64,000 nt of DNA from an uncultured Alphaproteobacteria bacterium (GTDB lineage Bacteria > Pseudomonadota > Alphaproteobacteria > Rickettsiales > UBA998): the NCBI GenBank assembly GCA_963803575.1, contig CAWDMW010000001.1, positions 16,086 through 80,085 of the forward strand. Direction: 5' to 3'. The position numbers were made by a program, and so were the translations under genes. The notes beneath the pieces are model-generated. The model was not told where the DNA came from. It saw only the letters and a program-made list of their open reading frames with translations, and searched no databases. Shown one piece after another: positions 1 to 64,000 of the stretch (positions within the stretch are counted from its first letter, which is position 1; every line of letters begins with the position of its first letter).

Positions 1-532
1 GCATGCTGACGCACTGATGTTCATGTGCAACATCACATAAACCCCGAATATCCTGCATTTCAAACGTCATGGATCCCGGGGCTTCCATAAATATGACGCG
101 TGTATTGCTTTGTATAAGGGCACGTACATTATCTGGCGTGCTGTCTGGTGCATAATAAGTGGTGCTAACACCCATATCTTTTAACACTGTATCGCAAAAT
201 GCGCGCGAAGGCCCATAAACACTATCCGTCATTAAAATATGATCGCCTGTTTTAACGCACGCCATCAGTGATGCGGTGATAGCCAGCAGTCCAGAAGCAG
301 TCAACACGGTATGATCTGCTCCTATTAACTGGTTTAATGCATCGGCAAGTGCTTTTGTAGAAGGGTTCCCCTGACGGCCATAACCGGGAACAACACGTCC
401 GTAATATGCATCGGCAAAACTATCAAAATTTTCAAACAAAATAGTGGATGCCCGATAAACTGGCGGATTAACTGAACCAAATTCTTTATGGTCGCGACCA
501 AGTGTAACAAGTTGTGTATCGGGATGCAGCAT
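1..532 (-). CDS. metC: Cystathionine beta-lyase-like Cys/Met-metabolism PLP enzyme, N-terminal part only (runs off the window start)
   Basis: My own minus-strand translation from the ATG at 532 gives MLHPDTQLVTLGRDHKEFGSVNPPVYRASTILFENF..YGRQGNPSTKALADALNQLIGADHTVLTASGLLAI..DHILMTDSVYGPSRAFCDTVLKDMGV. This matches the N-terminal half of MetC/MetB-family enzymes. Track ORF 334..681 is an out-of-frame shadow. Confidence 0.7.
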   Translation of the reverse strand, partial: MLHPDTQLVTLGRDHKEFGSVNPPVYRASTILFENFDSFADAYYGRVVPGYGRQGNPSTKALADALNQLIGADHTVLTASGLLAITASLMACVKTGDHILMTDSVYGPSRAFCDTVLKDMGVSTTYYAPDSTPDNVRALIQSNTRVIFMEAPGSMTFEMQDIRGLCDVAHEHQCVSM

Positions 533-571
533 GTGTGATGACCATAGGGAGTGAATAAACTGGCCGCTAAG

Positions 572-1018
572 CTAGCACTCCATCCACGAAAAACCAACAA
601 TAATATAAACGACTTCACGAGACGTATTGGTAAATGGCAGCAGACAAGCACGATATTTGATAATTTTACTGGAGCGGCCAATCATGGTGCCGCTATTTAC
701 CACGGATTCCTGATGATCAATGACATGGTCAAACCCTTTAAGCAATTTCTTTAACTGACGGTTCATAATATGGCTATGAAACGGTATGTTCTCTTGCATA
801 TCAGGCAGCAATTCGGCGACTAAGTTACCTACATAGTCAAATTTAAGCGTGAAATAATCGGGATCATAGTAACGCGACTCAACATGTACCACCGCACATT
901 GCTTCCAAATATCCTCTATGACAGCGCGATTAAAATGCGTGAACATCGGTGGCGGTTCAAGCTCGGCTAACCTGTTCCACATTTTGACCATGCGTCCTGA
1001 AAGGCGTTTATCCTTCAT
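572..1018 (-). CDS. Hypothetical protein, possibly the alphaproteobacterial PAS-fold (DUF1457/PAS_5-like) type
   Basis: 148-aa ORF that ends 40 nt upstream of the metC start on the same strand. The W..L...PP..F.R..I pattern followed by F.LKFDYVGN resembles PAS_5 proteins. The family call is weak. Confidence 0.4.
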   Translation of the reverse strand: MKDKRLSGRMVKMWNRLAELEPPPMFTHFNRAVIEDIWKQCAVVHVESRYYDPDYFTLKFDYVGNLVAELLPDMQENIPFHSHIMNRQLKKLLKGFDHVIDHQESVVNSGTMIGRSSKIIKYRACLLPFTNTSREVVYIIVGFSWMEC

Positions 1019-1198
1019 GCTTCTTCAACTTGTTTGTTGATATAATGGTGTTTACCACCTATAGGTTGATTTATGATAAAATACATTCTTCTATCAGTTG
1101 TAAGCCCTGTTATGATGTGCGGTATTGTTGCAGGCAGGCTTTACAGCACAACCATACATTCTACTATAAAGAGAACACGCTAATATAAGGTAAAAAAG

Positions 1199-2152
1199 CT
1201 ATTTTACCTTAACCGATTTTGCTGAGCCTTGCGTGATACGCCCCTGCTTGGTGATAGCAGATAAGTTCTCCCAGGCACGTTTATAATGGTACGGACTGCG
1301 TGACAGCGCGGTATTTAAGTAACTTTTTGCCAGCTCATCGTTATTCGCCAAATAAGCATATAACCCTAAATTATTGGATATAGAAGCCTCATCTAAATGC
1401 TCGGACAGGATCTTCTTTGCTGCTTTTTCATCACCAAAGATACCCATCACCAGTGCCAGATTCATATCAATGTTCTTGCGTCTGGGGCTTTTGGGCAACG
1501 TAGCTTCCGCAGCTTGCAACAGATACCTTGTTGCTGCTTTTGGTTCATTATTGATAGCATGAGTCAAACCAATATTATTTAACACGGACGGATTATTATT
1601 GCTGTATTTCAACGAACGTTCAAAATAGGCAATAGCATCATCATACGTTCCGCGCTCTACCAGCAAAATGCCCAACCCGTTCAGCGTACGCCAGCGCTTT
1701 TCGTCCTTGGTCAGGATTTGGCTAAGTTTCTTTCCTGCTTTGTCAAAGTCACCTTTATATAAAGCGACCAGCGCAATGCCTTCCTGCGCGTCCATATAGT
1801 CAGGCGAGTCTTTAGGTATCTTAAGATACACCTTCTCTGCAGAATCCGTTTGCCCATCACGCCGCAGCGCATCTGCCAGACCTAGCAGGTAATCCGTGTT
1901 TTTGTCGTCAATACTCACCAATTGCTGATAGAGAGAACCTGCATTTTTGATATTACCCCGCTCTACCGCATCTTTAGCGCTTTTGAGCAAAGACGCTTCT
2001 ACTCCTTCCACCTGAGGGCCTTCTGTCTTATTGATTTCATCAAAAAGACGGTCTTGCTCATCCAGACCGATCCCTTTCAGGCAGGCGGTGGTAGAGAGAA
2101 GAAGTGCAAGACAGAAAGCAGCATATATGGGGCGTGTAAACATGTAATGCAC
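1199..2152 (-). CDS. TPR-repeat lipoprotein (TadD/PilF-like architecture)
   Basis: N-terminal signal with LLLSTTAC (probable lipobox), followed by repeated TPR-like A..Y/A..L..P helices along the whole length. Confidence 0.65.
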   Translation of the reverse strand: MHYMFTRPIYAAFCLALLLSTTACLKGIGLDEQDRLFDEINKTEGPQVEGVEASLLKSAKDAVERGNIKNAGSLYQQLVSIDDKNTDYLLGLADALRRDGQTDSAEKVYLKIPKDSPDYMDAQEGIALVALYKGDFDKAGKKLSQILTKDEKRWRTLNGLGILLVERGTYDDAIAYFERSLKYSNNNPSVLNNIGLTHAINNEPKAATRYLLQAAEATLPKSPRRKNIDMNLALVMGIFGDEKAAKKILSEHLDEASISNNLGLYAYLANNDELAKSYLNTALSRSPYHYKRAWENLSAITKQGRITQGSAKSVKVK

Positions 2153-2308
2153 GTTACAGCTAATAATATCAGGCTTGCAATGATTATTTAAGGAGTGTCA
2201 TCATATTCGCTCATATTTTGCTGGAATTTTATACAAATCCCGCTATCCTAGCGACTCTTTTAATGCGTGAGTTTGCACGTTGTACAATATCCTATGATGT
2301 AAGGTAGC

Positions 2309-3301
2309 ATGAATAAATTTACGCGCAAGATGCAGACACTTCTGGGCAAACAAAAACGGTTGCCTGCTCCGGATTATAGTACGTTTGGTTGCCAGCATCT
2401 GCTGGGTATTGAGCATCTGGACGTATCAGACATACAGCGCATACTAGATTGTGCAGAGCATTATATTGCCCGAAACCGACAAATTGATAAAAAGCATGCC
2501 ATACTGAAAGGCCAAACACTTATTAATTTGTTCTTCGAGCCTTCTACCCGCACACGTACATCGTTTGAAATTGCTGGCAAGCGGTTGGGTATGGATGTGA
2601 TTAATGTGGCCGTTGCCCAATCATCCGCCTCTAAAGGGGAAAGCCTGATTGATACAGCGAAAACACTGGATGCTATGCAGGCAGATGCCGTGGCGCTACG
2701 GCACAGTGAAAGTGGTGCAGCGGCATTACTCTCGCGTCATGTATCTGCTAAAGTGATTAATGCAGGTGATGGATCGCACGAACATCCAACACAAGCATTA
2801 CTGGATGCACTGACCATACGACGGCGCAAACAAACGTTGGATGGGGTAAAGGTGGCCATTTGCGGAGATATTTTGCATAGTCGCGTGGCACGCTCCAACA
2901 TTATTTTGCTAAAACGCATGGGTGCAGACGTAACATTGATCTGCCCTTCTACCCTGCTACCTGCTCAATCAGACAGCTTTGGCGTTAACATTACCTCTGA
3001 TATGCAGAAAGGGTTGCAGGATGCTGACGTGGTGATGGTGTTGCGATTACAGTTTGAGCGCATGAAAGGCACGTTTATTCCTTCAGTACGGGAATATTTT
3101 GATCGTTACGGCCTTGATGAAAAACGACTTTCTTATGCTAAAGAGAACGCCCTGATTCTTCACCCAGGCCCTATGAACCGGGGGGTGGAAATTGACCATT
3201 TTGTGGCAGATCATATTGAACGTAGCGCCATATTGGATCAGGTGGAAACAGGAGTTGCTATCAGGCAATCTATTTTAGAATTACTACTCACAGTTAAGTA
3301 A
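2309..3301 (+). CDS. pyrB: Aspartate carbamoyltransferase catalytic subunit
   Basis: Contains [13 protein letters not shown] (carbamoyl-phosphate site), HPTQALLD and the [12 protein letters not shown] motif. The 330-aa length is typical. Confidence 0.95.
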
Positions 3302-3337
3302 GTATTAAATATTTACTGTGTTACGTGCAATAATCTT

Positions 3338-3366
3338 TTGCAAGATAACAGCGTTTGCTCTATACT
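3338..3366 (+). promoter_or_regulatory. Candidate sigma70-type promoter for the DUF2610 operon
   Basis: TTGCAA (3338-3343), a 17-nt spacer, then TATACT (3361-3366), 30 nt upstream of the ATG at 3396. Confidence 0.4.
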
Positions 3367-3395
3367 ATTACAGTAACACTATAGATGAGGGGCAT

Positions 3396-3674
3396 ATGAA
3401 ACGTTTTACCATACCATGTGATTTTGGCGGACAGAAACACCCATTTCATGTTTATGTTGGTGATCCACATCCTAAAAAACATCCATTGATGAACCAGTCC
3501 AACTGGCTTTCCAGTGAACGTGGTGGCAACATTCCGCAAGATGTAATGGATAGCTTTGAGAAGCTGTTTAAAATATCTCAGGAAAACAATGTGCCGTTTG
3601 AAGATTTATGCGTATATGCTTTGGGCAATGCATCCGCACAAAAGCAGAATCAAAGTGGTGAAGGCAGTTCATAA
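3396..3674 (+). CDS. DUF2610-like small conserved protein
   Basis: MKRFTIPCDFGGQKHPFHVYVGDPHPKKHPLMNQSNWLSSERGGNIPQDVMDSF..VPFEDLCVYAL resembles the DUF2610 family as I remember it from alphaproteobacteria. I chose the ATG at 3396 (GAGG upstream) over the GTG at 3318 given in the track. Confidence 0.6.
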   Translation: MKRFTIPCDFGGQKHPFHVYVGDPHPKKHPLMNQSNWLSSERGGNIPQDVMDSFEKLFKISQENNVPFEDLCVYALGNASAQKQNQSGEGSS

Positions 3675-3676
3675 GC

Positions 3677-5557
3677 GTGAAACTGTTTAACCGTGGCATA
3701 ATGGCTTCGCTCCATGGCAACCCTGCCCCATCGGTTGATATGGATCATCTGGTGCAGCGCTACGTGAAAGAGACAAAACAGCATGGGGGTATTGGTCACT
3801 TTATTGTACCATCCACCAATACGCTTGACGCCCAGTATCACCTGATATACCAGCAAGAGCTTCGTTACTCGCCCTCAGATTACCGTTGTTTCGATGCAGT
3901 AATCCATGATCTGGCACATCAACATCTCACGGAATCGTTAGCTAAAGATAACATCGCAATGCTTCGCAATATTATCTTTGGGTATGTCGTTAACCCACCC
4001 GGTAAAAAGACATTACCTACGTCCGAGACGTTACATTATCTGACTCAAACCGCATTGCTTGCAGGGTTGGCTATCAAAACAGAATACGTGTCGTCAGATG
4101 CGCTACATCGCTATGGTGTGGGTGCCGCATTGCTTTATCGTCATATCACCGATACCTTAGCACATACATCACCCTCGCCCGAAAAAACGTGGAAATGGCT
4201 TAGCCCTTCTCGCTCATCTATATGCGTTTTGCCGCTTATCCGTGACACATGCCTAGCACCATACCTGCTTCGCGATGATACGGCTGATGCGGATCATATT
4301 ACCCAGGATTACCACGAAGAGCATGTGGCGCAACGTCAGGAAGCATTTACTCATGCCATGAAACATGCAGAATTGGGCGCATTAGCAGGATTAGCCCATA
4401 GCGAAGAAGAAAAGCCCAAGCATCATTTTAACCGTGTAGAAGATTTGCGTGTGGAGGTGCAGGAAGAGGCGATTGCGATTGCGCGCGACATACTGGACAA
4501 ATTGCGCCTGCAATTTGCTGATATGACGCTGGAAGCCTTGATGGATATGGGTGACATGCCACTGGTGAAACAGCTTCTCACGGGCGTGTCTAAAGTTGCC
4601 AGCACTTTCCGTCAACATCTTGACATTGCACTCAGGCTTGATCCTGATATGGCTGACGATGACGCCGTGCTGGAAGCGAGTATGGCTATTGGCATATTTG
4701 ATTTTCACGGAAAAATGCAGGAATCCGAGCAAGCGCGTATGCAAGCGATGGTTGCCGAACAAACAGGGAATATATCACTTGCCGGCCAGCTTCATCAACA
4801 AGCAAAACAATTACATGAAGAAGCTGTTGCTTTGCCCGGTGCATGGAAACAAACCGCTGATCGTTCTATCACCAGTTTGCTAGATAGCATCGAGAAAGGT
4901 ATGGATCGTATTGTTAGCCGTGTGCAGGAAATGCAGGGTGGTCTTGGAGCGGTCAGTGAACGTGATCTCGGTCAGGCGGATGCTCAGGATATGCAGCAGG
5001 AACAGCCACAAGAGCATCTGCCGCAGTCGCAACAACAATCTGCTAATAAAAGCGATAAAAAACATCAGCAGCTTTATCAGGCCGATCAAATTGCAGACAT
5101 GATTCGCGCAGCTCGTATGAAAAAGTCGCAGATGCGTGATAAATTACAAGATCAGCGCGAAGCTAAAGCCGCATCTGGTCAGGACAAAAAAGGCGACCCA
5201 TCCGGATCAGGTGGGAGTCGTCAGAAGCAGGCGGGTAAATCGTCTTCCACTATTTCACCTGAAGCCTCTGAAACGGCCAAAGCAGCCAAGGCACTGGGGG
5301 CTAATCTGCTGGATGCAGCTACATTAAAAGCGTTTCAATCAAGTATGGATGTTGGTGGCATGGAAATGAGTGAGGAGTTGATGCCCAATTCTCCACAGCG
5401 CACGATCAATTCCATTAAAAACAACAAACAAGGCAATATTTCCAAAACAGCTGCGGTACGATCAGACGTTCTGCGCGACCAACAGCAAGTGGAAGAACAA
5501 ACAGATCAGCAGCAAGCACTAAGTGCAAAGAAGAAAAACACGCAATTTAGCCGTTAG
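3677..5557 (+). CDS. Large hypothetical protein with a Q/K/S/D-rich low-complexity C-terminal third
   Basis: 626-aa ORF starting 2 nt after the DUF2610 stop (GTG 3677; alternative ATG 3701). I recognised no motif. The C-terminal roughly 200 aa are Q/K/S-rich and probably disordered. Confidence 0.6.
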   Translation: MKLFNRGIMASLHGNPAPSVDMDHLVQRYVKETKQHGGIGHFIVPSTNTLDAQYHLIYQQELRYSPSDYRCFDAVIHDLAHQHLTESLAKDNIAMLRNIIFGYVVNPPGKKTLPTSETLHYLTQTALLAGLAIKTEYVSSDALHRYGVGAALLYRHITDTLAHTSPSPEKTWKWLSPSRSSICVLPLIRDTCLAPYLLRDDTADADHITQDYHEEHVAQRQEAFTHAMKHAELGALAGLAHSEEEKPKHHFNRVEDLRVEVQEEAIAIARDILDKLRLQFADMTLEALMDMGDMPLVKQLLTGVSKVASTFRQHLDIALRLDPDMADDDAVLEASMAIGIFDFHGKMQESEQARMQAMVAEQTGNISLAGQLHQQAKQLHEEAVALPGAWKQTADRSITSLLDSIEKGMDRIVSRVQEMQGGLGAVSERDLGQADAQDMQQEQPQEHLPQSQQQSANKSDKKHQQLYQADQIADMIRAARMKKSQMRDKLQDQREAKAASGQDKKGDPSGSGGSRQKQAGKSSSTISPEASETAKAAKALGANLLDAATLKAFQSSMDVGGMEMSEELMPNSPQRTINSIKNNKQGNISKTAAVRSDVLRDQQQVEEQTDQQQALSAKKKNTQFSR

Positions 5558-5579
5558 TCAAACGTTACTTCAGTGATGA

Positions 5580-5864
5580 TTACTCAAAAATATGATTAAG
5601 TGATTTCAGCAACTTATAGATGCGGTCATCTTTGATGGAATAAAAAATTTGCTGCCCGCAACGTCGTGTTTCTAACATTCCTTCTTGCCGCATTCGCGCC
5701 AAATGCTGTGAAAGCGCTGGCTGTGATACCCCAAGTTTTTGCTCTAACTCACTAACATTTGCTTCTGCATCAACCAAAATACACAGGATAAGCAACCGGT
5801 TCGTATTAGCAATTAGTTTCAAAAAATGTGAAGCGTCGGTGACGTGATGTTGCAAATGTTCCAT
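5580..5864 (-). CDS. ArsR/SmtB-family winged-helix transcriptional regulator
   Basis: LILCILVDAEANVSELEQKLGVSQPALSQHLARMRQEGMLETRRCGQQIFYSI is the canonical ArsR HTH core. Length is 94 aa. Confidence 0.85.
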   Translation of the reverse strand: MEHLQHHVTDASHFLKLIANTNRLLILCILVDAEANVSELEQKLGVSQPALSQHLARMRQEGMLETRRCGQQIFYSIKDDRIYKLLKSLNHIFE

Positions 5865-6015
5865 GATCCGTCCTTAAATTCACAGTGACCTTGATTGTAA
5901 CAATAACAACGTGCTTTTCAACGAAAATTTGACAAGCGCTATAGTCGTTAAATATACAAAGCAAGATGCTTATGCCATCCATACCTTAAACTAGTATAAT
6001 AAGACAATGTTTATA

Positions 6016-6480
6016 TTAGGCTAGTGCGCGATTCTTCTCTGCCTCCTCGACCTTACCTTCGTGAGACGATTCAGTAATACGGTTATCCAGTGCTTCCTGA
6101 AGCGCTATCTTATCCTCTTTGAGTTCTTCAGCACTTTCTTTTAATTCTGTAATGTCACTATGCAGGTTCTCAATCTCATCATATAATTCATCATTTTCAT
6201 GATTAAGCCGTTCAAATTGAGACTTGGTATTATTGGCCTGAATCGCATCCAGCACAGAAAACCCGGCTGCCGCTGCCATAGGTAGTGTGCTTGCAGCTAA
6301 CTCAAGATTGCTTTTAACATTATCTTCCATTCCCTCAAACATGGGGGCATCCTGAATAATGTTACGCGCCATATACGCGACACCAACTGACATCAGACCG
6401 TTACCTACCAAGCTTTGTGCTGCAGCTTGCAAGGCGTTTTTTCCGTAATATGATTCGTGTGGTGGCTTTTTATCTGTCAT
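6016..6480 (-). CDS. Hypothetical protein with a Gly/Ala-rich hydrophobic N-terminal half and an acidic coiled-coil C-terminal half
   Basis: 154-aa ORF flanked by AT-rich intergenic regions. No motif recognised. Confidence 0.5.
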   Translation of the reverse strand: MTDKKPPHESYYGKNALQAAAQSLVGNGLMSVGVAYMARNIIQDAPMFEGMEDNVKSNLELAASTLPMAAAAGFSVLDAIQANNTKSQFERLNHENDELYDEIENLHSDITELKESAEELKEDKIALQEALDNRITESSHEGKVEEAEKNRALA

Positions 6481-6613
6481 GCTGGGTATAGTTGGGCGTA
6501 ATTCAAACGTAATAGCCTATATCATAGCATACCTTAATCCATATATATTGTAACAATATGATGACAAATGAACCGATTGGTTTTTAACCTATCACAGCTT
6601 ATATATCTAAGAT

Positions 6614-7183
6614 ATGAAATATTTTCTCCCACATCTCGTTCTTGGCACTGCCTACACCCACCCCTTCCCTAAACATGTTGAATGTCTCTATATTGGAATG
6701 GGCTGCTTTTGGGGTGCAGAAAGACTGATGTGGCAGCAACCAAACATTTATACAACCGCGGTAGGATATGCAGGAGGCCATGTTAATCATCCGACATATG
6801 AACAGGTATGCAGCGGGAATACGGGACATGCGGAAATGGTGTTGGTTGCTTACACGGGTGGTGATGAAACGTGCTCTTATATTTTGCGTTGCTTTTGGGA
6901 AGGGCATGACCCAACACAAGGTATGCGTCAGGGGAACGATGTTGGCTCACAATATCGCTCTGCCATTTACACGACAACCATTTCCCAACACCAGCTAGCG
7001 CAAAGCAGCAAGGAATATTATGAGAGTCTGTTAATGCAATCAAGGTATGGCCGTATTACTACTGAAATCCTCCAAAATATTGATTTTCATTACGCAGAAA
7101 CGTATCATCAGCAATATTTACATACGCATCCTAACGGTTATTGCGGTTTAAAGGGTACCGGTGTTCTTTGCGGGATAACGTGA
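6614..7183 (+). CDS. msrA: Peptide-methionine (S)-S-oxide reductase
   Basis: Contains the GMGCFWGAE active-site motif, GYAGG..HPTYEQVCSGNTGHAE and RQGNDVGSQYRSAIY. Confidence 0.93.
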   Translation: MKYFLPHLVLGTAYTHPFPKHVECLYIGMGCFWGAERLMWQQPNIYTTAVGYAGGHVNHPTYEQVCSGNTGHAEMVLVAYTGGDETCSYILRCFWEGHDPTQGMRQGNDVGSQYRSAIYTTTISQHQLAQSSKEYYESLLMQSRYGRITTEILQNIDFHYAETYHQQYLHTHPNGYCGLKGTGVLCGIT

Positions 7184-7319
7184 GAAGACTGCTTAAGGGT
7201 AATGTAGATGTATCTACCTAAACGATACTAACAACGACTAACGGTTGATTCACCATTTCATTGGCTCTAGGGTGAAGCGAATGTAATGCCTTGCCTTGCT
7301 TTGCTTATTTTAACACTTT

Positions 7320-8739
7320 ATGTTTCTTATGTTCTCACGTCTCATTCTCCTATTCAGCATATTGCTTACCATGAGCGCTTGTGCACCGGGGAAAATTGCA
7401 GATGATGCCATTTCCATAAATCAGGACGTCATGCGTGCAGAAAAAACATTTACTTTGTTAAATATTCTCCGTAGTGCGCATAATGAACCCCTCTTTTTTT
7501 CAACCATAACGAATATAGATACGCGACCGCTTGGTAGCGTTAGCCTATCAAGCGAAGTCGCGGGTTCATTTATCATGCGAGAGGCAGAGCATCTTTTTGA
7601 CGTTGATATACAGGATGATCGGCCTCGTTTTAGTCTAAATCAGTTAAATAGCGCTTCATTCATACGTACCATGTCCCGCCCAATAGAGCTGGGAGTCATT
7701 GAACGTATGTTTGCACGATCATATAATCAGGAATTGCTTACAGATTTGCTTATTTCAGAAGTTGGATGGGCTGGAAAACCATTATCTAAAACCAACTCAG
7801 CAGAATCATCAGCATTTGTGAGGCGTCTACGGCTATTAAACGGCTTAGGTTTTGATGTAGAACCATTATTAGGGGATAACACGTTATTTGAAGATTTAAA
7901 TTAAAGAGGACGCGCTTGAATTAATCAGCGAATTAGGCATCGTCAATAAAGGGCTTTCCATTGTTCCTGATCGCCAGACAGATGCGTTTGATGTCATTGG
8001 TAAGCCAGGTGGTTTTCGAATTTGCTTTAAGCATCCTCCTGTTTTACAGGTTGATAACATTAAGATCGAAGATGCTGCAAGAGTCATATCACTTACCTGC
8101 CGCTCACGAATCGTAGCACAGTTAGGTAGCGCCGGTTTAGGTGGTCACGACTTGAATAGACTATCTAAAGAGCAAAAATATAAGCTACTTAAAAGTTTAA
8201 AGAGACAAGTTGACACTCATCGTATCCTGATGCGGCGCATTGATGCATTTGAACAACGTGCCTCAGATGATGTATCATTAGAAAATCTCTTATCTGGGTT
8301 AACCGCCGAGTCTGAAAGCGGTAAAAATGACGGAATAGATGAGCAGGAACTTGGGCGGTTAGAAAATGTCGGCGAGCTATCAATCACAATACGCTCACCG
8401 ATTGAGATTATTGGCTATATGGGGCAAGTTCTACGTAGCAATATTCAGTCTGATAACACGTTGTTACATACTGTTATGCCAGACGAGGCTTATACCAGTG
8501 TAAACAATAATTGCTGGCAGAACCGACCTGCTTGTTCACCAAAAAAGATATTTACACTCAATAAAGGCAAAACTCCGGAAGCAGTCTATTATGCAGGAGA
8601 GTACTGGCATACGCCAAAGCCATCAATGGAATTATCCAGCCACACACGTGAAGTTATATCCATCCTGCAATACTTACGGTCACTATCAACACAAACAGAT
8701 GACTTACACTCTAATCCACGTGTTACCGTATTGCCGTAA
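7320..8739 (+). pseudogene. Lipoprotein gene of unknown function, split by a 1-nt frame change near 7900
   Basis: ORF 7320..7904 (signal plus LTMSAC) stops at the TAA at 7902. The reading frame of track ORF 8152..8739 is already open from 7900 (..KEDALELISELGIVNKGLSIVPD..) and has no ATG/GTG/TTG before 8152. The junction lies in an A/T run (gatttaaattaaag). The joined product would be about 473 aa. Confidence 0.5.
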
Positions 8740-8753
8740 ACAGTACATCCATC

Positions 8754-8859
8754 GGGAATGGTGAGGCCTAGCAAACAAATTCAGAACCTCGGTAGACAAT
8801 AAGTTTTTGATTTATAGTATAAAGAAAAAAATTTATGCGCCTAAAATCCTCCAATTAAA
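8754..8859 (+). repeat. Left copy of a ~105-bp imperfect direct repeat bracketing the efflux island
   Basis: gggaatggtg..acaaattcagaacctcg..ttgatttatagtataaa..aaaaaattt.tgcg.c.aaaat.ctcc recurs at 17194..17296 in the same orientation. It has two perfect 17-nt blocks and roughly three-quarters identity overall, judged by eye. Confidence 0.8.
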
Positions 8860-8916
8860 AATGCAGATTATTAAATGCAGAAAAACAATTGAAGGCTTTG
8901 TACTAGCCAAATAAGT

Positions 8917-9646
8917 ATGAGTCTGGTGAACTTTAGCTAACTATAGGTTATGCTAAGTCAGTATGAAACAACGTAAGAACAAGTATTATCGCCGTTCACA
9001 TATTTCGGAAGCTAAATTCAGACATTTATTGAAGTGTTTTGCCATGGACTTAAATGCGTATGAAGCGTTTCAACTGACTGGCATATCGCATCGTAGTTAT
9101 AAGATTATCTATGCAAAATTGCGCCTACATATCGCTCAACAAAACCTAGAAATCCTGTCTCATCAGGTGAGTTTGAACTGGATGAGTCCTATTTCGGTGC
9201 TAAAAGAGTGCGAGGTAAACGTGGTCGTGGCGCGGCTGGAAAGACGCCTGTCTTTGGGCTGCTCAAACATGATGGCAATGTGCATGTGAAAATCGTTGAT
9301 AACTGTTCAAAAGCACAGTTAATGCCTATCATACAAGGAAAAATACTAGAAGGATCAATCATTCATACCGATGGATGGAAGGCATATGATGGGCTCATTG
9401 TGAATGGCTATGAACATTACCTGCATCTATCATTCGCATGATGAATTTGTACGTGGAAAGTGCCATGTCAACGGCATTGAATCTTTCTGGTCATTTGCTA
9501 AAAGGAGGCTGGCGCAATTCAACGGATTATCAGACCAATACACCTCACAGAATGCCAATTCAGATTCAATTGCAGAAAACAGAATATCTATGATATACTT
9601 CTTACCTCTTTAAAAAAAAATCCACTCTAAAGTTCACCAGACCCAT
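8917..9646 (+). mobile_element. IS1595-family (IS1016-group-sized, ~730 bp) insertion sequence, decayed
   Basis: Terminal inverted repeats atgAgtctggtgaactttag (8917-8936) and ctaaagttcaccagacCcat (9627-9646), matching at 19 of 20 positions. They enclose a frameshifted ISXO2-like transposase. No target-site duplication is evident. Confidence 0.8.
8963..9613 (+). pseudogene. IS1595-family (ISXO2-like DDE) transposase broken into three frames
   Basis: The three overlapping track ORFs together read ..HISEAKFRHLLKCFAMDLNAYEAFQLTGIS.. / ..RGKRGRGAAGKTPVFGLLKHDGNVHVKIV..IIHTDGWKAYDGLIVNGYEHY / ..HVNGIESFWSFAKRRLAQFNG. Two frameshifts are needed to restore one protein. Confidence 0.8.
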
Positions 9647-9651
9647 GTTTT

Positions 9652-10293
9652 TTATTGGTGTGTTCCAAAAATACGGAGGAAAAAGCTCACATTTTCACGT
9701 GTAAATGCTTCAAGCTGCTTTTGCGTTGGTTTGGCTTGGATTTTCAACACAGTCTTCATATGCAAGGGGCCTGTAAAGAAGCTCACAAATATTTCTGCTG
9801 CGCGCTGGATATCCTCGAACCGGCAGATGCCCTTTGCTTCAAGATGCACAAAATAGGTGCGCAACAAACCAAATACACGCTCTGGGCCTGTTTCGTAGAA
9901 TAATTTCGCTATATCCCCACCATTACGGCTTTCACTCATCACAGTGCGATGCATTGCCACGGCTTCATCGTTATAAATAATGCCAATAAAGCCCATACCT
10001 AGCGTATAGAGACCCTCTTCAGGCTCTTGGGCGAGCGCACGCTCAAGCATCGATTCGCCCATATTAGTAGTACATTTATTATGAATGATGCGCTGAAATA
10101 ACTCTTCTTTACTGCCGAAATGATTATAGACCGTGTATTTTGATACTCCTGCTTCATTGGCAATCTCTTGCATATTCGTTCGTTGCATGCCTTTTTCGAT
10201 AAACTGTCTGCTGGCAGCTTCCAGAATCGCTGCCGCTTTATCTTCATCTTTGGGTCTGCCGCGTGTTTTTTCCTGCTTTGTCATTGATTCCAT
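9652..10293 (-). CDS. TetR/AcrR-family transcriptional repressor, divergent from the RND operon
   Basis: GRPKDEDKAAAILEAASRQFIEKGMQRTNMQEIANEAGVSKYTVYNHFGSKEELF is a classic TetR N-terminal HTH. I preferred the ATG at 10293 (MESMTKQEK) over the track start at 10335. Confidence 0.88.
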   Translation of the reverse strand: MESMTKQEKTRGRPKDEDKAAAILEAASRQFIEKGMQRTNMQEIANEAGVSKYTVYNHFGSKEELFQRIIHNKCTTNMGESMLERALAQEPEEGLYTLGMGFIGIIYNDEAVAMHRTVMSESRNGGDIAKLFYETGPERVFGLLRTYFVHLEAKGICRFEDIQRAAEIFVSFFTGPLHMKTVLKIQAKPTQKQLEAFTRENVSFFLRIFGTHQ

Positions 10294-10312
10294 GTAATGA
10301 TTAAGTTGACTG

Positions 10313-10349
10313 TTGCGTCTAATATATAATAACACTATATTGGACGCAA
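10313..10349. promoter_or_regulatory. Candidate TetR operator (14-bp-arm inverted repeat) in the tetR / MFP divergent intergenic region
   Basis: ttgcgtctaatata (10313-10326), a 9-nt spacer, then tatattggacgcaa (10336-10349). The arms are reverse complements with one mismatch. Confidence 0.5.
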
Positions 10350-10370
10350 GCGTTTAATAAAGGATGGCAC

Positions 10371-11528
10371 ATGGCTAGACAAACTTACTCTTCGAAGCGA
10401 ATCCTCGTTGCAGCCATAGTGTTCTTTGCCGTACTTATTGCTGTTTTGCTTGTTGGTAGCGGTTCTCCATTTGGTATTTCGTTTGATGAAGATAACACCA
10501 ACACGACTCAACCTGTAAAGGCAAAAGCTGCAACCTATCAAGATAGCTACATCTACGCGCGTGACTTTATTGGACAAGTTGAGGCGCAGCAAACTTCACA
10601 AGCTGGCTTTGAGATTGGCGGGATGCTCAAGCGCATGCCCTATGATGAAGGGGATGTCGTTAAAGCTGGCGATGTGCTGGCGGAGTTGGACATTCAGCGA
10701 TTAAACGCGCGTAGAAATGAAGCGGATGCGGGATTGACGCGCGCAAAAGCCGATGCAAAGCTCGCTGCCAGCACCTATAAGCGTTTTGCAGAAGCACGCA
10801 AAGCCAATGCCGTTTCTGCGCAGGAGAAAGATGAAGCACGTGAGACCCGTGACACCACAGCTGCCTCAGTCAGCATTGCCAAAGCGCAGCTTGAAAGCAT
10901 CGCAGTTGATATTGAAAAATCAAAGCTAATTTCGCCCTTTGATGGTGTTGTCATTAAGCGTATGACAGATGTTGGCACCGTGGTGGGAGCCGGACAAGCC
11001 GTATTAGAGATTCAGCAAAATTCACCTTATGATGTGCGCATTGGTGTTACAAGTAAGATGGCAAATGAGCTAAATGTAGGACAGAAGAAATCTGTCATAG
11101 TGGATGGAAGCTCTCATGAAGCGACCATCCGCTCGATTCTGCCAGTGCGTGGGCAAGCCCGAACAGTGAATGTTATTTTGGAGCTAGACCACAATAACCG
11201 TTTAATCCGCCCTGGCGATGTTGTGCGCTTACCGCTGGAATATAGTGTTGACCAGCGAGGTTTCTGGGTGCCACTTACCGCTCTCAAAGAGGGTAAGCGT
11301 GGTTTGTGGTCACTATACGTAGCTAACAATGATCATTCAGACAGTGACGAGCTAACACAAACAAGTTTAAGCGCAGAGCGCCGCGCCGTTGAGGTGCATT
11401 ACACAGGCAGCGAACGCGCCTATGTTTCGGGGGCTATGAAAGAAGGTGAAATGATCGTTGTGAAGGGAACGTCTAAATTGGTTCCTGGTCAGCAAATTCG
11501 GGTTGTAGGAGCAGATGATGAGCAATAA
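10371..11528 (+). CDS. RND efflux membrane-fusion (periplasmic adaptor) protein
   Basis: Has an N-terminal TM anchor, a lipoyl/hairpin pattern (GDVVKAGDVLAELD..coiled coil..ISPFDGVVIKR) and a beta-barrel tail. It overlaps the RND gene by 14 nt. Confidence 0.9.
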   Translation: MARQTYSSKRILVAAIVFFAVLIAVLLVGSGSPFGISFDEDNTNTTQPVKAKAATYQDSYIYARDFIGQVEAQQTSQAGFEIGGMLKRMPYDEGDVVKAGDVLAELDIQRLNARRNEADAGLTRAKADAKLAASTYKRFAEARKANAVSAQEKDEARETRDTTAASVSIAKAQLESIAVDIEKSKLISPFDGVVIKRMTDVGTVVGAGQAVLEIQQNSPYDVRIGVTSKMANELNVGQKKSVIVDGSSHEATIRSILPVRGQARTVNVILELDHNNRLIRPGDVVRLPLEYSVDQRGFWVPLTALKEGKRGLWSLYVANNDHSDSDELTQTSLSAERRAVEVHYTGSERAYVSGAMKEGEMIVVKGTSKLVPGQQIRVVGADDEQ

Positions 11529-14500
11529 CTCTGCCGGACGCGATATTGCTACACTGTATTTTCGCAATAAGCATTTGCTGGTGCTGACAATCATCATACT
11601 ACTTATTGGCGGGCTAGGGGCTGTTAGTAACTTACCCCGATTAGAAGACCCGCGCATCACCACGCGTAATGCTACCATTCTCACTTTTTTGCCGGGCGCA
11701 TCAGCAGAGCGTGTGGAAGCATTGGTGAATGAGAAAATTGAAGACATACTGGAAGAAATTGCCGAAATCAAAAATATTAGCAGCACTGCAAGGTCTGGGG
11801 TTTCAAGTATTTTAATAGAGCTTAAAGATAGTGTCACGAACGATACCAACGAACAGATTTTTTCTAAAATTCGCTCTCGATTGCAAAATGTGCAAGGGAA
11901 CCTTCCCCCTGCTGCCACCATCCCTTTCTTAGATGATCAGCGCAGTGTAGCGGCCTACACGATGATTATTGGTATTAGCTGGAATGGTGAAGGCGAGCCA
12001 CCGATGGGGATCTTGCAACGTATTGCCTTAGACCTTAAAGACCGGATGCTCAACGCGGGTAATACCGAGCTGGTTCGGGTGTTTGGCGGGGTGGATGAAG
12101 AGATTATCGTCACGCCTGATGCAGGTGAGTTAGCCGTCCTCAATATGAGCGCAAGAACACTTGCACAAATAATTGCTAATGCTGATAGTAAAGTATCTGC
12201 GGGGCAATTGCGCGGGAGAAATCAAGATGTGCAAATTGAAGTGGACGGGGCGCTGAACAGCATTGATCGTGTTGCGCATATCCCTGTCTTAACGGGTGAT
12301 CGTGGGACTATCCTTAAGGTTGGAGATATTGCTACGGTGAAGCGCGGCATTCAAAGTCCACCAGCACAAATTGGCCTAAAAGATGGCGCACGAACAATCT
12401 ATGTTGCTGTGCGCGCTGATAAGAATGTTCGCGTTGATCTATGGACGCAAAAAGCACTCGCTGAATACAAAGATTTCCGCACGCAATATTCCGATATGAT
12501 CGGGATGGATATAATTTTTGAACAAAATAAGTATACTGAAGCACGACTCAATGATTTAGTAAGAAATCTGGTAATGGGTTCACTGTTTGTAGTAGCGATT
12601 GTGCTGCTTACGATGGGATGGAAATCAGCATTAGTGGTCGGTTCTGTGTTGCCGCTAGCCTGTGCTGGTGCAATATTCTCCTTCAACTTTCTCGACCAAT
12701 CCATCCATCAAATGTCTATTTTTGGAATGATTATTGCCATCGGTTTGCTTATTGATTGCGCGATTGTGATGACCGATGAAGTGCGCAAATCCATCCGAGA
12801 AAAAGGCATGAAACGCATTGATGCAATGCGCCATTCTGTTCACCATCTGTTCGCACCATTGCTTGCTTCGACTATTACGACCATTCTTGGGTTTATGCCA
12901 ATTTTCTTGCTTCCCGGTAACGCGGGGGACTTCGTTGGCCCCATTGCGCTTAGTGTCGTGCTAGCACTAATATTCTCATTTTTGCTTGCTATTACAGTCA
13001 TCCCGGCGCTTGCTGCACGCAGTAGCAGCAACACCAGCAAAACTCAAGAAAGCACACAACATTGGTGGCGCGCAGGGATGAAAGCACCACGTGTTTTTAC
13101 TGATATACGTCAATTCACGCTACACGCTATCGAGCGCCCGAAGCGCTATTTATTCCTTACTACCATACCCTGTATCATTGGCTTTGGTTTGACAGGCACC
13201 ATGCCCATGGAGTTCTTCCCACCCGCCGACCGCGATATGTTTGAGGTGCAGATGTATTTGCCGAGCGATAGCTCAATTGATTATACGCAGCGCCAGGTTG
13301 CCATTGCTGATAAGGTGATAAAAGCCTTTGACGGCGTGCAGAAAGTACACTGGCTGATAGGCGCGTCAACGCCATCGGTGTATTACAATCAAATCCCTAG
13401 CCAAGATAATAACAGCGCCTATGCGCAAGCCGTCGTCACTGCAAAAGATAATCAAACCGCTAATAGGCTCCTCTCGCTGATACAAAATGCGCTGAACGAG
13501 GCGTTACCTAACGCCAAACCTATTACCAAGAAATTTGCGCAAGGCCCGCCTGCCGATGCGCCCGTTGCCTTCCGCGTGCTAGGATCAGATATTGATAAAT
13601 TGCGTACACTTGGCGAAGAATTGCGCGGCATTATGCATCAACACCCTGATATCGTACATACCCGTGCCAGCATTGAGGGCGGACAAACCAAGCTATGGTT
13701 CCGCGCCGATGAAGCCGAGGCCGACTTTGCCGGACTGAATTTGGTGAATATCGCCAATCAGTTTCAAGGCAATCTAGAAGGATTCATAGGCGGAAGCATT
13801 TTAGAGGATGTCCAAGAAATACCCGTGCGAGTGCGGTTGGGCGATGCAGAGCGTGAGAATATATCCAGCGTTGGTAATGTGCAACTCAGTGCTATAGGGG
13901 CAGGCAGATGGCTCCCCGCAGAAGCGCTTGGAGACTTGGATTTACGCCCCGAAACCGCTGAAATATCACGCTATAATGGCAAGCGCGTGAATAATATCCT
14001 TGCTTACATTAAAGGCGCGGCAAAACCCGTATCTATCTCCTCCACCGTGTTAGAGCAGATAGAAAGCACTATTGATATTCCTGCAGGCTACAGCATTGAT
14101 GTCGCCGGAGAAAGCGAGGAGCAAACTGATGCGATTGGAGGGCTTGCCACCTTTGCGCCTGTTCTGCTGACCATGATGATTGCCACGATCATTCTTACCT
14201 TCCGCAGTGTTGCATTAGCTACAATCGTTTTTGCCGTAGCGATATTATCAGTGGGCTTAGGCATGTTATCGCTCAAGATTGCAGGCTATCCGCTAGGTTT
14301 TAACCCTCTGATTGGTACAATCGGGTTGGCTGGCGTGATTATCAACGATACGATTGTGATTTTAGCCGCCATTTTGGGTAATGAGACAGCACGTAAAGGT
14401 AGTGGCGAAGAAATTGTTAAGGAAACCTATGGCTGTAGCCGCCACGTACTTTCCACAACATTTACGACTATTGGAGGTTTTATTCCGCTGCTTTTATTTT

Positions 14501-14673
14501 CAGGTGGAACGTTCTGGCCGCCGCTTACTGTAGTCATTGCAGGCGGCATGGGGTTTTCCATTGTACTTGCTATGTTTTTTACGCCGCTCGCTTACAAATT
14601 TTATGCTGATATGTATTACCGTAAACAACACCAGCCTCAACAGCACCCAGCTGCACAGGAGGCTGCCATATGA
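11515..14673 (+). CDS. RND inner-membrane efflux transporter (AcrB/AcrD/AcrF family)
   Basis: 1052 aa with two 6-TM bundles and two large periplasmic loops. Typical start FRNKHLLVLTIIILLIGGLGAVSNLPRLEDP. Sits between the MFP and OMF genes. Confidence 0.92.
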   Translation: MMSNNSAGRDIATLYFRNKHLLVLTIIILLIGGLGAVSNLPRLEDPRITTRNATILTFLPGASAERVEALVNEKIEDILEEIAEIKNISSTARSGVSSILIELKDSVTNDTNEQIFSKIRSRLQNVQGNLPPAATIPFLDDQRSVAAYTMIIGISWNGEGEPPMGILQRIALDLKDRMLNAGNTELVRVFGGVDEEIIVTPDAGELAVLNMSARTLAQIIANADSKVSAGQLRGRNQDVQIEVDGALNSIDRVAHIPVLTGDRGTILKVGDIATVKRGIQSPPAQIGLKDGARTIYVAVRADKNVRVDLWTQKALAEYKDFRTQYSDMIGMDIIFEQNKYTEARLNDLVRNLVMGSLFVVAIVLLTMGWKSALVVGSVLPLACAGAIFSFNFLDQSIHQMSIFGMIIAIGLLIDCAIVMTDEVRKSIREKGMKRIDAMRHSVHHLFAPLLASTITTILGFMPIFLLPGNAGDFVGPIALSVVLALIFSFLLAITVIPALAARSSSNTSKTQESTQHWWRAGMKAPRVFTDIRQFTLHAIERPKRYLFLTTIPCIIGFGLTGTMPMEFFPPADRDMFEVQMYLPSDSSIDYTQRQVAIADKVIKAFDGVQKVHWLIGASTPSVYYNQIPSQDNNSAYAQAVVTAKDNQTANRLLSLIQNALNEALPNAKPITKKFAQGPPADAPVAFRVLGSDIDKLRTLGEELRGIMHQHPDIVHTRASIEGGQTKLWFRADEAEADFAGLNLVNIANQFQGNLEGFIGGSILEDVQEIPVRVRLGDAERENISSVGNVQLSAIGAGRWLPAEALGDLDLRPETAEISRYNGKRVNNILAYIKGAAKPVSISSTVLEQIESTIDIPAGYSIDVAGESEEQTDAIGGLATFAPVLLTMMIATIILTFRSVALATIVFAVAILSVGLGMLSLKIAGYPLGFNPLIGTIGLAGVIINDTIVILAAILGNETARKGSGEEIVKETYGCSRHVLSTTFTTIGGFIPLLLFSGGTFWPPLTVVIAGGMGFSIVLAMFFTPLAYKFYADMYYRKQHQPQQHPAAQEAAI

Positions 14674-16130
14674 AACAGACGCTTTGCGCAACACTCGCCT
14701 TGCTAATGTTATCTGGCTGCGCAGTTGGGCCAGACTATAGCTTTCCAACATTTGAAACCAAAGAGTGGATCGAACAACCCCAGTCTAATGAAGCGACTAT
14801 GACGGATTGGTGGCGAGTATTTGATGACCCGATTTTATCAGGACTGGTAGCCAAGGTTGGAAAAGATAATTTAGACATTGAAATCGCGCGGGCGCGTATT
14901 GCAGAAGCACGCGCTTTACGCGGCGTAGCGCGGTCACCGTTATTGCCATCCATTGGAGTCAGCAGCGCCTTTACCCGCAACAAACAAAGCCTGAATAATC
15001 CGCAATTCATCCAAGCGCCGGGTATTGATATTCCGCAAATCCAAAACACTTATGATGCAGGCTTCGATGCCTCGTGGGAGATTGACCTGTTTGGCGGAAA
15101 CCGCCGCGCTCTAGAAGCCGCCACCGCACGGTTAGAGGGCACAGAGGCATTGCGTAATAACGTCATTTTATCTGTTGTTGCTGAAACCGCGCGTAATTAT
15201 ATTGAGCTACGGGGAAACCAGAAGCGCGCGGCGCTACTTAAACGCAACGCGGAGCTTCAGCAGCAAACGGTAGACTTAGTGAAAGCCTCGTTTGAGAGTG
15301 GCTTATCACGTGAGATTGATGTCACCCGCGCCGATGCCCAGCTTGCGAATACGCAAGCGCTTATTCCTAATCTTGAGGCTGAGATTCGTGCTGGTTCATA
15401 CCGCCTCGCCGTATTAACTGCCCAACAACCTGGTGAGCTGTTCTCGCTGCTTGAGCAAAATAAGCCACTGCCAGCCCCGCGCGAAGTGGTGCCACTCGGT
15501 TTGCAATCTGATTTGCTGCGTCGTCGCCCCGATATTCAAATAGCGGAGCGGAACTTAGCCGCTTCTAACGCCGATGTGGGGGTTGCTGTGGCAGAACTCT
15601 ATCCCAGCTTTAACCTAACTGGCAGTATTGGGTTTTTAGCCGCAAGCTCCGGAAACCTTTTTGAAAGCGCCAGTGAGAGCTTTCTTTTATCGCCCTTTAT
15701 TAATTTCCCTATCTTTGAAGGTGGGCGCTTACGAGCGCAAATTGATGCGGCAGAAGCGCGTAACTCTATCGCTGCCACTCAATATGAACAAACCGTACTA
15801 CGCGCTTTGGAAGAAACGGAAAGCAGTCTCATCCGTTACGCTAAAGAGCAAGAAACACGAGAAAAACTTGAGCAAGCGGTCAGTGCGTCTAAGCGTTCGG
15901 CGCAGCTGTCAAATATTCTCTACGAGAAAGGTCTAACGGATTTTATTGATGTGTTGGAAGCTGAGCGTGCCTTGACGTCTACGCAAGATGCACTCGTACA
16001 GTCAGAAACACGGGCACTAACGAATTTGACCGCTTTATATAAATCACTTGGTGGTGGCTGGGAGCTGTTCGCTGAAAAGAAGCAAGCAGGTAATCAAAAC
16101 GCTGAAACCAGTATCACCGAATTGGAATAA
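14670..16130 (+). CDS. Outer-membrane factor lipoprotein (NodT/OprM family)
   Basis: Lipobox LLMLSGC, WW..F.D..L motif and a duplicated alpha-hairpin/beta-barrel repeat. Its ATGA start overlaps the RND stop. Confidence 0.9.
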   Translation: MKQTLCATLALLMLSGCAVGPDYSFPTFETKEWIEQPQSNEATMTDWWRVFDDPILSGLVAKVGKDNLDIEIARARIAEARALRGVARSPLLPSIGVSSAFTRNKQSLNNPQFIQAPGIDIPQIQNTYDAGFDASWEIDLFGGNRRALEAATARLEGTEALRNNVILSVVAETARNYIELRGNQKRAALLKRNAELQQQTVDLVKASFESGLSREIDVTRADAQLANTQALIPNLEAEIRAGSYRLAVLTAQQPGELFSLLEQNKPLPAPREVVPLGLQSDLLRRRPDIQIAERNLAASNADVGVAVAELYPSFNLTGSIGFLAASSGNLFESASESFLLSPFINFPIFEGGRLRAQIDAAEARNSIAATQYEQTVLRALEETESSLIRYAKEQETREKLEQAVSASKRSAQLSNILYEKGLTDFIDVLEAERALTSTQDALVQSETRALTNLTALYKSLGGGWELFAEKKQAGNQNAETSITELE

Positions 16131-16170
16131 GAATGCTGACTGGATTTAAACTGTAAACTTAGGAGAAACA

Positions 16171-16512
16171 ATGAAACCACCCTTTAAAATACTAACCACG
16201 TGCGCTGGCCTATTAACGCTAGCCGCCTGCAGTGGTACCGATAATTATGTGGAAACCCCAATTTTACAAGTAGCTGAGCGTGACATGGCTCCCGCACAAG
16301 CATTAGATCAGCTTTTTACGAATCGGCCAGTGCCATACCGCATTGCATTAGGCGAGGCAGATAAAGAAACGGGAGAATGTCCGGATATTGATACAAACTC
16401 CGATGCTACTGGTGTAACCACGTCATCAAATGATGCATCCAGCGGTTCAATTATTTTTTTTAGCCATCTATCAGTCCTCTATACGTTAGGCGTTTTCCAG
16501 TCATTCCGATAA
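16171..16512 (+). CDS. Small lipoprotein whose 3' end is replaced by IS-derived sequence
   Basis: Lipobox LTLAAC. From about 16460 the reading frame runs into the antisense strand of the IS1595 relic, so the native C-terminus is probably lost. Confidence 0.45.
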
Positions 16513-16896
16513 AGTTGATAGTATCAACCTGTGATGTATTATGACGGAATGAAAACTCGTTTACATAGCGGTGCAGGTGCTTCACGCTCATATGGTGATA
16601 TATGCCATAATAACCACGTTTTAGTAATGCCCAAAAACTTTCTATGCCGTTTGTGCGAACACTAAAACGCTTGCGACAGTCCTTACAACGGTAAGGCATG
16701 GGCTTATGATCTTTACATTCAGTTACACGAATGCTACCGCAATGAGGTCAAACTGTTTCACCATTCCAGCGTTTTTCTTCAAAGAACTGACGCGCTGATT
16801 CTTCATTAGGGAATCTTTGGAATAATTCGTAAAGGCTAAATGTTTCTGATTTATCGCTCGTAGGATTAAATTGGCCAAAAGCGACAGGTAAGTCAA
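16460..16896 (-). pseudogene. IS1595-family transposase relic with an in-frame TGA and an internal deletion of the DDE domain
   Basis: My own translation gives ..[62 protein letters not shown]|[37 protein letters not shown]. The zinc-ribbon N-terminus is joined directly to the C-terminal motif, and the stop replaces the first Cys of CPHCG. Confidence 0.8.
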
Positions 16897-17193
16897 GCTA
16901 TATTTGGCTAGTTAAGTATATAGACCCCCTAACATTTATAGAAGGAACTATACGCTGCGCATTATTTAATCAGACTAATGGCTTTCCATCCGAGCTAGCT
17001 GTGGCAACGACTGACTATGTGATCGAGTGGCGAGGCAGTCCTTGCTATGAAGTCGGCAGAGCATTCCGCAAGTATGCACGACAGGCAGGCTTGGGATGGA
17101 TAGAGGAACACTACCTCAAACACCATCCAGATCACCTGAAGGATGCCACCTCTGCGCTGAAGCAAATATATGCCTAGAATCACGATTTCTGGG

Positions 17194-17296
17194 GGGAATG
17201 GTGGCCCTTGGTAGACAAATTCAGAACCTCGATTGAGCATAGGCTGTTGATTTATAGTATAAACAAAAAATTTCTGCGGCCAAAATTCTCCGTTAA
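17194..17296 (+). repeat. Right copy of the ~105-bp imperfect direct repeat
   Basis: Aligns with 8754..8859 (see that entry). It abuts the stop codon of the GNAT gene (17299). Confidence 0.8.
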
Positions 17297-17298
17297 TG

Positions 17299-17718
17299 CT
17301 AGCGGATAATTTTGGTCATTTGAACGCAGTCTTCTGCTATGCCTTCTAATTCACTTTGATCCCATATTTCTTCTGTGAACCCTATTTTGTGATAAAATCC
17401 AACCGACTCAGGCGCGGCGTTGACAAGTAATTTCTTGGCTCCATGACGTGTGGTATATTGCTCTATCTGCTTATACATATTGGCACTATGTTTTTTTCCT
17501 TGCTTGCTTTTTGTAACGGCAAGTAAGCGCAATATTGCTTTATCCCCTGTAAAATCCACTTGAACAGTAGCTATTGGGGATAGAGGATGATTGTTTGGCA
17601 GGCGTTCATCGGGATGATTAGAATCATAATCTCTGTTAGGAAATAGCTCAGCCTTCCTGATGGCGTTATACGCATTCGAATCATCTTCTGTTGATACTTT
17701 TTCTAAAATATACGTCAT
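17299..17718 (-). CDS. GNAT-family N-acetyltransferase
   Basis: LLAVTKSKQGKKHSANMYKQIEQYTTRHGAKKLLVNAAPESVGFYHKIGF carries the Q/R-x-x-G-x-G/A-like acetyl-CoA site and the C-terminal FY.K.GF motif. Confidence 0.75.
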   Translation of the reverse strand: MTYILEKVSTEDDSNAYNAIRKAELFPNRDYDSNHPDERLPNNHPLSPIATVQVDFTGDKAILRLLAVTKSKQGKKHSANMYKQIEQYTTRHGAKKLLVNAAPESVGFYHKIGFTEEIWDQSELEGIAEDCVQMTKIIR

Positions 17719-17841
17719 GATCTTAGCCTAATTCAATTTAAGAACAGGATACCAAACAATTGTTAAAAATCTAGGAATAGAACCAAAACAGGCAAAGAGT
17801 TGCAATGACTTGCGTGTTCACAGCCTATGATTTGTGGATTA

Positions 17842-17918
17842 TGGTGGGCGGTAAGAGATTCGAACTCCCGGCCTCGTCGATGTCAACGACGCGCTCTAAC
17901 CAACTGAGCTAACCGCCC
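17842..17918 (-). tRNA. tRNA-Val (anticodon GAC), CCA encoded
   Basis: The reverse complement reads GGGCGGTTAGCTCAGTTGGTTAGAGCGCGTCGTTGACATCGACGAGGCCGGGAGTTCGAATCTCTTACCGCCCACCA. It folds by hand into a cloverleaf: 7-bp acceptor stem, anticodon stem CGTCG/CGACG with loop TTGACAT, and a TTCGAAT T-loop. Confidence 0.93.
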
Positions 17919-17935
17919 TCAAAACTATGCTGCGT

Positions 17936-17963
17936 AATATAACCTAATTGACGGTCTTGTAAA
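17936..17963 (-). promoter_or_regulatory. Candidate promoter for tRNA-Val
   Basis: On the minus strand: TTTACA (17963-17958), a 16-nt spacer, then TATATT (17941-17936), about 18 nt upstream of the tRNA 5' end. Confidence 0.35.
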
Positions 17964-18011
17964 GAGGTTGGTGGTCAAAATCCTCAATTATATAGTTAAA
18001 CACCAGAATCC

Positions 18012-18365
18012 TCAGTGTGACACACGCATCACTGCAGAATATATTCTAATATAGAAATATATTTCTATAGACAACACCATAATAAAACTAATAATGTTAG
18101 TATGCGTGTCAGCGCTGGGCATAATGTATAGGTCTAAAAACATAGAATCTAGCATCGCTAACCCAATTAGCAGGCATTGTACAATAATTGGTATAGTTAG
18201 ACATGTAAAACGCTCGATAAAATCCTGTCCATCATCTTTTTCATTGATGCCATAGATCCATACAGTGCCGAAAATTGCGAACAATGCATAAATGACATCC
18301 ATTGCACAATCCCATAATGTAATAGGGTAATAAATCCAGTCACCTTCTGATTCTAACAATAACAT
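18012..18365 (-). CDS. Small multi-pass membrane protein of unknown function (possibly 5'-truncated)
   Basis: 117 aa with about four hydrophobic helices. The frame stays open about 40 codons upstream of the ATG (..NDKTLAQRLKEKTVSSREKLTYFIISQVLV..) without any ATG/GTG/TTG. Confidence 0.45.
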   Translation of the reverse strand: MLLLESEGDWIYYPITLWDCAMDVIYALFAIFGTVWIYGINEKDDGQDFIERFTCLTIPIIVQCLLIGLAMLDSMFLDLYIMPSADTHTNIISFIMVLSIEIYFYIRIYSAVMRVSH

Positions 18366-18526
18366 GAATATATAACTAGAAGTGATTGTGACTAAAACTT
18401 GCGAAATAATGAAGTAGGTGAGCTTCTCTCGCGAGGAAACAGTCTTTTCCTTGAGACGTTGCGCTAATGTTTTGTCGTTGAAAAAATTTATGCTGTATAA
18501 CCTATAAGCTGTTTATGTTCATTCTA

Positions 18527-19081
18527 TTAAGTTATTTGGCGACCTAACTGCTTGACCGCCCGCACTTCCGATTCGCTCGTCAAATTGCCTTTATCGTCAA
18601 ACATTTCAAAACCTTTCCCTACCGCGCGCATGTTTGGATGCACGTGTACGTTCATATTCATCAGTAATGCACGCAACTGGTAAAGCCCACGCAATCCGCC
18701 AAGCGCGCCCGGGGCGACTGCCATGATGGAGGCTTTTTTACCTGAAAAGGCGTGAAGCGGTGGCTCATCTTTCATCGTTGGACGGGACAGCCAGTCAATC
18801 GTATTTTTCAATACCCCGCTATAGCCGCTATTATATTCAGGTGAGGCAATAAGAAAACCGTCTGCTTTTACAAAGAATTCTTTGAGGGTTTTGGCTGTGT
18901 CAGGGTAGCCACCGTCTGCTTCAAGATCACCATCATATAAAGGCATGGGGTAATCTTTTAAATCAATATAAGTAACGTTTGCTCCGCCCTCTTCGGCTCC
19001 CTGAACGGCTATTTGTACAAGTTTTTTATTGAGTGATTCTTTGCGAGTGCTTCCGGCAAACGCGATGATAGATGATGGCAT
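18527..19081 (-). CDS. NADPH-dependent FMN reductase family protein
   Basis: Contains FAGSTRKESLNKKL (flavodoxin-like P-loop) and SPEYNSGYSGVLKNTIDWLSR. Confidence 0.85.
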   Translation of the reverse strand: MPSSIIAFAGSTRKESLNKKLVQIAVQGAEEGGANVTYIDLKDYPMPLYDGDLEADGGYPDTAKTLKEFFVKADGFLIASPEYNSGYSGVLKNTIDWLSRPTMKDEPPLHAFSGKKASIMAVAPGALGGLRGLYQLRALLMNMNVHVHPNMRAVGKGFEMFDDKGNLTSESEVRAVKQLGRQIT

Positions 19082-19132
19082 GTGAGTCGTTCCTGTTATG
19101 ATTGAGTTGTAATGTTAGTGATATAGATCATC

Positions 19133-19834
19133 TTATGGCAGATCGAACATCAGAATTTCGCTTTGTGTAACGGAATTAATGTGCAGTTTGCTTTCATCAA
19201 AAAGTGCAAACCCATCTCCTGCACTGGCTTCTTCCCCATTCACTTCTGCACGACCAGACGCGATTTGTACCCACGTACGGCGCTTAGGGTAAAGCTTAAG
19301 ATTATGCGTGCTCCCTTCATGCAGACGTCCAATAAGCAATCGTGCATTCTGGCGGATAATGAGTGATCCGTCTGCGCCATCAGGCGAGACAACCACACAA
19401 AACTGATTATCCAGCATCAGTGCGTCAAACGAGCGCTCCTGATAATTTGCCTTGCCGCCCTGCACATTGGGCATAACCCACATTTGTAGAAAATGTACCG
19501 GATGTTCGTCTGATCCATTAAATTCGCTATGCACCACACCGGACGCCGCACTCATGATTTGTACGTCGCCATGACGAATAGAGGAGCCATTGCCCATATC
19601 ATCTTTGTGCGCCAGCTCGCCCTCCAGTACGTAAGAAATAATTTCCATATCGCTATGTCCGTGAGAACCAAAGCCAGCCCCTGGAATAACACGATCGTCA
19701 TTAATCACGCGCAAGTCACCAAACCCCATATGCTTGGGGTCCTGGTAATGTCCGAATGAAAAGCTATGACTGGAATCCAGCCAACCTGTATAAGTGCGTC
19801 CCCGCTCATCTCTGTGTCGTTTTGTTTGCATCAC
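19133..19834 (-). CDS. Pirin-family bicupin (YhhW-like)
   Basis: Contains GFGSHGHSDMEIISYVLEGELAHKDDMGN (cupin metal site H.H...E) and a second cupin half. Confidence 0.88.
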   Translation of the reverse strand: MMQTKRHRDERGRTYTGWLDSSHSFSFGHYQDPKHMGFGDLRVINDDRVIPGAGFGSHGHSDMEIISYVLEGELAHKDDMGNGSSIRHGDVQIMSAASGVVHSEFNGSDEHPVHFLQMWVMPNVQGGKANYQERSFDALMLDNQFCVVVSPDGADGSLIIRQNARLLIGRLHEGSTHNLKLYPKRRTWVQIASGRAEVNGEEASAGDGFALFDESKLHINSVTQSEILMFDLP

Positions 19835-19927
19835 ATTTCCTTTAAATTCGTATGACGGAAATGGACAGTATCAATATTTTTTCATGAAGGATACCCTTGA
19901 AATGATTTCTATGGTTACTGGTGGAAA

Positions 19928-22075
19928 ATGGTTAAAAAGAATGTTACACCTGCAACCATGACACACCGACTCTTCGTATTATGCTGCTGTATATTATGCC
20001 TTCTCCATATGCCTGCACATGCTTACACAGATGTAAGTTCTGCATTTCAGGAGCAATTGCAGCAATGGGAAACCATCATTGACGCTACAGAAGACACGCT
20101 TGACAACAGCACTTCCGCCACAACGGAAGCCACGTATCGCAAGACTCAGGAGCAGCTGAAAACGTTGCGGCTGGAAGCGCAGGAAGCTATGCAAAATGCG
20201 CAGGAACGCCTGAATACCCAGAAAGATATATTGAAAACATTGGGTAAACCGCCTGAAGATGGCGAGATAGAAAACGCCTTATTAACAGAAGAACGCAACA
20301 AATTAAACACCATAGTCAATACGATTGATGCTCGGCTAAAGCAGGCAAAATTAGTGGTTGCTCGTGCCAACACCTTGCTTGAAGCCATTGATAAAGTGGA
20401 CAAAATGCGCTTGCGTAACCGCCTGCTCGCGCGTGAACCACTCCCCCTATATTATGATGCTTTGTCAGATTTGACGAGCGATATTATCAATTACACAACG
20501 CAGTTTGCCAACTGGCTGGAGCTGGGGTTCATTATTATTGCCTGTATTGTGATCATGGGTGTCACCATACCTATCACAAGACGCCTGAATGATGTCTTGC
20601 AATGTGCCGCACACATACGAGTAATACGTCCAATGAGTCGAATTCGGCTGGTCATCACGATGATTGCGGCTTATATGGTATTTTTGCTTCGGTTTAATTT
20701 TATCAATCTCAGTAGCTTCTCTATGCTGGAATATCTGATACGGTTTGCAGCTAGTACATCATTGTCGGTAGTGTTGTTTCTGGCACTGGGCAAATTTGTA
20801 TTTGTGAATCCACGTCATCAATCTGATGAAATTGGTGAATTGAAGAAAAAATATGACTGGCTATGGAATGCCATTCGTAAATTGACACGTATCGTGCTTT
20901 TGCTGGTTCCGTTCATTGCATTGTCAGGCCATTTGAATTTAGGGCTGTATATAGGGTTCAATATTTTTGCGACACTCACTGCGCTCATGCTGTTTATCTG
21001 GCTGCGTGAATTAACGGTCTATCTTGTTTTTCGCCTAAAGCAACCACAGGCCACCACCCAATCAGAACAGGTGAAACCTGAAGAAACCCTCTCGCCTATC
21101 GCCATTACGCTGATTGAGCCGTTGCTTGCGTTGCTGATGGTTGGGTTCTCCGGATTCTTTTGGGGGGTTACATCAGAAGATGTCACATCCTGGTTGGTAC
21201 AATATCAAAACGGTATTCCGGTTGGAGACATTGTTATTGACTTTGAAAGCATTGGATCCTCGTTTATCCTGTTCTTTAGTTTGTTGCTATTTAGCCGTGT
21301 TCTGCAATGGTTCCTTTCAAGCCGTGTATTTCCCTATACGCGATTTGATATTGGGGTGCGTGACGCTATTTTAGCGGTCACCGGCTATATTGGTGTCATC
21401 ATCGCACTACTCTCAGGTATGGGGGCTTTGGGGCTGGATTTGTCCAACCTTGCGATTGTCGCAGGGGCCTTATCGGTAGGTATTGGTTTTGGTCTGCAAG
21501 CCATCTTTAGTAATTTTGTTTCAGGTCTGATTCTATTATTCGAACGTCCGGTGAAAGTTGGTGACTGGGTGATTGTAGGAGACTGTCAGGGAACCATCAA
21601 AAAAATTCGCGTTCGCTCTACAGAAATTGAAACCTTCCAAAATTCGTCTGTTATCGTTCCTAATTCTCAGCTAATCAGTGAAACAGTCACCAACTGGACG
21701 TTACATGACCGTGTTGGCCGGGTTGATATTGGGGTAGGTGTGGCTTATGGAAGTGATGTGGATAAGGTCAGAAAAATTCTGATGAACGTTGCTAAAGCCA
21801 ATAACTCTGTACGAAATTACCCCGCACCCAGTGTGTTCTTTATGAATTTTGGCGATAGCTCACTGGACTTTGAACTGCGCTGCTTTATCCGCAATATTCG
21901 TGATATTTTTAAAACCAGTAGTGATTTGCGTTTTGCAGTGGATACGGCGTTTCGTGAAAACGGTATTGAAATTCCGTTCCCACAACGTGATATTCATATA
22001 CGTTCTTCTTACACGGAAAATGAGGATGCAAACCCGTTGACACCAGAAACGTCTTCTAAAAAAACGACAGAATAG
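19928..22075 (+). CDS. Large mechanosensitive channel, MscS family (MscK/KefA-like)
   Basis: 715 aa with a signal peptide, a periplasmic coiled coil and multiple TM helices. The MscS core reads SNFVSGLILLFERPVKVGDWV..G.I..I..R.T.I. Confidence 0.85.
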   Translation: MVKKNVTPATMTHRLFVLCCCILCLLHMPAHAYTDVSSAFQEQLQQWETIIDATEDTLDNSTSATTEATYRKTQEQLKTLRLEAQEAMQNAQERLNTQKDILKTLGKPPEDGEIENALLTEERNKLNTIVNTIDARLKQAKLVVARANTLLEAIDKVDKMRLRNRLLAREPLPLYYDALSDLTSDIINYTTQFANWLELGFIIIACIVIMGVTIPITRRLNDVLQCAAHIRVIRPMSRIRLVITMIAAYMVFLLRFNFINLSSFSMLEYLIRFAASTSLSVVLFLALGKFVFVNPRHQSDEIGELKKKYDWLWNAIRKLTRIVLLLVPFIALSGHLNLGLYIGFNIFATLTALMLFIWLRELTVYLVFRLKQPQATTQSEQVKPEETLSPIAITLIEPLLALLMVGFSGFFWGVTSEDVTSWLVQYQNGIPVGDIVIDFESIGSSFILFFSLLLFSRVLQWFLSSRVFPYTRFDIGVRDAILAVTGYIGVIIALLSGMGALGLDLSNLAIVAGALSVGIGFGLQAIFSNFVSGLILLFERPVKVGDWVIVGDCQGTIKKIRVRSTEIETFQNSSVIVPNSQLISETVTNWTLHDRVGRVDIGVGVAYGSDVDKVRKILMNVAKANNSVRNYPAPSVFFMNFGDSSLDFELRCFIRNIRDIFKTSSDLRFAVDTAFRENGIEIPFPQRDIHIRSSYTENEDANPLTPETSSKKTTE

Positions 22076-22085
22076 AGCCTGACCT

Positions 22086-23015
22086 ATGAGTGACACCCCT
22101 CTTCTCTGGACATATGATCTGCATGACATATCCGAGGAACACGCTGTATGGATACATCTGGATGCAAACCACGATCATGCGGCAACATGGTTGCAGAAAT
22201 GTGGATTAGCCATTGATGAGATAACGATTCAGGCATTAACCTCCGCTGAAACACGACCACGTGCAGATTATGATGATGAGACACTACTTGTTATTTTAAG
22301 AGGCATAAATCTGAATAAAGAATCTGATCCGGAAGATATGGTTTCACTACGTATTTACCTGCATCATAATCATATTATCACCCTATCACGTAGACCCTTA
22401 AAGACCTTAGGGGATATAAAAACAGCCATAGCATCAGGACGACGCTACAGCCACCCTCAATATCTTTTCACGGATATTTGCACACAACTCATCCGCCGAA
22501 TGCAACCCACCATGGCCGCATTACAGGAAAAGGTGGATGAGTTGGAAGAAGCATTGATTGATGCGCAAATAGCAGTAGGACGCAGTGATATGATACGCCT
22601 GCAAAAACAGTGCATTCTCCTTAGACGTTACATGTTGCCGCAAAGAGAGGTTGTCTATTCGATTATACACGATCAGCCTGCTATCCTACACGCTGATACG
22701 ATTCGCCAATTACAGGAAAATTACGATGACATCGCCGGATATACAGAGATGCTGGATGTTATACGTGACCGCTTGCATATGGCACGTGATGAATTATCCA
22801 GCCAGTTAAGTGATCGTCTAAACCGTAACATGTATGTGCTATCTATTATCACTACTATCTTTCTACCACTTGGGTTTTTAACTGGATTGCTTGGTATCAA
22901 TGTAGGCGGTATTCCTGGCACAGAATCACCTCATGCATTCACCTATGTCACAGTGACCATGTTCGTGCTAGTCTGCATTCAGGTTGTGATCTTTCGCAAA
23001 CTTAAATGGCTATAA
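22086..23015 (+). CDS. zntB: CorA-superfamily divalent-cation transporter, ZntB-like
   Basis: The C-terminus NMYVLSIITTIFLPLGFLTGLLGINVGGIPG has the G-x-N signature between two TM helices and closely resembles ZntB. Confidence 0.8.
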   Translation: MSDTPLLWTYDLHDISEEHAVWIHLDANHDHAATWLQKCGLAIDEITIQALTSAETRPRADYDDETLLVILRGINLNKESDPEDMVSLRIYLHHNHIITLSRRPLKTLGDIKTAIASGRRYSHPQYLFTDICTQLIRRMQPTMAALQEKVDELEEALIDAQIAVGRSDMIRLQKQCILLRRYMLPQREVVYSIIHDQPAILHADTIRQLQENYDDIAGYTEMLDVIRDRLHMARDELSSQLSDRLNRNMYVLSIITTIFLPLGFLTGLLGINVGGIPGTESPHAFTYVTVTMFVLVCIQVVIFRKLKWL

Positions 23016-23952
23016 GTTCCGGCAGTTCCACATTGAACACGCGTTGATAAAGTTCAGCCATGACCGGGTATTCTGCTTCATCACATTTATTGAGAAAAGC
23101 ATAGCGAAAGGCACGATGTACATCCTGAAATATCTGGTAATTCTCCGCCCATGAAATGACTGTACGCGGCGACATGATGCTTGAAATATCATGATTGGCA
23201 AACGCAATGCGAACCAGCCCTGCAAGCGTGACCATCTGCATAATTAACGACTTGTCTATCTGTGGCACCTGCGCCTGAATCATAGCAGCTTCTTTCTCTG
23301 GTGCTAAATAATTCAGCATAGCCGCAATATGCCAGCGATCCATTTGCCCCTGATTAATCGGGTTCGTTCCATGATACATGCCTGTTGCATCCCCTAGTCC
23401 CACCGTGTTTGCCGTAGCAAAAAGGCGAAATTCGCTATGTGGTTCAACCACACGATTCTGTTCAGGAAGTGTCAATCGGCCTTCAGATTCTAACACACGT
23501 TGCAACACAAACATGACATCCGGACGCGCTGCATCATATTCATCAAACACTAACGCACAAGGTCGTTGCATCGCCCAAGGCAAGATGCCTTCCTGAAAAC
23601 GGGTAATCTGCTTATCCTGCTCAAGCACAATCGTGTCACGTCCGGTTAAATCCATCCGGCTAATATGCCCGTCCAGATTCACACGCATTAACGGCCAGTT
23701 CAACCGCGCAGCAACCTGCTCAATATGGGTAGACTTTCCTGTGCCGTGATACCCATGCAACAACACATTACGACGGTACAGAAAACCGGCTAAAATCGCC
23801 TCTGTAACATCTCGGTCAAAACAGTAGCTGGATTGCATTGTGGGGACATTTTTATGCTCACCTTCCAACACAGGCACCTGCATGGAGCTTTCAATATTGA
23901 ACAGATCAGAGGCGGAATGCAAGGTATGCGGCGAAGAAACACGTAATATCAT
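23002..23952 (-). CDS. cobS: CobS-like MoxR-class AAA+ ATPase
   Basis: Contains LLHGYHGTGKSTHIEQVAARLNWP (Walker A), ALVFDEYDAARPDV (Walker B) and FRLFATANTVGLGD..YHGT. The N-terminus matches the CobS pattern. No other cobalamin genes are nearby. Confidence 0.8.
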   Translation of the reverse strand: MILRVSSPHTLHSASDLFNIESSMQVPVLEGEHKNVPTMQSSYCFDRDVTEAILAGFLYRRNVLLHGYHGTGKSTHIEQVAARLNWPLMRVNLDGHISRMDLTGRDTIVLEQDKQITRFQEGILPWAMQRPCALVFDEYDAARPDVMFVLQRVLESEGRLTLPEQNRVVEPHSEFRLFATANTVGLGDATGMYHGTNPINQGQMDRWHIAAMLNYLAPEKEAAMIQAQVPQIDKSLIMQMVTLAGLVRIAFANHDISSIMSPRTVISWAENYQIFQDVHRAFRYAFLNKCDEAEYPVMAELYQRVFNVELPELIAI

Positions 23953-24095
23953 GATGTACTGTAGATGCCATAAAAGAATGTAATATACAACAGGCTTATC
24001 GTGATGGATAATTTATTTTAAATAGTATGCAATAATGACTTGCAGTTTTCAGCAGAGCTGTAATTGTAAAATTGTATCAATTAAAGGAATATCTT

Positions 24096-24977
24096 ATGTT
24101 ATCTTCTCAATCTAATGCCACATTCTTTACTGGCCTTGCTGTCAACACAGATGGTACCGCTTATAGCCTGGCAAATAACGGCGCAACCTTAGTGAAGTAT
24201 CATGTCGATACTCCCTTCAAAAGTACTACTATTGATCTTTCAGGTGATGTTACCAGCCTGTCAGCGCTGGATTTTCGTCCTGCTACAGGTGAGTTGTTTG
24301 GATATGATGATGCTACTGACAGTTATGTCAAGGTGAATACAACCTCTGGCAGTGTTACATCAGCTTCCGGTGATTCGGTGACTGCTACAAACACTACGTC
24401 ACTTGATATGGATTGGAACCCTACTATTGATCGTTTACGTACCGTGACTGAAACAGATCAGAATATCGTCTATAATCCGGATAGTGGTGAAGCGTCTGAC
24501 GGCTCTACAACAAGCCTGTTTTATGCTGAAGGTGACATGCAGCAGGGCGTTGATCCGTCTATCGTAGCAAACGCCTATACTAATAGCGTTGCTAATGCCC
24601 AGACAACACAGCAATACGCTCTGGATCATGCAAGCAATACGCTGGTAACTCTGGATAATAATGCAGGTACTCTTAGCACGATTGGTATGTTAACCACGAA
24701 AGATGGAATACTGGACTTCAATGCTAACGCTGGTTTAGATGTAGTCACAGATGCCAGTGGCAATAATATAGCCTATGCGAGCCTAACGTCTGACAATGCT
24801 ACCGCACTATATACGCTTGATTTAAATACGGCAAGTGCAACGATGGTTGGTATTGTTGAAAATGAAGCCGTGACCGTTGGTGCTGACGGAGGTATTTTTT
24901 CCAGTTTGGGACTAGATGGCAATAACTTTGGGATAGAAGCTGGTAGCGATATCGCTATCGCGTTTGGATTAGCTTGA
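24096..24977 (+). CDS. DUF4394-domain protein without a recognisable signal peptide
   Basis: LSALDFRPATGELFGYD, DMDWNPTIDRLRTVTETDQNIVYNPDSG, ANAYTNSVANAQTTQQYALD and LYTLDLNTASATMVG fit the DUF4394 beta-propeller pattern. I chose the ATG at 24096 (AAAGGAA upstream) over the TTG at 24072. Confidence 0.7.
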   Translation: MLSSQSNATFFTGLAVNTDGTAYSLANNGATLVKYHVDTPFKSTTIDLSGDVTSLSALDFRPATGELFGYDDATDSYVKVNTTSGSVTSASGDSVTATNTTSLDMDWNPTIDRLRTVTETDQNIVYNPDSGEASDGSTTSLFYAEGDMQQGVDPSIVANAYTNSVANAQTTQQYALDHASNTLVTLDNNAGTLSTIGMLTTKDGILDFNANAGLDVVTDASGNNIAYASLTSDNATALYTLDLNTASATMVGIVENEAVTVGADGGIFSSLGLDGNNFGIEAGSDIAIAFGLA

Positions 24978-24995
24978 TTAACTTGATTAGCAAAA

Positions 24996-25030
24996 GGGGT
25001 GCAGGTATTAGACGCCTGCCCCCTTATTCT
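24996..25030. terminator. GC-rich hairpin between convergent genes (bidirectional rho-independent terminator)
   Basis: ggggtgcagg (24996-25005) pairs with cctgccccc (25015-25023) with one bulge. It is flanked by an A-run on the left and TTATT on the right. On the minus strand the hairpin is followed by TTTTG. Confidence 0.6.
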
Positions 25031-25542
25031 ACACCAAGACTTGCTTCAAATTCTTTCATAAGCTGCATCGTATTGGTTGTCATAGACCCTCCATACATTA
25101 AAAACATATCCGCAATCTCAATAAAGCTATGCGCCACCGCACTATGCTGTTGTGGGGTAATTTTGGATAAGTGTGCCATATTACAGCATAGTTGCCACGA
25201 TCTTAGATGGTGCGTCATATCTGTTATCCCCATAGATGGGGTAGAATTATGTAAGGCATCATTCAGCTCTTCCAACACCACATCTGTCCAGTAATCAATC
25301 ATGCGTAGCTGATTTGCCGCATTATCATAGATGCGTATATGGGCAATAGATTCAGCAATTAATGCGCGCTGTACCAGTTGGTCAAACTCATCCCACCGAC
25401 CAAAATGAATACCCAGTAAGAAGATATCCTGTTCAAGCATCTTCTTTGCCTGTACCTGACTTACCTTATCTTCCCACACCTGATACAGAAGGAAAAAATG
25501 GCGACAGTAATCATCCATAATGTGGCTGGTGGATCTCATCAT
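25024..25542 (-). CDS. Hypothetical protein (172 aa), co-oriented 12 nt downstream of the J-domain gene
   Basis: Long ORF that is tightly linked to the upstream gene and followed by a terminator hairpin. No motif recognised. Confidence 0.55.
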   Translation of the reverse strand: MMRSTSHIMDDYCRHFFLLYQVWEDKVSQVQAKKMLEQDIFLLGIHFGRWDEFDQLVQRALIAESIAHIRIYDNAANQLRMIDYWTDVVLEELNDALHNSTPSMGITDMTHHLRSWQLCCNMAHLSKITPQQHSAVAHSFIEIADMFLMYGGSMTTNTMQLMKEFEASLGVE

Positions 25543-25554
25543 GTATCCACTGTA

Positions 25555-26094
25555 TCAAATGGCTTTATAATATTCCATTAAGACATTATAAGAAGCCGTA
25601 ATATTACAAAATATTGCTGATGACGTATCGTCTTTACTCATATCTGGATGATATTGCTTTGCCAGTTTCTTATAGGTTGTCTTGATAAGGTCTATTTCAA
25701 CTGGATGTGATAAATTCAGCACAGACAATGCTTGTGCCACCGCTTCAGGAACAGTAGATCTGACAGGAGGTATAGGAGAATCATACAAGAATGTATGCAG
25801 CTTTGCTTCCATCTCGGCTTCCAAAAGATGTGGATTTTGTCCCATCATCCATGTGGGACGATGCCCTGTAACCGCATCTTTCATAAAAGCCTGAACAGCA
25901 TCATCGCTCATGCCTTCAAAGAAATTATAATTCTTATTAAATTCACGGATATGTTGCAGGCAAAAATGATAATAGCTTCGGCCATCCCCACCACGAACGC
26001 GGGGAGCTTTATACTCACCAGCCTGATTGCAGCCATCAACATCACATATTGGGTATATTGGTGCTTCTGTACTGGCTCTTTTTTTTCGATTCAT
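25555..26094 (-). CDS. J-domain protein of the type found next to bolA in alphaproteobacteria
   Basis: N-terminal C..C..G.Y.AP...YHFCLQHIREFN zinc-finger-like segment. The C-terminal J-like helix pair reads IKTTYKKLAKQYHPDMSKDD. Confidence 0.7.
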   Translation of the reverse strand: MNRKKRASTEAPIYPICDVDGCNQAGEYKAPRVRGGDGRSYYHFCLQHIREFNKNYNFFEGMSDDAVQAFMKDAVTGHRPTWMMGQNPHLLEAEMEAKLHTFLYDSPIPPVRSTVPEAVAQALSVLNLSHPVEIDLIKTTYKKLAKQYHPDMSKDDTSSAIFCNITASYNVLMEYYKAI

Positions 26095-26140
26095 TCTGTG
26101 TTAGATCATAGCGAAACGTAACAATAATGTGAATATCTTT

Positions 26141-26416
26141 ATGCCCGACCAAACTGTTGTTGAACAGCTACACGAACTGCTACATAAAGCGTTTGATCCA
26201 TCTTTGCTGGTTATTGAGAATCAGTCAGCGCAACATGCTGGTCATATGGAAGCAGGTGACGGAGGTGACACTCACTTTCACCTCATTATAGCCAGCAAAA
26301 AACTCGATGCTAAGTCTCGTATTATGCAGCATCGTACCATATTTGAGGCGGTATCCAGCCTGTTAGATGCACCTATTCATGCATTGTCGATTGAAGTCAA
26401 ACCATCGTCTAATTAG
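26141..26416 (+). CDS. bolA: BolA-family protein
   Basis: LVIENQSAQHAGH....THFHLIIASKKLDAKSRIMQHRTIFEAV...IHALSIE matches the BolA fold signature. The track starts at the GTG at 26129; I preferred the ATG at 26141. Confidence 0.85.
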   Translation: MPDQTVVEQLHELLHKAFDPSLLVIENQSAQHAGHMEAGDGGDTHFHLIIASKKLDAKSRIMQHRTIFEAVSSLLDAPIHALSIEVKPSSN

Positions 26417-27272
26417 ATAGTTGAGGGGCTTCAATCACAGGGATAGAGAGATCGTCGGCATCAGGTGTGTTTTCTTCATTTGGTGTTGACGAAATAACAT
26501 TTCCATCCTTATCAAGCTCAAGGTCAATAAGCGCACCCTGCTCGTCCAATGGAGGCGGCGGTGGAGGTGGTGGAAGAATATCTTCGGGCTTTCCTTCATA
26601 GGTATGCATATATTCACTAAGAAATATATGGTTTGCCTGCAATGCTAGTTGCCACCTTCCTGTATTGTTATAATATTGCGGAATACTACTGGGTTCTCTA
26701 ATCATACGATGCTTAATCGTTTCTGCATGAGGTGGTAATGCATCATCCGGTTCACGCTTTGTTAATAATGCTCTGGACAATCGAGTATTTTGTGGATACC
26801 AAAGTAATGTTACATAATCAGGGTGTATATTTTTTACATATAATTCGTTTTCTTCATTATTATTCGCGTTTGTGATAGTAATGCCATTAATACGAATAAA
26901 CCACTGTGCAGGATTATGATAGATAATAGATGATAGATAAAATGATGGATAAATCAATGGAGTAAGATCATCTTCGACCTCTTCATTTTCGTCTTCAGCA
27001 AGTATATTCTCTAATTGTAGACTATTAACGTTTGTTCCATTTTGCATAGTTTCTTCTACACGTCTAATAATATCAATGTATCTGTCAATTTCTGACGGGC
27101 TAAATAAGATAGACGGGCGTATTTCTTCATAGGACGGTATAAATTTCGTTACCGGCTCTTTCACAAGCTTATTGTCCTGAGCAAACGCTGCATTCAGCAA
27201 TATACATATAGTAGAGATAAAGATAGCAATATTAGTAAGGAGATGCATTAACACTTTCCTTTTTTTGATCAA
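26409..27272 (-). CDS. Secreted protein, putative PilP/GspC-like component with a poly-proline linker
   Basis: Signal peptide ..ILLNAAFA|Q. The segment YLSSIIYHNPAQWFIRINGITIT...YVKNIHPDYVTLLW resembles the PilP / GspC-HR beta-domain pattern. It also has a PPPPPPPP run and an acidic tail. It is the last gene of the pilus-like operon (alternative start 27248). Confidence 0.45.
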   Translation of the reverse strand: MIKKRKVLMHLLTNIAIFISTICILLNAAFAQDNKLVKEPVTKFIPSYEEIRPSILFSPSEIDRYIDIIRRVEETMQNGTNVNSLQLENILAEDENEEVEDDLTPLIYPSFYLSSIIYHNPAQWFIRINGITITNANNNEENELYVKNIHPDYVTLLWYPQNTRLSRALLTKREPDDALPPHAETIKHRMIREPSSIPQYYNNTGRWQLALQANHIFLSEYMHTYEGKPEDILPPPPPPPPLDEQGALIDLELDKDGNVISSTPNEENTPDADDLSIPVIEAPQLSN

Positions 27273-27885
27273 TCCCCATCCATAAAAACGTGATATTTGC
27301 TTCTACGACTTCTGGCAATGACCCACGGCTTACTTCTATAATAACTTCTCTTGAAAAGGGTCGCTTACGACTAATTTTTACACTAGTCTCTTGTATTACT
27401 CCAGGAAATATTTTTTTAATGTTATCGATAAATGCATAAACATGCAAGTCAGTTAATGCAGAAAAAATTACTTCTACTTCGCGAAAGACAGGCTTAAAAC
27501 CAGTATATTTTTCAGAGCTTTGATTAACTAGTTCCTGTTTTGATCCGATTTTCATGCGTAGGTTATTCAACCTGTGTCGCTTGATTAACCTTCCTAATAT
27601 AGCCGCACCATGATCTGCTACCAAGCTATAATTACCATCTTCAAAACTTCTATTAATTTCCATGTATGCCGAAAAAGAGGACTCATATATTTCAAATTTT
27701 TGTTCTAACTGTGCCAGTCTATTACGTTGTTGACGCATAGACATCTCTAAAGTGGTTTTTTCTTTTTCTTTCTCTTCACTATTACTATATATATAATACA
27801 AAACCCCACTTAAAAAGAATATTACGGCAAAGACTATCATAATAACTTTAAACATTTTTTTCTTTAGACGATTTTCTTTTTTCAT
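27232..27885 (-). CDS. Bitopic inner-membrane protein, putative PilO/GspM/MshJ-like
   Basis: Short basic N-terminus, one TM (FKVIMIVFAVIFFLSGVLYYIY), a coiled coil (LEMSMRQQRNRLAQLEQKFEIYE) and a globular periplasmic domain of about 130 aa. This is the topology and size of PilO/GspM. Confidence 0.45.
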   Translation of the reverse strand: MKKENRLKKKMFKVIMIVFAVIFFLSGVLYYIYSNSEEKEKEKTTLEMSMRQQRNRLAQLEQKFEIYESSFSAYMEINRSFEDGNYSLVADHGAAILGRLIKRHRLNNLRMKIGSKQELVNQSSEKYTGFKPVFREVEVIFSALTDLHVYAFIDNIKKIFPGVIQETSVKISRKRPFSREVIIEVSRGSLPEVVEANITFLWMGIDQKKESVNASPY

Positions 27886-27893
27886 AAAAACAC

Positions 27894-29615
27894 CTAAGGA
27901 CGCTGTACGTCTTTCTGATTATGAGACTCTATGGTTATGCTAACATCAATAGTTTTGTCTTTCTCACTTTTGTTTTCGGTATAGTTTTCAAAATTTATCT
28001 CTAATTCATCCTTCTCTGAATCAATTCCAGATAATTGATTAGCTTTTAAAGTATAGCCAGTAAAAGATTCCTGCATATTTTGATAGATTTTTTTCCACCT
28101 CTCTAAAGCATCCTGATTAGCCTGCTTATTTCCGTTAACAGTAACGTTTACAATAGATTTTGATATAATGTTATCTGAGAGTATTATAGAATGATTGATA
28201 AGATCATTTTTCACAATTGGTGTAGAAGCATTATTATCTTTCGTAATACCCCATTCAAATGATGAAACTATTAGTTCTTCATTAACAAATTCAGTAACTT
28301 TATCAATTATTACTGTATATTGCGGCATGGTTTTATAAATCAGATCATTAATTTTTATCAGTGAGTCCACAATAAAAGGGTCAACTTCAAAATCAACTGC
28401 TTTTTCTTCAAAGTATTGCACTCTACGAGCTAATTGTGATTTTTCCTGATTAAGATCTACAAGCATATTCTTACTAATTAGCAACTGGTAACTGTATAAA
28501 CCAGCAGCACCAATCAAGAAAATAGATAATATCAATCCAGCTACTTTTGCTGCTTTAATACCTTTGTAATATTTTTCTATTTTTGCAATAGCATTAGGTA
28601 TTAATTTTAGCTCTGGTTTTTTAAAAATCATGAACGCAGCAGATATAAAAATATCTCCATAACGATCACCAGATAACAGTGAATGTTGTATATCTATTAA
28701 TTCTGCTGCTTCGTAAGGAGTTAGCACACGATAAACGTTAGCATTAAATATTTTTGGATCTATTTCATTCCTGATATCTTCTCCTAAAACCATCATAATA
28801 TTCAAATGCGATGTATCCGAAAAAGACAGTCTTTTCAGGTATTCAATAGTATTTTTTACTTCTTGCTCAATATTTCCAGCGACAACATTTGATTTTTCCT
28901 GATGAGAAGATTGTGCCATACGTGTAAAAACTAACTGTTCATTCTTCAAAACAACTTGTCTAAATCCTCCAGTTTTATGATGTATTACCAAAATATCCCA
29001 TTTAGTGATGTCGCTAGAGCTTTCCTTATTTGCCGATTTATCCTTTTTCTTTTTAGCAAAGAATGTCTTTTTACTGGCTTCCGGAGTAGCGTATAAAGAT
29101 TGATTCATACGCTTAATAATTTTTTGTGACTCTATAGGCGCTAAATACACTCCAGTAAAACGGTTAGGTAAATCATAAATAAGTTCACACCAATTTTTCA
29201 AAAAAGCACTATAGGACAAAGAAACAAGTAAAAAATTCCAGTCTTTTCTTCCTTTTTTATCACGACCAAGTGAAATAGCACCTTTTAAATCATCGGGGGC
29301 AAAATCACGTGCCAGACGCCGTTGAATGATTTTATTTACACCTAGTGGCGTAACAGGTGGCAATGAATGTCGTACATAAGACTGATCCATTAAATCAACC
29401 AACATATGGATAGGGGCCTGAGGATGTGTAGTCAGCAACTCTTTAAACGTATCAGTAGAACGAGAGTCATATTCAGCAGAATAAAGTCTTTTAATAACAA
29501 TATTATTCTCAAAGTAACTTAAGATAGCTCCTTCATCTCCAATAAAGAAAACAAATGCTTTTTTTAAGTTTCTTTTTGATGGTGCTTCATCGAGTCTTTT
29601 TCGCTGCTTTTTCAT
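27894..29615 (-). CDS. Putative PilM-PilN fusion (GspL/MshI-like) alignment protein
   Basis: 573 aa: about 350 aa cytoplasmic (beta-strand starts FVFFIGDEGAIL and WDILVIHHKTGGFRQVVL, as in actin-like PilM/GspL), then KPELKLIPNAI (INLLP-like), one TM at aa ~356-380 and a periplasmic domain of about 190 aa. The size is close to PilM (~350 aa) plus PilN (~200 aa). Confidence 0.5.
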   Translation of the reverse strand: MKKQRKRLDEAPSKRNLKKAFVFFIGDEGAILSYFENNIVIKRLYSAEYDSRSTDTFKELLTTHPQAPIHMLVDLMDQSYVRHSLPPVTPLGVNKIIQRRLARDFAPDDLKGAISLGRDKKGRKDWNFLLVSLSYSAFLKNWCELIYDLPNRFTGVYLAPIESQKIIKRMNQSLYATPEASKKTFFAKKKKDKSANKESSSDITKWDILVIHHKTGGFRQVVLKNEQLVFTRMAQSSHQEKSNVVAGNIEQEVKNTIEYLKRLSFSDTSHLNIMMVLGEDIRNEIDPKIFNANVYRVLTPYEAAELIDIQHSLLSGDRYGDIFISAAFMIFKKPELKLIPNAIAKIEKYYKGIKAAKVAGLILSIFLIGAAGLYSYQLLISKNMLVDLNQEKSQLARRVQYFEEKAVDFEVDPFIVDSLIKINDLIYKTMPQYTVIIDKVTEFVNEELIVSSFEWGITKDNNASTPIVKNDLINHSIILSDNIISKSIVNVTVNGNKQANQDALERWKKIYQNMQESFTGYTLKANQLSGIDSEKDELEINFENYTENKSEKDKTIDVSITIESHNQKDVQRP

Positions 29616-29617
29616 AA

Positions 29618-30820
29618 TTAGAAGTCGATTTTACTAAAAGAATCATAAAGAGGTCCAAACACAGCAGCAATTACCCAGAAGATAATGGCACCCATAACCA
29701 CTGTCATAATAGGCTGTATCAAACTAACCATGCCGTCCACAGCATCATTTACTTCACGCTTGTAAAAATAATTAATGTTTTCTAGTGCTTCACTAAGGTT
29801 TCCGCTTTCTTCTCCAATCTTGAACATACGTATAACCAAGTTTGGAAACCTACTCGACATACGTACAGATTCCGTTAGTCTGTTACCTTCCAAAACACTA
29901 CGATGGACAAGCTCAATGGTCTCTTTGAGTACACGGTTTTTAACGACATCCCGACCAGCAGTTAATGAGTCCAGTATATCAATACCACTATTAAACATGA
30001 CAGCAAAAAAATGCGTAAATCTTGCCATGTTAATTTTATTGACGACATTTCCTATCACAGGTATTTTAAGTATCATTGCATCAAATTTATACGCAAAACC
30101 ATACGAAATACTGTATAATGTTCCTACGATAACTGCCGTAATGACAGGGAGAGAGAAAACAATATACCAGTATTCCCCAAAAAACTCGGATGTTACAATG
30201 AGTGCTTCGGTATGTGCCGGTATTTCAAACCCTTGCGATATAATAAAATCAACTAATTGTGGGACAACAAATAGCATTAATATACTAATGACACCCGTCA
30301 ACACAACACCAAGGACTGCAGGGTACGTAATCGCCTTACGAACTTTACGACGTAGCTCTGAGCTCCATTTCATATGCTCGCTGAGATTCAGGAAAGATTC
30401 TTGCAAATTTCCTGTTTTTTCACCAGCGGCTATCAGCCCCACAAAAACTTCATTAAACACATTTGGATGCTTAGCAAGCGATTCAGAGAATGTCGTACCT
30501 GTTTTGATTGATTCATAAACGCTGGCTAGAATATCATGGAGCTTTGCAGAATCTGTGGCATCTCTTGCATCCGCCAATGCTTCATGCAACGGCACCCCTG
30601 CCCTGTCAAGCTGTTCCATATGAAGACAGAACACAATCATATCCTTCATCTTCACTTTAGACATGAACGAGGAACGCCGTGTTTTAGCTTCGCGGCAATC
30701 AATCAAGTCAAGCCCAAGCTCCTTTAGGCGACTTTCCAAGTCAAGCTCATTTCCGGCCATTAATTCGCCTTTCATCGTGCGACCGTTTTCGTTTACTGCG
30801 CGATAATTGAATGTATACAT
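29618..30820 (-). CDS. Type II secretion / type IV pilus platform protein (GspF/PilC family)
   Basis: 400 aa with two T2SSF repeats, each with a cytoplasmic helical bundle plus TM helices (..FSESLAKHPNVFNEVFVGLIAAGEKTGNL.. and ..LTESVRMSSRFPNLVIRMFKIGEESGNL..). Confidence 0.9.
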   Translation of the reverse strand: MYTFNYRAVNENGRTMKGELMAGNELDLESRLKELGLDLIDCREAKTRRSSFMSKVKMKDMIVFCLHMEQLDRAGVPLHEALADARDATDSAKLHDILASVYESIKTGTTFSESLAKHPNVFNEVFVGLIAAGEKTGNLQESFLNLSEHMKWSSELRRKVRKAITYPAVLGVVLTGVISILMLFVVPQLVDFIISQGFEIPAHTEALIVTSEFFGEYWYIVFSLPVITAVIVGTLYSISYGFAYKFDAMILKIPVIGNVVNKINMARFTHFFAVMFNSGIDILDSLTAGRDVVKNRVLKETIELVHRSVLEGNRLTESVRMSSRFPNLVIRMFKIGEESGNLSEALENINYFYKREVNDAVDGMVSLIQPIMTVVMGAIIFWVIAAVFGPLYDSFSKIDF

Positions 30821-30830
30821 AATGTTTTTC

Positions 30831-32900
30831 CTATAGCCTGTCAGTCACATCCACGCTGCCGACCAGCTCTTTAACATCAATTTCCCCTTGCAGCACTTTG
30901 TCTATTCCATCATCAATCATGGGAATAAATCCCTTGCTCAGAAGATACTCTGTCATCTGATTGCGCGTAGCACCCACCGTAATTAATTCGTCCATACCGC
31001 GATCAACTGGCATGATCTCTATCATCGCCGTGCGCCCTTTATATCCTTTCTGACGGCACGCTGGACATCCAACCGCCTCATATATTTCTGGTGGATCATC
31101 CACAGGCTTTCCAAGCACTTTGCATTCTTGTGGAGTGGCTAATCTTGGACGTTTACACTCAACACATAATTTACGTGCTAAACGCTGAGCCACACCACAT
31201 ATCAGCGATCCGGCCAACATATGAGATGGAACGCCAATGTCATTTAATCTGGGGATAATTCCAAGCGCATCATTCGTGTGTAGAGTGGAGAATACCTGAT
31301 GCCCTGTTAGCGCAGCACGCACAGCATTCAGCGCCGTATCTTCATCGCGTACCTCACCAATAAAGATGATATCAGGATCCTGGCGCATCAGAGATTTGAT
31401 TCCGGTTGAAAATCCGATCACTCCTTCTTTTACATTGGTTTGACGTATCAATGGCAATTCATATTCCACCGGGTCTTCTAATGTCATAATATTGACATCA
31501 ATCGAATTAATGTAATTGAGTATGGAATAAAGTGTGGTTGTTTTTCCGCTTCCTGTTGGCCCCGTAACGATGATAATGCCTTCCGGACGTTTCAATAACT
31601 TTTTGAGCAAGGTCATATTATGCTCACTGAATCCTAAAAACTCTAACGGAAGAATAGATTTAGACTTATCCAACAGTCGCATAACAATGTTTTCACCAAA
31701 TACGGTGGGTTGGGTAGCGACACGAAAATCAACTTCCCGTCCAAGCGCATTAAACGTAATACGTCCATCCTGAGGCATTCGTGTCTCGGCGATGTTCATA
31801 CCTGACATGATTTTGATACGCACCGCGATTGCCGACCAATAATCACGGTGAAAGGTACGCACTTGCATTAACTGCCCATCTACCCTGTAACGTAGCCGCA
31901 AAAACGTTCCTTCAGGTTCAAAATGTAAATCTGATGCTCCCTGCTTCACGGCATCAATCAATAAGGCATTGACAAGCCGGACTGTAGGGCTAACGTAACC
32001 ATCTTCACTGCCATCTAATATACTCGCATTATTGTCACGGATACCCGTCTCAATTTCTTTCAAAATACCATCAACCGATATTTCGTAATCATAATATCGG
32101 TTGATTAGCTCCTGTATCTCGCTATCAGTACAATAAAGTTGTTTTACGTTAACGCCTTTGGGCATATGGCGGCGTAGGGCATCTGTGGCCAGCACATCAT
32201 AAACATCAAGCATGGCTACTTTGAGTTCATTTCTCTCAAGCGAGATGGGAACGATTTTATGCCGTACCGCTACCTCTTTGGGAATCATTTTGATGATAAC
32301 CGGGTCAAGCATCATTTTCTTTGCATCAAACCGCTCTGTACCTGTTGATTCTGCCAGCACTTCGGCAAGTGCGCTTTCTGTGATAAAGCCGAAATCCACC
32401 AAAATATGCCCAAGCATATCTTTTGTGCGTTTTTGTTCTTGCAGTGCCACATCCAACTGATCGCGAGAAATCAGACCCATAGTAATAAGCTGTTCACCCA
32501 AACGCATTTTTGGAGCGTTTTGTGTCTGGCTTTTGCCTGCATTAACCGGTAGCAAGCTTTCATGCTCCCCTGTCAGCAATCCTGAATGTAGTGATGCCGT
32601 GATATAGTCCGGTAAGGGCTGCAAGGCCTCGGAATTTGGTTCAGGCATCTCCGCTTCTACGGTCGTTGTTTCAGGATCAGGTAACACGTAACGACTATGG
32701 TCGCCTGATGCTTCTGTAGGTGGTTCTACGTTCTCAACCGGTGTCTCTATCGCATCGTTAGTGGATTGCTCCGCTTCAAATGCCACGCGCTGCTGGCGTA
32801 AAAAATTATCATAATCAGACATAACCTGTTTGTCTTCAGATGCTACAGTTGCAGCAAGCTCGTCATTGTCTGATGTATGATGATAGTCGTGCGGGTGCAT
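30831..32900 (-). CDS. GspE/PilB/MshE-family secretion ATPase with an MshEN-type N-domain and an acidic N-terminal extension
   Basis: Walker A GPTGSGKTT, Asp/His boxes and Walker B (IIFIGEVRD), tetracysteine CVEC..CPAC, and a T2SE_Nter region with a tandem RLGxxLIxxGLI....L...L..Q motif. The first ~131 aa are acidic and probably disordered. Confidence 0.92.
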   Translation of the reverse strand: MHPHDYHHTSDNDELAATVASEDKQVMSDYDNFLRQQRVAFEAEQSTNDAIETPVENVEPPTEASGDHSRYVLPDPETTTVEAEMPEPNSEALQPLPDYITASLHSGLLTGEHESLLPVNAGKSQTQNAPKMRLGEQLITMGLISRDQLDVALQEQKRTKDMLGHILVDFGFITESALAEVLAESTGTERFDAKKMMLDPVIIKMIPKEVAVRHKIVPISLERNELKVAMLDVYDVLATDALRRHMPKGVNVKQLYCTDSEIQELINRYYDYEISVDGILKEIETGIRDNNASILDGSEDGYVSPTVRLVNALLIDAVKQGASDLHFEPEGTFLRLRYRVDGQLMQVRTFHRDYWSAIAVRIKIMSGMNIAETRMPQDGRITFNALGREVDFRVATQPTVFGENIVMRLLDKSKSILPLEFLGFSEHNMTLLKKLLKRPEGIIIVTGPTGSGKTTTLYSILNYINSIDVNIMTLEDPVEYELPLIRQTNVKEGVIGFSTGIKSLMRQDPDIIFIGEVRDEDTALNAVRAALTGHQVFSTLHTNDALGIIPRLNDIGVPSHMLAGSLICGVAQRLARKLCVECKRPRLATPQECKVLGKPVDDPPEIYEAVGCPACRQKGYKGRTAMIEIMPVDRGMDELITVGATRNQMTEYLLSKGFIPMIDDGIDKVLQGEIDVKELVGSVDVTDRL

Positions 32901-33051
32901 ATCCTTTAAACATAGGTGGAGGCTAAATTCATCTGGATAGCGTCACATAAATAGATTAACTAAGTACAAATAAGGCCATCACATTCTTGATATTGCGTAT
33001 TAGGTATGCTTAGGTAGCTGCATTACTTCATCTTACATAAAGGTCATCGTT

Positions 33052-34029
33052 ATGTATATATTACTAGCCCTATGCATTGGGTTGCTGTCAACTCATGCAA
33101 ATGCTATTGAACTAACGCTACCTATAGACTGTGAGGTTGGTAAAAACTGTTTTATCCAAAATTACGTCGATCAGCAACCGGGTGAGAAGCATCAGGACTT
33201 TATGTGTCGCCCGCTCTCGTATGACGGCCATAAAGGAACAGATTTTCGCATCCCCGTATTTACCGTTGAGCAGGAGACGCCAAATGTCTTAGCTGCAGCA
33301 GATGGAACTGTTTTGTCTGTGCGTGATGGTGAGATAGATGCGCTGATTGGTAATAAAGATAAGCCGGACAGCACCGGAAAAGAATGCGGTAATGGTCTAG
33401 TCATCAAACATGCTGATGGCTGGCAAACGCAATATTGTCATATGAAACAATCATCTGTCGCTGTTAAAGCAGGAGACATGGTTACAGTCGGTGATGTGCT
33501 TGGTCAGGTTGGATTATCAGGGAAAACAGAATTTCCCCACTTGCATCTGTCTGTACGCAATGCAAAGGGCGATACAATAGACCCTTTTACGGGTGAACAA
33601 ATGGAATCAGGATGCTCAAATAATGTCAGCAGTCTGAAGCCTTTATGGTCTGCACAGACGCTCGCTGCTATGCCAGTAAGTGCGTACGGACTAATAGATG
33701 CCTCTATTGCTGATGAAATGGTTACCGTGCAAGACGTGATGCTTGGGAAGCATCATGCGAGTGGCTTATCCAAAGACGCGCCTGCAATCGTTGTGTGGGC
33801 TGTTGCTTATGGCCTGACGCCCGATATAGGTATGACCATCATGTTATTTAACCCTGAAAATCAGGTGATGGCGCAAAAAACTTTTAAGCCTGAACGGTTC
33901 AACGCGCAATATATTGGTATGGTGGGCAAGCGTAACAGTACAGATGCGCCTTGGCCACCCGGAGAATATGCAGCCAAGATTGTTATTGGTAACAAGCCCG
34001 TACATACCATCACATTCACAGTAGAATGA
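33052..34029 (+). CDS. Secreted M23-family metallopeptidase
   Basis: Signal peptide, then HKGTDFRI, DG..TQYCHM and EFPHLHLSV (the H.H zinc motif of LytM/M23). Confidence 0.85.
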   Translation: MYILLALCIGLLSTHANAIELTLPIDCEVGKNCFIQNYVDQQPGEKHQDFMCRPLSYDGHKGTDFRIPVFTVEQETPNVLAAADGTVLSVRDGEIDALIGNKDKPDSTGKECGNGLVIKHADGWQTQYCHMKQSSVAVKAGDMVTVGDVLGQVGLSGKTEFPHLHLSVRNAKGDTIDPFTGEQMESGCSNNVSSLKPLWSAQTLAAMPVSAYGLIDASIADEMVTVQDVMLGKHHASGLSKDAPAIVVWAVAYGLTPDIGMTIMLFNPENQVMAQKTFKPERFNAQYIGMVGKRNSTDAPWPPGEYAAKIVIGNKPVHTITFTVE

Positions 34030-34041
34030 TCGGCAATAATG

Positions 34042-34692
34042 TTAAAGACAGCGTTCCATAATAGTGTTGTGCAATGCTTCCATTAACGGAAGGTACGTTT
34101 GTTTGAATGGCCGCTTGTCGGAAATCATCGTTTGCGCTTCGTTCAGTGCAGCAAGGTCTTTGCAATCCTGCAATGTTACATTACTTAATCGCGCGGCGCA
34201 GGCATATGGATCAGGCGTTTGCAAAACAGACGCATCGGTGATACGCGCGATGAACGTATGTAGTGTATACACAATACCACGTGGATTTTGGTAAGGGAGT
34301 GTACCACAATCATAGAGCGTCAGAATATCTTCAGTTAACAGCCCTAACTCCTCATGTGCTTCGCGCATGGCTGCCTCATCCGGTGATTCATCTTTTAACC
34401 ATTGTGGATTGCCTGGCACATGGTTTCGCCCTTTATCGACCCAATGTTCTTTATCGTTAATACGGTAAAGCGCCTGCATAGTGCCGCGGGCAATTTGATA
34501 GGAAAGCATACGGCCATGCTCTCCCTGACGTTGAGGAACTGGCGCATAAATTACGAAGCGCGGCACACCGTGCTTATCCAGATAGAATGGCAATATGGCT
34601 GCTTTATTACCAGATTTAGCGCTAACACGTAACCGTGCTAACGATACTGCATCTCTAAGACAAACATTGTGAACCATACGCCAACCACCCAT
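34042..34692 (-). CDS. NUDIX hydrolase
   Basis: Nudix box G(X5)E(X7)REAHEELGL. I preferred the ATG at 34692, 1 nt after the acyl-CoA dehydrogenase stop (translational coupling), over the track start at 34737. Confidence 0.7.
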   Translation of the reverse strand: MGGWRMVHNVCLRDAVSLARLRVSAKSGNKAAILPFYLDKHGVPRFVIYAPVPQRQGEHGRMLSYQIARGTMQALYRINDKEHWVDKGRNHVPGNPQWLKDESPDEAAMREAHEELGLLTEDILTLYDCGTLPYQNPRGIVYTLHTFIARITDASVLQTPDPYACAARLSNVTLQDCKDLAALNEAQTMISDKRPFKQTYLPLMEALHNTIMERCL

Positions 34693-34693
34693 A

Positions 34694-36478
34694 TTATTTC
34701 TGCGATAATGATGCATCCATAATGGTTTGCGATCCATTGGTCAATACGGCCAGCAATGACATAGTTTGCGGTAACACCCGTTGCATATAAAAACGTGCCG
34801 TATCCAGTTTCTCCTGATAAAATACGTCATCACTTCCTTCTGAGGTATGAGACAACGCAATATGTGCCTGCCTTGCCCAGCTATAAGCCAACACAACCAG
34901 CCCAAACATACGCAAATATTCTGTCGCACCAGCCATTGCCTGATTGGGATTGCTTAGTCCTTCTTTTGCCAGCCACAGGGACGCTTTGCGCAAATATCCT
35001 GTATGCTTGGCTAGCGGCGCAATAAATTCTGCCATATCAGCATTATCACGATGCGCCTCAATGAACGCTTCTACAGGATGAAAAAAGGCTGAAAGGTAAG
35101 CACCTGTACGATAAGAGAGTTTTCGCCCTACCAGATCCATGGCCTGAATACCGTTCGTTCCTTCGTAAATCATGGCAATACGTGCGTCACGTGCATATTG
35201 TTCCACACCATATTCACGTATGTAGCCATATCCCCCAAAACACTGCATTGCTTCTTGCGTTACCGCGTGACCTCCATCAGTCAGGTACGCTTTAACAATG
35301 GGCGTCATCAGCTGCACGAATGCATCCGATGACTCGCGCTGCTGGGCATCCGGATGGCGCAAAGACAAGTCATGATGCAACGCTGTTTCCAACGCCAACG
35401 CACGCGCTCCTTGCGTGAAGCTTCGCATGGTTAGCAGCGATTTACGTATCTCAGGATGGACGATAATAGGATCAGCCGCTTTTTCAGGATGCACTGCTCC
35501 GGTCAATGCGCGTCCCTGCTCCCGTTCATATGCATACGCCAACGCATTTTGGTAAGCAGTTTCAGCCACGCCCAACCCCTGCACTCCAACGTAAACGCGG
35601 GCAGAGTTCATCATGGTAAACATGGCTCTCAAACCTTGGTGTGGACTGCCAACCAAGTACCCCTTTGCGTTTTCATACGATATGGAACAGGTAGGTGATG
35701 CGTGAATCCCCATTTTTTCTTCAATGCCTGTGCAATGGACGGCATTACGATCGCCTAACGAGCCATCATCATGAACATGGTATTTTGAAACCAAAAACAA
35801 GCTAATGCCCTTCACACCAGCTGGCGCATCTGGCAGTCTGGCTAAAACAAGATGCAAAATATTTTTGCTCATATCATGTTCACCACATGAGATAAATATC
35901 TTGTTCCCTGTGATATGATAGGTGCCGTCATCGTGCGGTTCAGCTACTGTGCGAATCAGCCCTAAATCTGTACCGCATTGTGGTTCTGTCAGGCACATTA
36001 CGCCTGTCCATTCCCCTGATACCAGTTTAGGCAGGTAGCGTGCTTTCATTGCATCATCTAAATAATGCGCCATCAGGTTATAAGCGCTATGTGACAGGCC
36101 GGGGGTTAAGCCAAAGGACAGGTTAGCTGAACAGATCATTTCTGTCATGGGCATGTTCAATACTTCGGGCAACCCCTGCCCGCCATAGTCTGGGTCACAG
36201 GTAAAAGATGGCCAGCCACCTTCACAGTAATGCTTGTAGGCCTTAATGAATCCATTGGGTGTGGTCACTTCGCCGTTTTGCCATGTACATCCTTGTTCGT
36301 CACCCGATGCATTTAAAGGGAAAAGCTCTTGCTCACAAAATTTTGCGGCTTCTTCAAGTAGTGGTGTAGCCAGATCGCCTACTGCGTCAAAACCGGGTAT
36401 ATGTGCGTATGTTTCAAGCAATAAATATTCATGCAGTAGAAATGAAAAATCGCGTAAAGGAGCGTGATATACGGGCAT
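34694..36478 (-). CDS. Long-form acyl-CoA dehydrogenase (~594 aa, with N- and C-terminal extension domains)
   Basis: Contains GVMCLTEPQCGTDLG, NKIFISCGEHD and FGGYGYIREYGVEQYARDARIAMIYEGTNGIQ, which are canonical ACAD motifs. Confidence 0.9.
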   Translation of the reverse strand: MPVYHAPLRDFSFLLHEYLLLETYAHIPGFDAVGDLATPLLEEAAKFCEQELFPLNASGDEQGCTWQNGEVTTPNGFIKAYKHYCEGGWPSFTCDPDYGGQGLPEVLNMPMTEMICSANLSFGLTPGLSHSAYNLMAHYLDDAMKARYLPKLVSGEWTGVMCLTEPQCGTDLGLIRTVAEPHDDGTYHITGNKIFISCGEHDMSKNILHLVLARLPDAPAGVKGISLFLVSKYHVHDDGSLGDRNAVHCTGIEEKMGIHASPTCSISYENAKGYLVGSPHQGLRAMFTMMNSARVYVGVQGLGVAETAYQNALAYAYEREQGRALTGAVHPEKAADPIIVHPEIRKSLLTMRSFTQGARALALETALHHDLSLRHPDAQQRESSDAFVQLMTPIVKAYLTDGGHAVTQEAMQCFGGYGYIREYGVEQYARDARIAMIYEGTNGIQAMDLVGRKLSYRTGAYLSAFFHPVEAFIEAHRDNADMAEFIAPLAKHTGYLRKASLWLAKEGLSNPNQAMAGATEYLRMFGLVVLAYSWARQAHIALSHTSEGSDDVFYQEKLDTARFYMQRVLPQTMSLLAVLTNGSQTIMDASLSQK

Positions 36479-36627
36479 GTAATGATTATCCTGATAATAA
36501 TGAACTATCGCACTATTTTATCAGAAAAACGGTGCCGACTCAATGCTGGCAAAATGAGGCAGTATGACGGATATATAAGGAAATAATTATAAATGAGAAT
36601 GATAATAGTAATTATTATCAATTACAG

Positions 36628-36657
36628 CGAAATAAAGGAACCTATGAAAGGTTTCCT
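36628..36657 (-). terminator. Rho-independent terminator downstream of the 129-aa gene
   Basis: On the minus strand, aggaaacc / ggttcct form a hairpin (36636-36657, one bulge) followed by TTATTT. Confidence 0.5.
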
Positions 36658-36679
36658 CTATTTTAGACGCTAAGTGTAG

Positions 36680-37069
36680 TTACGCATCTTCATGGTCAGA
36701 GAAAGGTTCTTCTTCCTCTTGTAAGTCAGCCTGTTCAAGCGAATCCATGTTCATCTTCGGCTTTGAAATAGGGGTGTTGTTTTTCTTGGCAGACGCTTTG
36801 TTGCGCACTAATTTGCCTTGCTTATCATCCCAGGAATATTGATAAACCACGGTTTTGACACCCGTCATGACAATATCACCGTCGGCTAATTGCAATACAT
36901 CAAAGCCTTTTTGCAGCGCATCGTTAATTAGCGACGAAGACTGACGCAGATAGGTCGGGTTAGACATTGTCTCTGTCATAGCTTCTTCGATGATAGTACT
37001 GTTTCCACTTGAAAGACTCTTGCTAGACAAGCTCAGCTTTTTAATCAAGTTGTTATTGTAGTTACTCAT
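36680..37069 (-). CDS. Hypothetical protein (129 aa) with an acidic C-terminus
   Basis: Isolated ORF with its own terminator and a 210-bp upstream region. No motif recognised. Confidence 0.5.
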   Translation of the reverse strand: MSNYNNNLIKKLSLSSKSLSSGNSTIIEEAMTETMSNPTYLRQSSSLINDALQKGFDVLQLADGDIVMTGVKTVVYQYSWDDKQGKLVRNKASAKKNNTPISKPKMNMDSLEQADLQEEEEPFSDHEDA

Positions 37070-37279
37070 TTTAGTTCCTTTTGTTCCTTACTTAGTAGGT
37101 GTTAGGCGATTACGTTATCTATATATTAACAAAAATAGATATACATACAAGTCTAATTAGTACAATTAAGCGTATTTGTACACGCTTTTTTATATTATTA
37201 TATGCTGACCCATTTATATATCTGGTTACGCTTAGTTAATCTGGCTTTCATGGGTTATGCTCTTACATTACTAACGAAT

Positions 37280-38395
37280 TTATATATTGCTACCATACTT
37301 CAACCGGCTTTCCATAAAACCCAATTCAGTTACGGGATTCATGGCCAGCACCTGATGACGAAACTGGTTGTAACTCTCATAAATACGTTTGTTAATGTCC
37401 CCTTCTGTGGATACGGCATATGTCACGTCATTTGCCAAATTAAATACGCGTTCCAGTATATCCTCAGGATACTTACCAATTGTCAAGCCTTGAATATGTT
37501 GCAATTTTGCAAATGCACTCACATTATGAGCAAAATACTCTGAAGTCATCAGCATCGTTTCGGTTGCACAAGCCGCCTTCACAATACGTTTCAGGTCGGG
37601 TTCCAGCCCATCATACGCCGGGCGATGTATCATTAATTCCAGTGCCGCGCCGCCTTCATGAAAGCCGGGGCCGTAATAATAATTGGCAATACGATGAAAA
37701 CCAAATGCCATATCATTCCACGGGCCTACCCACTCCAGCGCGTCAATCACGCCTTGCTGAAGCGAAGTGTAGAGTTCACCGCCGGGAATGGTTTGTGGGT
37801 TAGCCCCTAGCTTAGCCATGATTTCTCCAGCTAATCCCGGCATACGAATCTTTAGACCTTTGAGGTCATCAACTGAGTGTAGAGGCTTATTATACCATCC
37901 ACCCATTTGTGTACCCGTGTTACCTGCAGGGAATGAGACAAGGCCGAACTGGCCGTAAAGTTCATGCATTAACTTCAATCCACCCCCATAATACATCCAT
38001 GCCTGATGTTCCTGCGCGGTCAGTCCACCCGGAACAGCACAGAAGAAAGCAAACGCACGATTTTTCGGTAGCCAGTAATAAGGGGCGGCGTGCGCCATTT
38101 CGATGGAACCATTGGCGCAGGCATCAAACACACCAAGTGCCGGCACCAGCTCCCCTGCCCCATAAGCAGCAACCTGCAAACGGCCTCCAGACATCACGGT
38201 AATGCGTTCTGCCAGCCGTGTGGCACCGGTGCCAAGGCCGGGCAATAATTTTGGCCAGGTCATCGCCATGCGCCATTTTTTCACAGGCGAAATGATAGCT
38301 GGCGCAACGGGTTTAGCCAGTGCTGCGTGACTTACCACTGATCCAGCCAGTAAAGCGCCACCTGTTTGCAGAAACGTACGACGTGAATGTTTCAT
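37280..38395 (-). CDS. DctP-type (TRAP family-7) periplasmic solute-binding protein with a twin-arginine signal
   Basis: MKHSRRTFLQTGGALLAGSVVSHAALA is a Tat signal. ..YYWLPKNRAFAFF..PGGL, GGWYNKPL..DLKGLKIRMPG and GVIDALEWVGPWND are typical of Tat-dependent DctP-like SBPs. Confidence 0.85.
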   Translation of the reverse strand: MKHSRRTFLQTGGALLAGSVVSHAALAKPVAPAIISPVKKWRMAMTWPKLLPGLGTGATRLAERITVMSGGRLQVAAYGAGELVPALGVFDACANGSIEMAHAAPYYWLPKNRAFAFFCAVPGGLTAQEHQAWMYYGGGLKLMHELYGQFGLVSFPAGNTGTQMGGWYNKPLHSVDDLKGLKIRMPGLAGEIMAKLGANPQTIPGGELYTSLQQGVIDALEWVGPWNDMAFGFHRIANYYYGPGFHEGGAALELMIHRPAYDGLEPDLKRIVKAACATETMLMTSEYFAHNVSAFAKLQHIQGLTIGKYPEDILERVFNLANDVTYAVSTEGDINKRIYESYNQFRHQVLAMNPVTELGFMESRLKYGSNI

Positions 38396-38399
38396 ACCG

Positions 38400-40292
38400 C
38401 TAAAAAGATGCCAACGTTAACATAGGAATACCATCTCCATACACGATGAACGCATATAACGTATAGACTACCCACACAACAATCGTTAACGGTATACCGG
38501 CACGAAGATAGTCACTGAAACTATAGCAGCCCGGCCCCATGACCAGCAAATTTGTTTGATAACCTATTGGGGACGCAAAAGAACAACAATTCGTGGCAAA
38601 TAACACAGCGAATACGAACATTTCTACAGGCACATTCAGGGTGACAGCTGTACTAACCGCGATGGGAGTAAAAATTAATGCTGCGGCATTATTGCTTAGG
38701 ACATTGGTCATCACAGCCATCAACCCAAACATGGCAGACATCACCCATACAGGATGTACCCCGCTCATTGCACCAATTAATGTTTCCGCTAAAAACACCG
38801 CGCCGCCTGTAACCTGCAACGCGCTGGCCATAGCCATACCCGCCGTTACTAACAAAATGATCTGGGTATCAATAGCACGCAATGCCTGCCTCGCCGTTAA
38901 ACATCCGGCAAAAATAGCCGCTGTTGCACCGAATAAGGCACCAATATAGACCGGCCAGACATCAAACGCTGCCAACCCAATGACAGTGGCAAAAATAAGG
39001 TTTGCACGACGTGCCAGTTTACGCGAAGGCAGTTCACGTCGTGACCATTCCATCAACATCATATCTTTATTATTACGGATCGCTTCAATATGTTCTCTGG
39101 TACCCATCACCATTAACACATCACCAGCAGCCAGAGAACTTTCTGTCATACGCGTATTAATCATACGGGAACGCCGCTGCAACCCAATGACGGTACAATG
39201 GTGGTGATGATAAAAACCAATCTGCTCAACTGTTTGTCCAATCATCTTGGAAGCCGGAGCAATCAATACTTCTACCATCGTCAGGCTATCTGCCTCCGTC
39301 TGTGCATGGGATGATAAATCTGCATTCAACGCACCTATTTTACCCAATGATCGTTTATCTTCATCTGATACAAGCTTGACTAATGACTCTTTTGTGACGG
39401 TAACAACCAATACATCAAAGGGTTTAACGGCCAAATTATCATCGAAGGGCGGTAGATACGCATGTTCGCGTCGTTGTAACATCCTTACGGAATATTTTTC
39501 TTCTCCAAATAAATTGGGATCCGTCAGGCTTTTTCCAACTAATGCTGATTTAACGGGTATCTCAAGTTGCACCACAAATTCTTTATTATCGTCTCCCATC
39601 ACGTCGCTTGCAAGTGGCGCATGGCTGGGTAAGAAGCGCGGCAAAATCAACAGCACATAGGCAAATCCTATGGCTGCAATGATGCTACCTGGCACCACAA
39701 AGTCAAACATGCCCAGTGGCGCGCGACCAAGTGATTCCAATGCACCGGAAATAATCAGGTTAGTCGAGGAACCGATCAGCACCGTTGTTCCCCCCAAAAT
39801 AGAAACATACGACAAAGGAATCATGACCTTTGATGCGGATAAGTTAATTTTCTTGGCGATAGCCAGCATGATGGGGATGAAAATCACTACGGCAGGCGTA
39901 TTATTCATAAAGGCGCTAATTACCATTACCACCAGCAATGATGCGGCAATAGCCAACCAGTAAAAAGAACCAAACACCCGAAAAATCCACTGTGTGACAA
40001 TTTCCAGTGAACCGGTATTCACAATTGCCTGACCAAGCACAAGCAAGGCAATTACCGCAATGAGCGCCGGATTCGCTAGCCCTTCCAAAAACACTGACGG
40101 ATTGATAGCAGTCTGATCGCTTCCTGTGTACGGAAGTGCATAAAACAGCCCAATGACGGCAAGCAGGATACTGATAGAGACGGCCTCAAGCGAGTATTTA
40201 TCTGAGGCAAATGCTATTACAGCCAGCAGGATAATTCCGAGTACCGCCCATAGATGGAATGTTGCAGGCAACGTTAATGCCAGTGATTCCAT
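38400..40292 (-). CDS. SLC13/DASS-superfamily (CitMHS-like) permease with two central TrkA-C (RCK_C) domains
   Basis: 630 aa. Two polytopic halves flank two soluble repeats of about 70 aa each (..VVQLEIPVKSALVGKSLTD.. and ..MVEVLIAPASKMIGQTVEQIG..GDVLMVMG). The stop lies 4 nt before the SBP start. Confidence 0.85.
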   Translation of the reverse strand: MESLALTLPATFHLWAVLGIILLAVIAFASDKYSLEAVSISILLAVIGLFYALPYTGSDQTAINPSVFLEGLANPALIAVIALLVLGQAIVNTGSLEIVTQWIFRVFGSFYWLAIAASLLVVMVISAFMNNTPAVVIFIPIMLAIAKKINLSASKVMIPLSYVSILGGTTVLIGSSTNLIISGALESLGRAPLGMFDFVVPGSIIAAIGFAYVLLILPRFLPSHAPLASDVMGDDNKEFVVQLEIPVKSALVGKSLTDPNLFGEEKYSVRMLQRREHAYLPPFDDNLAVKPFDVLVVTVTKESLVKLVSDEDKRSLGKIGALNADLSSHAQTEADSLTMVEVLIAPASKMIGQTVEQIGFYHHHHCTVIGLQRRSRMINTRMTESSLAAGDVLMVMGTREHIEAIRNNKDMMLMEWSRRELPSRKLARRANLIFATVIGLAAFDVWPVYIGALFGATAAIFAGCLTARQALRAIDTQIILLVTAGMAMASALQVTGGAVFLAETLIGAMSGVHPVWVMSAMFGLMAVMTNVLSNNAAALIFTPIAVSTAVTLNVPVEMFVFAVLFATNCCSFASPIGYQTNLLVMGPGCYSFSDYLRAGIPLTIVVWVVYTLYAFIVYGDGIPMLTLASF

Positions 40293-40454
40293 AGATATAT
40301 TACCTTCATATGTTATTACTCTGATTCAAGCTGACTCTATATCCTTTCTACCATATAAAGTCACTGATGAAAACGCAATGGAAGGAGCCGGCTAAACCTG
40401 TATTACGAATGGTAGAATTTAATAATTGGTTAGCTATCACTCTATTTGCTTGCA

Positions 40455-40490
40455 ATAGTTATTAAAGATAGTTATTAAAGATAGTTATGT
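40455..40490 (+). repeat. 13-bp tandem direct repeat (2.7 copies) in a divergent promoter region
   Basis: atagttattaaag occurs at 40455-40467 and 40468-40480, followed by the partial copy atagttatgt. Confidence 0.8.
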
Positions 40491-40521
40491 TGGCTACGTT
40501 TTTTAGTTATGGATAAATAGC

Positions 40522-40719
40522 ATGATGTTTGCTGTATACCACGACCCTTCCGGGAAACTTGAGGCTTGTGCGCTTGCAAGAATGAGTTCGGGATCCATGG
40601 AAATTTACCTGGCCAACTTTGGATGCGGATTAGGCGCAAAATCTGGTCAGTTTTACAGAATCGAGGCTTCATCGCCTGAAAATGCTTTATCAAAATACCG
40701 AAAACAAACCGGTAAATAG
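40522..40719 (+). CDS. Small hypothetical protein (65 aa)
   Basis: The ORF is followed within 6 nt by a perfect 11-bp-stem terminator, which argues for a real transcript. There is no clear SD sequence and no recognised motif. Confidence 0.4.
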   Translation: MMFAVYHDPSGKLEACALARMSSGSMEIYLANFGCGLGAKSGQFYRIEASSPENALSKYRKQTGK

Positions 40720-40724
40720 CACTT

Positions 40725-40772
40725 CTGCCCTTTATGAACCTACCCTTAGGCTTATAAAGGGCAGCTCTTTTT
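40725..40772 (+). terminator. Strong rho-independent terminator
   Basis: ctgccctttat (40725-40735) pairs perfectly with ataaagggcag (40754-40764) and is followed by CTCTTTTT. Confidence 0.8.
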
Positions 40773-40878
40773 CAATAGTGATACTGCAAACTAAGAATTT
40801 ACTTTTGTATGATATGACTTTATATACAGCATAACTATGACACAGGTTATCTCTCTTAGAACTGCACAGCAAGGCGTT

Positions 40879-41553
40879 ATGAAAAAGGAATATACTCCGG
40901 CTACGGAAACCGGCGGTTTTCGCCGTGGGTTTATGTTCGTCTTATCTTCTCCCTCTGGTGCAGGCAAAACCACGCTTTCCCGTCACCTGCTTGAGCAAGA
41001 GAATAGCGTGAAGATGTCTGTTTCTGTCACAACCCGTGACAAGCGCCCGGGTGAAGTGGATGGAGAACATTACTTCTTTAGCACACGCGCGGCGTTTGAC
41101 CATATGGCGCAGACAGATGAACTGTTGGAACACGCCACCGTTTTTAACCGCTCTTACGGCACCCCGGCGGCGTTTGTAAATCAGTCGCTGGATGCAGGCA
41201 TTGACGTATTGTTTGATATTGACTGGCAAGGGACACGTCAGCTTCGTGAGAAATGTCGCGATGATTTGGTTAGCGTCTTTATTTTGCCCCCTTCCATGCA
41301 GGAGCTGGAAACACGTTTGCGCAACCGCGCCCAAGACAGCGATGAGACGGTACGTTTTCGCATGGAGCGTGCTGCTGCGGAAATATCGCACTGGGAAGAA
41401 TATGATTATGTCGTAGTAAATCGTGATTTAGATAAGACACTTTCACGTATTACCAGCATTCTTCATGCAGAACGCCGTCGTCGCCAGCGTCAAACCACGC
41501 TGAACCATTTTGTAGACGGGCTGTTTGACGAAGCCAAAACACTGGGTTACTAA
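40879..41553 (+). CDS. gmk: Guanylate kinase
   Basis: Contains the SSPSGAGKTTL P-loop, SVTTRDKRPGEVDGEHYFF, YGTP and DIDWQG. I preferred the ATG at 40879 over the track start at 40837. Confidence 0.93.
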   Translation: MKKEYTPATETGGFRRGFMFVLSSPSGAGKTTLSRHLLEQENSVKMSVSVTTRDKRPGEVDGEHYFFSTRAAFDHMAQTDELLEHATVFNRSYGTPAAFVNQSLDAGIDVLFDIDWQGTRQLREKCRDDLVSVFILPPSMQELETRLRNRAQDSDETVRFRMERAAAEISHWEEYDYVVVNRDLDKTLSRITSILHAERRRRQRQTTLNHFVDGLFDEAKTLGY

Positions 41554-41607
41554 AACCTGCCAGATTGCTTTGACTCTGACTGTGTTATACGGCATTATCC
41601 CAAAGCT

Positions 41608-44118
41608 ATGACTGAATTACCCAAACGCTATAACCATAAAGACCGTGAGCCTTACTGGCAACAATATTGGCAGGAACAAGGCACCTATCACTGGCAGGGA
41701 AATGCCACACGTGACAACACCTATGTGATAGACACGCCCCCACCCACCGTTTCTGGTGTGCTGCATATGGGGCATATTTTCAGCTATACCCATGCAGATT
41801 TTATTGCCCGCTACCAACGGATGAAGGGCAAAGATGTGTTCTATCCGATGGGGTTTGATGATAACGGATTACCAACCGAACGGCTGGTGGAAAAGTTACG
41901 CAAGAAACGTGCCTCTGATTATGACTCGCGTGAGGCATTCATTGAAGTATGTCAGGAAGTCTCACAGGAAGCACGCCTGGAATTTCGCAAGCTTTTCACG
42001 TCTACTGCCTTGTCTGTAGACTGGCGGCAGGAATACCATACCATCAGTGATGACGTGCGCCGTCTGTCACAGCAATCCTTTCTGGACTTGCATGGCAATG
42101 GGCATATTTACCGTAAATTACGCCCTACATTATGGGATCCGGTGGATCAAACCGCGATTGCTCAGGCGGAAGTAGAAGATAAGGAGCTGGAAGGTAGCTT
42201 TAATGATATTCGCTTTGCTGTGGATGACTCGGATGAATCCTTTGTGATTGGCACCACCCGCCCAGAGTTGTTGCCTGCATGTGTGGGGATCTTCTATCAC
42301 CCTGATGATGCGCGGTATCAGCATCTCAAAGGTCAGAGTGCTATTACCCCGCTTTTTGGCGTGCGTGTTCCTGTTTTGGAGGATGACACGGTGGAGCCAG
42401 ATAAAGGAACGGGCATCATGATGTGCTGTACGTTTGGTGACGAAGCAGACATTGAAAAATGGCAAAAGCATGACCTAGAGACACGGATTATTGTCAACCA
42501 GTATGGTAAATTATATGATGTGTCCGACGCATTAAATGGCTTAAGAGTCAAAGCGGCGCGCGCTGCTATCATTGACATGCTGCGTGACTCGGGTGATCTG
42601 GTGCAGTCTACCCCCATCACTCATGCCGTGCCATGTGCAGAACGTTCAGGCGCACCACTGGAAATTTTGCCGACCATGCAATGGTACGTCAATATCTCCG
42701 ATTGCAAAGATGCCCTTAAAACGCAATCCAAAGCCTGCAACTGGAACCCGGCGTGGATGGAAAAGCGTATGGAGCAGTGGATTGACGGCATTAATCAGGA
42801 TTGGTGTATCTCACGCCAGCGTTATTATGGCGTCCCCTTCCCTGCATGGTATTCCAAACGCGCAGGCGAAGAAGGCAAGTTGTTGTTGGCAGAGCCAGAC
42901 CAATTGCCTGTTAATCCGTTAATAGACTTGCCAAAAGGATACACTGCTGATGAAGTGGAACCTGATGCAGATGTGATGGATACCTGGGCAACCAGCTCAC
43001 TTTCCCCCCATATTAACGCACAAGGGATTACATCAGACATTACAGATGATACCACTCGATTTGATGCCCTATATCCAGCAGATTTGCGGCCACAAGCTCA
43101 CGAAATCATCCGAAGCTGGGCGTTTTATACGTTGGCGAAGTCATATCTGCATAACAACCAAGTGCCATGGCACAACCTCATGATCTCTGGGTGGTGTCTG
43201 GCATCTGATAAAACCAAAATGTCAAAGTCCAAAGGCAATGTGGTTACACCTGTGGCACTGATTGAAGAAAAAGGCACGGATGCGGTACGGTATTGGGCAT
43301 CCACGGCAAAGCTTGGCACCGACACAGCATTTTCAGAAGATTTACTGAAAATCGGCAATAAGCTGGTGACGAAGTTGTGGAATGCATCTAAATTTGCTGC
43401 ACTACATCTGGAGCATATAGATACGCCATCTATGACGGCGGCTGAGGCAGTAGAGCAAGGGCTGATAACAGAACCGCTGGATAGATGGATACTTTCAATA
43501 ACTAACGTTGTTATATTCCAGTATAATATAGCTTTTCATATATACGATTACGCTGGAGCAAGAAATATAGCAGAGCAGCTATTCTGGAACGGTTTTTGCG
43601 ACAACTATCTAGAGCTAGTAAAATCTCGTGCATACGGCAATATGGGGCAAGCCGCTCAACGATCTGCATGTTACACCATATGGTATGTCTTAAATGTGTT
43701 ACTCAAACTGTTTGCTCCGTTTGTACCACATATCACTGAAGAACTTTATAGCAATATATATCCGCAGGAATATGCTAAGTACGGGTCTATTCATGCTCGT
43801 GGAACAATGCCTCAGCCCGAAGATCAGAATTTCCCATTCCACTTAGAATCAAGAGATATAGGAAGAAACACAGTTGCTATACTCGAACTCATCCGAAAAG
43901 CAAAGTCAGATAAAGGGTTATCTATCAAATATCCCATAGATAAGCTAAGCGTCACTGGCATTACCGCTAATTCTCTTCCCGCCGACTTAGCAGCAGCGGG
44001 TAACGTTGGCCATATTGAATATACAGATTCCATATCGGCAGATACGCTACAGCTTAGCTATGACGATGACGCTATTGCTATTGGGGTCACCTTTGCTGAC
44101 CAGCCAGACGTGGCATAA
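41608..44118 (+). CDS. valS: Valine--tRNA ligase, short archaeal-like type
   Basis: IDTPPPTVSGVLHMGHIFSYTHADFIARYQRMKGKDVFYPMGFDDNGLPTE (HIGH region) and KMSKSKGN (KMSKS). At 836 aa it lacks the long C-terminal coiled coil of typical bacterial ValRS. Confidence 0.85.
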   Translation: MTELPKRYNHKDREPYWQQYWQEQGTYHWQGNATRDNTYVIDTPPPTVSGVLHMGHIFSYTHADFIARYQRMKGKDVFYPMGFDDNGLPTERLVEKLRKKRASDYDSREAFIEVCQEVSQEARLEFRKLFTSTALSVDWRQEYHTISDDVRRLSQQSFLDLHGNGHIYRKLRPTLWDPVDQTAIAQAEVEDKELEGSFNDIRFAVDDSDESFVIGTTRPELLPACVGIFYHPDDARYQHLKGQSAITPLFGVRVPVLEDDTVEPDKGTGIMMCCTFGDEADIEKWQKHDLETRIIVNQYGKLYDVSDALNGLRVKAARAAIIDMLRDSGDLVQSTPITHAVPCAERSGAPLEILPTMQWYVNISDCKDALKTQSKACNWNPAWMEKRMEQWIDGINQDWCISRQRYYGVPFPAWYSKRAGEEGKLLLAEPDQLPVNPLIDLPKGYTADEVEPDADVMDTWATSSLSPHINAQGITSDITDDTTRFDALYPADLRPQAHEIIRSWAFYTLAKSYLHNNQVPWHNLMISGWCLASDKTKMSKSKGNVVTPVALIEEKGTDAVRYWASTAKLGTDTAFSEDLLKIGNKLVTKLWNASKFAALHLEHIDTPSMTAAEAVEQGLITEPLDRWILSITNVVIFQYNIAFHIYDYAGARNIAEQLFWNGFCDNYLELVKSRAYGNMGQAAQRSACYTIWYVLNVLLKLFAPFVPHITEELYSNIYPQEYAKYGSIHARGTMPQPEDQNFPFHLESRDIGRNTVAILELIRKAKSDKGLSIKYPIDKLSVTGITANSLPADLAAAGNVGHIEYTDSISADTLQLSYDDDAIAIGVTFADQPDVA

Positions 44119-44763
44119 ATGGAATGGTGCGCTAGCAAAGGACTGACACAGTATGATGCAGCCATTGCCCATATGCAACAGCGTGTGGTGGGCATTGCTG
44201 ACGGCAGCACGTCCGAACAACTCTGGTTGGTGGAGCATCCACCTCTTTATACAGCGGGAACGTCTGCCAAAGCAACGGACTTACTAGATACGCGCTTTCC
44301 TGTCCATGATACGGGACGCGGTGGTCAATACACCTATCACGGGCATGGACAGCGTGTGGTGTACGTCATGCTCAACCTCAAACAACGATACGCTCCCAAT
44401 GTGCCAGACATACGCCATTTTGTGCGTACATTAGAGCAATGGATTATTGATACACTTGCTGAGTTTGGCATTAAAGGAGAACGGCGCGAGGGGCGCGTGG
44501 GTATATGGGTTGCACATGATGGTACCGAATCCAAAATTGCTGCATTAGGTGTGCGCATCTCACGGGGGGTAAGCTATCATGGGATTGCTATCAACGTGTC
44601 ACCGGATTTATCGCATTATAGCGGTATTATTCCCTGCGGCATCTCACAATATGGTGTGACGTCTATGAAGGCACTAGGCGCAAAAGCCACGTTGACAGAA
44701 ATTGATCACACATTACAACGGCATTGTCCTTTTTGTAACATGCATGATATGATGTTGCGGTAA
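44119..44763 (+). CDS. lipB: Octanoyltransferase (lipoyl(octanoyl) transferase)
   Basis: Contains [38 protein letters not shown] and CG...GVTS. Confidence 0.92.
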
Positions 44764-44821
44764 TGGTTTCTACATAGTTAGCTTATACCATGAACGCTAT
44801 TATCAGATCGGCATCCTTACT

Positions 44822-46048
44822 ATGTTCATAAGACCACTCTTTTTACTTTCCTGCACCTGCCTTTGCTTGAACGCACCTCACGTTGCCGCGCAAACGACTA
44901 TGTCAGGCTATCAAGGATACGTTCCTAAACAGGCAACATCTTCCTATCGTCACTCTATTCGCCAGCGGCCCAGATCCAGCCAGACGGTTGCTCCTCCTGT
45001 TGCAACAACGATGCAGCAATCAACACGCAGGGTTATAACTCAACCTCAGCCTGACCATCAGAGAAAACCACAAGCAGCAATATCTCCACGAAAAGCCACG
45101 CCGCCCGAGATACCATCACGGAGTAACCCGGCATGGGAAAAGTTTGTGCCACGCAACGTAGCTATGATGCGGGAATCTTCTACAATTTATGCACGCACTT
45201 TTGCCGGATACCGCCAGCAAGACGTGGAATTTAAAAATACTGTCTCTGTGCCACTTGTGCAATCTAGCAACAATTCCGGTATCGACTGGTCAGGGATTGG
45301 AATGTATGAAGTAGGCGCAGAAGTTGAGTATACTCATCCCGATGGCTGGCTGAAACATGTTCAGGCGGATGCTTTGGTAAGTTATGCAAACACCATTACG
45401 GATGCGAAAGAAGACTTTGCTTTTGCTAACGCGGCACCTACAGAAGATGATGTTCCGGTTACCTTTAGCGGTGAGGGAAAAGCGGAGGCCATGCAGGCGA
45501 AATTTGCACTGGGGTATCAGTTTGACATAGGGCAACTATTTCATCCTGCCAACACCAGACAATATAGCTGGGCAACCCCAGTTGCCGGATATGCTTACCA
45601 AACATTAGACTTAGATGTAGGAATACCCGCGCAAACCCTGTCTGATGGAAACGTACTACCTTCCACCATGCGTCAATATAACAGCACCATGAAAAGCCCA
45701 TTCATTGGCGTTAAAGCAGGTACACGCACGAAAGAACATCGCTTTCAGTTTCGTGGAGAAGTACATTATGCAGACTATGAAGCAGACATAGCGTTCTCTG
45801 CACCAAATGCCACACCTCTTCGTCTACCCTTTGCAGGTGATGCTATTGGGTTTCAGCTTGGTGCAGATTATAGTTATTTCATCACAGAGAGTCTGGCACT
45901 TAATATGAATGCAGATTACCATAATTGGGGGCTCGACGGTGAAATCACCTCCAGCACGTCTGTAAATGGTTTGGTTATTGATAGTAACCTTGATGAGGTA
46001 GAGCTAAACTCACAAGCCTACCGCGTAGGAGTTGCCTACGCATTCTAA
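44822..46048 (+). CDS. Outer-membrane beta-barrel protein with a basic P/Q-rich N-terminal region
   Basis: Signal peptide ..APHVAA|Q, alternating beta-strand patterns and the C-terminal signature ..YRVGVAYAF (terminal Phe). Confidence 0.7.
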   Translation: MFIRPLFLLSCTCLCLNAPHVAAQTTMSGYQGYVPKQATSSYRHSIRQRPRSSQTVAPPVATTMQQSTRRVITQPQPDHQRKPQAAISPRKATPPEIPSRSNPAWEKFVPRNVAMMRESSTIYARTFAGYRQQDVEFKNTVSVPLVQSSNNSGIDWSGIGMYEVGAEVEYTHPDGWLKHVQADALVSYANTITDAKEDFAFANAAPTEDDVPVTFSGEGKAEAMQAKFALGYQFDIGQLFHPANTRQYSWATPVAGYAYQTLDLDVGIPAQTLSDGNVLPSTMRQYNSTMKSPFIGVKAGTRTKEHRFQFRGEVHYADYEADIAFSAPNATPLRLPFAGDAIGFQLGADYSYFITESLALNMNADYHNWGLDGEITSSTSVNGLVIDSNLDEVELNSQAYRVGVAYAF

Positions 46049-46082
46049 TCTGGTCTTTTACCCGGGCATGTGATATTTATGC

Positions 46083-47234
46083 ATGATGATAGATGGAGTG
46101 ATTGATTTAGGCTTAGGCAAACCACCTCAAGACACACGCGTAGTGGTGGCTATGTCCGGTGGGGTAGATAGCTCAGTGGTGGCGGCTTTGCTGCATGAAT
46201 CCGGCTATGATGTGATTGGCATTACACTGCAACTTTACGACCATGGTGCAGCTATCAGTAAGAAAGGAGCCTGTTGCGCCGGACAGGATATCCATGATGC
46301 GCGTTTAGTCGCTGACCAGTTGGGTATTCCACATTATGTACTAAATTATGAAAGCCGTTTTCGTGAAAGCGTGATGGATGATTTTGCTGACAGCTACCTT
46401 GCAGGCGAAACCCCTATTCCCTGCGTGCGCTGCAATCAATCGGTCAAATTCCATGATCTGTTGCAAACCGCGCATGAGTTGGACGCTGATGTCATGGCGA
46501 CAGGACATTATGTACAACGTATCAACACGTCCGGTGGCGTACAACTTCATGGCGGGCAGGACGCAGGTAAAGATCAAAGCTATTTTTTGTTTGCCACGAC
46601 TCAACCGCAACTGGAGTTTCTGCGTTTCCCCTTAGGTGGTATGACCAAAGAGACTACGCGCGCTCATGCATTGCGCTTTGGTTTAGCGGTATCTGATAAG
46701 CCAGATAGTCAGGATATTTGTTTTGTACCCGGCGGTGATTACGCCAGCGTGATTAAAAAAATGCGCCCGGAAGCCTGTGCGCCGGGTGACATTGTGCATC
46801 TGGACGGCACCGTACTTGGGCAACATGAAGGTATTATTCATTACACGGTTGGGCAACGCAAAGGCTTAGGCATTGCTTACGCTCACCCGCTTTATGTAAT
46901 ACGGCTGGATGCAGAAAAGCGTCAGGTGATTGTTGGCGAGCAATCTGCCTTAGCAACCACATGCTTCTTTTTACATGACACAAACTGGCTGGATAATTCC
47001 ATTAAGCCAGATACGTCAGTTATGATTAAGTGGCGCTCCATGCAGACACTTAAACCTGCTCATGTGACGTTGCTGGAAGGCAATCGTGCGCTGGTAGAAA
47101 CCGTTGCACCGGAATATGCGATTGCGCCCGGCCAAGCATGTGTTGTGTATGATGGTAGCCGTGTGCTTGGCGGGGGGTGGATCACGCGGCACAACCGCCA
47201 ACCTGCAACCATACCCCAGCACAATGTGGCTTAA
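46083..47234 (+). CDS. mnmA: tRNA-specific 2-thiouridylase
   Basis: [18 protein letters not shown] (PP-loop), catalytic cysteine contexts ([15 protein letters not shown]) and KDQSYFL. Confidence 0.93.
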
Positions 47235-47287
47235 AAGTAATGCACGCTTATGAGCGTTGTCACATAGTGTAATGTAGATGTGACATT

Positions 47288-47686
47288 ATGGATTATGTGA
47301 TTGGCTATATATGTGCGCTCTGCGTATTTTTATTAATGGATATGGTGTGGATCAAAGGTATTGCACAAGGGTTTTACCAGCGCAATATTGGCCATTTTCT
47401 GCGAGAAAAATACAAGCTGATACCAGCTATGTTGTTTTACATTGTATATATCGCGATACTTCTGCTCTTAACTGTTGTTCCAAACGTGGCGAATGATAAT
47501 CTTACCTATTGCCTGATTTCAGGTGCGTTAATGGGACTGGCATCTTATGGCACTTATGACATTACAAATTATGCCTTAATGAAAGGCTGGCCACTAAATG
47601 TTACGATCGTTGATATGATATGGGGCATGGTAGTGTCGGCCACGTCTGCAGGCGTTGGGTACGCAGCCATTCAGTGGGCTACCTAA
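47288..47686 (+). CDS. DUF2177-like small membrane protein
   Basis: 132 aa with four TM helices. The N-terminus ..VFLLMDMVWIKGIAQGFYQRNIGHFL fits my recollection of DUF2177. Confidence 0.55.
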   Translation: MDYVIGYICALCVFLLMDMVWIKGIAQGFYQRNIGHFLREKYKLIPAMLFYIVYIAILLLLTVVPNVANDNLTYCLISGALMGLASYGTYDITNYALMKGWPLNVTIVDMIWGMVVSATSAGVGYAAIQWAT

Positions 47687-47693
47687 AAAAATT

Positions 47694-47720
47694 CCCGCAG
47701 CGCCTATAGGGCAGTGCGGG
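47694..47720. terminator. Hairpin between convergent genes
   Basis: cccgca (47694-47699) pairs with tgcggg (47715-47720). An A7 run lies upstream, which reads as a T-run on the minus strand, so it probably terminates the minus-strand lipoprotein gene. Confidence 0.45.
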
Positions 47721-47727
47721 TTGGATT

Positions 47728-48426
47728 CTAGCTATCTCCACGTGGACAACTGGTATTAGGTGATACATAGTCAAAATTATTGACTATGTATATGATGCTA
47801 GCCTTGTTTTCCTTGGAAAGGCTTTCTAGTTCAACAAGCAGTTGCTCATCAATACCAGAATATTCTTGATCAACTTCCTCGGATAGTACCACCGTACTGT
47901 TTATAAGAACAGCTTTGTTAACTTTCTCCAAGTCTATGTTGGACTTAGAGAATGCTAAATCCTGGTCTATCCTAAAACATAAACGAAGATCGCTTATAGC
48001 CTCATCCCTGAAAATAACCAACGCGATTTCTTGGGAAGTTTTAGCCAAAGCTCTTATAGATCTTGGTGTAGAAATATCCCAAAAAATTTCTTTAATCTTC
48101 ATCTCTTTGATAAGGGAAATTTGAGGTTTTTCCGGTAGATTCTGTGTTTTTGGTTTTTCCTCAGCTGCTTTCGCAGCAGGTGAAGGAACCTCAGATACAG
48201 AAAAGTCTTGCTCTGTTTCCGTTTTAACCACAGGATTCACCGTGATTTCATCAGGGGTTGAGGTGACAGTCGGAGTTGGACTAACTGTAGGCACGCTCGC
48301 TTTTGGTGTTCTATCAACTCGTATTTTTGAGTTGATTTGATATTCGTTGCTGTCCAACTGCTCACAGCCGGAAACGAAAGCAGTAAGACTAGCCAAACCA
48401 ACCAAAGCCAATGTTTGAAATCTCAT
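47728..48426 (-). CDS. Lipoprotein of unknown function with a T/P/S-rich linker
   Basis: MRFQTLALVGLASLTAFVSGC is a lipobox. I chose the start at 48426 instead of the track start at 48492. Confidence 0.6.
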   Translation of the reverse strand: MRFQTLALVGLASLTAFVSGCEQLDSNEYQINSKIRVDRTPKASVPTVSPTPTVTSTPDEITVNPVVKTETEQDFSVSEVPSPAAKAAEEKPKTQNLPEKPQISLIKEMKIKEIFWDISTPRSIRALAKTSQEIALVIFRDEAISDLRLCFRIDQDLAFSKSNIDLEKVNKAVLINSTVVLSEEVDQEYSGIDEQLLVELESLSKENKASIIYIVNNFDYVSPNTSCPRGDS

Positions 48427-48561
48427 AACAAAGAATAGGTAATGTGTACAAGCCACGCATGATGTAGCGTAGCGAAAAAAGAGCAAATGCACCCGTAAGT
48501 TCTAAAGAAGAACTAGTTTAAGAAACTAATATATCTCGAAAATACCCTTAAGTAAAGCACT

Positions 48562-49062
48562 TTACCATGGTTCCCATGAAAAAACAGGGGTAATATGCTG
48601 CAATAGCAGTTCATTTATCAGAAAGTAGGTAATAATGCCAAATACAGCAGCAGCAATGTCATCCACCATCACACCAAAACCATTCTTGAAGTTTTTGTCC
48701 AGCCATGAGATAGGCCATGGCTTGATGATGTCGAAGAAACGAAACAGTAAAAACGCCAGCGCATACCCAAACAGCGTAGGTGGCATAAAGGCAAGCATCA
48801 ACCATTGGCCAGCTACTTCGTCAATCACCACTTCTTTTGGGTCTTTATCCGCTGATTGATTCATTTCAATATAGAGATCGGTAATCCAGATACCTCCAAC
48901 AAACACAAACATGGAAATGATGCCAAGCATCAACGAACCAAATGCGTTATGGATAATATACCCAAGCGGCAATGACAGCAACGATGCAAACGTTCCGGGA
49001 GCAATGGGAGCGTTACCAATGCCAAACCAGGTAGCAAGAAAGGAATTAAGATTATTTTTCAT
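48562..49062 (-). CDS. pgpA: Phosphatidylglycerophosphatase A
   Basis: Contains WFGIGNAPIAPGTFASL, DPKEVVIDEVAGQW and FRFFDIIKPWPI. Confidence 0.9.
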   Translation of the reverse strand: MKNNLNSFLATWFGIGNAPIAPGTFASLLSLPLGYIIHNAFGSLMLGIISMFVFVGGIWITDLYIEMNQSADKDPKEVVIDEVAGQWLMLAFMPPTLFGYALAFLLFRFFDIIKPWPISWLDKNFKNGFGVMVDDIAAAVFGIITYFLINELLLQHITPVFSWEPW

Positions 49063-49070
49063 AAGAATTC

Positions 49071-50273
49071 TTATACCATAGTTTGGGGTAAAGTGACTGT
49101 GACAATTGCATGAACCGCCAATCCTTCCTCCTTCCCCTCAAACCCTAATGTTTCTGTCGTTGTGGCTTTAACATTAATACGATGTGTATCTGTTTGCATT
49201 ATGTCAGCAATACGTTTGGTCATCGCCTCGCGGTAAGGAGTAATTTTTGGTCTTTCACCTATAATAGTAATATCAGCATGAATAAAATATCCATTTGCCT
49301 CATGCAATAGTTTCAGCGCATGTGAGATGAATATTGCTGAATCTTTGTTCTGATGTGTCATATCACTGGGAGGGAAATGCAGCCCTATATCCCCCTGCCC
49401 GATTGCACCAAGCAACCCATCCGTCAGCGCATGCAACACCACATCCGCGTCCGAATGCCCACGCAAATAATGCGTATGCTCAATGTCAATTCCTCCCAAA
49501 CGGATCACTTGTTCGCCATCAGTGTTATGTGGCACCAGCTGGTGAACGTCATACCCTAATCCTGTACGGCTTGCATACGATGTTTGCGCTATCATTCTTG
49601 CCATCTCCAAATCATTAGCGGTTGTGATTTTAAACGATTGTGGGTGACCTTTAACAACACTCACCACATGACCAGCATGTTCACACAACATTGCATCATC
49701 TGTCATGTGTCGCCAGTTTTGGGTTATTGCATCATTATGCGCCCTGTAAAGCGTAGAATAATGGAATGCTTGCGGTGTCTGAATCGCATGAAGCAAGTCA
49801 CGGCTTACGGTTTCTTTGACATACTTGTCCTGCACACGTTTAACGGTATCAGACACACTAATTGCAGGTATTACAGCTATAGAGTCTTCCAACTCTGCCA
49901 GTAAACGCGTCACGACATCTTGTGAGACAAACGGGCGTGCAGCATCATGAATCAGCACATAATCTGGCGGCATTGGCTGCAACATTTGAAGAGCAGCATA
50001 CACAGATGCTTGCCTCGTGTTGCCTCCATAAACATGTTCAACCGAACCATCCAGTGTGATGCATTGATTTAGCCATGTATCATGATCTTTATGGCTAACC
50101 ACTATATAGCGTACATTATCTCCGGTTACGCCACGCATTGCTTGCAAAGCATGTTGCAAAACACTTACAGCTCCCAATGTTGCATATTGTTTAGGGCAAT
50201 TTGCTAAACAACGCTCCCCTGTCCCACCTGCCAAAAGGATAACTGCCAAAGGAAGAGAAGTATTTGTCACCAT
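49071..50273 (-). CDS. ispDF: Bifunctional IspD/IspF (MEP cytidylyltransferase / MEcPP synthase)
   Basis: The N-terminal half has AVILLAGGTGERC..PKQY (IspD). The C-terminal half has RTGLGYDVHQL..GHSDADVVLHALTDGLLGA (IspF). This fusion is typical of alphaproteobacteria. Confidence 0.93.
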   Translation of the reverse strand: MVTNTSLPLAVILLAGGTGERCLANCPKQYATLGAVSVLQHALQAMRGVTGDNVRYIVVSHKDHDTWLNQCITLDGSVEHVYGGNTRQASVYAALQMLQPMPPDYVLIHDAARPFVSQDVVTRLLAELEDSIAVIPAISVSDTVKRVQDKYVKETVSRDLLHAIQTPQAFHYSTLYRAHNDAITQNWRHMTDDAMLCEHAGHVVSVVKGHPQSFKITTANDLEMARMIAQTSYASRTGLGYDVHQLVPHNTDGEQVIRLGGIDIEHTHYLRGHSDADVVLHALTDGLLGAIGQGDIGLHFPPSDMTHQNKDSAIFISHALKLLHEANGYFIHADITIIGERPKITPYREAMTKRIADIMQTDTHRINVKATTTETLGFEGKEEGLAVHAIVTVTLPQTMV

Positions 50274-50291
50274 TAATACCGTTATTTTTAC

Positions 50292-50328
50292 AAAAAAGCA
50301 CTACTCCGCAATAGAGTAGTGCTTTTTC
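50292..50328. terminator. Bidirectional rho-independent terminator between rpsD and ispDF
   Basis: Perfect 9-bp stem gcactactc (50298-50306) / gagtagtgc (50314-50322), flanked by A6 on the left and T5 on the right. Confidence 0.8.
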
Positions 50329-50341
50329 AAGATGCAAGTTA

Positions 50342-50959
50342 CTAACGTGAGTAAAATTCGATAACCAGATTTGGTTCCATAATAACAGGATAAGGAATAT
50401 CGGTAAAGATAGGTACACGAGTAAACGTAGCTTTCAGATTACCACCTTCAACTTCAACATAGTCAGGCACTTGGCGTTCAGCATTTTGCAATGCTTCCAG
50501 CACCATAGGAATCTGGCGAGATGATTCTTTTACTTCAACCACATCACCTGTCTTCAATTTATAGCTAGGGATATTAACACGTTTGCCATTCACTTTTACA
50601 TGGCCGTGATTAATAAACTGGCGAGCAGCAAACACGGTTGGCACAACACCCATGCGATACACGAATGCACATAAACGCGACTCTAATAATCCTACAAGAT
50701 TTTCAGACGTATCACCTTTCAAGCGTACTGCTTCTTTATAGATACTATGAAACTGCTTCTCGGAAAGATTACCATAGTAACCTTTTAGTTTTTGTTTTGC
50801 ACGTAATTGCAAACCATAATCTGATATTTTGCGACGACGTGCGGCACCGTGCTGACCAGGTGCATATTCACGCTTAAGTACGGGATCTTTTGCACGACCC
50901 CAAATATTTTCGCCCATGCGGCGGCTTAGCTTATATTTCGCTTGTACTCGTTTTGACAC
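50342..50959 (-). CDS. rpsD: 30S ribosomal protein S4
   Basis: [45 protein letters not shown]...[25 protein letters not shown]. Confidence 0.97.
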
Positions 50960-51047
50960 TTTCGAATGTTCCCGTATAAATAATGATACTATTAGTAATA
51001 ATCAGCGGGCAATATAGCGTATTATTTCGACCTGTCAAGAAAAGAAG

Positions 51048-51500
51048 TTACCCTCTTACAGGAGTTCGTGATGATGCTTGCTGTGGTGCTGGCGGGGTTG
51101 TTCCAGGAGTCAGTCCACCAATAATTTCACCACCATCTTTGGCTGCAACCTGCGCTGTATGGACAACACCTTCTACACCACCTTTAGCGGCTCCAACACC
51201 AGCACCTACGGTAAACCCGCCCAAAGCAAACTTTAATCCATACCCAATGGCACTGGAAAACATATTGGTGTCTTTACCTTCTTTTGAACCTTTATGTCCT
51301 TCAGCTGCTCCGTAAGCCAAACCTACTAAACCTCCAATTTTTGCTCCTATTGCGCCAATGCCAAATCCTTCTTCCACAGCATGCACGACAGTTTTTCCTG
51401 CATTCATGGCACCGTTGAATGGCAGCTTGACAATATCTACGAAAAACTTGGCAATCCCTTTAGCCGCGTCAATAGCTGGTGATATAACGGGTATTCTCAT
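51048..51500 (-). CDS. Leaderless glycine-zipper-rich hypothetical protein
   Basis: 150 aa with GAGG 9 nt upstream of the ATG. Contains repeated GxxxG/A stretches (GIGAIGAKIGGLVGLAYGAAEG; GGFTVGAGVGAAKGGVEG) and has no signal peptide. The opposite-strand P/A/T-rich ORF 50983..51315 is its mirror image. Confidence 0.5.
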   Translation of the reverse strand: MRIPVISPAIDAAKGIAKFFVDIVKLPFNGAMNAGKTVVHAVEEGFGIGAIGAKIGGLVGLAYGAAEGHKGSKEGKDTNMFSSAIGYGLKFALGGFTVGAGVGAAKGGVEGVVHTAQVAAKDGGEIIGGLTPGTTPPAPQQASSRTPVRG

Positions 51501-51600
51501 ATTACGTACCTCATTTGAATAAACATCTCTTTTTCCATGCTCTCTATACTACTCTGTAAAGCCTACAATGTGGATGACATTTATATGACAATCTTGATCG

Positions 51601-52332
51601 TTAATGCTTTAAAGCTTTCATAATGCTATGCCACCGTCTCACCTGAGTGGAAGTCATCCCAGCCTGCATAATATCATGACGCACATGCCTGAGAAGCTGT
51701 TGAAATTTTGGCTTACCGTAGAAGCCAGAAGACTGCTCCAGCATGTGCTTTAACTGTTGATATAACATAGCAGATTCTTCAACGGTTGCGTAGTCTATTG
51801 GTTTGATATTATGCTCGGCATCAGATATGTGTTTTACAGTGCTACCATTGACTGCCCCAAACCATTCATAGGCAACCACCATTACAGCCTGTGCCAAATT
51901 ACAGGAACGATAGGCGGCGCACGGGATGGTCATGATTGCGTGGCACCAGCTTAGTTCCTCATTAAGCAGCCCGTTATTTTCTGCTCCAAATACGTAAGCT
52001 ATTTTCTGACTATCATGCGCAGCATAATGCTGCATTGCAGTACGGGGTGTATCAACGGGCATATCAACAGAACGTGACCGAGCAGTGGTTGCATAAGCAT
52101 GATGACAATCATGTAGTGCCTGATCCAGCGTATCGTATAATTGCACCTGATCTATAATATCTTTTGCATTCGCAGCCATTGCATATGCACGCTCATTTGG
52201 CCAGACATCACGAGGAGCAACCAGTCGCAAATCAGATAAGCCGAAATTCGCCATAGCCCGAGCCGCCGCCCCAATATTCTCGCCCATTTGAGGGCGTGCT
52301 AATATAATGGCAGGTTGTCTGATTCTATCCAT
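51601..52332 (-). CDS. SpoU/TrmH-family RNA 2'-O-methyltransferase (TrmJ/LasT-like)
   Basis: Contains [32 protein letters not shown], the FGAENNGL motif and a NLAQAVMVV trefoil-knot segment. Confidence 0.85.
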
Positions 52333-52402
52333 AGGAAAGCATATAAATCATTTCAACGCTTTATGCTTGCATTATTTCGGGAAATCTATATATCCATCCA
52401 TT

Positions 52403-52621
52403 ATGGCAAAAGAAGAACTCATTGAATTTGAAGGTGTAGTACAAGAAGTGCTACCAAACACCATGTTTCGTGTCACGTTAGAAAACGGGCATGAAATGTT
52501 AGCACATAGCTCTGGAAGAATGCGTAAAAACCGCATTAGAGTGTTGGCAGGAGATAAGGTAACAGTAGAAATGACCCCTTACGACCTGACAAAAGGCCGT
52601 ATTATTTATCGGCATAAATAA
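52403..52621 (+). CDS. infA: Translation initiation factor IF-1
   Basis: [72 protein letters not shown] (72 aa). The track ORF starts too far upstream. Confidence 0.97.
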
Positions 52622-52778
52622 AGTCCTACTTGTGCAGGTAAGCCCTAAAAACATTTATTGCTTAAAAAAACACTTGCAAAAAAGTACGCATCAGGCTTTA
52701 ACCCTCATCAACTTAAAATGTGCAGTACGTAGCACATCGTTAGTTTACTAAAATAGATACATTAAGGAGATAACCATT

Positions 52779-53015
52779 ATGAGTACGATTGAAGATCGTG
52801 TAAAAAAGATCGTTGTAGAACATTTGGGTGTGGATGATGAAAAAGTTGTCGCTAGTGCAAACTTTATTGATGATTTAGGCGCTGATAGTCTGGACACGGT
52901 AGAACTGGTTATGGCTTTTGAAGAAGAATTTGGCTGTGAAATTCCAGACGACGCTGCTGAAAAAATTCAGACTGTTGGTGATGCAACAACCTATCTTGAA
53001 GAACACGCGGAATAA
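52779..53015 (+). CDS. acpP: Acyl carrier protein
   Basis: Contains the [21 protein letters not shown] phosphopantetheine site and has an AAGGAGA SD upstream. Confidence 0.97.
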
Positions 53016-53023
53016 TAGTGACC

Positions 53024-54280
53024 ATGCGCCGTGTAGTTGTCACTGGCTTAGGCCTGGTTAGCCCACTTGCTAACGGGGTAAAGCCTACTTGGGATGCTTT
53101 GACACAAGGCAAGTCAGGCATTAAAGAAATTCAAGGGTTTGACACTAGCGACTTATCATGTAAAGTCGCGGCGCAGCTTCCTGTTGGTACTGATGCAGGA
53201 CAGTTTAATCCAGATGAAGTACTTCCTGCAAAAGACCGTAAAAAGATTGACCCATTTATTCTGTATGCTATTGCAGCTGCTCGCGAAGCAGTGCAACACT
53301 CCGAATGGAGCGCTGATACAGAAGAAAAGCAAACACGTACAGGGGTACTTATCGGCTCTGGCATTGGCGGCTTGCAAAAAATGCAGGAAAGTGTCACGCT
53401 CCTTAACGAAAAAGGCCCCCGGCGTATTAGTCCCTTCTTCATTCCAAGTTGTCTGGTCAATCTGGCGTCAGGTCAGGTTTCCATTGAGCATGGATTTAAA
53501 GGGCCAAATCAGGCAGTCGTAACAGCATGTTCTACCGGAGCGCACGCTATTGGAGATGCCGCAGAAATTATTAAAAGAGATGACGCGGATATTATGATTG
53601 CTGGTGGTGCGGAAGCCGCTATTTGCCGCGTAGGCGTGGCAGGGTTTGTCGCTGCGCGTGCCTTATCAACCAACTTTAATGATCGACCAACTGAAGCGTC
53701 ACGCCCATGGGATCAGGATCGCGATGGATTTGTAATGGGTGAAGGTGCTGGTATCGTGGTTTTAGAAGAATACGAACACGCAAAAAAACGTGGTGCCACC
53801 ATTTACGGAGAGTTACTGGGTTACGGATTATCTGGTGATGCATACCATATTACGGCTCCGGCAGAAGGACATGAAGGTGGTTATCGTTCCATGCAAATGG
53901 CGATGAAGAAAGCGAAGTTGAACCCTGAAGATATCGACTACGTCAACGCTCATGGCACATCTACTCCGCTAGGTGATACACTTGAATTACAAGCGGTTAA
54001 ACGTCTGTTTGGTGATGCTGCTTATGATATGTCTATGTCATCAACAAAGTCGGCAATAGGCCATTTGCTCGGTGCGGCCGGAAGTGTTGAAGCAATCTTT
54101 TCACTGCTAGCCATGCGGGATCAACTCTGCCCTCCAACATTAAATTTGCATAACCCGTCTGACGGCTGTGATCTGGATTTAATCCCTCATAAAGCCAAGG
54201 AACGTACAGTCGATTACGTGCTTTCTAATGCATTCGGGTTTGGTGGCACAAATTCTACTTTAATTTTTGGCCGTGTATAG
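53024..54280 (+). CDS. fabF: 3-oxoacyl-ACP synthase II
   Basis: MRRVVVTGLG, the ACSTGAHAIGDA active-site Cys, the HGTSTPLGD / GHLLGAAG His pair and FGFGGTNSTLIF. Confidence 0.95.
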   Translation: MRRVVVTGLGLVSPLANGVKPTWDALTQGKSGIKEIQGFDTSDLSCKVAAQLPVGTDAGQFNPDEVLPAKDRKKIDPFILYAIAAAREAVQHSEWSADTEEKQTRTGVLIGSGIGGLQKMQESVTLLNEKGPRRISPFFIPSCLVNLASGQVSIEHGFKGPNQAVVTACSTGAHAIGDAAEIIKRDDADIMIAGGAEAAICRVGVAGFVAARALSTNFNDRPTEASRPWDQDRDGFVMGEGAGIVVLEEYEHAKKRGATIYGELLGYGLSGDAYHITAPAEGHEGGYRSMQMAMKKAKLNPEDIDYVNAHGTSTPLGDTLELQAVKRLFGDAAYDMSMSSTKSAIGHLLGAAGSVEAIFSLLAMRDQLCPPTLNLHNPSDGCDLDLIPHKAKERTVDYVLSNAFGFGGTNSTLIFGRV

Positions 54281-54308
54281 ACGCTGGTCAAAGGCGTTAT
54301 CTTAGCAT

Positions 54309-55301
54309 ATGCCTTTACGCCGTATTATTTGGACATGTGTTTTTCTAATTATTGTTGCTTTGAGCGGTGCTTACATAAGCTACACACATTTTTTGGATAC
54401 ATTCTGGCGTCAACCCGTTACAACGCTATCTTCGAGTGTAGAAGTAACTATCCCCAAAGGAATGAGTTCAAACCGTATTATTCGTACACTTAGAGAGGCA
54501 AACATATTATCTGGCTCTACAGACGTCATGTTATTTCATCTCTATGCCAGAAGGTTTCAACATACGGTGCGATATCAGGCGGGAGACTATTTTTTTCCCG
54601 TAAGCGTGACCCCGGAGATAGTAAGTTTGGCAATGGTGAAAGGCCATATTATCAAACGTAGTCTGACGATACCGGAAGGATGGCTGGTAGATGATATCAC
54701 TGCTCTGTTAAAAGCACATCCGCTACTATCAGGGGATATTACCAAGATGCCAAAAGAAGGGTATCTATTGCCGGAAACATATCAGTTTATTCGTGCGCAA
54801 TCACGCCAGTCCGTTATTGATATTATGCAGCGTGCCATGCAACGCACATTGGCAAAAGAATGGGAAGCGCGGCAGGATGGATTGCCTCTATCTAACCCGG
54901 ACGAAGCGTTGATACTTGCATCCATCATAGAAAAGGAAACGGGCGAAGCCTCTGAACGTAGTCAGGTTGCAGGGGTATTTATTAATCGCTTAAACAAAGG
55001 CATGAAACTACAATCAGACCCAACAGCGAATTATGGTATTTACCGGGAAACGGGTACGTTGAACAAACGCCTCTTTCGCAAAGATATTCAGCATACCTCA
55101 CCTTATAATACTTACCATATTGCAGGGCTTCCGCCTTCCCCAATATGCAACCCAGGGCGTGCAAGTATTCATGCCGCGCTAAACCCTGCACCTACCGATG
55201 CATTATATTTTGTTGCTGATGGAAAAGGTGGCCATGTATTTGCCAAAACACTTAGCGAGCATAACCGTAATGTGGCAGCGTACCACCGTACGCTGAAGTG
55301 A
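54309..55301 (+). CDS. mltG: Endolytic murein transglycosylase MltG (YceG-like)
   Basis: N-terminal TM, then LASIIEKETG..ERSQVAGVFINRL..MKLQSDPT..Y..SPYNTY...GLPP.PICNPG. Confidence 0.9.
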   Translation: MPLRRIIWTCVFLIIVALSGAYISYTHFLDTFWRQPVTTLSSSVEVTIPKGMSSNRIIRTLREANILSGSTDVMLFHLYARRFQHTVRYQAGDYFFPVSVTPEIVSLAMVKGHIIKRSLTIPEGWLVDDITALLKAHPLLSGDITKMPKEGYLLPETYQFIRAQSRQSVIDIMQRAMQRTLAKEWEARQDGLPLSNPDEALILASIIEKETGEASERSQVAGVFINRLNKGMKLQSDPTANYGIYRETGTLNKRLFRKDIQHTSPYNTYHIAGLPPSPICNPGRASIHAALNPAPTDALYFVADGKGGHVFAKTLSEHNRNVAAYHRTLK

Positions 55302-55304
55302 ACG

Positions 55305-55790
55305 CTATTCTTCAAAAAGGTCTGCTGATTCAACTCCCCATAGATATTGCTTTCGTACCCACCCTGATACCGTATCACCTGCATAGGGAATATTTACATT
55401 ACACCAAGTAATCCGACACGTAACAGGTAATACAACCACATGCCTCGCCATTTTAGCTATCACACTGGCATTATTGTCCGGATGCGTATGGACTAGCACG
55501 TTGTGGCTATTCGACATGGCGGTACGAACGGTACTCAATAATCGCGAATATATCCATCCCGTCTCTCCTTCCTTATCCTGCACCTGCACCCATTCATGAT
55601 GTTTGGCAATCACTTTTAATGGCAGGCCACGTGCGGTGTACGTCCATAAGATAGGGTGCATTTTCCCCGGCCCCACGCGCATATTTACCTTGCCGGATCG
55701 CAAAGACATATACTCTGTCTGTGCTGCATCAGCGGTGTCATGTAAACCAACACAACAACATATAGCGATAAGGATAAGATAATAAGGCAT
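55305..55790 (-). CDS. Secreted bacterial SH3-domain protein (DUF1058-like)
   Basis: Signal peptide, then two SH3b-like segments (VNMRVGPG..HPILWTYTARGLPLKVI..EWVQVQDKEGETGWI). Confidence 0.65.
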   Translation of the reverse strand: MPYYLILIAICCCVGLHDTADAAQTEYMSLRSGKVNMRVGPGKMHPILWTYTARGLPLKVIAKHHEWVQVQDKEGETGWIYSRLLSTVRTAMSNSHNVLVHTHPDNNASVIAKMARHVVVLPVTCRITWCNVNIPYAGDTVSGWVRKQYLWGVESADLFEE

Positions 55791-55793
55791 TGT

Positions 55794-57170
55794 TTAAAAA
55801 TGTTCGCTAGCGGTAGAAAAATAGGATTCAACCTGTTTAATAGATTCAGCCATACTTACCATAATAACACTGTCATTTTCATGCAATACATCAGTGTCTT
55901 TGGGTAAAATAAGTACGTGATTGCGTAAAATCGCGCTAAGTGACACGTCTTTTGGCAGGTCAAGACTTCCAACCACTTTACCAAGCAACTCTGATTCCTT
56001 ATGCACCTGCGCCTCAATAATTTCAGCAGCTCCTTCGAGCAATGAGTAGACCCCATTGATCCGTCCCCGGCGAATATGGCGCAAAATGCTGGAAACGGTT
56101 GTCTGCCTTGGGTTAACTAATACATCAATACCCAGATTTTGCAGCATTGGAATGTAGGCAGGGTTATTCACCAGCGTCACGGTTCGCTTACATCCCAATT
56201 TCTTCGCAAGCAGTGATGCCAAAATATTGACTTTATCATCATTTGTAACCGCGACAAGCGTTTCAGTCATTTCAATGTCGCACTCGCCTAATATCTCTTT
56301 GTCTAACCCACTTCCGTGTATAACTGTTGTGTCCTCTAAACCTTCCACAATATGGCGGGCGCGGTCATAGGTTAACTCAATCAGCTTTGCTTTCACGTGA
56401 TGATCTTCATGCTCAATCGTTTGTGCAACACTCAAACCAATATTACCACCGCCTAAAATAATCAGCCGCCGTGCTTCCTGTTCATGATGCCCAAACAGTG
56501 CCAGTGTTTTGTCCAAATGCTTACGTTCCGCCAGTAAATATACCACATCATCATCACGTAATATGGTCGTTGGTTTGGGGATACGAAAACGGTTTTCTTT
56601 GACTACACCCAGCAAAGCAATATTATGTGGAATAATACGCTCACAAATAATCTTAAACGGTAAGTTGCTTAACGGACAATTCGCCTCGCATCGTATAGCC
56701 AGCATCTGCACTTCACCATTGGCAAAAGGTACAGAATCAAGCGCTCCGGGAACATGCAAACGCCGCATAATGGCAGAGGCTACCTCCATTTCAGGAGAAA
56801 TGATAATATCTATGGGCAAATGATCCAGCCGATATAAATCACTCCATGCCGGTGCAAGATAGTCAGGTTGGCGAATACGGGCAACCTTGGTCGGAATATT
56901 AAACAATGAACGTGCTATCTGACAGGTAATCATATTCACTTCATCAGAATACGTTACCGCAATAAGCATGTCGCAATTATCTGCACCAGCCTGCTGCAAA
57001 ACAGATGGATAGGAAGCCATGCCTGTGATAGCTTTCACATCCAGCGTATCATTAATCTCGCGTATAAGATCAGCATTTTTATCAATAACAGTGATGACAT
57101 TGCCTTCTCCTGCAAGTTGCTCAGCAATGCTACGACCTACCTGACCTGCTCCACAAATAATAATATTCAT
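55794..57170 (-). CDS. trkA: Trk potassium-uptake system NAD-binding protein
   Basis: MNIIICGAGQVGRSIAEQL and a second Rossmann motif LIILGGGNIGLSVAQ, i.e. two RCK_N/RCK_C pairs. It lies downstream of ntrX, as in many alphaproteobacteria. Confidence 0.92.
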   Translation of the reverse strand: MNIIICGAGQVGRSIAEQLAGEGNVITVIDKNADLIREINDTLDVKAITGMASYPSVLQQAGADNCDMLIAVTYSDEVNMITCQIARSLFNIPTKVARIRQPDYLAPAWSDLYRLDHLPIDIIISPEMEVASAIMRRLHVPGALDSVPFANGEVQMLAIRCEANCPLSNLPFKIICERIIPHNIALLGVVKENRFRIPKPTTILRDDDVVYLLAERKHLDKTLALFGHHEQEARRLIILGGGNIGLSVAQTIEHEDHHVKAKLIELTYDRARHIVEGLEDTTVIHGSGLDKEILGECDIEMTETLVAVTNDDKVNILASLLAKKLGCKRTVTLVNNPAYIPMLQNLGIDVLVNPRQTTVSSILRHIRRGRINGVYSLLEGAAEIIEAQVHKESELLGKVVGSLDLPKDVSLSAILRNHVLILPKDTDVLHENDSVIMVSMAESIKQVESYFSTASEHF

Positions 57171-57203
57171 GACACGCAACCATTCATAGTAAACTGACCT
57201 GCA

Positions 57204-58598
57204 TTAAGCTGGGATTTTCTCGTCGTTGTGAATGCCCAGCAACTTCAGTTTCCGGTGCAAGGCAGAACGCTCCATGCCAATGAAAGAAGCTGTCTTGGAA
57301 ATATTACCACCAAAACGCGAAATTTGTGTCATCAGATATTGCCGCTCAAACACCTCACGTGCTTCACGTAGTGGCATGGACATGATTGCGTTGCCATCAT
57401 CTGGTGCCTGCATGGTGTTATGCTGACCTTTCAATTCCGGTGGCAACATGCTTTCACCTATAACATTTAATGGCTTTTCCTGCGTCATAATGAGTGTCCA
57501 CTCAATCACATTACGCAAGTGCCGAATATTTCCCGGCCAATCATACGCTTGTAGCACGGCGACCGCGTCGGAGGTAAGTTCTGGTTTACTAATGCCAGCA
57601 GAGTGAGCGGATTGTTCAATAAAGAAGTTTGACAGTTCTTCAATATCTTCTCTACGTTCACGCAACGAAGGCATATGAATAGGCACAACATTTAGGCGGT
57701 AATAGAGATCCTCACGGAAATTACCCATCGCCATTTCTTCTTTCAGATCGCGGTTAGTGGAGGCAATCACACGTACATCAACCGATACACGTTTAGCACC
57801 CCGCACACGTTCAAAAGACTGATCGTGCAAAGTTTTCAGCATTTTCCCTTGCGTTTCTTTGTTCATGTCAGCGATTTCGTCAATGAATAATGTGCCACCA
57901 TGCGCGCGCTCGAACAGCCCCAGTTTTTCTGCGCCACCTCCCGGGTTGTTTGATTCAATGCCAAATAACTCTGCATCTACCTGCGATGGATGCAAACTAG
58001 CGGCGTTCAGTGTAATGAAAGGCCCTTTAGCACGCATGGAATGTTCGTGGAGCAAACGTGCAACCACTTCTTTGCCAGTTCCTTCTTCTCCGGTAATAAG
58101 TACACGGCTATTGGTCGGTGCTACTTTATCAATAACGGAGCGAATAGCGCAAATAGCGGGAGAGCTACCAAGCAAGGTATTTTCCACCTTACCACGCAAA
58201 CGTAATTCTGCATTTTCTTCGCGCAGGCGGGATAACTCGCTGGCTTTGTTCATCACGTGCAACAAATGCTCTGATTCAAACGGCTTTTCAATAAAATCGA
58301 ATGCACCCATTTTGATAGAGTTGACTGCTGTTTCAATATTGCCGTGACCGCTAATCATAATAATAGGCAGTGTGGGGTAACGTTCCTGACAAAGCTCTAA
58401 GATCCCTAACCCATCCAGTTCGCTTCCCTGCAACCAGATATCGAGTATCATTAGGCTTGGCACACGTTCGGCCAATGTTTTTAATGCTGAATCACTATTA
58501 TTTGCACGCCGGACAGAATACCCTTCATCTTCCAGTATTTCTGCGACTAAATCACGGATATCAGCTTCGTCGTCCACTATCAGAACGTCATTAAACAT
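57204..58598 (-). CDS. ntrX: Sigma-54-type response regulator NtrX
   Basis: REC domain (VLIVDDEADIRD..DIWL), AAA+ core (VLITGEEGTGKEVVARLLH, GGTLFIDEI) and a C-terminal Fis-type HTH. Confidence 0.9.
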   Translation of the reverse strand: MFNDVLIVDDEADIRDLVAEILEDEGYSVRRANNSDSALKTLAERVPSLMILDIWLQGSELDGLGILELCQERYPTLPIIMISGHGNIETAVNSIKMGAFDFIEKPFESEHLLHVMNKASELSRLREENAELRLRGKVENTLLGSSPAICAIRSVIDKVAPTNSRVLITGEEGTGKEVVARLLHEHSMRAKGPFITLNAASLHPSQVDAELFGIESNNPGGGAEKLGLFERAHGGTLFIDEIADMNKETQGKMLKTLHDQSFERVRGAKRVSVDVRVIASTNRDLKEEMAMGNFREDLYYRLNVVPIHMPSLRERREDIEELSNFFIEQSAHSAGISKPELTSDAVAVLQAYDWPGNIRHLRNVIEWTLIMTQEKPLNVIGESMLPPELKGQHNTMQAPDDGNAIMSMPLREAREVFERQYLMTQISRFGGNISKTASFIGMERSALHRKLKLLGIHNDEKIPA

Positions 58599-58661
58599 AC
58601 CTTTCTTCTCCTGTCATTTAAGCCTTGTGATATGTTAATCACACATCGCGTTGGAGCTACA

Positions 58662-60815
58662 TTACCCATTCTTTTCATCAATTGCAATATGTCTTGGGAA
58701 ACTAAGTCGAATAACCGCACCACCATTGCTACGGTTGTTCAGTGAAATAGTGCCGTGATGATCTTCAACAATTTTGCGAACAATAGCCAGTCCGAGTCCG
58801 GTACCCTTAGCGCGGGTTGTTACATATGGCTCCATCACACGGTGAATTAAATGCTCTGGAAAACCAACACCATTATCTGCAATAGCTATAATAATATGCT
58901 CTCCCTGACTGTAGGCTCCCATATGTATCCAGCCTGCTTCATGGGTAGCTTCTTCATCACGGCGCCCTATGCTCTCCGCAGCGTTCTTTAATAGGTTTGT
59001 AAGCAACTGCGACATCAGGCCTTCGTCACAATTAAGTGTGATATCCTGCTCACTATCCAGCACATATTCTATGTCGGGTTCACTGGTTTCCGCCGAAAAA
59101 ATAGCGCCGTCCAGCAGTGGTTTTAATACCACAGGTTGTAGCTTGGGTGCAGGCATACGGGCAAAAGAAGCAAACTCTTCTACAATGGTTCCTATGTCCG
59201 TCAGATGCCGCGTAATGGTGTTTAAATAGCGGTCAAACGATTCCTGTTGTGCTGAATCTTCAGGGTGAAACTTTTTGCGCAGACGTTCCACAGATAGCTT
59301 AATAGGCGTGAGTGGATTTTTAATCTCATGCGCCACGCGACGTGCTACATCTGACCATGCGGCGTTGCGCTGTGCTGCAATAAGTGGGGTAATATCGTCA
59401 ATCGTGACAATGAACCCTTCAATGTAGCTCTGACTGATTTCGGCAGAAACTTTGACTTGAAATTCAATGGTTTGGCCATGACGAATAATGGTTACCTGAT
59501 CTTCCTGCACCATTCCCGGGCGTTGCAATACCCTTGCTAGTAACGGCTCCAACTCTGGCACAAGAACACGTAATGGATGCCCGGCCATTTCCTGCGGTGA
59601 TTCAAAATGAAGTAGCCGCACTGCCGACGCGTTGCATAACCCGACAATAAACGTGGTGTCGAGTGCAATGACACCGGCAGAAACACCACTTAACACCGTT
59701 TCACTAAAGCGCCTGCGTTGATCCAGCATACGTGTCACCTGCGTTAGTTCCAAACGCTGATGATAAAGCTGTCCGGTCATCCGGTTAAAGTGCCTAATCA
59801 ACAAGTCAATTTCTTCGTTATTGGTGTTCTCTTCAATCTGGATCGAGTAATCCCCTGCCCTGACTCGCTCTGTTGCCTGTGCTACGGTGATTAACGGATT
59901 CGTGATACGCGCGGCAAAACTTACCCCATACCAGAACACGGTGAGTAACAAAATGAGTGTCACCAAAATAAACACCACAACAAAAATCACTTGTAGTTGG
60001 TTGATGTTGTTCGTCAGTCGTTCATAGTTGGTGGCAGCACCTTTGGATTGCTCAATATGTTCCAAGACTTTTTCGTCAACCAGTCGGCTAATAATCAGAA
60101 ACGTATTGGTCAGTGGATCCATATTGACGACGGCAAAAATACGGTTGTGCTTCTCAACTAGCGCAATCTTTCCTTTTCTGGCGGCATGAAAGGCTCTCTC
60201 AGGCAGACTTTCAAAACTAAGCGAGAAACTCAGTCGTGAACGAGCCAGCACACGTTCATTTTGTATAACAATTGCTTCAGATAACGAACGCAGCGTAACC
60301 TGCTCGTCAACAATGTTAGAAAATAAGACAGGGTTTGTGATAGAGAAATCCAGATTGCGGGTTAGTTCCTCTGCCATACCGAGTGCATCCACACGCAATG
60401 TGCTTTCATGCTCATCAAGATACGCTTCTGCCACCGCAACAGATTCTTCCAATACGGTAGTGATGCTTTGATTGAACCAGTCTTTAATCCCGTAATAAAA
60501 AAACAATATAGAAAAGACTGAAATAACAATAGTCGGGATAATCGTAACCAACGTAAATGTGCGAATGACCTGTGTTTGCAATTGCGATCCGGCATAACCA
60601 GAACGTATCACATGCCGCAACCGCACAATTTTTCGCACCAGAAATACACCCGCAATCAGCACGACCAGTCCACCAATCACAATCAGTGACATATTAGACA
60701 GATCAGGCATATTGCTGACATTCTCGGTGTCTATGCGCGTTGCGTCCGATGCCTTAGCAATATTTCCACAAAGCATTGCACAACATAGCAAAATGAAACA
60801 TAGCACGTAATTCAT
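58662..60815 (-). CDS. ntrY: Sensor histidine kinase NtrY
   Basis: N-terminal TM bundle, HAMP, PAS, HisKA H-box (VAHEIKNPLTPI) and HATPase (DNGVGF..GTGLGLAIV). I preferred the ATG at 60815 over 60851. Confidence 0.9.
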   Translation of the reverse strand: MNYVLCFILLCCAMLCGNIAKASDATRIDTENVSNMPDLSNMSLIVIGGLVVLIAGVFLVRKIVRLRHVIRSGYAGSQLQTQVIRTFTLVTIIPTIVISVFSILFFYYGIKDWFNQSITTVLEESVAVAEAYLDEHESTLRVDALGMAEELTRNLDFSITNPVLFSNIVDEQVTLRSLSEAIVIQNERVLARSRLSFSLSFESLPERAFHAARKGKIALVEKHNRIFAVVNMDPLTNTFLIISRLVDEKVLEHIEQSKGAATNYERLTNNINQLQVIFVVVFILVTLILLLTVFWYGVSFAARITNPLITVAQATERVRAGDYSIQIEENTNNEEIDLLIRHFNRMTGQLYHQRLELTQVTRMLDQRRRFSETVLSGVSAGVIALDTTFIVGLCNASAVRLLHFESPQEMAGHPLRVLVPELEPLLARVLQRPGMVQEDQVTIIRHGQTIEFQVKVSAEISQSYIEGFIVTIDDITPLIAAQRNAAWSDVARRVAHEIKNPLTPIKLSVERLRKKFHPEDSAQQESFDRYLNTITRHLTDIGTIVEEFASFARMPAPKLQPVVLKPLLDGAIFSAETSEPDIEYVLDSEQDITLNCDEGLMSQLLTNLLKNAAESIGRRDEEATHEAGWIHMGAYSQGEHIIIAIADNGVGFPEHLIHRVMEPYVTTRAKGTGLGLAIVRKIVEDHHGTISLNNRSNGGAVIRLSFPRHIAIDEKNG

Positions 60816-60937
60816 GGTGTCACAGCTACCATGATTCCTGTGACACCACAAGCCTGATAGGGTATGTTAAGCAGACTGCCAAAAACCTAATGAACCCTTA
60901 CTTTTTATGATAGACTCTGTCGCACACCAACCGTATA

Positions 60938-62026
60938 ATGCGCGCTGCTATGGCTTACCTAACCCCTGTACTTCATGTCGATACTCATGCAATCATCCGC
61001 AACTGGCAGCGTTTGCAGGCATTGCACCCGTTAGGTGCGGTAGCTGCAGTGGTGAAAGCCAATGCTTACGGACTAGGGGTTGCTCAGGTGTCGGCTGCGT
61101 TACGTGGTGCCGGATGCCATACTTTCTTTGTTGCCACACTGGATGAAGCCATTACGCTACGTCAGACATTGCCAGACAGTGCTATCTATGTTTTTCAGGG
61201 TGTGCTGGAAGGTGAACATGATGCGTATCATACATACCGGCTTCATGCAGTAATTAATACGCTTGAGCAGGCGCAACAATGGAACACCATACGCGCAACC
61301 TATCCAGATATGCTGCCAGCAGCTATTCACGTAGACACAGCGATGCAACGTTTAGGGCTGACCATTGGTGAAGTGGAACAGCGCGCCACTTTGCTTCACA
61401 GCCTTCACGCTAACCTGTTAATGACGCATTATGCCTGCGCCTCTGACCTGAAAAGCCCGATTAATCAGCATCAATGTGACACGATGCAACACGCTGTTGC
61501 ATTGCTGCCGCATTTAACCACAAGCTATGCAAATTCCGCCGCACATTTCTTACCCCCCTCTTATCATGGAACGTTAACACGTCCAGGATGCGCGCTATAC
61601 GGTATTAATCCGTGTGATACGCCTGATACGATGATGGAACCAGTTGCCTCACTAAGCGCACCTATTTTACAGATTCGTACCATTGAACAAGCTGGAACAC
61701 TCGGTTATTGTGCGACTGTACCAGTCAAAGCCGGCATGAAAACAGCAACAATTGGCATTGGTTATGCTGATGGTATATTTCGCCATAGCAGCAACCAGCT
61801 TTACGGATATATAGGTGATATACGTGTTCCGTTGCTTGGACGCGTCACGATGGATATGTTGTGCTTCGACGTTAGCCAAGTACCGGACGCTACGTTGGAA
61901 GCCGAAACTTGCATTAGTTTGATGGATCACCGCCAGACGGTAGATGACCTGGCACGTATTTACCATACCATCGGTTATGAAGTACTGACCAGTTTAGGCG
62001 CACGCATTACGCGGCGCTACGTTTAA
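60938..62026 (+). CDS. alr: Alanine racemase
   Basis: Contains AVVKANAYGLG (PLP lysine) and ..GYADG..R..., with the C-terminal beta-domain. Confidence 0.9.
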   Translation: MRAAMAYLTPVLHVDTHAIIRNWQRLQALHPLGAVAAVVKANAYGLGVAQVSAALRGAGCHTFFVATLDEAITLRQTLPDSAIYVFQGVLEGEHDAYHTYRLHAVINTLEQAQQWNTIRATYPDMLPAAIHVDTAMQRLGLTIGEVEQRATLLHSLHANLLMTHYACASDLKSPINQHQCDTMQHAVALLPHLTTSYANSAAHFLPPSYHGTLTRPGCALYGINPCDTPDTMMEPVASLSAPILQIRTIEQAGTLGYCATVPVKAGMKTATIGIGYADGIFRHSSNQLYGYIGDIRVPLLGRVTMDMLCFDVSQVPDATLEAETCISLMDHRQTVDDLARIYHTIGYEVLTSLGARITRRYV

Positions 62027-63066
62027 GCGGCTTGCGCTGCTTTAGGCATCAACCCAAAATCAGCGATTAGCTTCTCGGCGATCTGTACCGCATTTAATGC
62101 AGCGCCTTTACGTAAATTATCTGACACTACCCACATATTTAACCCATGTGGCACACTTTCATCAGTGCGCAGGCGTGACACATATACTGCATCTTCTCCT
62201 GAACATTCTTTTGGTGTCATATAACCACCATCATCACGGCGATCCAGCATTGAGACGCCTTCTGCTTCTTCCAGTGCTGCACGCGCTTCTGCTTCAGTGA
62301 TAGCGCTATCAAACTCCACATTAACAGACTCCCCATGCCCGACAAACACGGGCACACGCACACATGTGGCCGTCACCGCAATGTCAGCTTCCAGAATCTT
62401 TTTCGTTTCCTGAATCATTTTCCATTCTTCTTTCGTGTCACCACTTCCAATAAACTCATCTATATGCGGGATCACATTAAACGCAATAGGCTTTGTGAAT
62501 TGCTCTGGCTCCTGCACCTCGTTGACATAAATTTTCTTTGTCTGATGATACAGCTCATCCATTGCATCCCGACCAGCGCCAGACACAGATTGATACGTTG
62601 ACACGACCACGCGTTTAATCGGAGCAATATCTTCCAGCGGTTTCAACGCCACCACCATTTGAATGGTGGAACAATTGGGGTTAGCGATAATATGACGATT
62701 GCGAAAATGCTTCAAAGCATGGCCATTCACTTCCGGCACGACAAGCGGTATGTCGTCATGCATCCGAAAGAACGAGGTATTGTCGATCACCACACATCCT
62801 TGCGCGGCTGCTCGCGGTGCGTGGATTTTGGAAACTGATGCACCCGGGGAAAATAAGGCTATATCCGTATCTGAAAAGTCATATTCTTCCAGCACCTGAC
62901 ATTTGAGCGTTTTGTAGTCACCATAACTCACCTCACGCCCGTTTGATCGGGATGATGCCAATGGCACAATACGCTCAGCAGGAAAATTGCGCTCAGCTAA
63001 AATAGCCAAAATTTCCCGTCCGACGTTTCCTGTTGCTCCGGCAACCGCTACTACATATCCTGTCAT
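62023..63066 (-). CDS. asd: Aspartate-semialdehyde dehydrogenase
   Basis: Contains VAVAGATGNVGREIL, the NPNCSTIQMVVALKPL active-site Cys and SVSGAG. The ATG at 63066 was chosen. Confidence 0.95.
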   Translation of the reverse strand: MTGYVVAVAGATGNVGREILAILAERNFPAERIVPLASSRSNGREVSYGDYKTLKCQVLEEYDFSDTDIALFSPGASVSKIHAPRAAAQGCVVIDNTSFFRMHDDIPLVVPEVNGHALKHFRNRHIIANPNCSTIQMVVALKPLEDIAPIKRVVVSTYQSVSGAGRDAMDELYHQTKKIYVNEVQEPEQFTKPIAFNVIPHIDEFIGSGDTKEEWKMIQETKKILEADIAVTATCVRVPVFVGHGESVNVEFDSAITEAEARAALEEAEGVSMLDRRDDGGYMTPKECSGEDAVYVSRLRTDESVPHGLNMWVVSDNLRKGAALNAVQIAEKLIADFGLMPKAAQAA

Positions 63067-63211
63067 GACTTTACACACTTTGTTGATCATTGTTCAAACT
63101 ACGAATAGTGGTGTACCAAGAACTAGCTATTTCGTAAACGATAAAATGTGTGTGGTACGCGGTGGTAGCCTAAACGCACAAAAAAAGTCCTGCTTTTACA
63201 CAGGACTATAA

Positions 63212-63751
63212 TCAATGATCTCTTAATTTAATATCCCAAGCCACCTCTTCGATCAGAAGAGAATAACCTTCAGAAACATAATCAATCCGAATTTTAAAAC
63301 ATGTACCTTGGCGAGAAAACAACTGATGAGTTCTTCCTCTCCAGTTAGTTATCGTTCGACTGCTGATGCGAAGTTTGTAAAGGCTATCTTGACAAAGCTC
63401 AAAATAACCTTTGAAACCATCTAAATCGTCTAAAACTTGTGCAATCTCATCGTTTCCAAGGTTAGTGCGCTCTATAAAGTCATCTTTCTGAATAATAAAA
63501 ATGCCTTCGACATCTCCATTCTCCTGAAAATCAACCAATCCTTCCCAAACGCTTCCATCTTGCGCAGAAGTTAATTCAAATTTTACTCGTCTGACTCGCT
63601 TCGCTTCGTCAAAGCGAATTCCAACTTTAGAAAAAAGTCCTGAAACAAATTTGTATTTGCCCTGAAAACCTTCAAACAATTTAACCACTGTTTGAATGTT
63701 CGCAGCTGTTAAGGAAGAAACAAAAGAAAGACGCTCGTTTTGGTTCATCAT
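63212..63751 (-). CDS. Orphan hypothetical protein (179 aa)
   Basis: Clean ORF in an AT-rich pocket between asd and a lolA-like gene. No motif recognised. Confidence 0.5.
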   Translation of the reverse strand: MMNQNERLSFVSSLTAANIQTVVKLFEGFQGKYKFVSGLFSKVGIRFDEAKRVRRVKFELTSAQDGSVWEGLVDFQENGDVEGIFIIQKDDFIERTNLGNDEIAQVLDDLDGFKGYFELCQDSLYKLRISSRTITNWRGRTHQLFSRQGTCFKIRIDYVSEGYSLLIEEVAWDIKLRDH

Positions 63752-63848
63752 AGTAATTGGGTCGCACGTGGCATATAAAGAATAGTCTACAGTGTAGCAA
63801 TTAAGTTACTGCTTTTCAACTTCTTAATCAGTTTCAATAAACCAAGTG

Positions 63849-64000
63849 CTATTTCCGGCGTTTGGGGGATGCAATATGCTGCGTGAAAAGGTCATCATCC
63901 AGCGCAATGTTCACATCAGCATTATTCAGCGCAACATGGGTGATGTCACCTCTTGCATCTTTCATCACTATTTTTCGCAACTGATACGGGCTGTCCTCAA
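63849..64000 (-). CDS. 3' end of a possible LolA-like periplasmic carrier gene (runs off the window end)
   Basis: My own translation gives ..EDSPYQLRKIVMKDARGDITHVALNNADVNIALDDDLFTQHIASPKRRK*. The pattern ..D..G..T.V.L.N......DLF resembles LolA C-termini. The call is weak. Confidence 0.3.
   Translation of the reverse strand, partial: EDSPYQLRKIVMKDARGDITHVALNNADVNIALDDDLFTQHIASPKRRK

Follow-up and report, generated by a model that had tools for sequence, protein, structure and literature searches.

Likely core of a scattered type IV pilus machine, with three unannotated alignment-complex families, in an uncultured Rickettsiales-like bacterium

A cluster of five minus-strand genes (26409..32900) was analyzed in a window of 64 kb, by which we mean the whole stretch of DNA examined. 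The locus is in all likelihood the core of a scattered T4aP/MSH-like pilus in an uncultured Rickettsiales-like bacterium. Since pilin genes are present elsewhere in the same genome, we regard it as a known machine in variant form, three of whose parts are unannotated, rather than as a new system. An earlier note on this DNA had offered two alternatives, a very derived, scattered T4aP/MSHA-like machine or a repurposed module. The first is retained here, and the second is countered by the prepilins of the same genome. The new element is three undescribed alignment-complex families, represented by ORF3, ORF4 and ORF5 (Table 1).

Table 1. Positions of the five genes and their features in the window
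Feature	Coordinates	Strand	Basis
Extension ATPase, PilB/MshE/GspE family, 689 aa	30831..32900	-	Pfam T2SSE and MshEN, NCBIfam, solved homologues
Tandem c-di-GMP-binding MshEN motifs, aa 133-185: RLGEQLITMGLISRDQLDVAL, 5-residue spacer region, MLGHILVDFGFITESALAEVL	32346..32504	-	Motif search
Walker A GPTGSGKT, aa 447-454	31539..31562	-	Motif search
Tetracysteine site CVEC (aa 579)...CPAC (aa 612), aa 579-615	31056..31166	-	Motif search
Polytopic PilC/GspF/MshG-like platform, 400 aa, two T2SSF domains, three hydrophobic segments	29618..30820	-	Pfam, NCBIfam, solved homologue, TM segments
ORF3, PilM-PilN fusion protein, 573 aa	27894..29615	-	AlphaFold/Foldseek, profile match, linker motif
ORF3 cytoplasmic actin-like domain (PilM/FtsA/GspL-cyto fold), aa ~18-330	28626..29564	-	Foldseek against PDB
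ORF3 linker motif KKPELKLIP, aa 332-340	28596..28622	-	Alignment of 32 family members
ORF3 single TM helix, aa 355-380	28476..28553	-	Hydropathy; inside the model's long helix 341-406
ORF3 periplasmic coiled coil and αββ-αββ domain, PilN/GspL-peri-like, aa 381-573	27897..28475	-	Model secondary structure; ORF4 homology
ORF4, bitopic PilO/GspM/MshJ-like protein, 217 aa	27232..27885	-	hhalign against ORF3 C-terminus, hydropathy, synteny
ORF5, exported/anchored periplasmic protein, 287 aa from TTG	26409..27272	-	N-terminal hydrophobic signal/anchor; family conservation
ORF5 β-core, aa 109-158, sub-threshold GspB (T2SSB) match	26799..26948	-	PF16537

Gene layout and the motor-platform pair

The tight packing described in the earlier note was confirmed, with all five ORFs at its coordinates. 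Gaps of 10, 2 and 8 nt separate the genes for the ATPase, the platform, ORF3 and ORF4, and ORF5 overlaps ORF4 by 41 nt, or by 17 nt if it starts at an internal ATG, as in public gene calls (279 aa). The predicted boundaries were also correct: convergent bolA (26129..26416) shares 8 nt with ORF5, and a divergent M23 peptidase gene (33052..34029) lies 151 nt from the ATPase gene. No internal terminator above chance was detected within the five genes. They probably make up a single operon; its products would be the core, in the cytoplasm and inner membrane, of a type IV pilus machine related to T4aP and MSHA pili.

In the first gene product, the N-terminus is acidic and of low complexity; besides the T2SSE ATPase core, the protein has a c-di-GMP-binding MshEN module and an MshEN/GSPII_E_N domain (Pfam: T2SSE, 6.7e-117; MshEN, 3.7e-14). 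The N-terminal module passed the NCBIfam model NF053729, "cyclic di-GMP-binding domain, MshE-related" (66.1 bits; cutoff 38). Scores for PilB (TIGR02538, 506 bits; cutoff 675) and GspE (TIGR02533, 489 bits; cutoff 630) stayed below their cutoffs. The nearest solved structures are Thermus PilF and Myxococcus/Geobacter PilB, followed by GspE. The protein also carries the four-Cys site characteristic of PilB/GspE-type ATPases. The Pfam, NCBIfam and solved-homologue matches agree with the previous assignment to the GspE/PilB/MshE type, and the protein is a PilB-like ATPase. For the second gene product, the GspF/PilC label was borne out by T2SSF (6.4e-52, two stretches), by NCBIfam (best GspF, 308 bits with a cutoff of 424; PilC, 250 bits) and by M. 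xanthus PilC as the best solved homologue (3.6e-55). Because both proteins fall below every NCBIfam equivalog cutoff, these scores do not separate T4aP, MSH and T2SS.

Three unannotated, probable alignment-complex proteins

Neither Pfam nor NCBIfam gave a family match for ORF3 and 31 relatives, and every one of its homologues (at least 439) is annotated "hypothetical". When the AF2 model of ORF3 (pLDDT 81) was compared with the PDB using Foldseek, PilM ranked first (5eou, 5.2e-9; 2ych, 5.7e-8; 3jc8_Ma, 2e-7), followed by FtsA and then by PulL/EpsL/GspL cytoplasmic domains (1.8e-6 to 6.7e-6). A phosphate-loop-like GD(E/D)G motif at aa 26-29 is invariant in the family alignment. The linker consensus of 32 members is KK-x-RL[KR]L[LNM][PST], with L336 and L338 nearly invariant. 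Free PilN carries a PilM-binding N-terminal "...NLLP" motif, which the ORF3 linker appears to resemble, and by analogy this linker may dock intramolecularly onto the PilM-like domain. The TM helix divides the protein into ~350 cytoplasmic and 193 periplasmic residues, and in a profile search M. xanthus PilN (3jc8_Na) was weakly matched, at E=0.062, over aa 349-459 (TM and coiled coil). In the model, the order of periplasmic elements is H433-441, E448-459, E483-494, H500-517, E521-525, E555-564. Because a confident model with PilM as top match is combined with a PilN-like motif, one TM helix and an αββ-αββ domain, we identify ORF3 as a PilM-PilN fusion. The top Foldseek rank of PilM (E=5e-9), the PilN profile match and the conserved linker all support this proposal of the earlier note.

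ORF4, which directly follows ORF3 in 70 loci, is built from an N-terminal TM helix (aa 14-32), a coiled coil and a globular domain at the C-terminus. None of 45 family members matched a Pfam family. The ORF4-family profile aligned with the ORF3 C-terminal profile (hhalign probability 95.6%, E=1e-8, 125 columns), and ORF4 is a paralogue of the ORF3 periplasmic half, as in the PilN/PilO relationship. This paralogy backs the former description of ORF4 as PilO/GspM-like.

ORF5 belongs to a family of 1,093 representatives at 50% identity and comes after ORF4 in 64 loci. Besides the hydrophobic signal or anchor at its N-terminus, it has a linker that varies, a β-core that is conserved and a tail rich in Pro. 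All the motifs pointed out before were located, namely Walker A, CVEC..CPAC, the single TM helix of ORF3, the N-terminal one of ORF4 and this hydrophobic stretch of ORF5. The T2SSB matches (PF16537) were sub-threshold both for the window protein (E=0.026) and for the family consensus (E=0.014). T2SSB was matched in 18 of 136 family members (best E=4.4e-5), and any other Pfam family in at most 2. The AF2 model of ORF5 was poor (pLDDT 51), and nothing significant was retrieved with it by Foldseek. Profile searches against PDB sequences matched FN3-like strands, and neither PilP nor GspC. GspB/OutB has a conserved periplasmic domain that shares the HR fold of GspC and PilP and binds to the secretin's N0 domain (PMC9239104). 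ORF5 is probably an HR-domain (PilP/GspC/GspB-like) connector to the secretin. The recurrent GspB match weakly favors the PilP/GspC-HR-like reading of the earlier note; the fold model was too poor to add to it.

In the machine proposed here, the PilB-like hexameric ATPase would power pilin polymerization via the PilC-like platform, and its MshEN module probably makes assembly c-di-GMP-responsive. The ORF3 fusion would form an actin-like cytoplasmic ring below the membrane and place its periplasmic αββ domain above it, where this domain would pair with ORF4, its paralogue and the counterpart of PilO. ORF5 would sit on the ORF3/ORF4 pair, and its HR-type β-domain would most likely touch N0 of an outer-membrane secretin. 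The genes for substrate pilins lie at other places in the genome, and the same is expected of the prepilin peptidase, the secretin and the retraction ATPases.

Conservation of the cluster and the remaining pilus genes

Among 80 related MAG loci, ~65-70 show the same five-gene order in genomes that differ at species level, and therefore the arrangement did not arise by chance. Conservation of this order was one of the checks proposed earlier. Several of the carriers are Ca. Mitibacteraceae, including those with loci L010, L013 and L050: MAGs UBA6178, UBA6189, RS372, UBA3002 and UBA998 carry the cluster and are the Mitibacteraceae covered by Schön et al. (2022). That study already reported a T4P for this group, whose PilD, many pilins and single MshL-type secretin are encoded at other places (PMC9352585, Suppl. 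Data 4). In these relatives the cluster thus essentially lies within an annotated pilus system, which speaks against the undescribed system envisaged before. In the published inventories for Mitibacteraceae and Athabascaceae, PilB, PilC, PilD and an MshL-type secretin are listed together with 6-57 pilins for each genome (PMC9352585). Our locus is the same machine as the T4P that Schön et al. (2022) and Castelli et al. (2024) reported for basal Rickettsiales, Ca. Mitibacteraceae and Ca. Athabascaceae among them. In those studies, based on MacSyFinder and KEGG, only pilins, PilB, PilC, PilD and the secretin were detected, and the inventory for these taxa does not list PilM, PilO and PilP components (PMC9352585). 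ORF3, ORF4 and ORF5 fill this gap.

As noted earlier, neither a class III signal nor an A24 peptidase nor a secretin was detected in the 64-kb window, and no secretin, prepilin peptidase or PilT/PilU was found in the window plus ~9 kb of this genome. Whether a TPR protein at 1199..2152 is a PilF/PilW-like pilotin had been raised as a check; this was not demonstrable (57 bits; cutoff 154). Three tandem prepilin genes are located ~6-8 kb past the right edge of the window, ~37 kb from the operon. They are intact and pass TIGR02532, and two of the pilins weakly match GspH or GspG. The pilins are large (~250 aa), and their families are highly expanded. Seven loci have pilins close to the cluster, and in one of them, that of the close relative L003, they come directly after ORF5; a two-domain A24 peptidase lies near it in L038, and most relatives have two convergent, TIGR01420-positive PilT/PilU genes downstream. 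With E. coli GspD and HofQ as phmmer queries, a secretin within ±10 kb of the cluster was found in 0 of 80 relatives. T4aP systems normally have scattered T4P genes, and we infer that secretin, PilD and PilT are present in this genome. The absences from the window had been taken as a sign of an undescribed or repurposed system; the prepilins of the same genome and the neighbors of the cluster in relatives argue against this.

Comparison with known systems and alternative readings

The locus resembles the T4aP machine of Myxococcus xanthus, Pseudomonas aeruginosa and Thermus thermophilus (PilB, PilC, PilM, PilN, PilO, PilP, PilQ, PilT/U) in the ATPase and platform, most similar to PilB/PilF and PilC, in ORF3 with its PilM fold, PilN-like motif, TM helix and coiled coil, and in the PilN/PilO-type paralogous pair ORF3/ORF4. 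The adjoining PilT/PilU-family ATPases of relatives and the scattering of genes over several loci also fit. Unlike in T4aP, however, PilM and PilN are fused in one polypeptide, the order is B-C-MN-O-P instead of pilMNOPQ, the PilP-like gene is not followed by one for a secretin, and the ATPase has an MshE-type c-di-GMP module and scores below the equivalog cutoffs. The Pfam PilO, PilP, PilN and PilM_2 models miss the PilO and PilP equivalents.

In the mannose-sensitive haemagglutinin (MSHA) pilus system of Vibrio (MshE, MshG, MshI, MshJ, MshK, MshL, MshM, MshN), PilO-like MshJ and small MshK come after MshI, a fusion of the PilM/PilN type. The Vibrio order is I-J-K-L-M-N-E-G-F, whereas here it is E-G-I-J-K, with the secretin outside the operon and PilT/PilU adjacent in relatives. 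Close to the cluster, relatives have a conserved TPR protein that recalls MshN. No MshM/ExeA-like ATPase was seen, and ORF3-5 did not match a set of Pfam models associated with MSH, T2SSM_b among them. MSHA is resembled in the above-cutoff MshE-related N-terminus of the ATPase and in the secretin orthogroup of related Rickettsiales, 90% of whose members are assigned to KEGG mshL, K12282 (PMC9352585).

Alternatively, the locus could encode the inner-membrane platform of a T2SS (GspE, GspF, a GspL-like fusion, a GspM-like protein and a GspB/GspC-like protein), whose short pseudopilus pushes folded proteins through a secretin without forming a surface pilus. We consider this improbable. GspL is naturally a PilM+PilN-type fusion with the domain order of ORF3 (actin-like domain, TM, periplasmic domain), its cytoplasmic domain is a significant structural match, and ORF3/ORF4 would correspond to a GspL-peri/GspM-type pair. 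GspF is the top NCBIfam score of the platform, two pilins have GspH or GspG matches, and the only signal in ORF5 is to the T2SS scaffolding protein GspB/OutB, which shares a membrane anchor, variable linker, conserved β-domain and C-terminal extension. However, the fold search placed PilM above GspL, the ATPase is nearer to PilB/PilF than to GspE, and the best solved homologue of the platform is PilC. T2SSs do not use the PilT/PilU retraction ATPases that adjoin the cluster in most relatives. Moreover, Pfam T2SSL, GspL_C, T2SSM and T2SSC were not matched, although the same search readily detects E. coli GspL, GspM and GspC. A GspC PDZ domain, an adjacent GspD and a pseudopilin (gspG-K) operon are absent, and expanded families of large pilins are found instead (PMC9352585).

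It is quite unlikely that the locus is a decaying remnant of an ancestral pilus in a host-restricted lineage, with genes intact and the machine no longer working. Beside the cluster, most relatives have pilT/pilU, ABC ATPase and TPR genes that the window locus has lost, and the missing pilT/pilU makes some decay in the lineage possible. The GC content of ORF3 to ORF5 (32-37%) is markedly below that of the whole window (44%), and crown Rickettsiales lost T4P repeatedly (PMC10847448). Yet none of the five ORFs is truncated, their catalytic and invariant residues are retained, and the tandem pilins are intact. In a second assembly, the platform gene is split by a homopolymer that differs by 1 nt, which is most likely an artefact of assembly.

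A repurposed motor-platform-alignment module working without pilins or secretin is highly improbable: it would account for the absence of pilin, peptidase and secretin genes from the 64-kb window and from the surroundings of the operon and for the secretin-free surroundings in relatives, but the scattering of T4P genes is the norm in T4aP, the HR-like signal kept in ORF5 implies a secretin partner, the same genome has prepilins, and in relatives this operon is accompanied by pilins, PilD and PilT/PilU in its vicinity and by a secretin elsewhere (PMC9352585).

The five-gene operon, its motor and its platform

The locus in the window encodes the inner-membrane core of a type IV pilus whose genes are scattered and whose character is mixed, T4aP and MSH: its PilB-like motor carries an MshE-type c-di-GMP module, and relatives have PilT/PilU and an MshL-like secretin. 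The layout described in the earlier note was borne out on the window sequence. Five co-directional ORFs (see the table) are packed on the minus strand with gaps of 10, 2 and 8 nt plus one overlap, the convergent bolA gene shares 8 nt with the 3' end of ORF5, and the divergent gene upstream encodes an M23 peptidase. The motifs reported there were likewise all found, namely the Walker A motif (GPTGSGKT) and the CVEC...CPAC site of the ATPase, one transmembrane (TM) segment in ORF3, one at the N terminus of ORF4, and an N-terminal hydrophobic segment in ORF5. GC content is 32% in ORF3, 33% in ORF4 and 37% in ORF5, 45% in the ATPase gene, 40% in the platform gene and 44% in the whole window. ORF3 to ORF5 are also the fastest-diverging members, with 20-47% identity to relatives versus 50-85% for the ATPase and the platform.

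No window ORF or stop-to-stop segment carries a class III (prepilin-type) signal, and no PilT/PilU retraction ATPase was found within the window. A gspG-K-type pseudopilin operon was detected neither in the window nor in the neighborhoods of relatives. Scanning the locus for promoters and terminators gave no signal above chance. The window proteins are without a name in every public source. Between the operon neighbors bolA and a DnaJ-domain gene on one side and a CbbQ/AAA_5-type ATPase gene on the other lie genes for a DUF4394 protein and a 172-aa protein without family match; both are seemingly unrelated to the operon. A single tRNA gene is the sole Rfam match in the window at the gathering threshold.

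The ATPase contains a T2SSE core (Pfam, 6.7e-117, 390 bits at a cutoff of 24.9) and an MshEN domain. Its best NCBIfam match is the T4aP equivalog PilB (TIGR02538, 506 bits), yet the score stays below the cutoff of 675.65. The T2SS equivalog cutoffs were also missed, both by the ATPase (GspE, 489 bits, cutoff 630) and by the platform, whose best NCBIfam score is GspF (308 bits, cutoff 424). In common with the MSHA pilus, the ATPase has an MshE-type c-di-GMP-binding MshEN module: it passes the model for the MshE-related c-di-GMP-binding domain (NF053729, 66.1 bits, cutoff 38), and two tandem motifs of the type RLGxxLIxxGLIxxxxLxxxL, separated by a 5-residue spacer, are located at aa 133-182. The nearest solved proteins are Thermus PilF and the PilB proteins of Myxococcus and Geobacter; GspE is further off. 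The platform shows two T2SSF stretches (Pfam, 6.4e-52), and its best match among solved chains is M. xanthus PilC.

In L001, an independent assembly from the same sample, a one-base homopolymer difference (GGG versus GGGG) splits the platform gene into ORFs of 231 and 152 aa. This base is the only difference between L001 and the window in 13.6 kb. The split is most likely an assembly artefact, with strain heterogeneity as a possibility; this 1-nt change between the assemblies is no sign of pseudogenization.

Features of the window, of the same-genome contig L084 and of related loci (prefix L)
Feature	Position	Strand	Basis
ATPase gene	window 30831..32900	-	ORF reading
Platform gene	window 29618..30820	-	ORF reading
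ORF3	window 27894..29615	-	ORF reading
ORF4	window 27232..27885	-	ORF reading
ORF5	window 26409..27272	-	ORF reading
DUF4394 protein	window 24072-24977	+	DUF4394 match (3e-47)
172-aa protein	window 25024-25542	-	
tRNA gene	window 17845-17918	-	Rfam match
TPR protein	window 1199..2152	-	
Platform homopolymer	window ~30160; L001 ~1333		
Three prepilin genes	L084:667-2966; window coordinates ~70125-72424	+	
EAL-domain gene	L084:3861-5102		
ABC-type ATPase, examples	L038:13268-13996; L003:5205-5981		Pfam ABC_tran
Secreted TPR protein, example	L038:17231-19132	-	
784-aa pilin-like protein	L045:17907-20261	-	

ORF3, ORF4 and ORF5 as proposed alignment components

ORF3 reads as a PilM-PilN fusion. 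Neither the protein nor its 31 aligned relatives match any Pfam or NCBIfam family, PilM_2 and PilN included, and its homologs, at least 439, are all labelled "hypothetical". We built an AlphaFold2 model on a 32-sequence alignment (pLDDT 81 overall and >90 across most of residues 20-400). When the model was compared with the PDB by Foldseek, PilM ranked top (5eou, 5.2e-9; also 2ych and 3jc8 chain M), followed by FtsA and then by the cytoplasmic domains of PulL, EpsL and GspL. Past the single TM segment (aa 355-380), the model continues with a long helix and then αββ-αββ, the fold of PilN, PilO and EpsM. When ORF3-ORF5 profiles were searched against PDB sequences, the sole relevant match of ORF3 was its top hit, M. 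xanthus PilN; it is weak (E=0.062) and covers aa 349-459, corresponding to the TM segment and coiled coil.

The two halves of ORF3 are joined by a linker with the family motif KK-x-RL[KR]L[LNM][PST], exemplified by RLRLLPTY and, in the window protein, by KKPELKLIP. The motif is very similar to the conserved PilM-binding N terminus of free-standing PilN. It is the remainder expected had neighboring pilM and pilN genes been fused by read-through, and it would dock on the PilM domain. Since the fused protein keeps a PilN-type motif, it is a natural test case for PilM-PilN coupling.

ORF4 reads as the PilO/GspM equivalent. The protein and its family consensus gave no Pfam or NCBIfam match, none of its 45 family members matches a Pfam family, and its profile gave only coiled-coil noise against PDB sequences. 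When the ORF4 family profile was aligned by hhalign with the profile of ORF3 residues 336-573, a match over 125 columns was obtained (probability 95.6%, E=1e-8), showing that ORF4 is a paralog of the ORF3 periplasmic half. The pair mirrors PilO and PilN, and likewise GspM and the periplasmic part of GspL. Alignments by hhalign with single E. coli GspL, GspM, GspC, GspB, HofM, HofN, HofO and HofP sequences gave no signal; this negative carries no weight, since HofM was likewise missed by the PilM-fold domain.

For ORF5, neither a PilP match nor a canonical lipobox was detected, and a word-indexed database search returned only ORF5 itself. An exhaustive HMM search with its conserved core recovered at least 1,093 representatives at 50% identity, and 706 matched with E≤1e-10. 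The AlphaFold2 model had just 8 sequences to draw on and was of low quality (pLDDT 51), and Foldseek returned nothing below E=0.27. Against Pfam T2SSB (GspB), the protein scored below threshold (E=0.026) and the family consensus reached E=0.014. Among 136 diverse family members, however, T2SSB matched 18 (best E=4.4e-5), versus at most 2 members for any other family, and the match was always on the same β-core (aa 109-158). No T2SSB match was obtained for E. coli K-12 GspB itself, which is thus unusable for calibrating this domain. FN3/titin-like profile matches in the PDB were set aside as generic β-sandwich strand patterns. The layout of ORF5 runs parallel to that of OutB, the GspB counterpart, which consists of a membrane anchor, a variable linker, an HR (secretin-binding) domain and a C-terminal extension (PMC9239104). 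With moderate confidence, we suggest that ORF5 is probably a PilP/GspC/GspB-type link to the secretin.

Related loci and the scattered pilus parts

We scanned one genome per species and kept 80 of 112 related loci. About 65-70 of the 80 have the order ATPase-platform-ORF3-ORF4-ORF5, and the exceptions are mostly truncated contigs. Most loci also encode two convergent ATPases of ~375 aa, both above the PilT/PilU cutoff (TIGR01420, 417 and 472 bits versus 319). In 36 loci, the gene after pilT/pilU encodes a secreted TPR protein rich in Ala and Pro (~520-630 aa), and an M23 peptidase gene is often near the cluster. The 317-aa TPR protein of the window is weakly similar to this secreted protein (E=4e-7). 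It had been proposed for a check as a PilF/PilW-like pilotin, which failed: it reached 57.2 of the 154 bits required for PilW (TIGR02521) and 25.1 of 225 for Tgl (NF033762), and reads as a generic TPR protein. The secreted TPR protein of relatives also falls short of the PilW and Tgl cutoffs.

An ABC-type ATPase (family C4, ~248 aa, Pfam ABC_tran) adjoins the operon in 65 of the 80 loci. Its gene either comes right after ORF5 or is divergent ahead of the ATPase gene; it is absent from these positions in the window. We treated it as a syntenic neighbor that may or may not belong to the pilus, and an SQS_PSY gene (family C17) was set aside in the same way.

The earlier note had stated that the locus is without a pilin. 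This holds inside the window and not for the genome: the contig L084 from the same sample, which matches the last bases of the window exactly and extends 9,090 bases further, carries three tandem paralogous prepilin genes 6-8 kb past the right end of the window and ~37 kb from the operon. The three prepilins (241, 267 and 256 aa) are 29-34% identical to one another, have the signals MSG/FSLLELSIVLTIV, ...QHG/YTLIELSISITLI and ...SQG/FSLIELSIILTIF, and score 16.6, 24.1 and 20.0 bits with TIGR02532, all above the cutoff of 16.3. Directly beside them lies an EAL-domain (c-di-GMP phosphodiesterase-type) gene, which may matter in view of the c-di-GMP-binding MshEN module in the pilus ATPase.

A pilin family of ~250-300 aa (FSLVELSIVLVILGLL...) is encoded near the cluster in 7 loci, and in L003, among the closest relatives of the window, a pilin gene directly follows ORF5. 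Another relative, L045, encodes a 784-aa protein with the pilin-like N terminus …RDG/FSLLQTSIILMMAALVLV, in which Gln replaces Glu at +5. Over the first ~260 residues it is similar to the pilins of the window genome, and the remainder carries FG-GAP repeats (2e-43); it looks like a modular pilin-adhesin.

Searches by phmmer with E. coli GspD, HofQ and GspO detected neither a secretin nor an A24 prepilin peptidase in the window. The peptidase was not found on L084 either, and no secretin (GspD and HofQ queries) was found within ±10 kb of any of the 80 loci. A wider Pfam check for linked secretins covered 73 large unassigned neighbor ORFs at the level of the top 25 families, and a single match could escape it. 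Among relatives, L038 encodes a complete two-domain A24 peptidase (A24_N_bact 8e-30, Peptidase_A24 6.5e-17) and L055 a fragment of one.

Class assignment and published Rickettsiales pili

Compared with T4aP, the operon shows PilM likeness at the fold level (E=5e-9), but Pfam PilM_2 was unmatched in 32 ORF3 members; a PilN/PilO-like pair is suggested by the paralogy of the ORF3 C-terminal half and ORF4, but Pfam PilN and PilO were unmatched. In T4aP, PilP is followed by the secretin PilQ in one operon, whereas here ORF5 is followed by bolA and no secretin. The MSHA reference operon has the order mshIJKLMN-EGF. The operon studied here has instead the order ATPase, platform, MN fusion, O-like, P-like, and it lacks a secretin gene and an MshM-like gene. 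New is the conserved operon of the order B-C-MN-O-HR with no secretin gene linked to it.

The minority alternative is that the operon encodes the inner-membrane platform of a T2SS instead of a pilus. GspL is likewise a fusion of the PilM-PilN type, the best score of the platform is GspF, and ORF5 resembles GspB. However, PilM comes first in the fold ranking, the ATPase is PilB-like, retraction ATPases lie beside the operon in relatives, and large pilins are expanded. In addition, Pfam T2SSL, GspL_C, T2SSM and T2SSC were detected neither in ORF3-ORF5 nor in their families, although the same search finds E. coli GspL, GspM and GspC. A motor-platform-alignment module repurposed to work without pilins or a secretin is unlikely.

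We therefore retain the scattered pilus with mixed T4aP and MSH character as the reading of this locus. That the cluster represents a distinct, so far unclassified type IV filament lineage, found only in basal Rickettsiales and related uncultured Alphaproteobacteria, is possible and in our view rather doubtful. Such a lineage would combine a fixed B-C-(M-N fusion)-O-HR core operon, in which a GspB-like HR connector takes the place of the T4aP protein PilP, with an MshL-like secretin encoded at a separate site, a c-di-GMP switch of the MshE type, retraction by PilT/PilU and greatly expanded large pilin families (~250-aa and modular). If true, the machine would be a chimera of T4aP, MSH and T2SS that may serve to attach to host or prey cells, and it would merit its own class beside T4aP, T4bP, MSH, T2SS, Com and Tad. 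The current understanding of type IV filaments is not challenged by the locus.

The pilus in this lineage is already published, and the locus adds no new kind of system. Schön et al. 2022 (PMC9352585) reported T4P in Mitibacteraceae and Athabascaceae and inferred that the last common ancestor of the Rickettsiales had them; as an inferred ancestral trait, T4P were proposed to be the first attachment organelle to eukaryotic hosts (PMC9352585, PMC10847448). Among our loci, UBA6178 (L013), UBA6189 (L050), RS372 (L010), UBA3002 (L017) and UBA998 (L009) fall within or cluster with Ca. Mitibacteraceae, which are deep-branching Rickettsiales (PMC9352585).

Published inventories for these taxa list no alignment-complex component (PilM/PilN/PilO/PilP) (PMC9352585, PMC10847448), which left open whether the machine is complete. 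Specifically, Supplementary Data 4 of PMC9352585 gives no PilM, PilO or PilP entry and no mshI, mshJ or mshK annotation for them. What is new is that these missing parts can now be assigned to three conserved "hypothetical" families, which would form an alignment subcomplex of a fused PilM-PilN, a PilO-like paralog and a probable GspB-like HR protein. The models now in Pfam, NCBIfam, KEGG and MacSyFinder miss all three, and models made from these families would make T4P easier to detect in a large clade of uncultured Alphaproteobacteria.

The same data set lists one PilB, one PilC and a PilD in Mitibacteraceae/Athabascaceae genomes, and a single secretin orthogroup, for 90% of whose members the KEGG assignment is mshL (K12282) (PMC9352585, Supplementary Data 4). 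The pilin orthogroup 0244Y is present there in 57, 11, 6, 23, 48, 13 and 22 copies per genome (PMC9352585, Supplementary Data 4), apparently without discussion in the main text (PMC9352585). Such large pilin expansions are unusual for a T4P system.

Follow-up and report, generated by a model that had tools for sequence, protein, structure and literature searches.

Before the TAXI-GltS system of Bordetella pertussis (BP0402/BP0403) was proposed, mainly from genome context, the known secondary transporters depending on a solute-binding protein (SBP) were represented by the TRAP and TTT families alone (Jaques et al. 2025, PMC12344293). The authors of that study also stated that SBPs seem to be associated with elevator-type carriers (PMC12344293). 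The locus analyzed here is located on a 64-kb stretch of DNA (referred to as the window) and encodes a permease and, 4 nt downstream on the minus strand, a DctP-type SBP. As in TAXI-GltS, a TRAP-family SBP gene directly follows, and is probably translationally coupled to, the gene of a predicted non-TRAP elevator-type permease, this linkage recurs in different genomes, and TRAP membrane genes are missing from the vicinity. The components differ, however: the TAXI-GltS permease is a Na+-symporter-like GltS protein (ESS family) and its TAXI-type SBP carries an extra N-terminal domain, whereas the window encodes a CitMHS-type permease with a predicted DASS fold and two TrkA_C domains, together with a TakP-like SBP of ordinary length. 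Furthermore, natural fusion proteins exist for TAXI-GltS, whereas none was found for the window pair among the best 150 of 2,045 permease representatives; the longest of these 150, P0369 (787 aa), was considered as a fusion candidate and rejected, as it contains four TrkA_C domains. Unlike in TAXI-GltS, relatives of the window pair keep a full dctPQM set beside the permease.

Among the TRAP systems, TakPQM of Rhodobacter sphaeroides (2hzk/2hzl) shares with the window SBP six ligand and cation residues, a Tat-type signal, and a C-terminal helix, whereas the window SBP features no adjoining TakQ or TakM and carries fixed substitutions near its pocket (F to G123, Y to G242, and P to G248). DASS/SLC13 proteins (VcINDY, NaS1, NaDC1/3, and NaCT), known as homodimeric elevator transporters, represent the best structural matches of the permease, which differs from the solved DASS proteins by a low identity (~12%) and by its two inserted TrkA_C domains. 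We know of no DASS protein that uses an SBP. In architecture and length, the permease corresponds to CitMHS permeases with central TrkA_C domains, such as YfbS of E. coli; no characterised member of this type was identified in the literature. Within this type, only the alphaproteobacterial orthologous group of the window was observed to be linked to dctP, and general SBP use is not suggested. TTT (TctABC), the other established SBP-dependent secondary transporter family, features an unrelated SBP (TctC/Bug) and a two-subunit membrane part, and genes of the TctABC type are absent from the window locus. The literature searched contained no account in which a DctP-type SBP is combined with a DASS/CitMHS permease, which agrees with the preliminary description, where such a combination was regarded as undescribed. 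By analogy to TAXI-GltS, the permease-SBP pair represents a credible, previously undescribed candidate for an SBP-dependent transporter.

Composition of the locus and its two proteins

Both open reading frames, their lengths, strand, and spacing were found as previously claimed, and the features of the locus are summarized in Table 1. The region upstream of the permease gene is presumed to contain the promoter of the two-gene operon; a consensus scan of this region revealed no convincing sigma-70 site. Promoter-like and terminator-like sites were also looked for at the permease-SBP junction, and none is present there.

Table 1. Features of the permease-SBP locus (positions refer to the window).
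Feature	Position	Strand	Basis and remarks
Permease gene, 630 aa	38400..40292	-	ORF; CitMHS / DASS-fold, two central TrkA_C (RCK_C) domains
SBP gene, 371 aa	37280..38395	-	ORF; DctP-family, TakP-type (alpha-keto-acid + cation) periplasmic binding protein
N-terminal membrane half of permease, residues ~1-222	39627..40292	-	AF2 helical elements 2-220; CitMHS match begins at residue 26
Two tandem TrkA_C (RCK_C) domains, residues ~236-310 and ~335-420	39033..39587	-	Pfam and AF2
C-terminal membrane half of permease, residues ~424-630	38403..39023	-	Na_sulph_symp 478-614; helices 424-628
Junction: permease stop TAG, cggt, SBP start ATG; 4 nt	38396..38399	-	Direct sequence reading
Twin-arginine-type signal peptide, residues ~1-27, SRRTFLQ ... 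ALA/K (slash: cleavage site)	38315..38395	-	Motif in translation; cleavage site inferred
SBP C-terminal helices, residues 333-368	37292..37399	-	AF2 helices 333-355 and 357-368, pLDDT 90-98
Intergenic region, permease to divergent guanylate kinase gene	40293..40836	.	Position only; presumed operon promoter region

The domain assignments of the preliminary description (CitMHS, two TrkA_C, and DctP) were confirmed by Pfam scores above the cut-offs. For the permease, CitMHS (PF03600) scored 202.5 bits (cut-off 31.9), TrkA_C matched in two stretches (67.3 bits, the best of them at residues 339-408), and Na_sulph_symp reached 40.8 bits (cut-off 27) in the C-terminal half alone, while DctM remained under its cut-off (21.1 vs. 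23.8 bits). This C-terminal membrane half is the part closest to DASS/SLC13 transporters, sequence matches to VcINDY/SLC13 being located at residues 436-614. The AF2 model of the permease (pLDDT 81.9) contains two beta-rich modules (238-309 and 337-420), and its best Foldseek matches were NaS1, VcINDY, NaDC3, Pho90, and ArsB with TMt values of 0.64-0.74. All of the top 40 matches were DASS/SLC13, Pho90, ArsB, or DiT proteins (TMt ≤0.74), whereas TRAP QM was matched weakly. As judged from this model, the permease is predicted to adopt the dimeric elevator DASS fold, a fold class common to TRAP DctM, and the proposed common fold within the ion-transporter superfamily is thus upheld by the matches to NaS1, VcINDY, and NaDC3. 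The designation as an SLC13/DASS permease holds for the CitMHS domain and the fold; the curated DASS model TIGR00785 (TCDB 2.A.47) scored 90.1 bits, below its cut-off of 198.6, and the protein is therefore classified as a CitMHS-type member of the ion-transporter superfamily and not as a bona fide DASS-family member. Its family is large, comprising 2,045 representatives at E≤1e-30, mostly of ~600 aa.

The SBP was assigned to DctP (PF03480) with 170.7 bits (cut-off 23.4) and to NCBIfam TRAP_S1 with 56.1 bits (cut-off 50), TIGR00787 staying under its cut-off (63.9 vs. 175 bits). Sequence matches in the PDB comprised 4pet, 5cm6, 7ug8, and 2hzk (E 1e-77 to 1e-85), and the same four structures were retrieved by Foldseek with TM values of 0.91-0.96 using the AF2 model (pLDDT 90.5; residues 1-33 with low pLDDT). 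The twin-arginine motif claimed for this protein is present, and its residues R5 and R6 do not vary among 52 relatives; however, Pfam TAT_signal remained sub-threshold (16.6 vs. 22.7 bits), so export specifically by Tat is inferred. Residues Y107, Q163, R184, E221, W222, and E247 align to Y100, Q156, R177, E214, W215, and E240 of TakP, and all six of these keto-acid and cation ligands occur without exception (100%) in the 118 clade members compared. The SBP is accordingly predicted from its residues to be TakP-like with a site for a 2-oxo acid and a cation. The clade of the window SBP features approximately six fixed substitutions and a few clade-only conserved charged residues, and the substitutions near the pocket suggest that its preferred ligand may differ. 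The SBP was also inspected for indels specific to the clade and for an additional domain as marks of adaptation to a new partner, and none were found.

In TakP, a 40-residue helix is swapped within a dimer having its two binding clefts on opposite faces (PMC1839085). The C-terminal helices of the window SBP are homologous to this helix, the alignment to TakP 2hzk reaching residue 353 of 365. Since the TakP clefts lie on opposite faces, it is not evident how such a dimer would dock neatly, in a 2:2 manner, on a permease dimer, and the argument that a dimeric SBP fits a dimeric permease was downgraded for this reason.

Conservation and ancestry of the gene pair

Reference genomes and metagenomes were scanned with an alignment of SBP sequences; the matches listed were mostly relatives of 40-50% identity from other clades, L002 being the only locus of the window's own clade among them, and close-clade loci were gathered one protein at a time. 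Twelve loci of the SBP's own clade (54-75% identity) were sampled, and in every one of them the permease gene is located upstream on the same strand. Because this order recurs in every sampled clade locus, the adjacency is far above chance. The permease and SBP genes are separated by -4 to +27 nt in ten of these loci and by 186 nt in another, and in the remaining one, two glycosyltransferase genes are inserted between them. The homologous junctions measured amounted to -4, -4, -4, +9, +9, +9, +9/27, +13, and +16 nt, the overlaps of -4 nt occurring in L082, L085, and L167. In addition, for at least 36 of 119 SBP relatives, the contig has exactly the same length as that of one of the top 120 permease relatives, pointing to a location on a common contig, and three sampled SBPs that appeared unmatched in this contig comparison are also paired with a permease. 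The gene-neighbourhood survey therefore clearly contradicts the first refuting condition named in the preliminary description, a lack of conserved co-occurrence of the two genes. All pairings were seen within Alphaproteobacteria and not across phyla.

The flanks of the paired loci are unrelated (gmk, bioB-bioA, motAB, sdhCDAB, ankyrin/DUF2671, and AstE), the permease-SBP junction alone being preserved. No SBP reading frame is disrupted in the 12 loci or in 118 clustered relatives. Together with the invariant arginine pair of the signal and the fully conserved ligand residues, this indicates that the SBP is under continued constraint. These observations bear on the idea that the SBP gene is a decaying, non-functional leftover of dctQM loss whose adjacency to the permease is meaningless. 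It would fit a Rickettsiales-like lineage, as suggested by the DUF2671 neighbour and the nearest named matches, in which gene loss is common, and the permease reading frame is split in one relative (L084); this split is probably a sequencing error, since the contig coverage is 2.58x. With ligand residues and signal motif unchanged down to ~50% identity, such a remnant is hardly conceivable, and the conservation pattern effectively refutes it.

In the nearest outgroups (Maricaulis, Henriciella, and Sneathiella), the co-directional order permease-bpt-dctP-dctQ-dctM was found, and QM-bearing loci with a permease orthologue comprise L060 (Maricaulis), L080 (Henriciella), L055, L109, L120, L128, and L173 (Sneathiella). 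The permease measures ~604-630 aa, compared to 610-616 aa in the QM-bearing loci, and carries no extra domain. The SBPs encoded beside a permease form one monophyletic group in 200 of 200 bootstraps; in 191 of 200, this group nests together with another one holding QM-bearing L088 as well as L091 and L097, which exhibit the QM-less order perm-bpt-dctP-dctP. As the outgroups carry the permease gene beside dctPQM, the linkage existed before dctQM disappeared from the neighbourhood, and linkage alone therefore does not show a substitution of DctQM; it could also reflect co-regulation or inherited synteny. Hence, the earlier wording that the permease occurs instead of DctQM oversimplifies the situation: the sampled loci of the clade itself contain no adjacent dctQM, but in the outgroups the permease orthologue resides beside complete dctPQM.

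Possible membrane partners of the binding protein

The absence of DctQ and DctM from the window was corroborated: neither these genes nor bpt were detected in the 64 kb by tblastn or, among the six-frame ORFs, by family-specific profile HMMs, which recovered their positive controls. Across 262,624 bases, representing the window and 14 permease-linked QM-less loci, no TakQ- or TakM-type gene was found at E≤1, all six positive controls of the profile HMM search scoring between 84 and 729 bits. Where dctM is linked in the TakP-like family, it is always located downstream of the SBP gene, at a median of 630 nt. Among the scan matches listed, however, 25 out of 65 fully flanked loci of the wider TakP-like family (38%) possess no membrane partner within 7 kb. 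Unlinked dctQM genes elsewhere are consequently a realistic possibility, and the lack of adjacent dctQM was rejected as a stand-alone argument for a new partner. When DctM from the closest relative with QM genes was used as a query, the 120 matches listed were all at least 71% identical to it and none agreed with an SBP contig in length; covering such close homologues alone, this comparison carries no weight for or against an unlinked DctM.

Accordingly, an ordinary TRAP system has to be considered, in which the SBP serves a DctQM unit encoded elsewhere and the permease transports a related substrate on its own and without an SBP, e.g., as a lower-affinity or regulated route, kept beside dctP by co-regulation and by a gene order inherited from perm-bpt-dctPQM. 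We regard this explanation as possible, albeit rather unlikely. It would agree with the ancestral-type cluster, in which the permease occurs together with full dctPQM, with the frequent unlinked arrangements mentioned above, with the size of the permease family, whose representatives exhibit no SBP-related features, and with the missing fusions; furthermore, the conserved MotB-permease synteny implies slow rearrangement in the region. On the other hand, relocation of dctQM with the SBP remaining fixed to another permease (QM kept in none of the 12 loci) is less parsimonious than deletion, the junction survives down to ~54% identity while its surroundings are reshuffled, and no TakQM was detected in the 262 kb searched.

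Two further candidates for a membrane partner were discarded. The DUF2671 protein, considered as a hidden DctQ substitute, is hydrophilic, contains no predicted membrane segments, and is missing from most paired loci. In L168, L169, and L171, a TAXI-type fused QM is encoded two genes downstream; it has its own TAXI SBP and does not occur in the window.

Gammaproteobacterial orphan TakP-like SBPs adjoin UvrD, GGDEF-EAL proteins, and hybrid sensor kinases, the latter two hinting at recruitment of the family for signalling. In line with this, the SBP might not deliver a substrate, but act as a co-expressed metabolite buffer or as a periplasmic sensor or regulator signalling to a membrane protein, be it the permease or a different one, and the regulatory TrkA_C domains of the permease would suit such a role. 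It appears improbable, because no conserved sensor gene resides beside the pair in the window or in the paired loci, conservation of the ligand site does not differ from that in SBPs engaged in transport, and a gene that is tightly coupled in translation to a transporter gene classically encodes a partner in transport.

Proposed transport system and its implications

Conserved pairing without nearby TRAP membrane genes points, albeit short of proof, to a binding-protein-dependent transporter of a new kind. That the two-gene operon encodes such a secondary transporter of new composition is, in our opinion, an evenly balanced proposition. More specifically, and tentatively, a TakP-like SBP would hand a carboxylate complexed with a cation to an elevator permease having a CitMHS/DASS fold and RCK_C domains, a system that may have evolved via DctQM loss from an ancestral operon with two translocators. 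The source would be the older alphaproteobacterial permease-bpt-dctP-dctQ-dctM cluster, from which bpt and dctQM were presumably lost in the clade of the window, leaving the permease and SBP genes directly adjacent or overlapping. After export to the periplasm, putatively by the Tat pathway, the SBP is predicted to bind a 2-oxo or 2-hydroxy carboxylate and a cation (Na+ or Ca2+) in its TakP-type site. It may be coupled, physically or functionally, to the permease and would pass the ligand to this elevator-type protein and not to a DctQM unit, uptake being the presumed direction of transport. The two TrkA_C domains, presumably cytoplasmic, may modulate permease activity. The missing fusions, the lack of indels or domain changes in either protein, and the presence of the permease beside dctPQM in the outgroups speak against SBP-dependent transport.

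If correct, the pairing of a DctP-type SBP with a DASS-fold permease would extend the theme of SBPs and elevator-type carriers to the fold of the medically important SLC13 family, and SBP dependence could be gained, or moved between translocators, inside one operon. Provided that the system originated by DctQM loss, one SBP may already serve two membrane translocators in the operons of Maricaulis, Sneathiella, and Hyphomonadaceae, and the series perm-bpt-dctPQM, perm-bpt-dctP-dctP, and perm-dctP would offer a natural succession for studying SBP docking on an elevator transporter. A gene pair that is widespread among uncultured alphaproteobacteria, some of them Rickettsiales-like, would also receive a function, which is probably the scavenging of 2-oxo or 2-hydroxy acids with high affinity. 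Should QM be encoded elsewhere, the finding would shrink to an unusual operon organisation.

Several minor observations concern the neighbourhood and naming of the two genes. A DUF2671 gene is located downstream of the SBP gene in the window and likewise in L082 and L083, and the adjacency of MotB and permease genes is conserved as well. Permeases of the CitMHS/TrkA_C type are named 'SLC13 family permease' at NCBI and 'di/tricarboxylate transporter' at JGI.

Gene pair and predicted products

In the window, a minus-strand permease gene is followed by a gene for a DctP-family (TakP-type) binding protein (SBP), and the preliminary description of both as adjacent ORFs, 4 nt apart, was found to be exact with regard to the ORFs, their spacing and the domain assignments. 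The absence of the TRAP membrane subunits DctQ and DctM (QM) from the 64-kb window was likewise upheld, since none was detected by tblastn or by profile HMMs for which sequences of the window SBP's family (54 DctM, 56 DctQ) had been used. A consensus scan revealed neither promoter-like nor terminator-like sites between the two genes. Downstream of the SBP gene, a small hydrophilic protein of the family DUF2671 is encoded, which is known from Rickettsiales and appears not to be membrane-bound; it also occurs near the pair in three related loci, but not in most relatives. The DNA stems from an uncultured alphaproteobacterium, and several close relatives carry the label 'Rickettsiales bacterium'.

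Coordinates of the features in the window and in related loci (L-numbers)
Feature	Location	Strand	Remarks
Permease gene	window 38400-40292	minus	ORF, 630 aa
SBP gene	window 37280-38395	minus	ORF, 371 aa; adjoins permease gene
Junction, permease stop / SBP start		minus	4-nt gap, TAG-cggt-ATG; direct sequence
DUF2671 gene	window 36680-37069	minus	210 nt 3' of SBP gene, same strand
DUF2671 near pair	L082 9337-9711; L083 1484-1858; L172 3460-3795		
Pilus/secretion-type stretch	window 26409-32900	minus	ATPase, T2SSF, then three ORFs
T2SS/T4P-type ATPase with MshEN	window 30831-32900	minus	
T2SSF platform protein	window 29618-30820	minus	
ORF, 626 aa	window 3677-5557	plus	no Pfam match at E<=0.001
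Split permease orthologue	L084 3051-4917		536-aa and 95-aa ORFs
Pair directly 3' of bioB-bioA	L084 552-4917; L166 3837-9110; L167 3727-9089		same strand as bioB-bioA
Six-gene block	L168 9142-13797; L169 9156-13877; L171 9195-13951		two different SBP types combined
CoA-transferase cluster	L097 3056-9068 (also L091)		co-directional; gaps 1-27 nt
Gammaproteobacterial SBP loci	L003 2718-9077; also L005, L006, L008, L010, L012, others		no membrane partner within 8 kb
bpt-dctP loci	L004, L055, L060, L065, L073, L074, L080, L088, L109, L111, L120, L128, L163, L164, L173		

The permease matched the Pfam families CitMHS (202.5 bits), TrkA_C in two stretches and, in its C-terminal half, Na_sulph_symp (40.8 bits), and similarity to DctM remained below threshold (21.1 vs 23.8 bits). 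Its structural model (pLDDT 81.9) consists of two helical membrane halves with two beta-rich TrkA_C modules between them, and was matched best by NaS1, VcINDY, NaDC3, INDY, Pho90 and ArsB (TMt 0.64-0.74), the TRAP proteins SiaQM and IseQM following at E about 1e-4 only. The earlier characterization as CitMHS/SLC13-like with two central TrkA-C domains therefore stands as far as Pfam domains and DASS fold are concerned, but membership in the DASS family proper does not, because the curated model TIGR00785 was not reached (90 vs 198.6 bits). The protein is most aptly placed in the ion-transporter superfamily, as a CitMHS-type member whose fold is that of DASS proteins. Its family is large: at E<=1e-30 it comprises 2,045 representatives, of which almost all measure about 590-630 aa; a distant relative of 787 aa (P0369) features four instead of two TrkA_C domains between the membrane halves.

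The SBP, with the N-terminus MKHSRRTFLQ, matched Pfam DctP with 170.7 bits, and the solved structures closest to it were those of Rhodobacter sphaeroides TakP (2hzk/2hzl) and of three keto-acid binders (7ug8, 4pet, 5cm6), with E-values of 1e-77 to 1e-85. In TakP, sodium-pyruvate is held by Tyr100, Gln156, Arg177, Glu214, Trp215 and Glu240 (PMC1839085), which align to Y107, Q163, R184, E221, W222 and E247 of the window SBP in a direct profile alignment. Within the clade of the window SBP (118 members), these six residues are conserved to 100%, and among 76 QM-linked relatives to 97-100%. Furthermore, the AlphaFold2 model of the SBP (pLDDT 90.5) superimposes on TakP and the keto-acid-binder structures with TM 0.91-0.96 and contains the helices at the C-terminus which the two subunits of dimeric TakP exchange. 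Because of the conserved ligand residues and the TakP-like model fold, a 2-oxo or 2-hydroxy carboxylate together with a cation is predicted as the ligand class. A few clade-specific substitutions located beside the pocket, namely F to G123, Y to G242 and P to G248, suggest a specificity different from that of TakP. CitM and CitH, the founding CitMHS members, carry metal-citrate complexes, which may be regarded as a chemical coincidence with the cation-carboxylate complex of TakP-type SBPs.

Conservation and origin of the linkage

In a gene-neighbourhood survey, as proposed in the preliminary description, the pairing proved to be conserved within the clade of the window SBP. The sample comprised contigs encoding individual SBP relatives (54-75% identity) and one reference-genome match, and in 12 out of 12 loci the SBP gene was preceded by an orthologous, co-directional permease gene (the window locus/L001, L002, L082, L084, L085 and L166-L172). 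Junctions measured -4, -4, -4, +4, +9, +9, +9, +9 to +27, +13 and +16 nt, that of L172 measured 186 nt, and in L084 two glycosyltransferase genes are inserted between the permease and SBP genes. The flanking genes are unrelated between loci, with gmk/valS in the window, bioB-bioA in L084, L166 and L167, motAB in L168 and L169, sdhCDAB in L171 and ankyrin/DUF2671 in L172. Among the assemblies and contigs bearing the pair are GCA_028279475.1, GCA_964588995.1 and GCA_024236395.1, the window's own contig of 536 kb, and the scaffolds of L166 (577 kb) and L167 (535 kb). At least 36 out of 119 SBP relatives share a contig with a permease relative from among the 120 best, a count resting on exactly equal 'longest contig' sizes and representing a lower bound, because three sampled 'unmatched' SBPs also proved to be paired with the permease, as did another one, P0069. 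No TakQ/TakM-type gene (the membrane subunits of TakP-type systems) was found at E<=1 in 262,624 bases comprising the window and 14 permease-linked QM-less loci; the six control loci of this search scored between 84 and 729 bits.

The permease orthologue of L084 is split into two ORFs, which may be due to a sequencing error rather than to a pseudogene, as the contig name indicates 2.58x coverage. In the bioB-bioA loci, bioF/bioD/bioC/bioH-like genes lie divergently upstream; this linkage could possibly reflect uptake of a biotin precursor (pimelate-like or a keto-acid intermediate) or mere synteny. The subclade of L168, L169 and L171 features a conserved block in which the pair is followed by genes for MarR, a TAXI-type SBP, a fused TAXI QM with DUF3394 and a universal stress protein.

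When the sample was widened to 160 loci, the permease orthologue was also detected beside SBPs that are accompanied by membrane subunits of their own. The co-directional order permease-bpt-dctP-dctQ-dctM, with gaps of <=71 nt and with bpt encoding an Arg/Leu-tRNA-protein transferase, is seen in Maricaulis salignorans (L060), and the same order was found in Henriciella (L080), L055, L109, L120, L128 and Sneathiella limimaris (L173). Cultured relatives with the ancestral-type operon include Sneathiella limimaris, Maricaulis salignorans and Henriciella barbarensis. A third form, CoA-transferase-permease-bpt-dctP-dctP, lacks QM (L091, L097). In this second QM-less form, a family III CoA-transferase gene precedes one permease linked to two tandem TakP-like SBPs; no DctQM was found within 8 kb of the cluster, after which a convergent MFS transporter follows. 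In many alphaproteobacteria, bpt (ATE_N/ATE_C, an N-end-rule aminoacyl-tRNA-protein transferase) lies immediately 5' of a TakP-like dctP, often with a spacing of only tens of bases; this association between an N-end-rule enzyme and a TRAP transporter has no apparent functional reason.

By neighbour joining, the QM-less SBPs adjacent to the permease were monophyletic (200/200 bootstraps) and formed a clade with the group of QM-bearing L088 and QM-less L091/L097 in 191/200 bootstraps. The grouping of L088, L091 and L097 itself reached only 107/200, and L091/L097 may or may not have lost QM independently. Since this whole assemblage nests within alphaproteobacterial bpt-dctPQM loci, and since the permease stands beside complete dctPQM in relatives, the simplest history is an old permease-bpt-dctPQM cluster, with a single loss of bpt and dctQM at the root of the clade to which the window belongs. 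The permease thus did not arrive 'instead of' DctQM, as the preliminary description had put it, but was already present beside dctPQM.

Possible partnership of binding protein and permease

The absence of adjacent QM genes is not diagnostic alone, because it is common in the TakP-like family. Among 65 loci of the wider family with >=7 kb on both sides, 35 contained a DctM match, the TakM-type DctM always being located downstream of the SBP (median 630 nt), 10 contained the permease, and 25 contained neither. It is therefore possible, although less likely than a partnership with the permease, that a dctQM pair elsewhere in the genomes serves the SBP and that the permease is a co-regulated neighbour; this is the main rival explanation. 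The neighbours of gammaproteobacterial orphan SBPs are UvrD, GGDEF-EAL proteins and hybrid sensor kinases, so that some members of the family may serve signalling instead of transport; for the window SBP, a sensory or regulatory role is considered unlikely. The gammaproteobacterial setting is itself conserved, with UvrD and often PAS-GGDEF-EAL proteins or hybrid histidine kinases.

Any explanation has to account for an SBP that kept its signal peptide and exact ligand site after loss of the adjacent dctQM and divergence to about 50% identity, and for a junction with the permease gene that shrank to an overlap over the same period and persisted while the genes around it were completely reshuffled. 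A decaying remnant is contradicted by this conservation and is highly improbable. For the SBP now working with the permease, we see a roughly even chance. As supposed earlier, such a partnership is mechanistically reasonable, because the permease model shows the elevator fold common to DctM. The case is built on the same logic and kind of evidence as that for TAXI-GltS, the SBP-dependent permease system proposed for Bordetella pertussis. Counting against coupling, no natural SBP-permease fusion was present among the 150 best of the 2,045 permease representatives, and no evident structural adaptation was seen in either protein. Furthermore, the two clefts of the TakP dimer face opposite sides (PMC1839085), which weakens a 'dimer on dimer' docking picture.

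According to the TAXI-GltS paper (PMC12344293), TRAP and TTT had until then been the only known secondary transporters that depend on an SBP, and SBPs associating with elevator-type carriers are an emerging theme. In full-text literature searches, no account was found of a DctP-type SBP working with a permease of the DASS, SLC13 or CitMHS type, in line with the preliminary description, to which no such coupling was known. The pair is a candidate for one more elevator transporter that would depend on an SBP and combine its parts in a new way; comparative genomics supports this well, the function itself being putative.

Other features of the window

On the plus strand, the window contains a 626-aa ORF (Table). 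The minus-strand ATPase and T2SSF genes are followed by three ORFs, two of which (573 and 287 aa) have no Pfam match, the third (217 aa) showing only a far sub-threshold similarity to DUF6377. This stretch has the lowest GC content of the window (33-37% vs about 45%) and may represent a module for a pilus or for secretion that was acquired horizontally and includes novel accessory proteins.
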